From Deltaproteobacteria bacterium (GTDB taxonomy: Bacteria > Desulfobacterota > Binatia > UBA9968), in the NCBI GenBank assembly GCA_023250495.1, contig JAHFAP010000011.1, forward strand, positions 1 through 33,041: a stretch of DNA of 33,041 bases, read 5' to 3'. A program made the translations under genes and the position numbers. Positions 1 to 33,041 of this stretch are shown piece by piece. Each line of letters opens with the position of its first letter. Position 1 is the stretch's first letter. The notes beneath the pieces are model-generated. The model was not told where the DNA came from and ran no database searches. It worked only from the letters and a program-made list of their open reading frames with translations.

Positions 1-95
1 CAGAGGCGGGGACTGTGACGTATAAGATGAGCCTGGATTCAAGCATTATCATCTTGGCCCGCTTTGCTTTTCGAGTCGGGGGCAGATCCTTGGAT

Positions 96-440
96 CTAAA
101 CATCAAAGCTTAATACGACAGCGAGAGCTTTTGCGATTGCGTTCATTGGATGGTCAGGAAGCTTTCCCAGTCGCCGCACAAATCTTTCCTGGGCTACTGA
201 GCGGACTTGAAACGTGTCGGCTGCCGAAGGCTTCTCCAGCCCGTTTTGCACATCAGGTTCTAATCGAACTATCCAAGGCGCTACGGAATAGCGTTCTTTC
301 CATTCGGTGATCGGGACAATTACTTTGAGCGGTAAGATTCCAATCGCGTCGTGGCTTACGATGACCGCCGGACGAGTTTTCTTGATCTCGGCGCCGATCG
401 TCGGGTCCAAATTGATTAGCCAGATTTCACCCCTTTGCAC
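96..440 (-). CDS. Type II toxin, PemK/MazF family endoribonuclease
   Basis: Motif RGEIWLINLDPTIGAEIKKTRPAVIVS...VIVPIT...QVRSV is typical of PemK/MazF. Start placed at GTG 440 behind GAGG; the ORF track starts at 458. Confidence 0.9.
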   Translation of the reverse strand: MQRGEIWLINLDPTIGAEIKKTRPAVIVSHDAIGILPLKVIVPITEWKERYSVAPWIVRLEPDVQNGLEKPSAADTFQVRSVAQERFVRRLGKLPDHPMNAIAKALAVVLSFDV

Positions 441-672
441 GAAAATCCTCGCCATCAAGCGCCGTAAAGACAGTTAGCTCGCCACCAGACTCGTAGTCTG
501 GTAATAGAGCCTTTGCCGCCTTAGCGAGTTGCTGTTTTTCGTCTTTAACGGTTGCTGGTTGTGTTGTTTTCCGAAGGTCTTTACGAATGAGACGCAAAGC
601 GGCCTCCGCGACACTTAGCCGTTCGGCCGCCGTCAGTTCCTTTAACTTTTCCAGTATATCTAGCTGCGCCAT
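427..672 (-). CDS. Putative antitoxin of the PemK/MazF toxin
   Basis: 81 aa ORF directly upstream of and overlapping the toxin, with GGGGG/GAAGG RBS. Acidic/hydrophobic C-terminus DYESGGELTVFTALDGEDF. Function inferred from position. Confidence 0.7.
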   Translation of the reverse strand: MAQLDILEKLKELTAAERLSVAEAALRLIRKDLRKTTQPATVKDEKQQLAKAAKALLPDYESGGELTVFTALDGEDFRAKG

Positions 673-841
673 ATAGCCCCCTTCACTGCAATCGTTGGGA
701 TTTCATCTCCAGATCATATTTCAACTTCGTGTTCGATTCAATCACAGTAGGCCCCACAGTGTCTAGATTTTCCCCCGGGTAATTTCCCGGGGTTTCACGC
801 TGATCGCCGTATGAAGAGGTTATCGAAGGAGACAGGTTAAC

Positions 842-3106
842 TTAGCTGAGACGGCCGGAGGCCTTGAAGGACGAGGCAAAAGAGGTGGTAAGAAAAAAGT
901 CTTTGGCGAGATTGGCGACGAGCTTCCAGGGGCGGATATTCCACAGTCGCATGCCTCTCAACTGCTCCACGGTCTTGGCCCAGAACCGGTGAAGATCTTC
1001 GCGGGAATAGACGGCGCGGTTGCTCAAGGCGTCGAACTTTGCATGGGCGAGGCGAAACTTGGAGGGGAGGATATGCCTCAATCGGGAGTAAGTCTCTTGC
1101 CACTCCTGGATCCTGCTTCCGAGCCGGATGCCCTTGTGAATGCGGGACATCTCGTCGAGCCATCGCCGGGCGGCTTCCCCCTCCTGCGGAAGATGGCCGC
1201 GAAGTTCCTGGATTTTACTTTGCAGGCCCTCCCATTGTTTCAAAAACGCGTTCAGGTCTTTACGCGTGAAAAGGATCTTGGAGCACAACTCCTCAAATGG
1301 ATCGAGGAGCGCCTTGGCCTTGGCGGGGAGCGTTGCCTTGGCGTTGCTGTAAGTTTTTTGCCATTCTGCAATCTTTAAGGCCTGCCAGATCTCGCCCTGG
1401 ATCCTTTGAATCTCCTCCATCCAGCGCTCTTCCCGCTCGCTCTTCTTGCGCGTCTGGAGCCACACTTCCTCCATCTCCTTTATGAACTTAGCCCATGAGA
1501 CGAGTAGCCGGGTAACCTCTCTCGTCCGCTTCCGGAGATGGACCGGAAGGGGATCGACGGCAAAACCCGGACGGCGTGCGGTCCTGTCTTTCAGACGGAA
1601 GAAACCCGCGATCATCGGATGTTCCTTCTCGATGAGCGCAGCATTTTTATACCAGAAGAAGATGTGCATGAGAGTCCAATAGACCTTAGGGTTATGGTTC
1701 CAGCGCGACAGGATCTTGATCATGTTTTCTTTGCTATAGAAAGACTTCCATGCATCCTCGTAGGCTTGAGTCCATTCCTCGGCCGTCATGCCGGCGTGCT
1801 TGATGGTGGCGTGGAAGGAATCGCGCTTGTTGAAGTCGGGATCCATCCACTCACCCCGCTGCTTCATCTCTTTGTGATCCTGAGACCCTGGAAGCGGGGT
1901 GAGCATAAAGAAAGAGGCCTGGTCCGGCTGGATCACGTTCATCAAATAATCCATGTCCCGCTTCACGCCCTCTGTGGTATCCCAGGGAAGCCCGACGATG
2001 TAACCGGTGTGAACCACAACGCCGGCATCGTGCCATTCTTGGATGATGCCCTGGTACTCTTCAACTTTGTTTTGCGCTTTCCCCTCAGCCTTGAGATTCT
2101 CCGGGTTCACGCTCTCCATACCGATAAAGACCTGAGTGCAACCCGCCTTGGCCGCCAGCGGGACGAAGTCCTTCGGCTTTTTGGCCAGATCCACCTGCAT
2201 CATGAAAGAAACCTTGATGCCCTCTTCGTGTAGCTTGACGATCTCCTCGAAGGTCTCCCGCCACAGTTTCTTTCGAGCAAAGTTATCGTCGGTGAAAAAG
2301 TAGTAGGAGATGCCGTTGTCGAGATAATTCCTGCGCAGCAGCGCGGCAATTTTCTCTGGGCTCCGCTCCCGCATCTTCCGGCCTTGAACATTAATGATCG
2401 TGCAGAAGGAGCACGCAAATGGGCAGCCGCGCGAGGTATCAGCAGTCCCAAAGTCAGGCTTGACGAAGTGTTTCATGGTTTTTGGGCTGGTCATCGGCAA
2501 AGGCGCATCCTGGATGTCGACCAGGTTCTGGAGGTCCTGGGCGTAGTGATAGAGCGGTTTGAGTTGACCGTTGAGACAGTCGGATAGGATCCCCTCCCAC
2601 TTTCCTTCCACCTCTCCGGACACGACGGTGATGGACTCGCGGAAAAGCTCTTGGATGTCAGGCTCCTGTTCCCCCAGCATGGAGATGGTCCCGCTGGTGT
2701 GAAATCCGCCTATGATGACATCGATTCCATGGGCGCGGAACTGCTTTCCCATAACCACGGCTCTCGGGAATTGGTTGGTCTGGACCCCGACGAGGCAGAC
2801 CAGCAGTTTGGCGCCAGGGTCCCGACCCCAGCGGATGATTTTTTTGATCGGCACCTTTTCAGTCGTCTCATCGAACGTCACAACTTCTATCTTCATATCT
2901 CCGAACACCCGACGGTTTCTCACATCTTCGGTCAGGCCATGAAGAACGGCGAGGGTGTTGCTCGGGAGGACACCCCTCCAAAAGCGGATAACGTACCCGT
3001 CGTCGTCGTACTTGGAGGGTTTGATCAGAACGATCTTGAACTTCTGAATCCGGGCCTTTTTCTCCCCATGGGAGCTTTCCCTGACACTTGTAAGTTGGGC
3101 AAACAT
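842..3106 (-). CDS. B12-binding-type radical SAM protein with long duplicated helical C-terminal extension
   Basis: SRGCPFACSFC (CxxxCxxC), upstream IIGGFH...VVSGEVEG B12-domain-like motifs, FFTDDNF, FIGMES, LTPLPGS. Confidence 0.88.
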   Translation of the reverse strand: MFAQLTSVRESSHGEKKARIQKFKIVLIKPSKYDDDGYVIRFWRGVLPSNTLAVLHGLTEDVRNRRVFGDMKIEVVTFDETTEKVPIKKIIRWGRDPGAKLLVCLVGVQTNQFPRAVVMGKQFRAHGIDVIIGGFHTSGTISMLGEQEPDIQELFRESITVVSGEVEGKWEGILSDCLNGQLKPLYHYAQDLQNLVDIQDAPLPMTSPKTMKHFVKPDFGTADTSRGCPFACSFCTIINVQGRKMRERSPEKIAALLRRNYLDNGISYYFFTDDNFARKKLWRETFEEIVKLHEEGIKVSFMMQVDLAKKPKDFVPLAAKAGCTQVFIGMESVNPENLKAEGKAQNKVEEYQGIIQEWHDAGVVVHTGYIVGLPWDTTEGVKRDMDYLMNVIQPDQASFFMLTPLPGSQDHKEMKQRGEWMDPDFNKRDSFHATIKHAGMTAEEWTQAYEDAWKSFYSKENMIKILSRWNHNPKVYWTLMHIFFWYKNAALIEKEHPMIAGFFRLKDRTARRPGFAVDPLPVHLRKRTREVTRLLVSWAKFIKEMEEVWLQTRKKSEREERWMEEIQRIQGEIWQALKIAEWQKTYSNAKATLPAKAKALLDPFEELCSKILFTRKDLNAFLKQWEGLQSKIQELRGHLPQEGEAARRWLDEMSRIHKGIRLGSRIQEWQETYSRLRHILPSKFRLAHAKFDALSNRAVYSREDLHRFWAKTVEQLRGMRLWNIRPWKLVANLAKDFFLTTSFASSFKASGRLS

Positions 3107-3146
3107 ATCCTATAGATTATGGAACTATTCCACTGAGTTTTTGAGG

Positions 3147-3175
3147 AGCCTAGCAGTCGCCCAGGGGCATGTCAA
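3147..3175 (-). promoter_or_regulatory. Sigma70-like promoter of the radical SAM gene
   Basis: TTGACA-17 bp-TAGGCT on the minus strand, about 40 bp before the ATG at 3106. Confidence 0.55.
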
Positions 3176-3184
3176 GCTTTTTAT

Positions 3185-3289
3185 AGCTTTTAGCTGTCAG
3201 CGATCAGCAGTCAGCCAAAAGGCTAATAGTCGGGAACCTTTCTACCATCCTGGCTTTTCGCTGAACGCTGAAGGCTAAGTGCTGATAGC
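3185..3289. repeat. Heptamer-period palindromic element (AGCnnTC / GCTGAnn)
   Basis: Left arm agctttt agctgtc agcgatc agcagtc agc; right arm gctgaac gctgaag gctaagt gctgata gc; arms are inverted. Confidence 0.75.
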
Positions 3290-3300
3290 GTTTTCATTGA

Positions 3301-3984
3301 ATGATCCATCTCTTTCGCGTCTCCAAGATCTATGCGCCCAATTATCCCGCCCTTGTCGATATTCACCTTGAGATTGAGAAGGGGGAGTTCGTTTTTCTCA
3401 GCGGACCGAGCGGGGCGGGCAAAACTACTCTCTTGAAGCTCCTGTTCCGCGGAGAGGAAGCGACCGAAGGGCAGATCATCGTCAACGGCCGCAACGTTAC
3501 CCGGCTGAACGGGCGCGGAGTCGCCCGGCTGCGCCAGGAGATAGGCCTCGTCTTTCAGGAATTTAGACTTCTCCCCACAATGACCGTCCTGGACAACGTG
3601 GCGCTGGCCGCGGAGGTGGTCGGGACTCCCGTGCGCGAGAGTCGCAAAAAAGCCTTCAATCTGTTGCGGGAGTTGGGGCTCAAGGATCGGCACGATGCCA
3701 AGCCGCCCGCGCTCTCCGGAGGGGAACAGCAAAGAGTGGCGATCGCGCGGGCCCTGGTCAACGACCCGATCCTGGTTCTGGCCGACGAGCCCACCGGCAA
3801 CCTGGATGCTGAAATGGCCGACGAGACGATGCGGCTCTTTGCCAGGATCCACGATCGAGGCACCACGATCGTGATCGCCACCCATGATGCAGGCCTGCTC
3901 AAGCGGTTCTCTTATCGAGCGGTCTTTCTCCAACGGGGGCGCTTGCTGGGCGACTCGAAGTTCGCGGGCGAGGCTGCGACGTGA
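3301..3984 (+). CDS. ftsE: Cell division ATP-binding protein FtsE
   Basis: GPSGAGKTT Walker A, LSGGEQQRVAIARA, LADEPTGNLD; coupled to ftsX. Confidence 0.93.
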   Translation: MIHLFRVSKIYAPNYPALVDIHLEIEKGEFVFLSGPSGAGKTTLLKLLFRGEEATEGQIIVNGRNVTRLNGRGVARLRQEIGLVFQEFRLLPTMTVLDNVALAAEVVGTPVRESRKKAFNLLRELGLKDRHDAKPPALSGGEQQRVAIARALVNDPILVLADEPTGNLDAEMADETMRLFARIHDRGTTIVIATHDAGLLKRFSYRAVFLQRGRLLGDSKFAGEAAT

Positions 3985-4883
3985 GGCTGTCCCGGATTTC
4001 TTTCGTGTTCCGCCGCGTTCTCAAGAGTTTCAGGGAGCTGCTCTGGACTCATATCCTAACCTCCGGGACGATGGCGATGACGCTGTTCATTTTCGGCGGC
4101 TTCCTCCTCATTCAGCAGAATCTCCACGGCCTGCTCAAGGGATGGGGTAGTCAGATCCAGATTTTTGCCTACCTGGAAAATCGGCTCACTGCGGCGGAAG
4201 TGGAGCCTCTTGTGAATCGTCTGCGTGGCTATCCAGAGGTCGAGAGCGTGCGCTTTGTCTCCCAGGGGGAGGCGTGGGAGAATTTCAAAAAATCGCTGGG
4301 CTCCCAGTCCGGGGTGCTTGAGGGCTTATCGGCCGACATCTTACCCGCCTCGCTGGAGATCGCTCTCAAAGCGGCCTACCGCAACCACGATTCCCTGGCT
4401 GGCGTGGCGCAACGGCTGCGCACGGAGAAAGACATCAGCGAAGTCGAGTACCCGGAAGAGTGGATGGCAAGGTTCAGCCTGCTCGTCCTGGGGATTCAGT
4501 GGGCGAAATGGATCCTCGGAGGATTTCTCTTCATGGCTACGCTGCTGATCGTGGGAAACACCGTCAAGCTGGCGATCCTGGCGCGTAGGGAAGAGATAGA
4601 GATCATGCAGTTGGTGGGCGCGCCGGCGGGGCTGATCAAGACCCCTTTTGTGATCGAGGGAATGATTCAAGGGCTTCTCGGCGCCTCGCTCTCGCTGCTA
4701 TTTCTCTGGCTGCTTTTTCTTTTTTTAAGCTCCCAGCTTCCCTTCACGCTCGGTGTCCTCACCGACCGGGCCCAGCTCCGTTTTCTCGAGCCGGAAAGCC
4801 TCGCGCTGCTGCTTTTTCTAGGTTGGGCCATGGGAGCCGTCGGGAGCCTGCTCTCGCTGCGCCGGTTTCTCCAGCGATGGTAA
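3981..4883 (+). CDS. ftsX: Cell division permease FtsX
   Basis: 4 TM layout, NTVKLAILARREEIEIMQLVGA...IKTPFVIEG motif, GTGA overlap with ftsE. Confidence 0.93.
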   Translation: MRLSRISFVFRRVLKSFRELLWTHILTSGTMAMTLFIFGGFLLIQQNLHGLLKGWGSQIQIFAYLENRLTAAEVEPLVNRLRGYPEVESVRFVSQGEAWENFKKSLGSQSGVLEGLSADILPASLEIALKAAYRNHDSLAGVAQRLRTEKDISEVEYPEEWMARFSLLVLGIQWAKWILGGFLFMATLLIVGNTVKLAILARREEIEIMQLVGAPAGLIKTPFVIEGMIQGLLGASLSLLFLWLLFLFLSSQLPFTLGVLTDRAQLRFLEPESLALLLFLGWAMGAVGSLLSLRRFLQRW

Positions 4884-4891
4884 GGATGGTC

Positions 4892-6037
4892 ATGGCCCGA
4901 GTGGCCATATTATTTTTGCTGCTTTCTTTCCTGCTAAGTTGGCCCACCCGCGCCGCGGAAGTGGAGCGGGAACTGGAGGGGATCAGGAAGAAAATGGAGA
5001 AAGAGCGGCAGGGGATCACCAAGGTCAAGAAGCAGGAGGGTTCGGTCCTCGGGAGTCTGGCCAAAATCGACGACGAGCTGGATAAGAAGAATAAGGAGTT
5101 GAAGAGGGTCAACGCGGCGCTGGAATCCATTCTGGCGGACCTCAAGAAAAAAGAAGAGGAGTCTCAGAAGATCAACTCCTCTCTCGGTGTCAGGAGAGAG
5201 CTGTTAAAACAGAGGGCGCGAGCGCTGTACAAATGGCAGCGGGCCGGAAGTCCATTTGTCTTGCTCAACGGCGCGGGCTCCGTGGCTGAGCTGATGCAGC
5301 GCAGGCATTATCTCGAGTTAACTCTGGCCTACGACCGGACGCTGGTCGACCATTTGAGCGATGAATCCGTCCGCCAGCAGGTTCTGAGAAAGGAGTTGGA
5401 ACAGAAGAGACAAGAGGTGAACCGGCAAAGAAAGGCGCTGGTTGACATCAAGGAATCCATCCGCCTCGAGAGACAGAAGAAGCAGGAAGTGCTCGCCAGC
5501 TTGCGGCGCGAGAAGGAGGGGCACCAGCGCGCCCTTAAGGAGTTGGAGCAAGCGGCCCAAAGGCTCCAGAAGATGATGGATGAGATCAGTCAGAAGTCGG
5601 TCGCGCTCTCCAGGGAGCCTTCACCCGGTTCTGGCTTTGAGGCGCTGCGGGGTAAACTGGACTACCCCGTCCGGGGAGCCGTGATGGGGGGATTCGGGAA
5701 GACCCGCCACCCGGAGTTTTCCGCCGAGTTATTTCGCAAAGGTATCGACATCGAGGCGCCGCTGGGGGAGGAGGTCAGAGCGGTGGAGGGGGGTAAAGTG
5801 GTCTTTGCTGACCGCTTTTCAGGCTACGGGAAGATGATGATCGTCGATCATGGCCGGAGATACTATACGGTTTATGCCCACCTCGCGGATCTGTTTAAGA
5901 AAGCTGGCGAGCCGGTCCGCAGGGGCGAACCCATAGCCCTCGTAGGCGACAGCGACTCCCTCGCCGGATCACGGCTCTACTTTGAAATCCGTAGGGACGG
6001 GAAACCTTTAGACCCTGCTCCCTGGTTTAGAAAGTAA
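4892..6037 (+). CDS. envC: EnvC-like murein hydrolase activator (coiled coil + degenerate M23 domain)
   Basis: Signal peptide, long coiled coil, C-terminal M23 fold (GIDI, GYGKMMIVDHG, YAHL, LYFEIR); follows ftsEX. Start could be 4877, 4886 or 4892. Confidence 0.85.
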   Translation: MARVAILFLLLSFLLSWPTRAAEVERELEGIRKKMEKERQGITKVKKQEGSVLGSLAKIDDELDKKNKELKRVNAALESILADLKKKEEESQKINSSLGVRRELLKQRARALYKWQRAGSPFVLLNGAGSVAELMQRRHYLELTLAYDRTLVDHLSDESVRQQVLRKELEQKRQEVNRQRKALVDIKESIRLERQKKQEVLASLRREKEGHQRALKELEQAAQRLQKMMDEISQKSVALSREPSPGSGFEALRGKLDYPVRGAVMGGFGKTRHPEFSAELFRKGIDIEAPLGEEVRAVEGGKVVFADRFSGYGKMMIVDHGRRYYTVYAHLADLFKKAGEPVRRGEPIALVGDSDSLAGSRLYFEIRRDGKPLDPAPWFRK

Positions 6038-6101
6038 TGGCTATTTTGCCGCGTTTGAGATAGTGTAAAAAGTTGTCAGATTCCACCTTAAGGAGAGCGC
6101 C

Positions 6102-7451
6102 ATGAGGTTGTTTAAGAGACACAGATCTGTGGTCATGTTGCTGTTGTTCTGTCTTGGCTTGGTTTTTTCTCTGAGCGGCCAGGTTGTAACGAACGTCTCC
6201 GCTATCCCGCGCGAGGATTATGAGACCCTCGAGACCTTCACCAGCATCTTGTCCATCGTCAAAAAGAACTACGTGGACGAGACGAACTCCAAGGATCTGA
6301 TCACAGGCGCGATCAATGGCATGCTGAATTCGCTCGATCCTCACAGCGGCTACCTGACGCCCGATCTCTACAAAGAGCTGCAGATGGACACGCAGGGGAG
6401 GTTTGGCGGCCTGGGGATTGAGATCACGATCCGCAACGGAGTTCTCACCGTCGTCTCTCCGATTGAGGACACGCCTGCCTACCGCGCCGGGGTCAAGGCC
6501 GGGGATCAGATCATCAAGATCGAGGATGAGTTCACCAAGGACATGACCCTGATGGAGGCTGTCAAGAGGATGCGCGGGGCAAAAGGAACCAAGATTACCA
6601 TCTCTGTCAAGCGTGAAGGCGTGCCCGAGCTGCTGAACTTCACCCTCGTGCGCGACACGGTCCGTGTGCAGAGCGTCCGCAGCCGGCTGCTTGAGCAGGG
6701 TTACGGCTATGTCCGCCTGGCCCAGTTCCAGGAGCGCACTGACCGGGATCTCCAAAGGGCTTTGGAAAAACTGAGCCAGGAGAAAGGCGGGATGAAGGGG
6801 CTGGTGCTCGACCTGCGCAATAACCCAGGTGGGCTTCTGACCCAGGCCGTGAGAGTGGCGGATATGTTTCTCGATTCCGGACTGATCGTCTATACAGACG
6901 GGCGACTGGAGAGCCAGAAGCAGAAATACTTCGCGCACAAGGAGGGTACCTGGAGCAACTTCCCGATCATCGTCCTGGTGAACGGAGGCAGCGCCAGCGC
7001 CTCCGAGATCGTGGCTGGCGCGCTCCAGGATCATAAACGGGCTGTGATCCTGGGGACCAAGACTTTTGGCAAGGGGTCGGTGCAAACTATCCTGCCCCTG
7101 GATGACAACTCGGCGCTCCGCCTCACCACGGCCCGCTATTTCACGCCTAAAGGCCGCTCGATCCAAGCGACGGGCATCGTACCCGATATCGTGATCGAGA
7201 ACCCGACGACCGTGCCGGAAGGCAAAGCCGAGGAGGCCAAGCGCCCCAGCCTGAGAGAGGAGAACCTGCCGGGCCATTTGCAGAATCAGCAGCTCCCGCA
7301 GGAGCAGAAGGAAAAGGAGAAAGAAAAAGAGACGCCGGCGCAGCCACAAAACATCGAGGGCACGGAGAACGACGCCCAGCTCAGGCGCGCCTTGGAGTTG
7401 TTAAAGGGGTGGGACGTCTTCAAACAGTTTGTCCAGAAGAAGGCTGACTGA
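6102..7451 (+). CDS. ctpA: Carboxyl-terminal processing protease (S41 family, PDZ)
   Basis: LDPHS, FGGLGIEI, DLRNNPGGLL, SASASEIVAGALQD, TFGKGSVQ. Confidence 0.93.
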   Translation: MRLFKRHRSVVMLLLFCLGLVFSLSGQVVTNVSAIPREDYETLETFTSILSIVKKNYVDETNSKDLITGAINGMLNSLDPHSGYLTPDLYKELQMDTQGRFGGLGIEITIRNGVLTVVSPIEDTPAYRAGVKAGDQIIKIEDEFTKDMTLMEAVKRMRGAKGTKITISVKREGVPELLNFTLVRDTVRVQSVRSRLLEQGYGYVRLAQFQERTDRDLQRALEKLSQEKGGMKGLVLDLRNNPGGLLTQAVRVADMFLDSGLIVYTDGRLESQKQKYFAHKEGTWSNFPIIVLVNGGSASASEIVAGALQDHKRAVILGTKTFGKGSVQTILPLDDNSALRLTTARYFTPKGRSIQATGIVPDIVIENPTTVPEGKAEEAKRPSLREENLPGHLQNQQLPQEQKEKEKEKETPAQPQNIEGTENDAQLRRALELLKGWDVFKQFVQKKAD

Positions 7452-7453
7452 GA

Positions 7454-7515
7454 TCGTTACTCGTTATCGGTTAATCGTTGACTCGAATAACGAATATACG
7501 AACAACGAATCAACG
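7454..7515. repeat. Heptamer-period palindromic element (TCGTTAn / CGAATAA)
   Basis: tcgttac tcgttat cggttaa tcgttga followed by cgaataa cgaatata cgaacaa cgaatcaa cg; starts 3 bp after the ctpA stop. Confidence 0.7.
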
Positions 7516-7516
7516 C

Positions 7517-7549
7517 GATTAGCCCTCCCCCTGGAGGGCTAATCCTTTT
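7517..7549 (+). terminator. Rho-independent terminator after ctpA
   Basis: Perfect 12-bp stem GATTAGCCCTCC / GGAGGGCTAATC, 4-nt loop, then CTTTT. Confidence 0.7.
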
Positions 7550-7560
7550 GTAGGGTCCCT

Positions 7561-8796
7561 ATGCGAGAAGGCAAAAGGGAAAGCGAACTGCCCTTGTTCT
7601 CCGAAGAGTCGCGGGTCTATCTCACCGTCAGTGAACTAAGCCAGATCATCAAGGGGACTCTTGAGCGAGAGCTGGAGGAGGTGTGGGTGGTCGGGGAGAT
7701 CTCCAATTTTCGCGTCCCGCCTTCAGGCCATCTCTACTTTACCCTCAAAGATGACAAGAGCCAGATCGGCGCGGTCATGTTCCGCCGCCAGGGATCGAAT
7801 CTCGCCTTTCAACTCGAGAACGGCATGGAGGTGCTCTGCTTCGGTCGCGTGAGCCTTTACGCGACCCGCGGGGACTTGCAGCTCTATGTCGAGATCATGG
7901 AGCCCAGGGGCAAGGGCGCGCTCTATCTGGCCTTTGAGCAGCTAAAGAAGCGGCTTGGTGATGAAGGGTTATTCGCCGCGGAGAGAAAAAGGGCGCTGCC
8001 GTTCTTGCCTGCGGCGATCGGGATCGTCACCTCGCTGCAAGGGGCGGTGCTGCGCGACATGCTGCGCATTGTCAATGATCGTTTTCCCGACCGCAGGGTG
8101 GTCATCAGGCCGGTCAAGGTTCAAGGAGAGGGGGCGGCGGAGGAGATCGCGCAAGGGATCGCTGAACTCGGCGACTCGGGGCTGGTGGAGGTCATGATCG
8201 TCGGCCGGGGCGGAGGATCGTTGGAGGATCTATGGGCCTTCAATGAGGAAGTGGTGGCGCGGGCGATTTATGCGGCGCCGGTTCCCGTGATCTCTGCCGT
8301 CGGCCACGAGGTGGACTTTACCATTGCCGATTTCGTCGCCGACCATCGAGCGCCGACTCCGACGGCAGCCGCGGAGATGGTGCTGCCGCAGAAGGAAGAG
8401 CTGGTCGAGCATCTCCGCGGCCTCGGCAGCCGCCTCCTCCGAGCCGTCCAGAGCAGGGTGGAATCCGAACGAGACGCATGGAAAGGCTTGGCCCGCAGGC
8501 TCACGGATCCACGCCGCAGGCTGCGCGAAAATCAGATGCGCCTGGATGAATTGTCGCTCAGTCTGTGGCGCCGCTTTCAGGATCATCTCGCGCGCTTGCG
8601 GGACCGGCTGGCGCATGGCTCGGAACGGCTAGGCGGCTTGAGTCCTTTGGCGGTGCTGGAGCGCGGCTACAGCATCGCGCACAAAATGCCCGAGGGGCGG
8701 ATCGTGAAAGACAGTGGCGCGGTCGACATCGGCGACAGGCTGCGCGTGACCTTCGCTCGGGGCAGGGCCTTGTGCAGGGTCGAACAGAAAGAATGA
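7561..8796 (+). CDS. xseA: Exodeoxyribonuclease VII large subunit
   Basis: GEISNF...SGHLYFTLKD, GRGGGSLEDLWAFNEE, SAVGHEVD, RAPTPTAAAE, LERGYS. Confidence 0.96.
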   Translation: MREGKRESELPLFSEESRVYLTVSELSQIIKGTLERELEEVWVVGEISNFRVPPSGHLYFTLKDDKSQIGAVMFRRQGSNLAFQLENGMEVLCFGRVSLYATRGDLQLYVEIMEPRGKGALYLAFEQLKKRLGDEGLFAAERKRALPFLPAAIGIVTSLQGAVLRDMLRIVNDRFPDRRVVIRPVKVQGEGAAEEIAQGIAELGDSGLVEVMIVGRGGGSLEDLWAFNEEVVARAIYAAPVPVISAVGHEVDFTIADFVADHRAPTPTAAAEMVLPQKEELVEHLRGLGSRLLRAVQSRVESERDAWKGLARRLTDPRRRLRENQMRLDELSLSLWRRFQDHLARLRDRLAHGSERLGGLSPLAVLERGYSIAHKMPEGRIVKDSGAVDIGDRLRVTFARGRALCRVEQKE

Positions 8797-9662
8797 AATC
8801 ATCGTGGACCACGACGCTCCTCCTGTGGCTCCTGGCGTCGCCTGCTCTTGCCGCGGAGCCCGACTGGATGATCACCGTCCAGCCCGCAGAGCTTCATCAA
8901 GGCGGGATCGCGCAGCTCAGGGTTTTGGGAAGAGACATCGCCGGGGTGAAAGCGCTTCGCGGTGGCGAGGAGATAGCGCTTTTTGTCGCCGAGGATGGCT
9001 CTTATTTTGCGCTTCTGGGACTGGATCTGGAGCAACGGCCCGGGCCCCTGGAGATTCCGCTACGCGGCCGGAGCGTTGGCGGAGAAAGCTGGGCGAGACA
9101 GGCGACCATATACGTAAAGGCAAAGGAATTTCCCCGGGAGACACTCTCCGTTTCGGCTGCTTTTGATCAGATCGATCGCGCGACGCTGAAACGGATTGAG
9201 AAGGAGCAGGCCGAGCTGGACCGGCTTTGGAAAATTCACAGTCTCGGGCGTTTATGGGAGGGGCGCTTTGTTGCTCCGGTTTCCGGTGGGATCACCTCGC
9301 CATTCGGCCTGCGCCGGGTGATCAATGGCTCGGCCCGCGCTCCGCACGGCGGGGTTGACCTGAAGGCCTCGTTGGGCGCCGAAGTGGTTGCGGCCAACCA
9401 TGGCCGCGTAGTTCTCCGAGACGAATTTTTCTTCAGCGGGAAAAGCCTGGTCTTGGATCACGGCGGTGGACTCTACACGATGTACTTTCACCTTTCTGAT
9501 TTTCGCGTGCAGAAGAACTCCCAGGTCCGTACTGGCGAGGTGATCGGGTTGGCGGGCATGACCGGTCGGGTAACTGGTCCGCATCTGCACTGGGGCGCGC
9601 GCCTGAACGGCGCGCGAGTCGACCCTGTGGAGCTGCTGGAGGTCACGGACGCGAAGCCATGA
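8793..9662 (+). CDS. Secreted M23 family metallopeptidase
   Basis: Signal peptide from ATG 8793 (ATGA overlap with xseA); intact HGGVD and HLH zinc motifs, GRVTGPHLHWG. Confidence 0.88.
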   Translation: MKSSWTTTLLLWLLASPALAAEPDWMITVQPAELHQGGIAQLRVLGRDIAGVKALRGGEEIALFVAEDGSYFALLGLDLEQRPGPLEIPLRGRSVGGESWARQATIYVKAKEFPRETLSVSAAFDQIDRATLKRIEKEQAELDRLWKIHSLGRLWEGRFVAPVSGGITSPFGLRRVINGSARAPHGGVDLKASLGAEVVAANHGRVVLRDEFFFSGKSLVLDHGGGLYTMYFHLSDFRVQKNSQVRTGEVIGLAGMTGRVTGPHLHWGARLNGARVDPVELLEVTDAKP

Positions 9663-9937
9663 GAGAGAGGCAAGGCAAGATGGCGAAAAAGGATCAGGAG
9701 AAGAAGAGATTCGAAGAGGCGCTGGAGCAGCTGGAAAAGGTGGTGGAGCGATTGGAGTCGGGCGAGCTCTCTCTGGAGGAATCGCTGGCGGCGTTTGAAG
9801 AGGGGGTGAGGTTGGTGAAATTTTGCAATCAGAAATTGACCGAGGTCGAGAAGAAGATCGAGCTCCTGGTGAAAGACAAAGACGGCAAGCTCCAACTCAG
9901 ACCCCTGGAAGATGCCGGGGACGAAGAGCCGGAGTAG
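9659..9937 (+). CDS. xseB: Exodeoxyribonuclease VII small subunit
   Basis: FEEALEQLEKVVERLESGELSLEESLAAFEEGVRL; alternative start at 9680. Confidence 0.95.
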   Translation: MRERQGKMAKKDQEKKRFEEALEQLEKVVERLESGELSLEESLAAFEEGVRLVKFCNQKLTEVEKKIELLVKDKDGKLQLRPLEDAGDEEPE

Positions 9938-9948
9938 AGGAGCCTTGC

Positions 9949-10833
9949 GTGTCCGCGTTCGATATCCAAGCCTACTTGAAAGAGCACAAGGCTCTAATCG
10001 ACCGCAGCCTGGATCGCTATCTCAAGAAATCCAAACAGCAGCCACGGACCATCTATAAGGCGATCCATTATGGGCTCTTCTCCGGAGGGAAGCGGCTGCG
10101 CCCGATTCTGACTCTGGCTTCGGGGGAGCTGTTCGGTGGGCAACAAAAAGTGCTGATGCCTTTTGCCTGCGCGCTGGAAATGATCCATATATACTCGATC
10201 ATCCACGACGATCTCCCTGCCCTGGACAACGATGACCTCAGACGGGGGGAACCGGCAAGTCATAAAATCTTCGGCGAAGGCATCGCGCTGCTGGCTGGGG
10301 ACGCGCTGCTTACGGAGGCGTTTCACCTGATGACCAGGCCGCAGGTGGCGCGTGCGCTGGAGCCCAGCCTGATCTTGAAGCTGATCCACGAGATCTCCCA
10401 CGGCGCCGGCGTCGGCGGTTTGGTCGGGGGCCAGGCCGTGGACCTTGAGGCAGAGGGCCGGGAAGCGGACGTCGCCACGGTCGAGTACATCCACGTGCGC
10501 AAGACCGGCGCGCTGATCCTAACTTCAGCCCGGGTTGGCGCGATCATCGGGGGCGCGACCCCGAAGGAGATGCGCCGGATCAGTCGCTACGCGGAGTTCT
10601 TGGGACTGGCCTTCCAGATCGCGGATGACATTATGGACATCGCGGAACATGCGGGCGGCGGCGAGGTCAGAGAGAAAAAAAAGGCGACCTACCCTGCGGT
10701 CGTGGGGCTGGCCGCGGCCAAGTACCGCGTGCAGGAGCTGCTCCACCAGTGCTTGAAGGAGATCGATCTTTTTGGTAAAGATGCAGACCCGCTCAGAGGA
10801 ATCGCTCGCTACGTTGTGGAACGAGCCGTCTAG
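9949..10833 (+). CDS. ispA: Farnesyl/geranylgeranyl diphosphate synthase
   Basis: GGKRLRP, HDDLPALDNDDLRRG, KTGAL, FQIADDIMD, KATYP; GTG start behind GAGGAG; xseB-ispA-dxs synteny. Confidence 0.9.
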   Translation: MSAFDIQAYLKEHKALIDRSLDRYLKKSKQQPRTIYKAIHYGLFSGGKRLRPILTLASGELFGGQQKVLMPFACALEMIHIYSIIHDDLPALDNDDLRRGEPASHKIFGEGIALLAGDALLTEAFHLMTRPQVARALEPSLILKLIHEISHGAGVGGLVGGQAVDLEAEGREADVATVEYIHVRKTGALILTSARVGAIIGGATPKEMRRISRYAEFLGLAFQIADDIMDIAEHAGGGEVREKKKATYPAVVGLAAAKYRVQELLHQCLKEIDLFGKDADPLRGIARYVVERAV

Positions 10834-10856
10834 AAGAATAACGTTCAGCAAGAACA

Positions 10857-10959
10857 GGACTGAGCTATGAGGACTGAGGGCACTTTGAACGATTTAAACG
10901 TTTTGAACTATTCAAGTTGTTCAAACTGTTCAAGTCGTTAGCACTCATCACTCAGCACT
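10857..10959. repeat. Nested palindromic element: 9-mer-period hairpin inside a 7-mer-period hairpin
   Basis: Outer ggactga gctatga ggactga ... agcactc atcactc agcact; inner tttgaacga tttaaacgt tttgaacta / ttcaagttg ttcaaactg ttcaagtcg. Confidence 0.75.
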
Positions 10960-10969
10960 TTTTTTCAAG

Positions 10970-12889
10970 ATGATACGACTGCTTGACACCGTCCATGACC
11001 CGGCGGACATCCGCAAGCTGGCGATTGCGGACCTCACCACTCTCGCCCAGGAGGTGCGCGAGGAGATAATTTCAGTCGTCTCCGAGGTCGGAGGCCATCT
11101 TGCCTCCACTCTCGGCGCGGTGGAGCTGACGCTGGCGCTGCATTACGCCTTCGACACGCCGCGCGACCGCATCGTGTGGGACACCGGACATCAAGCTTAT
11201 GCCCACAAGCTGATCTGCGCTCGGCGGGAGAAGCTGGCGACCATTCGACAGCTCGGCGGGCTCAGCGGATTTTTGAGTCGCGACGAGAGCGAATACGATG
11301 TCTTTGGCGCCGGACACGCCGGGACTTCAGTCTCTGCCGCCCTGGGAATGGTGGCGGCGAAGTCGCTCCGGGGCTCCGGGCACAAGGTGGTGTCGGTGAT
11401 CAGCGACGGCTGCATGAGCGCCGGCCTGACCTTCGAAGGGCTGAACCAGGCCGGCCATCTCGGGAAGGATCTCATCGTGGTGCTCAACGATAACGCGATC
11501 TTCATCGATCCGCGCGTCGGCGCTTTCTCTTCTTTTCTCAGCAAGCGACTGACCACCGACCTGGCAGTCCGGTTGCAAAAGGAGCTTGTCCATCTCCTGC
11601 GCACCCTGCCCAAGGTCGGAGAAAATCTCTATCACGTCGCACGCAAGCTCAAGGAGTCGTTCCTGGGTCTGGTGACGCCGGGCTTCCTCTTCGAGGCCCT
11701 TGGCTTCCAATATGTCGGTCCGATTGACGGCTACGACCTGGCAGAGATGATTCAGACTCTTCAGAACGTCAAGAAGATGGACCACCCGACGCTGGTCCAC
11801 GTGATCAGCAAGAAGGGAAAGGGGTATAAGCCGGCGGAGGAAGAGCCGATCAAGTACCACAGCGTCGCGCCGTTTCACGTGCTCACCGGCAAACCGAAGA
11901 AAGAGAGGGGCCTGATTCCCACCTATACGGATGTCTTCGCCAATGCGTTGATCCGGCTGGCCAAAGAGAACCCGAAGGTCGTCGGCATCACCGCGGCGAT
12001 GGGCAGCGGGACCGGCATTGATAAGCTATCGCGCGAGCTGCCGGATCGTTCCTACGACGTCGGCATCGCCGAGCAGCACGCCGTGACCTTCGCCGCGGGG
12101 ATGGCGACGGAAGGCTGGATTCCGGTCGTGGCCGTTTACTCTACTTTTCTCCAGCGGGGATACGATCAGATCCTGCACGACGTGTGCATCCAGAATCTGC
12201 ACGTGGTCTTTGCCCTTGACCGGGGCGGTTTGGTCGGCGCCGATGGTCCCACTCACCACGGCGTCTTCGACTTTGCCTATCTCAGATCTATTCCCAACAT
12301 GGTGGTCATGGCCCCGAAAGACGAAAATGAGCTTCAGCAGATGCTCAAGACAGCCATCGAGCATGACGGACCGATCGCGTTCCGTTATCCTCGCGGCGAG
12401 GGTTGCGGGGTCAAGATGGAGAACGAAATCCGCGGCCTGGAGATCGGCAAAGGAGAGCTGCTGCGCCAAGGGAAGGACATCGCGATCCTGGCCATCGGCA
12501 ATATGGTCGCCCCGGCGCTCAAGGCTGCTCAGGACCTCGCCCAGTTGGGGATCGACGCCGCCGTCGTCAACGCGCGCTTCGTAAAGCCGCTCGACCGCGA
12601 GCTGCTGCTCGGTCTCTTGACGCAGGTGCCAAGGGCCATCACCGTCGAGGACCACATCGTGCAGAGCGGCTTCGGCAGCGCGGTCGTGGAGCTTTTGGCC
12701 GACGCGGGAATGACAGGGATAACTATCCGGCGCCTGGGCGTGCCGGACCGGTTCATTCCTCACGGAACGCAAGAAGAGCTCAGGAAGATCTGCGGCATCG
12801 ACAAGGACGCTATCGCGCAAACGGCTCTCCAGATGGTTCGGGGAGAGAAGAAGAGAAAAAAGGAGGGATGGGAAAGAGGGAGCGCTTAG
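10970..12889 (+). CDS. dxs: 1-deoxy-D-xylulose-5-phosphate synthase
   Basis: GGHLASTLGAVEL, WDTGHQAYAHK, GIAEQHAV, YSTFLQRGYDQ, GADGPTHHG, RYPRG. Confidence 0.96.
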   Translation: MIRLLDTVHDPADIRKLAIADLTTLAQEVREEIISVVSEVGGHLASTLGAVELTLALHYAFDTPRDRIVWDTGHQAYAHKLICARREKLATIRQLGGLSGFLSRDESEYDVFGAGHAGTSVSAALGMVAAKSLRGSGHKVVSVISDGCMSAGLTFEGLNQAGHLGKDLIVVLNDNAIFIDPRVGAFSSFLSKRLTTDLAVRLQKELVHLLRTLPKVGENLYHVARKLKESFLGLVTPGFLFEALGFQYVGPIDGYDLAEMIQTLQNVKKMDHPTLVHVISKKGKGYKPAEEEPIKYHSVAPFHVLTGKPKKERGLIPTYTDVFANALIRLAKENPKVVGITAAMGSGTGIDKLSRELPDRSYDVGIAEQHAVTFAAGMATEGWIPVVAVYSTFLQRGYDQILHDVCIQNLHVVFALDRGGLVGADGPTHHGVFDFAYLRSIPNMVVMAPKDENELQQMLKTAIEHDGPIAFRYPRGEGCGVKMENEIRGLEIGKGELLRQGKDIAILAIGNMVAPALKAAQDLAQLGIDAAVVNARFVKPLDRELLLGLLTQVPRAITVEDHIVQSGFGSAVVELLADAGMTGITIRRLGVPDRFIPHGTQEELRKICGIDKDAIAQTALQMVRGEKKRKKEGWERGSA

Positions 12890-13608
12890 ATAAGTTGCTG
12901 GTCGAGCGCGGGCTGGCAGCGAGCCGGGAAGAAGGGCGCAGGCGGATTTTGGCCGGAGAGGTGCTGGTCAACGATCAACCGTTCTCCAAGGCCGGGAGCC
13001 TGGTTGATGCGACTTCGCCGATCCGGCTGAAGGGCAAGGCAAGCCCCTATGTAAGCCGCGGCGGCGTCAAGCTGGAGAGGGCGCTAAGCGAATTTCGGGT
13101 CGATGTCGAAGGCAAGATCGTCCTCGATGTCGGCGCTTCAACCGGCGGCTTTACCGACTGTCTGCTCGCCTTCGGCGCCCGGCGGGTCTACGCGGTGGAC
13201 GTAGGCTACGGGCAGCTTGACTGGAAACTGAGAAACGATCCACGCGTCGTTGTACTGGAGAAGAGGAACATCCGCTATCTTAAAGCCGAGGAGCTCACTC
13301 AGCCTCCGCAGCTTGCGACCATTGATGCCTCTTTCATCTCGCTCCGTCTAGTCCTTCCCCAAGTCCGGGGCCTTCTCACTCCGGCGGGCGAGATCCTGGC
13401 CCTGATCAAGCCTCAGTTCGAGGTGGGCAAAGGAAAGGTAGGAAAGGGCGGAGTTGTGCGCCAGCACGAAGAGCACGTCAGGGTCATCGAAGAAATCAAA
13501 GAAGCGTCCACCGCGCTGCAACTTAAAGTAGTCGGCGTGATCGAGTCGCCGCTGCTGGGACCGGAAGGAAACAAGGAGTTTTTCATTTACTTGCGCAAGA
13601 CAGACTGA
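12868..13608 (+). CDS. tlyA: TlyA family RNA methyltransferase
   Basis: S4 domain KRERLDKLLV, YVSRGGVKL, DVGASTGGFTD, KPQFE, GPEGNKEF; ATG 12868 behind AGGAGG. Confidence 0.94.
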   Translation: MGKRERLDKLLVERGLAASREEGRRRILAGEVLVNDQPFSKAGSLVDATSPIRLKGKASPYVSRGGVKLERALSEFRVDVEGKIVLDVGASTGGFTDCLLAFGARRVYAVDVGYGQLDWKLRNDPRVVVLEKRNIRYLKAEELTQPPQLATIDASFISLRLVLPQVRGLLTPAGEILALIKPQFEVGKGKVGKGGVVRQHEEHVRVIEEIKEASTALQLKVVGVIESPLLGPEGNKEFFIYLRKTD

Positions 13609-13617
13609 CAACGGATG

Positions 13618-13679
13618 GAGGTTCTTCGCTACGCTCAGAATGACATGGGGCTGTCATCCTGAACGAAGTGAAGGATCTC
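13618..13679. repeat. REP-like palindrome (GTCATCCTGAnCGAAGnGAAGGATCTC type)
   Basis: 28-bp inverted arms 13618-13645 and 13652-13679, 22/28 complementary. Confidence 0.75.
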
Positions 13680-13711
13680 TGGCAAAATGACTGAACTAAC
13701 AACGTCGTTCC

Positions 13712-14890
13712 ATGACCTTCGCTCGAAAGATCGTCTGCCCGCGCTGCCAAAGAAACTTTCCCCTCGGAAAGGCGATCAATCTTTGTCCGTGTGGCTCGCC
13801 TTTGTGGGTCCACTATGATTTGAAGAAGATAAGGCGATCGGTTAAGAAGGCGGCCCTCAAAGCGAGGTCGTCCACCTTGTGGCGCTACCGGGAGTTTCTG
13901 CCTCTGCGTCGGGACAAGAACCGCGTCTCTCTGGGCGAAGGCTGCACCCCGCTCATGGAGGCGCCGCGGCTGGCTCAGGAGCTCAACGTCAAGCGGGTCT
14001 GGATCAAGGACGAAGCGCAGAACCCGACCGGATCGTTTAAGGATCGAGGTCTCTCAGTCGCGATCTCGCTCGCCAAGGAGTTGGGAATCAAAAAGGTCGC
14101 CATCCCTTCCGCAGGCAATGCCGGAGCTTCTCTGGCTGCCTATGCGGCGCGCGCGGGCATGGAGGCCTATGTCTTCATGCCCAAGGACGCGTCCCGCGCC
14201 AGCGTCTCTGAGGTTGAAAAATGTGGCGCCAGGCTCACGTTGGTGGATGGGCTGATCAACGACTGCGGCAGGCTGATCGCGGAGCGCAAGGATGCCGAGG
14301 GCTGGTTCGACGTCTCGACCTTGAAGGAGCCCTACCGACTGGAAGGCAAGAAGACTATGGGGCTGGAGGTCGCCGAGCAGCTCGACTGGAAGCTTCCTGA
14401 CGTTATCATCTTTCCTACGGGCGGAGGCACCGGGCTGATCGGGATGTGGAAAGGTTTCGCGGAGCTTGAAGAGATCGGTTGGATCGGTTCCAAGCGACCC
14501 CGTATGGTCTCGGTTCAGGCCGAGCAGTGCGCTCCGATCGTGCGCGCGTTTCTTGCGGGAAAAGACAAGGCGGAGCCTTGGCCCAACGCGCGAACGATTG
14601 CATCGGGCCTAAGAGTGCCTCAGGCCGTGGCTGACTTTCTCATGCTCAGAGTCATCCGCGAGAGCAGAGGGACCGCGCTCAGCGTGAGCGACGAGGAAAT
14701 GGTATCGGAGATTCATCGCGTGGGCCGTCTGGAGGGGCTTTTCTTCTGCCCTGAAGGCGGCGCGGGCGTGGCTGCCCTGCGTCGCCTCACCCAGCAGGGA
14801 TGGATCAAGCCATCTGAGAGTGTGCTTATCTTCAACACCGCTTCCGGTTTAAAGTATATTGACGTTCTTTCACAAGGGGCACAGCAGTAA
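13712..14890 (+). CDS. thrC: Threonine synthase (PLP, fold type II)
   Basis: N-terminal CxxC..CxC, SLGEGCTPL, NPTGSFKDRG, SAGNAG, EGKKTMG, PTGGGTGL, NTASGLKY. Confidence 0.85.
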   Translation: MTFARKIVCPRCQRNFPLGKAINLCPCGSPLWVHYDLKKIRRSVKKAALKARSSTLWRYREFLPLRRDKNRVSLGEGCTPLMEAPRLAQELNVKRVWIKDEAQNPTGSFKDRGLSVAISLAKELGIKKVAIPSAGNAGASLAAYAARAGMEAYVFMPKDASRASVSEVEKCGARLTLVDGLINDCGRLIAERKDAEGWFDVSTLKEPYRLEGKKTMGLEVAEQLDWKLPDVIIFPTGGGTGLIGMWKGFAELEEIGWIGSKRPRMVSVQAEQCAPIVRAFLAGKDKAEPWPNARTIASGLRVPQAVADFLMLRVIRESRGTALSVSDEEMVSEIHRVGRLEGLFFCPEGGAGVAALRRLTQQGWIKPSESVLIFNTASGLKYIDVLSQGAQQ

Positions 14891-15624
14891 TGGGCGGTTT
14901 TATCAGAGTAGCTCACCGTGGCAGCTCCGGCTCTTACCCGGAGAACAGCCGCATCGCCCTTGAGAAGGCGATCGAGGCTGGAGTGGATATGATCGAAGTG
15001 GATTGCCAGCTCTCGAAAGACGGCCATGTGGTTGTTATTCACGACGAGCGTCTTCAGCGAACAGCGAGGGCGAAGGGTTACGTCCGGGGGCAAACCCTCA
15101 AGCAGCTCAAGAAGCTCGATGTCGGGGCATGGTTTAAAAAGGCATTCAAAGGGGAGCGGATTCTTACTATGGAAGAAGTCGTAGAGATCGTGGACGGCAA
15201 GGCAGATCTCAATGTGGATATCAAAGCCGTCAAGCAGGGGTCTCCAGGGATTGAGCTCAAGATCCTTTTCATCTTAAGCCACTACGGATATTTTGACCGC
15301 AGCATCTTGTCCTCTTTTGATTACCGGGCGCTCCGCCGGGTGCGCGAGCTGGCCCCCGAGGCCCAGATCGGAATTCTCCACGGAGCGGAGACAAAGGAGA
15401 ACCCGTTTCAAGTGGCGCGGGAGATCGGCGCCTATTCTCTCCACATCCAGAAGGAGCTGGCGACCTCTCCTCTGCTGGAGCGGGCGGCGCAGCTTGGCCT
15501 CAAGACGTTTGTCTGGACGGTCAACGAAGTCCCGGAGATGGAGAAGTTTCTGGCGCTTGGCGTCGACGGAATCATCTCCGATTTTCCGGAGAAGTTTTGG
15601 AAGATCAGGCAGAGAAAGAGATGA
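14890..15624 (+). CDS. Glycerophosphodiester phosphodiesterase family protein
   Basis: AHRGSSGSYPEN, IEVDCQLSKDG..VVIHD, WTVNE, GVDGIISDFP. Confidence 0.92.
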   Translation: MGGFIRVAHRGSSGSYPENSRIALEKAIEAGVDMIEVDCQLSKDGHVVVIHDERLQRTARAKGYVRGQTLKQLKKLDVGAWFKKAFKGERILTMEEVVEIVDGKADLNVDIKAVKQGSPGIELKILFILSHYGYFDRSILSSFDYRALRRVRELAPEAQIGILHGAETKENPFQVAREIGAYSLHIQKELATSPLLERAAQLGLKTFVWTVNEVPEMEKFLALGVDGIISDFPEKFWKIRQRKR

Positions 15625-15644
15625 AGAGGCTGTTCCCGTGTTCA

Positions 15645-15776
15645 ACAGACCGTTGAAAAACACTTCCGTCACCCTTCGACACGCTCAGGGTGACCGGCTA
15701 AGCGTGTGATTCTACGCTCCGCAACCGTTCGTGCTGAGCTTGTCGAAGCACGGTTGAGTTCTTTTCAACGGTCTGT
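15645..15776. mobile_element. MITE-like element (132 bp) with 15-bp terminal inverted repeats enclosing a REP-like hairpin
   Basis: Perfect TIR ACAGACCGTTGAAAA / TTTTCAACGGTCTGT; internal arms CTTCGACACGCTCAG (15674) / CTGAGCTTGTCGAAG (15734), 14/15 complementary; no ORF. Confidence 0.7.
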
Positions 15777-18430
15777 CACGGCCCTACGATCGCCAGCGCG
15801 TAGCCGTCCGGCGGAAGGTAGCGATAGGCGAATTTGAGGATGTCGGTGGCGCTGACTTTTTGGATCTCATCCTGATACCGCTGCGAATAGTTGCTGCCGA
15901 AGCCGAACAGCTCGTTGGTGGTCAGATCAGCGGCCTTGGCAGCGGGAGTTTGCCTGTTGATCAGATACTGTCCGATCAGATAATTTTTGGCCCGCTCTAA
16001 TTCATCGGGCAGAATTTCTTCCTCGCGCAGCCTGCGCAGTTCGGACAACATTCCCTCTTTCATTTTTTCCACGCTGGCCGGATCGGTGGCGGCGTAGATG
16101 CCGAACGCCCCCTGAAGCGGATCATCCAGGGAAAAGGCGCCTACGGAGTAGGCCAGACCCCGTTTATCTCTCAGCTCGACAAAAAGCCTTCCGCCGATCC
16201 GTGAGAGAACCGTCTCAAGCACCTTCATGGTGAAATAGTCCGACGCTCCTTTGGCCGGCGCCGGGAAGCCGAGAACCAGGTGGGTCTGTTGGGTTTTGGC
16301 CGTTTTCTTCGCCATGCGCAGCTCGCGCCGTCCATTCTCAGGCTGCGGCAGAGAGAGCGCGGTGTTGGTTCTCTGCAGGGGAGAGAGCTTGGCGCGCAGA
16401 TATCTTAGAATATTTTCCCCATCGACATCTCCCACGACGCTAACGACCATCCGCTCCGGAGAGAAGAGCTTCCGGTACTGGGCCAGGAGATCCTCACGGC
16501 GAAAACGGATCACCTGCTCCCTCTGGCCGGAAGGATCGAGGCGGTAAGGATGATTGCGGAGAAGGGTCTGGTAAAAGAAGCGCAGGGCCTGGTCGCGAGC
16601 GCGGTCTTCCCGGTTCTTGATGCGGAGAAGAATCTCTTGCCGCTTCTTCTCCAGCTCTTGCTCCGGAAAAGTCGGGTGGAGCAAGACGTCGAGGAATATC
16701 TCCAGCCCGCTTTCTGCCTGCTGACTGGCAAAGCTCCCGCTCAGGCTGAGCGTGCTGTTGCCCGACGAGCCGCTCAGGCTCCCTCCCAGTTGCTCGACGG
16801 CGCGAATCAATTGCGATGAGGACCACTGCTTAGTTCCCTGGGTCAGCATTGCGGCGACAAAATTGTCGATGCCGTTGTCCCTCTCGTCCTCTAGGGCAAG
16901 CCCGCCAATCACTCCTGCATGCACGGTGACTACTGGAAGGCGGTGGTCTTCCTGGATGAGGATCTTGAGGCCATTGTCCAGCGTCGCCGTAAGGATCACG
17001 TCGTCCCGTTTGGCGGCGCGTGGCGGACTCTGCAGGGAGCGGCTCAGGCCGGCGATCTTCTCGGCGTCCGTGAGGTTGGCTGTCCCCTCTGGAACCAACA
17101 GTGCTACCGAGAGGCCTTCGGTCTTGAAAAAACTTTGCGCCACGGCCCGCAAATCCTCCGCCTCGAGCCGGCGAATCTCCTTAAGATAGGCCTCCGCATA
17201 GTTTGGATCGCCGTAAACCGACTCAAAGCTCCCTAGCTGGCGGGCCTGGCCCTCCAGGGTTTCCCTGGTGCGAACGAAGGTGCGCTCAAAGTTGATGTGG
17301 GCCCGGTCCAGCTCCCACGGGGTGACCAGCTCTTCGCGCAGACGATAGACCTCCTGGAGAATCGCCGTCACGGCGTCCGTCAGTTTGTCCGTTTCAAGCT
17401 GGGCCTCGATGATGAACAGACCGGGCTCTTTGGTCGAAAAGCTCGATGCCGAGACCGAATTCACGAGCCCTCTCGCGATCTTTACTTTCTCCACCAAGCG
17501 CGAGCTTTCCCCTCGGCCCAGGACGAAAGCCAGCAGATCCAGAGCCGGAGCTGCTCTGTCCTTCGCCGCAGGTATGGGAAAGCCGAGCATCAAATGGGCC
17601 TGGGTGAAGGGGCCTTTAACAACGCTGAGGCGCGGCTGACTTTGCGCCGGCTCTCGAGGGAGGCGGCGGCCCGGACGCTCGCGCCCGGGCAAAGCCGCAA
17701 ACAGCTTGCTGATCTCGTCTTTGAGCCGATCAGTCTCGAAGTTTCCCACCGCGACTAAGATCATGTTCTTTGCCGCGTACCAGCGGCGGTAAAAGCCGCT
17801 GACGACTTCCCAAGTGACGCCGTTGAGGCTCTCCGGAGTCCCGATCACTGGGCGGCCGTAGGGATGGACACGGTAGGCGGCGCTGAACAGGGCGCTGCTC
17901 ACTTGCGCGCGGGGGTTGTCCTGGCCCTGTTTCCACTCGGCCAGCACCACCTGGACCTCTCTTTTCAACTGGGTCTCATCCAGGAGGGGCAGTTGCATCA
18001 TCTGAGCCAGAGCCTTGAGGCCGCTCGCGGCGTGCGCGGCCGGCAAAACCATGTGGTAGACAGTATGGTCACGAGAGGTGAAGCCGTTAATCGTTCCTCC
18101 AAGCTTCTCGACCTCAGCGGCGAGCTTTCCGGTTCCGCTCTCGGCCGAGCCGCGGAACAGGACATGTTCCAGAAAATGGGCCACGCCCGCTTCTTCCGCG
18201 CTTTCATCCGCGCCGCCGGTTTCAACCCATAGCTGTAGGGCGACAAGGGGCGCGGAAGAGTCCTGTTTGGCGATGACCCTCAGGCCATTGGGGAGAGCGA
18301 AGGACTCCGCCCGGTCAGAGGAGGCGAGACCCGCTTGGCAAAAAAAGAGCAGGGGCAACAGGAGAAAAAACGCCAGCGTGCTGGAGAGGAAGAATCTTTT
18401 TGCGGCCGACGTGTCCACCGACTGAAACAA
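15776..18430 (-). CDS. M16 (pitrilysin/insulinase) family zinc peptidase with two M16 modules
   Basis: Signal peptide; LPNGL, inverted zinc motif HFLEH, INGFTSRDHT, HPYGRPVIGT; second LDNGL module lacks HxxEH; SRL/GRLFVELRDKRGLAY. Start uncertain. Confidence 0.9.
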   Translation of the reverse strand: MFQSVDTSAAKRFFLSSTLAFFLLLPLLFFCQAGLASSDRAESFALPNGLRVIAKQDSSAPLVALQLWVETGGADESAEEAGVAHFLEHVLFRGSAESGTGKLAAEVEKLGGTINGFTSRDHTVYHMVLPAAHAASGLKALAQMMQLPLLDETQLKREVQVVLAEWKQGQDNPRAQVSSALFSAAYRVHPYGRPVIGTPESLNGVTWEVVSGFYRRWYAAKNMILVAVGNFETDRLKDEISKLFAALPGRERPGRRLPREPAQSQPRLSVVKGPFTQAHLMLGFPIPAAKDRAAPALDLLAFVLGRGESSRLVEKVKIARGLVNSVSASSFSTKEPGLFIIEAQLETDKLTDAVTAILQEVYRLREELVTPWELDRAHINFERTFVRTRETLEGQARQLGSFESVYGDPNYAEAYLKEIRRLEAEDLRAVAQSFFKTEGLSVALLVPEGTANLTDAEKIAGLSRSLQSPPRAAKRDDVILTATLDNGLKILIQEDHRLPVVTVHAGVIGGLALEDERDNGIDNFVAAMLTQGTKQWSSSQLIRAVEQLGGSLSGSSGNSTLSLSGSFASQQAESGLEIFLDVLLHPTFPEQELEKKRQEILLRIKNREDRARDQALRFFYQTLLRNHPYRLDPSGQREQVIRFRREDLLAQYRKLFSPERMVVSVVGDVDGENILRYLRAKLSPLQRTNTALSLPQPENGRRELRMAKKTAKTQQTHLVLGFPAPAKGASDYFTMKVLETVLSRIGGRLFVELRDKRGLAYSVGAFSLDDPLQGAFGIYAATDPASVEKMKEGMLSELRRLREEEILPDELERAKNYLIGQYLINRQTPAAKAADLTTNELFGFGSNYSQRYQDEIQKVSATDILKFAYRYLPPDGYALAIVGP

Positions 18431-18438
18431 TTGACCCT

Positions 18439-18467
18439 ATCGTACACACGGGGGCAACTGCCGTCAA
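18439..18467 (-). promoter_or_regulatory. Sigma70-like promoter of the M16 peptidase gene
   Basis: TTGACG-17 bp-TACGAT with TG extension on the minus strand. Confidence 0.55.
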
Positions 18468-18485
18468 GTTTGGCCGTTGTTCAAC

Positions 18486-18513
18486 TTGACTTGGGACACG
18501 AATCGGCTAAAAT
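18486..18513 (+). promoter_or_regulatory. Sigma70-like promoter of the rpsU-dnaG-rpoD operon
   Basis: TTGACT-16 bp-TAAAAT, back to back with the M16 promoter. Confidence 0.6.
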
Positions 18514-18570
18514 TAAGTCTTTAAGGGAAAAAGGGAAAGCGTTACGGTGGAGTGGGGGTGATGCAAAGAT

Positions 18571-18768
18571 ATGACCGGAATCAGAGTCAGAGACAACGAG
18601 TCCATCGAGAGCGCTATTCGACGGTTCAAAAAGCTTTGTGAAAAGGCCGGCATACTGGCGGAGTTGCGCAAGCGCGAGCACTACGAAAAGCCCAGCGTCA
18701 AGCGCAAAAAGAAGGCGATAGCGGCGAAAAAGAGGGCCTTGCGGCGGGCCCGGAGCCACTACTTTTAG
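18571..18768 (+). CDS. rpsU: 30S ribosomal protein S21
   Basis: [12 protein letters not shown]...[16 protein letters not shown]. Confidence 0.97.
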
Positions 18769-18797
18769 GCCCGTTGCCTTGGCGCTGCGTTCACAAA

Positions 18798-19247
18798 GTG
18801 GGACTCAAGAGCGAAATTCAGGATGGCATGAAGTCGGCCTTGAAGAGCGGTGACCGGGTCACCCTCTCCACGCTGCGGCTTTTGTTGTCGGCTCTCCATA
18901 ACGAAGAGATCAAGCAGCAGCGAGAACTCAGCACGGATGAGATTCTCAGGACCGTAGCTTCTCATTGCAAGCAGAGACAGGAGTCGATCGAGTACTTTCG
19001 CAAAGGGGGAAGGACCGATTTGTTGGAGCAGGAGGAGGCGGAGCTGGCGGTCCTGCGTCGCATGCTGCCGGAGGCGCCGAGCGAGGAAGAGATCCGCGCC
19101 GCCATCCGGAGTTCCATTGAGGAGTTGGGCGCTAAGGGTATCCAGGACCTGGGAAAAGTGATGAAGCAGGTCATGCCCAAAGTCGCCGGCCGGACTGACG
19201 GCAAACGAGTCAGCGAGCTGGCCAAAGAGATATTGAGCGGTGGATGA
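18798..19247 (+). CDS. GatB/YqeY domain protein
   Basis: MKSALKSGD..LSTLR, KQRQESIEYFRKGGR, DLGKVMKQVM..VAGRTDG; GTG 18798 preferred over TTG 18774. Confidence 0.92.
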   Translation: MGLKSEIQDGMKSALKSGDRVTLSTLRLLLSALHNEEIKQQRELSTDEILRTVASHCKQRQESIEYFRKGGRTDLLEQEEAELAVLRRMLPEAPSEEEIRAAIRSSIEELGAKGIQDLGKVMKQVMPKVAGRTDGKRVSELAKEILSGG

Positions 19248-19309
19248 CGCGCGGGACGCCTCGACTGAGAGGCCGCGCGATCCCTTCCATCGTTGGATGT
19301 AGCCCGTCG

Positions 19310-19843
19310 GTGAATATCGTCGATCCGATCCTGCTTGTCCTTCTCGCGCTCTTTGCCCTGAGGGGCTACTCCAAAGGGCTGTTCCGTGAGGCCTTCTCTC
19401 TGCTGGGACTTTTTGTCGGCTTCATGGTGGCTGTCCGTTACGATGAACCCGTCGCTACCCTCTGGGCAGAGACCTGGAAGTCCTCGTTCATCGCTTTAAG
19501 GGCCATAACGTTTGTCGCCCTTTTCTTTGTAACCTACTTCAGCTTAAATTTGGTGGGTTGGCTTCTCGATCGCTCCGCTTCGCTCCTCTTCCTTCAAGGG
19601 ATCAATCGCATCGGGGGCATTGTGGTGGGAGTGGGGAAAGGGGCGATCATACTGGCTCTGGCGATTTTCTTCCTGAGCACGACACCGTTGCTATCGCAGA
19701 AGGCGAGGCAGGGCTTTGGTCATTCCTATCTCGCTTCCGCTCTCAGTCAGTTGGCCCAGGAGCTGGTCGGATTGGGGAGGGCCAAGCTGCTGGGGCAAAA
19801 GGACTCGCCACGGAGTGACCGTGAGGGTTTTGAATATCTTTAG
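19310..19843 (+). CDS. CvpA family membrane protein
   Basis: NIVDPILL...RGYSKGLFREAFSL, INRIGGIVVG; start 19310 or 19244. Confidence 0.85.
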   Translation: MNIVDPILLVLLALFALRGYSKGLFREAFSLLGLFVGFMVAVRYDEPVATLWAETWKSSFIALRAITFVALFFVTYFSLNLVGWLLDRSASLLFLQGINRIGGIVVGVGKGAIILALAIFFLSTTPLLSQKARQGFGHSYLASALSQLAQELVGLGRAKLLGQKDSPRSDREGFEYL

Positions 19844-21582
19844 GCGCGGCGCATGATCCCGGAAGAAAAAATCTCGCAGATCCGCGATCGCGCTTCCATC
19901 GTGGAGGTGATCTCGGATCACCTGACGCTGAAAAAGGCGGGCCGTAATTACCTGGGGCTTTGCCCGTTTCACTCGGAAAAGAGCCCTTCCTTTACGGTGA
20001 GCGAGGAAAAGGGTATCTTTCACTGCTTCGGCTGCGGCGCTGGTGGAAGCGTCTTTCATTTCCTGATGCAGTATGATCATCTGAGCTTCCCTGAGGCGGT
20101 GGAGCGCGTAGGCAGGCGCTATGGGATCGTGGTGGAGCGGCTCGAAGCGCCTGGAGCGAGGAGAGACACCGAGCAGAGAGAATCCCTCTACCGCGTCAAC
20201 GAGAGAGCTGCAGCCTATTTTCATGAGCTGCTGTTCGGCCATCCCGAGGGAAAACGCGCGTTGGAATATCTTAAGTCTCGCGGCGTGGACGATCGAGTGG
20301 CGCGGCGCTTCTATCTCGGCTACGCCCCGCAGGCGGGTCAGGGGCTGGTCGGTTTTCTAAAAAGAGAGGGGCTGTCGCTAAAAGACGCGACGCGCTTGGG
20401 GCTGATCAGCGACAGAGGGGCGGACCGCTACGGGGAAAAGTTCTTTGGCCGGCTCATCTTCCCGATTGCCGACGCTGCCGGGAAGGTCGTAGGCTTCGGT
20501 GGGAGGGTGATCGGGCAGGGCCTGCCCAAGTATCTCAACTCGTCCGAGACCCCGCTGTTTCACAAGGGAGCTACCCTGTACGGCCTGTTTCAAGCCAAGG
20601 AGACGATCCGGGAGAAAGATCGGCTGATCGTCGTGGAAGGCTACCTGGACGTGGTTGCCTTGTCTCAGTTCGGTGTCACCGACGTGGTCGCGACACTTGG
20701 AACTGCGCTCACGCCGGATCACGTGCGCATTTTGGCACGCTACACGAAAAACATTATCGCGCTGTTCGATGGGGATGAGGCGGGACGAAAGGCGGCGGCC
20801 CGGAGTTTTGAGATCTTCCTTGAAGGAGGGTTGTTGGGACGCGGCGCCTTCTTGCCCAAGGGAGAGGACCCTGACACCTTTGTCCGCTCCAACGGAAAAG
20901 AATCATTGGAGAAGATCATCGACCAGGCCGTTCCTCTTGCCGATTACTATTTTACCTGGCTGGAGGAGCGCCACGGCCGCAGCCTTGAGGGAAAAAGCCA
21001 GATCGCCCAGGAGATCAATCGGATCCTGGCAAAGGTGCGCAATCCCTTTGAAGCCGATCTACTGGTCCGGCGGGCGGTTGACATGTTGGGCATCAGGGAG
21101 AATCTGCTGCGCGCGCCGCTGCGCGCCTCGGGCGAGGCTCGGCGCCCGGCGGCTCCAGGGCCGCCCGCGAGCGCGGTTCAGTTGGAAGCCAGGGAGGACA
21201 TGGCGGAGTGCTCCTTGGTGGCCCTCATGCTTCGTTTTCCCTCGATGATTCAGCGCATGGAGCAGGAAGCGGAGCTGGAGCGGCTGGTCAGCCCGGCGTG
21301 GAACGAAGTGCTCCAGGGGATCGTGGCGCAGTGGCGGGAGCAGGGCAATGTGGATGGGGCGCGCCTGGCCCAGAGTTTTTCCCCGGAACGCGCGTCTCAG
21401 ATCGCCGGCCTGATCCTCGAAGGGGAGAAGATCGCCGAAGAGGACGCTGAAAAGATCATGGGGGATTGCATCGCCCATCTGCGCAGGAGGCAGCTCAGGA
21501 GCCTGCAGCGGGATCTCAGGCGAGCGATCCGAATCGCGGAAGAAAAAAAGGATGAGAAGACCAAAAAAGAAAGGATGCTGGA

Positions 21583-23451
<1,869 letters not shown>

Positions 23452-23503
23452 GGCGAATTTGGCTGGATGGCTCTTGCAAATGTAGCCAGAATCTGCGAGC
23501 CTT

Positions 23504-23543
23504 TGATTTCAATTCAAAATTCATAATTCATCCTTCATAATTG
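23504..23543. repeat. Heptamer-period tract (CATAATT-like), single arm
   Basis: ttcaatt caaaatt cataatt catcctt cataatt immediately upstream of the tRNA. Confidence 0.55.
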
Positions 23544-23552
23544 TCTTTTCAC

Positions 23553-23629
23553 GGGCCCATAGCTCAGCTGGTTAGAGCCACCGGCTCATAACCGGTAGGT
23601 CCCTGGTTCGAATCCAGGTGGGCCCACCA
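23553..23629 (+). tRNA. tRNA with CAT anticodon, most likely tRNA-Ile2 (lysidine)
   Basis: Full cloverleaf: GGGCCCA/TGGGCCC acceptor, GCTC/GAGC D arm, ACCGG-CTCATAA-CCGGT, CCTGG-TTCGAAT-CCAGG, encoded CCA. C4-G69/C5-G68 pairs and position after rpoD favour Ile2 over Met. Confidence 0.93.
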
Positions 23630-23651
23630 AATTTTTGCTCCGCGAAAATTT

Positions 23652-23811
23652 AGAGCATTGGAGCATGGGACAATGGAACATTAGGCCAGTGTGACAATGC
23701 GGTCTACTGATCCATTGTTCTATTGGTCTCCGTTTTGAGACCAAGGGTCCATTCGACAATGGAACATTGGAGAATGTGTCCAATGCGGTCCACTGATCCA
23801 CTGCTCTATTG
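23652..23811. repeat. Octamer-period palindromic element, copy A
   Basis: gagcattg gagcatgg gacaatgg aacattag...; two internal units 86 bp apart; central TTGGTCTC/GAGACCAA hairpin; 23693-23797 matches 25209-25313 at 104/105. Confidence 0.85.
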
Positions 23812-23865
23812 CTCGCTCGCTTTCCCCGCTTTCATTTTCTGAGCATCAGTCAAATTTCTATTGCT

Positions 23866-24024
23866 CTACTGCTCGCGTTTATCCGTACTCTTAATCAGCG
23901 CTGTGAGCATCTTAGACAGAACTTCCAGCTCCGCCTTCAGATCCGCGCACTTCTCCTCGGTTATCAACTTTTCGCGTTTGCAAAGCTCCAGCACGGGTAC
24001 GCACTCGAAGGCAGACCCTCGGGC
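23866..24024 (-). pseudogene. 3' half of a four-helix-bundle protein gene (23S rRNA IVP / TIGR02436-like)
   Basis: Hand translation ARGSAFECVPVLELCKREKLITEEKCADLKAELEVLSKMLTALIKSTDKREQ* fits the family's ARGSxxE...L..I/L.KML..LI pattern. The 5' half is replaced by IS sequence. Not in the ORF track. Confidence 0.75.
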
Positions 24025-24026
24025 AT

Positions 24027-24380
24027 TGAACTCGTTCAGATACATGTGAGAAAGATTTGAGTTAAAAGGGAGGGGTTCTTAAGGAGAACCTCTCCATGAC
24101 TTTCTTTGGACTGAATTGGCAATTCAACTGGGTATCTCGATACGGCAATGTCGAGCTGACACCTAAGGAGCGGGATCGGCTGAGAGCCCTAGCACTGTGG
24201 CAAGAAACTAAGGATGTAAAGCTAGTCTGTCGCACCTTCCAGATGAGCCAGGCTACTCTGTATCGGTGGCGCAAGCGCTTCAATCCTCACGATCTGGGAT
24301 CACTCAAGGAGCACTGCCGTTGCCCTAAGCACGTACGCTCTGCTCGCGACGGACCGCGCTGTCGACAGAGTTGCTTTTGA
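24027..24380 (+). mobile_element. Truncated IS481-like element: putative left end plus N-terminal HTH of transposase (ORF 24096-24380)
   Basis: RLRALALWQ...VCRTFQMSQATLYRWRKRF...GSLKEHCRCPKH resembles an IS481-type N-terminus; no DDE core; putative end TGAACTCGTTCAGATACATGTGAGA at the four-helix gene breakpoint. Confidence 0.65.
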
Positions 24381-24484
24381 ACCGAAACCGTTTCGGTTTT
24401 TGTGGGACTCCGTGGAGTGAAAGCGGGACTTTTAGGGATGATGGTGAGAGGGGCGCTTTTCTTTCCGTGCTGGTTCGAATCCAG
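24381..24484 (+). repeat. 104-bp direct repeat copy 1 (att-like arm + tRNA T-arm core)
   Basis: 94/104 identical to 25017-25120, ungapped; begins with palindrome ACCGAAAC-C-GTTTCGGT and ends with CTGG-TTCGAAT-CCAG. Confidence 0.9.
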
Positions 24485-24576
24485 AACCTTTTTTAAGGTA
24501 CCCCCCTCTCGGTCTTATTGCGTCGGTAACGCATCCTATGGTATTGTCCACTTGAACGAACCGACAGGAAAAATCC

Positions 24577-24792
24577 ATGGCTCACAAATACCTGGTCACT
24601 CTGACTCAAGGGGAAGACGGTTACATCGTGGCAGAGTGCCCCTCCCTTCCGGGATGTGTCTCTCAGGGAAAGAGCCGCGAAGAGGCCCTTAAGAACATCC
24701 AGGAGGCCATCGAGGGGATTGTTGAAGTCCGCAAGGCCCAGGATCTTCCTATACCTTCCCCTGACATCGTAGAGATCAGCGTAGCCGCTTAA
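24577..24792 (+). CDS. hicB: HicB family antitoxin (short form)
   Basis: EDGYIVAECPSLPGCVSQGKSREEALKNIQEAI. Confidence 0.92.
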   Translation: MAHKYLVTLTQGEDGYIVAECPSLPGCVSQGKSREEALKNIQEAIEGIVEVRKAQDLPIPSPDIVEISVAA

Positions 24793-25010
24793 TGGCCTCG
24801 CTCCCCGTCATCTCGGGCCGAGAGGCGGTCAAGGCATTCCAAAAGCTAGGTTTTCTTTTCCATCACCAGAGAGGAAGCCACATAATTCTCTACCACGCTA
24901 ACGGGCGGCATCTCTCCGTCCCAGATCACAAAGAACTCGACCGGGGAACTTTGAGAGCACTCATCCGCGGGGCTGGCGTCACGGTGGATGAGTTTGTAAA
25001 GCTGCTCTAG
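24792..25010 (+). CDS. hicA: HicA family toxin (mRNA interferase)
   Basis: LPVISGREAVKAFQKLGF...QRGSHIIL...VPDHKELDRGTLRALIR; TAATG coupling to hicB. Confidence 0.92.
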   Translation: MASLPVISGREAVKAFQKLGFLFHHQRGSHIILYHANGRHLSVPDHKELDRGTLRALIRGAGVTVDEFVKLL

Positions 25011-25016
25011 CGAAAG

Positions 25017-25129
25017 ACCGAAACCGTTTCGGTTTTTGTGGGGCTTCGTAGGGTAAAAGCGGGACTTTTGGGGATGACGGTAAGAGAGGCGCTTTTCTTT
25101 CCGTGCTGGTTCGAATCCGGGTGGGCCCA
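25017..25129 (+). repeat. 104-bp direct repeat copy 2 extended by the tRNA 3' acceptor strand (attR-like)
   Basis: Copy of 24381-24484 continuing as GTGGGCCCA, the tRNA 3' end without CCA. Confidence 0.9.
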
Positions 25130-25167
25130 GAAAATAAAAAGCCCGGGTTCCCGGGTTTTTTATTTTC
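25130..25167. terminator. Bidirectional Rho-independent terminator after the displaced tRNA 3' end
   Basis: GAAAATAAAAAGCCCGGG-TT-CCCGGGTTTTTTATTTTC inverted repeat with A and T tails. Confidence 0.8.
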
Positions 25168-25337
25168 AGAGCATTGGAGCAGTGGAGAGTGGAGCAATGG
25201 GTTGGGGCGACAATGCGGTCTACTGATCCATTGTTCTATTGGTCTCCGTTTTGAGACCAAGGGTCCATTCGACATTGGAACATTGGAGAATGTGTCCAAT
25301 GCGGTCCACTGATGTACTGCTCGTGTTGATCCGTACT
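25168..25337. repeat. Octamer-period palindromic element, copy B, with 3' tip of the four-helix-bundle gene
   Basis: Colinear with copy A at offset 1516; 25315-25337 matches 23867-23889 at 21/23. Confidence 0.85.
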
Positions 25338-25383
25338 TCATCTTCGCCCTGAACAGGCTGCGAATGTGAGGCAAAATCCCGCC

Positions 25384-25412
25384 TTGACAAGAGCCGCCGC
25401 ATGCTCCAGAAT
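25384..25412 (+). promoter_or_regulatory. Possible sigma70 promoter of the VOC gene
   Basis: TTGACA-17 bp-CAGAAT. Confidence 0.4.
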
Positions 25413-25523
25413 CTTGCCAGCGTTTGGACCGCTTTGAAGGTGAAGATCTCCGGTCGTATGGCTCCGCTTGCCCTTCGAGCGGTTTAAGATGTCAAATAAA
25501 ATCACTGACGCAAGGGGGGAGAT

Positions 25524-26069
25524 ATGGCAAGCACTAATGTTCAGTTTCAATCGGTCGAGTCAAACGAGCAGACGACTCCGGTCCGGATCAAAAAGATCGG
25601 TCACGTGGTGTTAAGCGTTAGCGATATCGAGCGGAGCAGCAAGTTCTGGACTGAGATCATGGGCTTTAACTTCTCCGACCGGAACGAAAACGGCATGGTC
25701 TTTTTCCGCAACGCGACGGATCATCATACCATTGCGCTGATTCAAGCTAAGGAAAAAAACGAACTGCCCAAACGAGGGCAAGTGGGGTTTGATCATATGG
25801 CCCTTGAGGTCAGCAGCGTTTCGGAGCTCTTCAAGATTCGCGACTTCCTGCGCTCCAAAGGCGTCGAGATCTTTTATGAAGGACGCCGCGGACCTGGGGG
25901 GAATCCGGGCGTCGAATTCTACGATCCAGACGGTTATAAGATTGAAATCTATGCTGCCATGGATCAGATCGGCACCAATGGCAAAAGCCGCCCGGCTAAC
26001 GAGTGGAAGCGCGCCACGACGCTCGAAGAGGCGGTGGCGAATCCTTTGCCCGGAGCCAAGTACACCTAG
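25524..26069 (+). CDS. VOC family protein (glyoxalase / extradiol dioxygenase-like)
   Basis: KIGHVVLSVSDIERS..FWTEIMGF, DHHTIAL, FDHMALEV, FYDPDGYKIEIY. Confidence 0.88.
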   Translation: MASTNVQFQSVESNEQTTPVRIKKIGHVVLSVSDIERSSKFWTEIMGFNFSDRNENGMVFFRNATDHHTIALIQAKEKNELPKRGQVGFDHMALEVSSVSELFKIRDFLRSKGVEIFYEGRRGPGGNPGVEFYDPDGYKIEIYAAMDQIGTNGKSRPANEWKRATTLEEAVANPLPGAKYT

Positions 26070-26083
26070 TCCTCGCTTTGCTC

Positions 26084-26138
26084 GGAATCTCAAATTTCAG
26101 ATCTCATATGCGATCTGAGATTTGTCATCTGCAATCCC
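26084..26138. repeat. Heptamer-period palindromic element (AATyTCA / ATyTGnn)
   Basis: aatctca aatttca gatctca ... gatctgag atttgtc atctgca atcc. Confidence 0.65.
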
Positions 26139-26208
26139 GAAGGGCGCGCTCTCGCCTGTCAAGGCTCGTCTATCTCGGTCTGCAGCATGTCGCGGCTGTA
26201 GAAACGCA

Positions 26209-27342
26209 ATGATCTCCATCCAAGGCCTCAGCAAAGAGTTCGCCGTGAGCGGCGGCAACGTCGCGGCGATCAAGGGGCTGGACCTCGAAGTGGCCGAAGG
26301 CGAGTTCTTCGTCATCGTCGGCGCCAGCGGTTCCGGCAAGACCACGCTGCTCCGCTGCGTCGCCGGTCTGGAGCTTCCCGACAAGGGCACGATCCGCATC
26401 GCCGGCCAGGTGGTTTCGTCGGACAATCCACCCACCTCGGTTCCGTCCCAGCAGCGCAGGCTCGGAATGGTCTTTCAGTCTTACGCTGTCTGGCCCCACC
26501 TCACCGTCTATGAAAACGTCGCCCTGCCTTTGGCTGAAGGCGCGCAACGGGTGCCGCGCCGTGAAGTCGCAAGCCGCGCGCGCGAAGCTCTGCGCCTGGT
26601 TCAGCTTGAAGAGGTGGCCGACCGCTCGGCAACATTGCTCTCAGGCGGGCAGCAGCAGCGCGTCGCGCTTGCCCGCGCCATCGCCGTCAACCCGAGAATT
26701 CTCCTGATGGACGAGCCGCTGAGCAATCTCGACGCGCGTCTGAGGGAAGAGGTGCGGGGCAAGATCCGCGAGTTGGCTAAGCAGCTCGGGGCCACCGTGC
26801 TTTATGTGACGCATGACCAGGTTGAAGCGATGGCGATGGCGGACCGGATCGCGCTCATGCAGGCGGGCGAGTTTCTTCAGGTCGGATCGCCGACGGAGCT
26901 GTACCGCGATCCGGCCCGAGTCGAGGTGGCCGAGTTTTTCGGGCTGATGAACTGGCTGAAGGGGAGGGTCGTTCAGCCTGGACTGGCCGAGACGCCGATC
27001 GGACCGCTGCGCTTCAAGGGAGCGGCGGCGCCCGCAGGCGAGGTCCTTCTCGGCTTCCGCCCTGAATGCGTCGCGATCCTGGAGTCGGCATCTCACGCCG
27101 AATCGAACAGCTTTCCCGCCGCGCTGCGCTCGAGCATGTTTTTGGGCGATCAGTTGGTTTATCACGCGGCGGTGGGCGAGCAGCTTTTTGCGGGAAAGTG
27201 CCGCACCGTCGCTGCGTGCTCCGGCGGCCGCCTGCAGCTCTACATCGACCCTGACGATGTGATGCTCTTTTCGGCGGGTAAGAGAGTCGACCAGGAGACG
27301 GCTGCGGCACGGCCGTCAGCCGCGGTCAGAGCCGCCGGTTAG
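26209..27342 (+). CDS. ABC transporter ATP-binding protein (FbpC/PotA-like)
   Basis: GASGSGKTT, VFQSYAVWPH, LSGGQQQRVALARA, MDEPLSNLD, YVTHDQVEA; ATG 26209 preferred. Confidence 0.92.
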   Translation: MISIQGLSKEFAVSGGNVAAIKGLDLEVAEGEFFVIVGASGSGKTTLLRCVAGLELPDKGTIRIAGQVVSSDNPPTSVPSQQRRLGMVFQSYAVWPHLTVYENVALPLAEGAQRVPRREVASRAREALRLVQLEEVADRSATLLSGGQQQRVALARAIAVNPRILLMDEPLSNLDARLREEVRGKIRELAKQLGATVLYVTHDQVEAMAMADRIALMQAGEFLQVGSPTELYRDPARVEVAEFFGLMNWLKGRVVQPGLAETPIGPLRFKGAAAPAGEVLLGFRPECVAILESASHAESNSFPAALRSSMFLGDQLVYHAAVGEQLFAGKCRTVAACSGGRLQLYIDPDDVMLFSAGKRVDQETAAARPSAAVRAAG

Positions 27343-27419
27343 CGTAGAGCGTTGCATCCCCGCCGGCCTTCGCGGTAAGGTCCGTGTTACCACCGCCAGT
27401 CTATAAGGAGGACTTCTGT

Positions 27420-28535
27420 ATGTCCGCACAACGTAAGAGTACAAGGCTGAGGCCGGTCTCTTTAATCTTTTCCGCTTTGGTTCTGTTCGTCTTTGCGGCA
27501 ACGACGCATGGGGCGCCGGCGGCCACGGTTGCCCAGTTCGTCGAAGGGGCGAAAAAAGAGGGAACGATCCGAGGGCAGTGGTCGCAGAACAGCTTCGGCG
27601 GCAGCGAGGGGTTCGCGGAGATCCTAGCCGGAGTGAACAAAAAATATGGTCTCGGTCTCAAGGGGCAGTTCACTCCCGGTCCGGATATGCAGGCGCTGAT
27701 GCTCCGCATCGCCCAAGAGGCGGCGGCAGGCCAGCCGGCCAGCACCGATCTCTATATGGGAAATTCCCAGGCGATCTTCGATGCCTTGAAGGCTCAAGTT
27801 CTGAAGCCCGTGGAATGGACTGCGATCCTGGACCGGCGTCCCGCGACGGAGCCGGGTTTCGATCCGATCGCCTCCGACGGCACTCACATGGCGGTTGCCA
27901 CCGCAGTTGTCGGGATTGAGTACAACACCAACCTCGTCAAAGGAGCGGACATCCCGAAGCGGCTCGAGGACGTACTGAATCCTAAATGGAAGGGGCGGAT
28001 CGCCTCGACCCCCTACGCGGCGGGAATGCGAGAGCTTGCTATGCCCGGCTTTTTAGGGCGCGAGTACATCGTCGAATATACAAAAAAACTCTCCAAGCAG
28101 ATCGGCGGCTTGATCCGCTGCGGCGAGGCGGAGCGTCTCACCAGCGGTGAGTTCGTCATGCTGGTGCTTACCTGCGGCGGCAACGACGCCACCGTGCTGC
28201 AAAGAAGCGGCGCGCCTTTAGCCCAAACAGTGGTGCAAGAGGGCACTGTCCTGCACATGAGATACGCGGCGGTGCCCAAGAATTCTCGGTCGCCGAATGC
28301 CGCGGCCTTGTTTGCCGCTTATTTGTTTACTCCCGAGGGACAGGCGCTGCTCTGGAAGCACGATGGGCTGGATCTCCATCTCTTCCCTGACTCTCACATG
28401 AAGAAAGATGTGGATACAGTGCGGGCCGCAGGCGGCAAGGTGGTGGTCAACACGCCGCAGTGGCTTGGGTCGCTCAAAGGCTACTCGGAGACGCAGAAGG
28501 AGTTGGAGAAGATCCTGCGCGAGGGGGGCCGGTAA
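27420..28535 (+). CDS. ABC transporter substrate-binding protein (Fe3+/thiamine/polyamine-like)
   Basis: AAGGAGG RBS, signal peptide, GAKKEG, YNTNLV..PKRLEDVLNPKWKG, PNAAALF..YLFTPEGQ. Confidence 0.85.
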   Translation: MSAQRKSTRLRPVSLIFSALVLFVFAATTHGAPAATVAQFVEGAKKEGTIRGQWSQNSFGGSEGFAEILAGVNKKYGLGLKGQFTPGPDMQALMLRIAQEAAAGQPASTDLYMGNSQAIFDALKAQVLKPVEWTAILDRRPATEPGFDPIASDGTHMAVATAVVGIEYNTNLVKGADIPKRLEDVLNPKWKGRIASTPYAAGMRELAMPGFLGREYIVEYTKKLSKQIGGLIRCGEAERLTSGEFVMLVLTCGGNDATVLQRSGAPLAQTVVQEGTVLHMRYAAVPKNSRSPNAAALFAAYLFTPEGQALLWKHDGLDLHLFPDSHMKKDVDTVRAAGGKVVVNTPQWLGSLKGYSETQKELEKILREGGR

Positions 28536-28547
28536 GAACAAAAAATT

Positions 28548-28579
28548 ACGCCATGCGCTAAGCGCAGAGCGCTAGGCGT
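28548..28579. repeat. Short heptamer-period GCGCTAn tract with inverted ends
   Basis: acgccat gcgctaa gcgcaga gcgctag gcgt. Confidence 0.5.
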
Positions 28580-28592
28580 GAGTGGAACGCCG

Positions 28593-30332
28593 ATGAAACA
28601 AGCCGTTTTGCGTCTGCCCGCGTTCATTGGTTGGAGAAACCAGGCGTCGCCCGCGCTGATGGGGCTGGCGTTGGCGCCGATCGGCGTCATCCTGGTGCTG
28701 GTCGCCGTGATGCTCTGGGTGAGCTTTCAGCGGGGCCTCTTCGGCACGCCCACGGCGATCTACACGCTGGAAAATTACCAGACGATTCTCTCCGACCCGT
28801 TTCTCTACCGGGTGCTGTGGAACACGGCGATCTTCACCCTCACGACGACTTGCGTCGCTCTCCTCACGGGTCTCCCCATCGCCTGGCTGGCCGAAAGAAC
28901 CACCATTCCGGGCAAGACGCTTATCTACGCGATCATGACTCTCGGCCTGCTGATTCCAGGCATCTACACGGCGATGGGATGGACTTTCATCGCCCATCCG
29001 CGGATCGGATTTTTAAACCGCTGGCTCGTGGATCTTTTCGGCCTTGAGAGCGCTCCCATAAACATCGCGACGCCGATCGGCATGGGCTTCGTCCAGGGGC
29101 TCAGCCTCGCTGCCGTAGCGTTCATACTGACCGCGCAGATGTTTCGCGCCATGAACCCGACACTTGAGGAAGCCGCTCAAGTGCACGGCATGAGTTTCGT
29201 CACGATCCTGCATCGGGTCACGTTCCCTCTCGCCCTGCCGGGCATACTGGCGGCGGTGATCTACATCGTGACGATCGGGGTGGCGACGTTCGACATCCCA
29301 GCCATCCTCGGACTCGGCAACCGCGTCTACATGCTCAGTACCTATATCTACATCAAGGTCCACCCTCAGGGCAGCGGCTTGCCGGAGTACGGCATCACGG
29401 GCGCCGTGGGAACCTTCATGATCGTCGTCGCCGCGCTGCTGACCTCGTGGTATGGGCAGGTGCTGCGGAGTGGTCACCGCTTCGAAGTCGTCACCGGCAA
29501 GGGCTACCGCCCCGCGCTGATCAAGCTCGGCCGCTGGGCGGTCGTCGGCTGGCTTTTCATCGGCCTCTACGCCTTTGTCTCCAAGCTGTTGCCGCTGCTC
29601 TTGATCACCTATGCGGCTTTGACCCCCTACTTCGCGCCGCCGTCACTGGAGATGATGCGCCAACTTTCGCTAGTGCACTTTTACAACATGGACTGGGAGC
29701 TGGTCTTGCGCGGCGCGCGCAACACGGCAACGCTGGTGCTGGTGGTGCCGCTGCTGGTGCTGCTCTTCGCGTTCGCCATATCGTGGCTGGTGGTGCGCTC
29801 GCGCAGCCGCGCGCGCTACGCGCTGGAGTTTTGCGCCTTCCTGCCGCAGGCGCTCCCGGAAGTAATTTTAGCAATCGGCGCGCTGCTGCTGGCGCTCTTT
29901 GTGCTGCGTGAATTCGTGCCGCTCTATGGTTCCGTATGGCTGATCGCCATCGTCTACGTGGTGGCCCGGATCGCCTTCGCCACCCGGGCGCTCAACGGCT
30001 CCCTGCTGCAGATCCACCGGGAGCTTGAAGAGGCGGCCTTTGTCTCCGGACTGTCAACGCTTCGCACCGCGCGGCGCGTCCTGCTGCCGCTGCTCTGGCC
30101 AACTCTCTTGTCGGTCTGGCTCTGGACGGCGTTGTTGGTCTATCGCGAGCTTACCGTCGCGGTATTTTTGGGCATCCACGACAACATCACCTTCCCGGCG
30201 GTCATCTGGAGCTACTGGTACGCGGGCGGGATGAACAAGGCCTCGGCCGTGACGCTGCTCATGACCGCCGTGCTCGCCCCGCTGATCGTGGCGTTCTGGT
30301 GGTTCGGCCGGCGCAGCCAGGTGCCGACGTAG
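28593..30332 (+). CDS. ABC transporter permease, fused two-domain FbpB-like
   Basis: Two EAA motifs (LEEAAQVHG, LEEAAFVSG), many TM segments, VTGKGYRP; start 28578 or 28593. Confidence 0.9.
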   Translation: MKQAVLRLPAFIGWRNQASPALMGLALAPIGVILVLVAVMLWVSFQRGLFGTPTAIYTLENYQTILSDPFLYRVLWNTAIFTLTTTCVALLTGLPIAWLAERTTIPGKTLIYAIMTLGLLIPGIYTAMGWTFIAHPRIGFLNRWLVDLFGLESAPINIATPIGMGFVQGLSLAAVAFILTAQMFRAMNPTLEEAAQVHGMSFVTILHRVTFPLALPGILAAVIYIVTIGVATFDIPAILGLGNRVYMLSTYIYIKVHPQGSGLPEYGITGAVGTFMIVVAALLTSWYGQVLRSGHRFEVVTGKGYRPALIKLGRWAVVGWLFIGLYAFVSKLLPLLLITYAALTPYFAPPSLEMMRQLSLVHFYNMDWELVLRGARNTATLVLVVPLLVLLFAFAISWLVVRSRSRARYALEFCAFLPQALPEVILAIGALLLALFVLREFVPLYGSVWLIAIVYVVARIAFATRALNGSLLQIHRELEEAAFVSGLSTLRTARRVLLPLLWPTLLSVWLWTALLVYRELTVAVFLGIHDNITFPAVIWSYWYAGGMNKASAVTLLMTAVLAPLIVAFWWFGRRSQVPT

Positions 30333-30370
30333 TAGAAGGTTTGAAGCCATTTGGGAAAGGAGAAAGATCG

Positions 30371-31450
30371 ATGCGAATCAAGAAATGGGGTCTCCTGTTA
30401 ATATTGGTTGCCGGTGTGGCGATCGGCGCTGCCGCGCCGCAGAAGGGCGGCGAGGAGGAAACCGGACCGTATGAAGTTGTGCCCAACTGGCCGCAGCCGC
30501 TCCACAACGACGGCTGGACCTGGGGCTCCACGGCCGCGGTGTGGGCCGAATCGCCGGACCGCGTGTTTGTTTTCCAACGCGGTGAGCTGGAAGAGTTGAA
30601 GGACCCGGTAGGTGGGGGAGGCCTTCCAAAGCGGGTTGCGACCCAAGCCAAGCCGCGCTGGGAGCGTTGCCTAATGGTTTTCGATCGCAACGGCAAGCTC
30701 GTGGAATCGTGGCAGCAGCACGACGACAAGTTTGTCCGGCCGCATCGCGTGGCGATCAGCCCGTATGATGCGGAAAAAAACGTCTGGCTCGTCGATGACG
30801 GCGCGCATCAGGTGTTCAAGTTCACCAACGACGGCAAGAAGCTGCTGATGGTGCTGGGCGAGAAGCAAAAGCCCGGCAACGACCCGTATCACTTCAATCG
30901 CCCGACCGACATCGCCTTCCTGCCGAACGGTGACTTCTACGTGACCGACGGCTACAACAACACCCGCGTGGTGAAGTACTCCAAGGATGGGAAATATCTG
31001 TTCGAATGGGGCAAGCCCGGCAAAGGGCCCGGTGAGTTCAACCTCGTCCATGGCATCTCGATCGACGTCGACAAACAGCGAGTTTATGTTTCGGATCGCT
31101 CCAACTCGCGCATTCAGGTCTTCGACCTGAACGGCAAGTACATCGAGGAATGGAACAACATCCGCTCGCCGTACTACCTCGCGCTGTCGAAGGACCAAGA
31201 GCTCATCGTGTCCGACGGCGTGACGCAGAAGATCCTGAAGTACGACTTGGCCGGAAAGCTCCTCTACTCCTGGGGCACGTTTGGCCCGTTTCCGGGCGGC
31301 CTATGGGGCGTCCACCAAGTCAGCGTCGACAGCGAGGGCAACCTCTACGTCGCCGAGGTCTTCAACGGCCGCGTGCAGAAATTTCGCCCCAAGCCGGGCG
31401 CGGACCGGGCGAAACTCGCCGGGCAGACAGTCCACAGCCTGACGCGGTAA
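30371..31450 (+). CDS. Secreted NHL-repeat beta-propeller (peptidyl-alpha-hydroxyglycine lyase-like)
   Basis: AAAGGAG RBS, signal peptide, YEVVPNWP, FNRPTDIAF..GDFYVTDGYNNTRV, GEFNLVHGI, VSDRSNSRIQVF. Confidence 0.85.
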   Translation: MRIKKWGLLLILVAGVAIGAAAPQKGGEEETGPYEVVPNWPQPLHNDGWTWGSTAAVWAESPDRVFVFQRGELEELKDPVGGGGLPKRVATQAKPRWERCLMVFDRNGKLVESWQQHDDKFVRPHRVAISPYDAEKNVWLVDDGAHQVFKFTNDGKKLLMVLGEKQKPGNDPYHFNRPTDIAFLPNGDFYVTDGYNNTRVVKYSKDGKYLFEWGKPGKGPGEFNLVHGISIDVDKQRVYVSDRSNSRIQVFDLNGKYIEEWNNIRSPYYLALSKDQELIVSDGVTQKILKYDLAGKLLYSWGTFGPFPGGLWGVHQVSVDSEGNLYVAEVFNGRVQKFRPKPGADRAKLAGQTVHSLTR

Positions 31451-31514
31451 GGAAATCTCCTGAAGTTAGGAACGCCCCGCTACTCGTCTGTTGGAAAAAC
31501 GTAGGGATAGGGTT

Positions 31515-31778
31515 TTACACCTTAAATACCTGGTCGTGTTCGCGGACTTTGTCTTTGACTTTGATCCCGACCACTTTACCCTTTTCCGCGCGGGGCACGC
31601 TCTGGTGCTCGATCTGGATGGAATCTACGGTCTGGGTAAAGTCGGTGTGTTTGCCTTTGATGTGGATCGTGTCCCCGACCTTGAGTTCGCCGCCGGTGAG
31701 CTCGATGATGCCCACGCTGAGATGGGAGTAGTAGTGGGTGATCAGGCCAATGAGTGTTTCCTCTGACTTGGCATTCAT
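31515..31778 (-). CDS. Small translation-factor-type beta-barrel protein (EF-Tu domain II / U32 C-terminal-like)
   Basis: IGLITHYYSHLSVGIIEL..ELKVGDTIHIKGKHTDFTQTVDSIQIEH...VGIKV..KVREHDQVF; GAGGAGG RBS before ATG 31778. Confidence 0.75.
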   Translation of the reverse strand: MNAKSEETLIGLITHYYSHLSVGIIELTGGELKVGDTIHIKGKHTDFTQTVDSIQIEHQSVPRAEKGKVVGIKVKDKVREHDQVFKV

Positions 31779-31872
31779 GACAGCCCCTCCTCTGTAGAAT
31801 ACTTCAGGCTCAGGCATTCGTGTCTAGAGCATTTTCCGGCCCTCTACCGTTGACTACGCTGAAGAAAGATGA

Positions 31873-33041
31873 CTACACGTTCACAACCACCACGCCCTTG
31901 GGTTCGAGGTAGTAGTCCAAAGCCTCGGGGCCGTGTTCGCGGCCGAGGCCGCTGGCCTTGACGCCGCCGAAGGGAAGCTCATCATAGCCGTAGTGCAGCG
32001 AGTTCACCCAGACATTGCCTGCCTGGAGTTTATCGATCGCTTTGTTGGCGTGCGCGAGACTCCGCGTCCAGACGGATGAGCCTAGGCCGTAAATGGAACT
32101 GTTCGCTTTCTCGAGCGCCTCGTCCAACGTCTTGAACGTGAAGACCGGAAGCACCGGCCCGAAGGTCTCCTCGACGCTGACGCGCGCGTCGTCCGGCACG
32201 TTGGTGAGAAGCGTGGGCAGATAGAAGAAGCCCTTCTCGAGATCTCCGCCCTTAGGCCTTTCGCCGCCAAAGACGACCTTGGCGCCGCGCGCCTTGGCAT
32301 CTTCGACCTGCTCTTCGATCTCTTTGCGCTGGGAGTCGAGATGGATCGGTCCCATGCGGGTTTCTTTGGCCGCGCCGTTGCCGACCGTCTTGGTTTTCAG
32401 AATATCGGCCAGCTTGCCGACGAAAGATTCGGCGACCGATTCCTGCAGAAAGAGCCGCTTGACGCCGAGACACATCTGGCCGCAGTTGAAGAAGCGGCCG
32501 ATGTCGGCCATCTTGATCGCCATATCGAGATTGGCGTCGTCCATAACGATCATGGGATCGCTTCCGCCCAGCTCCAGCGTCACCCTCTTGATCTCCCGGC
32601 CAGCCACCTCCATCACATGCCGTCCCACTTCGGTCGAGCCTGTGAAGGCGATGCGGCGGATGCGAGGGTTCTTCAGCAGCTCCTCTCCCACCGTACTTCC
32701 CGGACCGGTCACAACATTGACTGCGCCTTTGGGCAGAGTTTTTTGCTGTTTTCCCTCGCCGTAAGTCGCCTGCTGAATCTGCTCCACGCAAAGCAGCGTC
32801 GCCAGCGGGGTCGTGCTGGCGGGCTTGATGATGATCGTGTTTCCCGCGGCGAGCGCCGGGCCAAGCTTCGTGCCCATGAGAGTGAGCGGAAAATTCCACG
32901 GGACAATTCCAGCGCAGACGCCGATCGGTTGGCGCACCACCATGCCGTAGGCGCCTTTCTGGGGCAGGGGAACATGAGAGCCGCGGACTTTAGAGGCGAG
33001 GCCCGCGTAGAATTCCAGGCCGTGGAGCAAGTGGTGGATTT
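31873..33041 (-). CDS. Aldehyde dehydrogenase family protein (5' end outside window)
   Basis: IVPWNFP, FTGSTEVG, LELGGSDP, FNCGQMC, EETFGP, PFGGVKASG; frame open to the window edge. Confidence 0.93.
   Translation of the reverse strand, partial: IHHLLHGLEFYAGLASKVRGSHVPLPQKGAYGMVVRQPIGVCAGIVPWNFPLTLMGTKLGPALAAGNTIIIKPASTTPLATLLCVEQIQQATYGEGKQQKTLPKGAVNVVTGPGSTVGEELLKNPRIRRIAFTGSTEVGRHVMEVAGREIKRVTLELGGSDPMIVMDDANLDMAIKMADIGRFFNCGQMCLGVKRLFLQESVAESFVGKLADILKTKTVGNGAAKETRMGPIHLDSQRKEIEEQVEDAKARGAKVVFGGERPKGGDLEKGFFYLPTLLTNVPDDARVSVEETFGPVLPVFTFKTLDEALEKANSSIYGLGSSVWTRSLAHANKAIDKLQAGNVWVNSLHYGYDELPFGGVKASGLGREHGPEALDYYLEPKGVVVVNV

Follow-up and report, generated by a model that had tools for sequence, protein, structure and literature searches.

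A hicBA toxin-antitoxin pair between two attR-type junctions in a probable remnant of tandem islands downstream of tRNA(CAT)

The window analyzed here, a stretch of 33,041 nucleotides from contig JAHFAP010000011.1 of a Deltaproteobacteria bacterium MAG, contains an intact tRNA gene on the + strand (23553..23629; Rfam tRNA, 71.4 bits) with anticodon CAT and an encoded CCA. The gene starts 101 nt past the rpoD stop codon, a synteny kept in relatives, and is the integration target, on the attL side. In a first-pass annotation, made from the letters alone, it had been labeled tRNA-Ile2, a label backed by no tool; ARAGORN reports tRNA-Met(CAT), one of three CAT tRNAs in the MAG. As that annotation had claimed, the T-arm core CTGGTTCGAATCCRG is present in three copies on the + strand, at 23603, 24470 and 25106. 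The mean count in 100 shuffles was 0.01, and none of the shuffles reached three. Copy 1 (23603-23617, + strand) lies inside the intact tRNA, and displaced fragments of the tRNA are found on the same strand at 24470-24485 and 25106-25130.

Immediately downstream of the tRNA, positions 23630..23806 (+ strand) are chromosomal-type sequence, composed of an AT-rich hairpin (23630-23648) and copy a of a dispersed repeat, D1 (23649-23806). Elsewhere in the MAG, other contigs have this combination after a tRNA-Ala and after a tmRNA-like 3' end, and it is present downstream of tRNA(CAT) in the related genomes G003 and G025. D1 copy a is part of a second duplicated block of the locus, absent from the first-pass annotation (23649-23806 versus 25165-25322; 158 nt, 90% identity), which extends from the core through the dispersed repeat to the 3' end of a four-helix-bundle gene. 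When aligned, the two D1 copies are nearly identical in their central ~105 nt and divergent at their ends.

Two pseudogene fragments, also absent from that annotation, occupy the region to the left of the first of two repeated arms, referred to as arm 2. On the - strand (23866..24045), a 59-aa ORF corresponds to the C-terminal part of a four-helix-bundle (23S rRNA-intervening-sequence) protein, with a PF05635 match that covers profile positions 65-105 of 106 and is under the curated cut-off. A complete 121-aa homologue is located at the same post-tRNA position in G026 (89% nucleotide identity over 164 nt), so that about 52 of 121 residues are kept in the window. A 62-nt stretch at 24029-24090 also matches MAG contig C213, where no transposase adjoins it. 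The other fragment (24096..24380, + strand, 94 aa) is the N-terminal HTH part of an IS transposase (Pfam HTH_23/HTH_28/HTH_Tnp_1) and is cut exactly at the start of arm 2. Its residues 1-79 match six open frames of G037, five at 61% and one at 58%; the stump ends after residue ~79, compared with 318-356 aa in these frames, and the single G037 frame scanned (339 aa when counted from the first start codon) contains HTH_32 and rve_3.

Arm 2 (24381..24469) and arm 3 (25017..25105), both on the + strand, were delimited by repeat search and alignment. Together with their cores they form a repeat, 24381-24484 versus 25017-25120, in which 94 of 104 nt are identical and the differences consist of 10 transitions and no transversions, exactly as first described (the repeat search itself reported 102 nt at 91%). 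ACCGAAAC-C-GTTTCGGT and then a T run open both arms, and the right boundary of the arm-core repeat falls where the T-stem ends. The palindrome and the two boxes of the earlier description were recovered in arm 2, with the hairpin and its T run at 24381-24397 and the boxes GTGGGAC and GCGGGACTTTT at 24402-24408 and 24423-24433, respectively. No further copies of this arm variant were found in the MAG, and a MAFFT alignment of the arm with the tRNA body gave only weak similarity, judged uninformative. Core copy 2 (24470..24485, + strand, by core match) consists of T-stem, T-loop and T-stem only, without the acceptor strand, and forms a terminator-like hairpin with the downstream AACC+T6.

The only genes between the two repeats, according to both the ORF list and Pfam, are hicB and hicA, which is what had been read from the sequence initially. 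By direct reading, their upstream region (24486..24576, + strand) comprises ~32 nt of unique sequence and then a promoter-like stretch resembling that of hicBA homologues; a consensus promoter scan of 24486..24576 called no promoter. Both the antitoxin gene hicB (24577..24792, + strand, 71 aa; Pfam HicB_lk_antitox/UPF0150, PF15919, 9.2e-08) and the toxin gene hicA (24792..25010, + strand, 72 aa; Pfam HicA_toxin, PF07927, 1.6e-17) are intact, and the hicA start overlaps the hicB stop. Compared with the G017 homologues, hicB is identical at 65 of 71 amino acids and 174 of 216 nucleotides (30 synonymous and 6 non-synonymous codon differences) and hicA at 59 of 72 amino acids (29 synonymous and 13 non-synonymous codon differences). 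These codon comparisons show purifying selection on the predicted toxin-antitoxin pair. Neither an arm nor a tRNA repeat was found beside the hicBA homologues of G017 and G014.

Arm 3 starts 6 nt past the hicA stop codon. Its core, copy 3, continues into the acceptor 3' strand without CCA (25106..25130, + strand), 25106-25129 being identical to tRNA positions 51-74 at 23 of 24 nucleotides, and then into a GC-rich hairpin between A and T runs (25131..25164, + strand; by sequence and inverted-repeat search). An acceptor strand with a strong terminator is thus present after the third core only, as had been reported. Positions 25106..25130 are the displaced original 3' end of the tRNA, the attR, and the strong hairpin is the native terminator of the tRNA. 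This hairpin is 88-91% identical to the post-tRNA sequence of G026, whose native tRNA is likewise without an encoded CCA and leads directly into the same terminator. Further downstream, 25165..25337 (+ strand, by alignment) contains D1 copy b (25165-25322) and the final four-helix-bundle codons (25305-25337). Homology with D1 copy a stops at 25337, where the upstream region of a glyoxalase-family gene (25524-26069; Pfam) starts.

Searches in relatives place the arm in a wider context. The first ~60 nt of the arm, that is the hairpin and the GCGGGA boxes, are present, with identities of 77-85%, in 10 of 60 related genomes at a total of 16 places, and a degenerate arm pattern identified 11 further loci in MAGs labeled Candidatus Binatia, Deltaproteobacteria or Syntrophobacter. 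An exact 31-mer of the window's arm and core and a 28-nt degenerate pattern of the window arm each gave 0 matches in metagenome_contigs and genome_contigs, collections from which records of the window's own genome may be left out. For 11 of the 17 distinct arms from relatives, a T-loop pattern was found within 300 nt, at a distance of 147-149 nt in eight cases, 141 nt in two and 172 nt in one. The acceptor strands that follow these T-loops belong to four or more different tRNAs, and the stretch between boxes and core is not conserved in sequence. In the window, both arms have a spacer of 92 nt, ~55 nt shorter than the 147-149 nt of the family; because this short spacer is shared, the two arms must be mutual copies or the ends of two elements from one sub-lineage, not those of two unrelated islands. 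Wherever the context is readable, the arm ends islands of ~4-9 kb, the remaining loci being situated near contig ends or in an unresolvable context. Taken together, these loci point to a family of arm-bearing islands in relatives which, per record titles, are Candidatus Binatia. The variable small cargo units expected by the first-pass annotation did not appear, as no arrays of small cassettes between arms were seen in the readable loci.

In two loci, L023 and L062, the arm is located at the attR end of islands with integrases. The L023 island (~9.2 kb) is inserted at tRNA-Pro(CGG), which is overlapped by a 431-aa integrase with Phage_integrase and Arm-DNA-bind_2 domains; the integrase is followed by an HTH gene, DUF1902, a primase, more genes, an HTH gene, the arm, a 28-nt tRNA-Pro repeat and an M48 peptidase gene. 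L062, on a 750-kb contig, is a tandem array of 9.2 and 3.2 kb with three cores at the same tRNA(CAT) as in the window. Here the tRNA is followed by a split integrase, 9 kb of sequence, the arm, a tRNA fragment and an intact 426-aa integrase, with a third tRNA fragment a further 3.2 kb on. The integrases of L023 and L062 share 45% identity over their full length. The attP-type middle site of this array keeps its acceptor strand, whereas the middle core of the window does not. In the relatives, the integrase adjoins the intact tRNA and its 3' end runs across the core, so that the C-terminus differs by integration state.

The tRNA(CAT) site itself is found in several states. In G007 the site is empty, the glyoxalase gene following the tRNA after 327 nt versus 1,895 nt in the window, while in G025 a scar of 153 nt resembles the 3' end of an integrase. 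Islands of 4.4 kb in G019 and 4.2 kb in G062 are without a Phage_integrase match (0 of 7 and 0 of 8 ORFs, respectively), and in G002 repeats of 27 nt enclose a 1.1-kb higB islet, in which higB alone has a Pfam match and higA was read by eye. Comparable small units are a 1,011-bp hicBA islet between 55-nt tRNA-Lys repeats in G003 and, by eye from translation, higBA between arm and core in G030.

In agreement with the initial description of the locus as integrase-less, no Phage_integrase ORF is present between 23630 and 25130 (ORF list, Pfam), nor elsewhere in the window. The MAG was searched by tblastn for three integrases of the relatives' islands and for two arm-adjacent HTH proteins. Apart from the expected antisense-tRNA match, a hit of 22% identity on contig C2 was all that resulted, an absence bounded by the MAG completeness of 82.85%. 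An integrase co-occurring with the arm, which the annotation had suggested looking for, was found in the L023 and L062 islands and, by tblastn, not in the MAG. At the level of sequencing runs, a 636-bp circle junction had been proposed as a check. No joint that goes back 636 was found in the Logan contigs of four runs, which are assembled contigs and can miss rare forms. An X1 contig joins 23629 to 25382 at a depth of 6.3, its shorter side being 24 letters; its probable origin is a related population whose arrangement is empty-site-like, and it is a weak hint. An X4 contig follows the arm up to 24452, then has 5 other letters and a T-loop with a CCA-and-hairpin flank, which suggests a relative whose attR adjoins a flank of this type.

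The locus is, in our judgment, probably the decayed remnant of islands integrated one behind another at the 3' end of tRNA(CAT). As such, it is a kind of remnant already known and not a new integron-like system. The first-pass annotation had itself named decay of two tandem islands as the alternative to its proposal, and this alternative fits better, given the L062 tandem array with its three cores at the same tRNA. Its description of the repeats as att-like is supported as well, in that they resemble attR-type junctions from T-arm recombination and the arm is homologous to island ends. Each arm with its core would represent such a junction, the P arm of an island followed by the tRNA T-arm at the crossover, and the hairpin with the GCGGGA boxes (together the P-arm module) probably represents arm-type sites for integrases that possess an arm-binding domain. 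From the window genome, the integrase and most of the cargo would have been lost, leaving two attR-type junctions, the IS transposase stump, the four-helix-bundle stump, the duplicated tRNA flank and hicBA. Most likely, hicBA survived because selection acts against the loss of addiction modules, the rest having been removed by the deletion bias of bacteria. With the integrase and nearly all cargo gone, and with putative att sites on both sides and no recombinase, the 636-bp unit would be CIME-like, and it would be mobile at most via the integrase of an incoming island.

This reading draws on the anatomy of the locus, on the homology of its arm to island ends, and on the tandem arrays and integrase-less remnants of the relatives. 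The truncated transposase and four-helix-bundle genes, the shortened arm spacers and the intact hicBA were counted in favor of decay. Counted against it were the compactness of the 636-bp unit, with no pseudogene debris and margins of ~32 nt and 6 nt, the position of both arms, which start exactly at the hairpin and each right after the end of a + strand gene, and the middle core without acceptor strand, unlike the L062 middle site. The short spacer common to both arms and the TA-only islets of G003, G002 and G030 weigh on this side as well. A compact unit could result from one clean deletion or from long trimming, and a natural mini-element could have this form too. Simple integration does not explain the duplication of D1 and the four-helix-bundle 3' end, indicating at least one further rearrangement, and several orders of events fit the duplicated tRNA flank.

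The first-pass annotation had favored a natural 636-bp circle of core, hicBA and arm, inserted at a pre-existing attR-like site by an integrase supplied in trans, as a cassette of an integron-like array. We regard this as unlikely. The order arm-core-cargo-arm-core-acceptor is the product expected from insertion into an attR, and this part of the proposal holds; moreover, the core, T-stem inverted repeats around a 7-nt T-loop, has the known anatomy of T-arm crossovers, the unit is compact, and both G003 and G002 have a TA-only islet at a tRNA gene. The natural circle itself has fared less well, with no joint in the assembled contigs of the four runs (where rare forms can be missed), no matches to either arm pattern in the two contig collections, no integrase of the island family in the MAG by tblastn, and an arm 2 that adjoins a truncated transposase, the scar of a rearrangement as opposed to a boundary between cassettes. 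The observation that the annotation had set against its own proposal, arms only at the ends of large integrase-bearing islands, was largely made, some of the islands being integrase-less remnants. Nor does an undescribed integron-like cassette system emerge, as there is one cargo unit with no second copy and the arms of relatives end kb-long islands. Mobile integrons carry small single-operon units that each end in a recombination site, and TA cassettes are common in chromosomal integrons. The window, in contrast, is without intI, attI and Pc and without a folded single-stranded attC-type site (arm-plus-core folding z-scores of +0.30 to +1.32, no better than shuffles), and in place of a promoterless-cassette array it has a single unit that brings its own promoter-like region.

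Duplication of the arm and core by unequal homologous or illegitimate recombination, in rearrangements that at the same time copied the tRNA flank and cut the IS short, is quite improbable in view of the right end of the arm repeat, located at the T-stem end where a site-specific crossover is expected, and of the tandem site-specific array at the same tRNA in L062. This explanation would account for the second duplicated block, with D1 between the core and the 3' end of the four-helix-bundle gene, and for D1 copies with ~105 nearly identical nucleotides at their center and differing ends. In addition, run X2 contains a related strain whose arm 3 has the arm-2 states at four positions, suggesting exchange between arms. 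We give very little credence to an assembly artefact, despite the fact that the locus is on a MAG contig and that mis-joins can occur at repeats of ~100 nt. Ten positions distinguish the two arms, and the transposase stump with arm 2, as well as the core 2 flank with hicBA, arm 3 and core 3, are on separate unitigs of run X1 (23942-24409, 24380-24481 and 24453-25117) that match at 100% with a depth of 21-22, which speaks against the misassembly raised by the annotation. X1 is possibly the source sample, and the presence of the duplication in this run is consequently not independent support. A structured-RNA gene with a tRNA-like 3' end, finally, would be in keeping with the conserved module at a fixed distance from T-arm and acceptor and with compensatory changes in the hairpin (ACCGAAAC/GTTTCGGT versus ACCGGAAC/GTTCCGGT). 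This structured-RNA or pseudo-tRNA reading of the arm, which appeared highly improbable, was rejected, because fold z-scores relative to shuffles were +0.93, +0.30 and +1.32, showing no extra stability, and only the tRNA reached an Rfam gathering score. Furthermore, ARAGORN finds nothing at the arms, the 3' ends copy the tRNA at the island's other end, and the box-to-core region is unconserved.

As a decayed remnant, the locus resembles the CIMEs described, along with a three-step accretion model, for elements of the ICESt1/ICESt3 type (PMC5704250, citing Pavlovic 2004 and Bellanger 2011). There, the 3' end of a target gene is likewise occupied by a tandem series of elements, the array arising via integration into attR. 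In the window, arm and core flank hicBA on both sides, the left site without acceptor and the spacers ~55 nt short, and the content is restricted to hicB and hicA. The unit differs from CIMEs in its much smaller size of 636 bp with a TA pair as sole cargo, in a left site without the acceptor part of the target, in having no functional partner element, and in the uncultured host lineage. A second parallel is provided by the Dehalococcoides ssrA islands, of which 15 without integration module, in tandem arrays, are described in PMC3146451. There, too, a single stable-RNA gene is followed by several tandem islands, each ending in a 3'-end repeat, with the insertion point in the T-loop and a conserved motif just upstream of each repeat. 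Those islands use the serine recombinase DsiB and a tmRNA target, in contrast to the tyrosine integrases with arm-binding domain and the several tRNAs of the family here.

In PMC4383910, T-stem attP sites are a major class, and the islands collected by Islander show an intact tRNA with a direct displaced 3' fragment, tandem arrays and integrase genes possibly across attP. The window shares with these the tRNA and fragment, a synteny break relative to G007 and the arm homology, and has no integrase. Islander requires an integrase and a length of >=2 kb; the window unit has neither and would therefore be filtered out. The Mx8 IntP/attP arrangement mentioned there is matched by the relatives' integrase 3' end across the core, again with no integrase in the window. 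The best matches to a search of the genomic-island and integrase literature for Binatia contained no mention of Binatia.

Taken alone, the locus is ordinary, an island-traffic scar at a tRNA hot spot. It is also a clean case of a toxin-antitoxin pair that would be the last survivor of island decay, with parallels in relatives. The recurrence of TA-only integrase-less islets could mean that small hitchhiking elements form a class in their own right. The further idea that, in this lineage (probably Candidatus Binatia), TA pairs travel as miniature att-flanked units on which resident island integrases act in trans is unlikely; candidates for such units are the 636-bp hicBA, the 1,011-bp hicBA of G003, the 1.1-kb higBA of G002 and the higBA of G030. 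If small units did move in trans, this would be a new spreading route for TA modules, and tRNA genes would serve as a small cassette platform functionally parallel to integrons. Of more general use is the P-arm module, which, mostly at 147-149 nt from the T-loop, is common to islands at at least four tRNAs and can help to delimit islands in fragmented MAGs of an uncultured lineage. The module also suggests a common arm specificity and a diversified core specificity among the integrases.

In the window, which is one entire contig of the MAG (completeness 82.85%), rpoD ends at 23451 and is followed by a tRNA with anticodon CAT (23553-23629). The MAG holds three CAT tRNAs including this one, and one of the other two is initiator-like. 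An assignment of the window tRNA as Ile2, made by no tool, is plausible, and its pairs C4-G69 and C5-G68 are presumably consistent with TilS recognition. The tRNA is followed by an AT-rich hairpin, the repeat D1a (158 nt), a minus-strand remnant of a four-helix-bundle gene (59 aa) and a 94-aa HTH ORF. Next come arm 2 (24381-24469), core 2 (24470-24485), hicB, hicA, arm 3 (25017-25105), core 3 with an acceptor strand (25106-25130), a strong terminator, the repeat D1b and a glyoxalase-family gene starting at 25524. The core, CTGGTTCGAATCCRG, is the T-arm sequence of the tRNA and occurs three times in the locus, against 0.01 expected. The two arm-core repeats (24381-24484 and 25017-25120) are identical at 94 of 104 positions and differ by 10 transitions and no transversion. 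Every sequence statement of the first-pass annotation, those on the three cores, the repeat and its all-transition differences among them, was correct. Absent from it were a second duplicated block (23603-23889 versus 25106-25337), running from the core through D1 as far as the 3'-terminal codons of the four-helix-bundle gene, and the two pseudogene stumps to the left of arm 2. Core 2 together with AACC and six T residues (24472-24494) resembles a terminator hairpin (GGTTC-GAATCCA-GAACC, then TTTTTT), and the remnant of the T-arm may today terminate transcription immediately 5' of hicBA.

The MAG contains only these two copies of the arm. Across the 60 related genomes searched, however, its first ∼60 nt recur with 77-85% identity in 10, at 16 places in total, and a degenerate arm pattern yielded 11 additional loci in MAGs titled Candidatus Binatia, Deltaproteobacteria or Syntrophobacter. 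Within this stretch the hairpin ACCGRAAC-S-GTTYCGGT and a T run precede the boxes GYGGGA and GCGGGACTTTT; we infer that the GCGGGA boxes would serve the integrase's N-terminal arm-binding domain as arm-type sites. After identical copies were dropped, 17 arms from relatives were searched for a T-loop pattern within 300 nt. It was present near 11, at a distance of 147-149 nt (n = 8), 141 nt (n = 2) or 172 nt (n = 1), followed in all 11 by an acceptor strand and in most by CCA. At least four different tRNAs are represented among these 3' ends. The remaining six arms gave no match within the 300 nt searched, and in one of them higBA is inserted before the fragment. In an unpublished genome, G010, an arm with a 3' fragment of the window's tRNA adjoins a serine-recombinase fragment.

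Wherever the context in relatives is complete, the arm forms the distal end of an integrative island. Locus L023, ∼9.2 kb in total, has tRNA-Pro(CGG) and a 431-aa integrase (Phage_integrase and Arm-DNA-bind_2) whose 3' end overlaps this tRNA. Past the integrase follow HTH, DUF1902 and CHC2/DUF3631 primase genes, more genes, a leftward HTH gene and the arm; beyond it the 3' end of tRNA-Pro is repeated over 28 nt, ahead of an M48 peptidase gene. Locus L062, on a 750-kb contig, carries the orthologue of the window tRNA, a split integrase, 9 kb of cargo and an arm with a tRNA fragment, directly followed by an intact second integrase (426 aa) and, 3.2 kb on, by a third tRNA fragment. L062 is a three-core tandem array at the window's tRNA, like the window but with its integrases kept. 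The L023 and L062 integrases are 45% identical over their full length, which points to a single integrase family with different tRNA targets and an outer P arm in common. Their 3' ends cross the att core (L023:2855-4150, L062:1102-1896 and L062:10305-11585, all minus strand), running antisense through the 3' part of the tRNA at attL and, in the tandem array, entering the spacer between arm and core of the island before. The integration state thus determines the C-terminus of the protein, as reported for Mx8 IntP.

Synteny of rpoD and the tRNA is conserved in relatives, and the site itself is occupied in various ways. G007 has an empty site, with 327 nt between the tRNA and the glyoxalase-family gene versus 1,895 nt in the window. 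In G025 a 153-nt scar resembling an integrase 3' end, in a stretch that includes a run of N, separates the tRNA from a 60-nt tRNA fragment. G002 carries a 1.1-kb islet with 27-nt repeats on both sides, containing higB (Pfam) and a higA-like gene (by eye). A 4.4-kb island in G019 encodes MazF, an AEP primase and pieces of a helicase; none of its seven ORFs, and none of the eight in a 4.2-kb island of G062, matched Phage_integrase. In the unpublished genome G004, a 3.1-kb insert that includes a Y1 transposase lies at the window's tRNA; G004 also gave one match in the search with the 94-aa HTH ORF; our conclusions are independent of G010 and G004. This range of states marks the tRNA as a hot spot of island arrival and decay, at which toxin-antitoxin (TA) genes often survive. 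Two further cases agree with this. G003 has a 1,011-bp islet with hicBA only and no integrase (L049:2317-3412, contig C114), bounded by tRNA-Lys(CTT) and a second copy, 55 nt long, of the 3' part of that tRNA. Its hicBA shares 70% DNA identity with that of the window, and its arm motif is different, with TTGTCCGTG-type repeats near both ends; a motif of this type also adjoins a truncated integrase after tRNA-Ala in locus L033. In G030, higBA lies between the arm and its tRNA fragment (by eye, from translation).

The window bears marks of decay and rearrangement. Residues 1-79 of the 94-aa ORF match six G037 open frames of 318-356 aa, five of them at 61% identity and the sixth at 58%, and the single frame scanned contained HTH_32 and rve_3; the ORF next to arm 2 is thus a transposase truncated to about its first quarter. 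The four-helix-bundle ORF retains ∼52 of 121 residues relative to its homologue at the same place after this tRNA in G026. To the right of core 3 lies the native flank: like core 3, the tRNA of G026 is without encoded CCA and leads into the same terminator and D1. What follows the intact tRNA, namely CCA, the AT-rich hairpin, D1a and the four-helix-bundle gene, is the native type of G003 and G025. As both flanks look chromosomal, at least one rearrangement besides integration is required, and several orders of events are possible. The hairpin-to-T-loop distance is 92 nt in both window arms versus 147-149 nt in most relatives' arms, which makes them either copies of each other or the termini of two elements from a single sub-lineage. 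The hicBA genes are intact and under purifying selection, differing from their G017 homologues by 30 synonymous and 6 non-synonymous codons in hicB and by 29 and 13 in hicA.

We consider it probable that the locus is a decay remnant of tandem islands or a cis-mobilizable element (CIME). Successive site-specific integrations would have accreted at the tRNA, integrase and cargo would have been lost afterwards, and hicBA would have been retained since selection acts against losing an addiction module; today the 636-bp unit would at best be CIME-like, movable by the integrase of an incoming island. CIMEs and a three-step accretion model are documented in passages of PMC5704250, and their behaviour matches this reading, as do the tandem ssrA islands of Dehalococcoides, 15 of them without an integration module according to part of PMC3146451. 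A further parallel is provided by sections of PMC4383910, which document tRNA islands with T-stem attP sites, tandem arrays and integrase genes extending across attP. This kind of locus is therefore already known, and the window adds a new example.

The first-pass annotation had instead proposed an integron-like array in which a minimal circle was inserted. Its view of the repeats as att sites holds, as the arm is an island end in relatives; an integron-like system is not borne out. An active minimal circle is mechanistically possible, and the 636-bp unit is compact, its boundaries fall exactly at hairpins and TA-only islets recur. However, there is a single unit with a rearrangement scar at arm 2, and the contigs of the runs examined contain no circle joint, assembled contigs being prone to drop rare forms. 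The expected spread of the repeat with varying cargo was not seen either: in relatives with complete context, arms end integrase-bearing islands, and the window's variant has no other copy in the MAG or two public contig collections. No integrase of the family, which L023 and L062 possess, was found in this MAG at its 82.85% completeness, and we judge such a circle unlikely. Duplication by a non-site-specific route seems to us less likely still. Misassembly is highly improbable, since unitigs of public run X1, possibly the source sample, reproduce the structure at 100% match and a depth of 21-22; arm 2 is joined to the HTH stump in one of them, and a separate one leads from core 2 via hicBA to arm 3 and core 3. 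Equally slim is the chance that the arm is an RNA gene. From arm to acceptor strand, fold stability was not above that of shuffles, Rfam returned no family at the arm and ARAGORN no tRNA at the 3' ends beside relatives' arms, which identifies these ends as displaced tRNA fragments rather than genes.

Several minor observations concern the same sequences. In run X2, arm 3 of a related strain agrees with arm 2 at positions 54, 62, 66 and 71 of the arm, suggestive of exchange between the arms or of strain polymorphism. One X1 contig joins 23629 to 25382, from the tRNA end to the glyoxalase upstream region, skipping 1,752 nt (depth 6.3, shorter side 24 letters); its probable source is a related population in the sample whose arrangement resembles an empty site. 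Two back-to-back arms with a common hairpin at a contig end (L025:12856-12955, G001:C863) are most likely an inverted-repeat assembly artefact rather than biology. A 62-nt stretch just 5' of the truncated transposase ORF (24029-24090) recurs at 92% identity in the MAG (C213:19002-19062), where no transposase adjoins it, and may be an IS end or solo scar. D1, with copies at 23630-23806 and 25165-25322 that differ by 9 transitions and 7 transversions, is also found in the MAG at C30:133-238 and C205:2081-2173. Its units of ∼86 nt are rich in CATTGGAGCA/CAATGGAAC words and sit immediately past a hairpin at the 3' ends of genes for stable RNAs (the window tRNA, tRNA-Ala(CGC) and a tmRNA-like 3' end). 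D1 looks REP- or MITE-like; it also follows this tRNA in G003, G025 and G026, and often adjoins a gene for a four-helix-bundle (23S rRNA IVS) protein.
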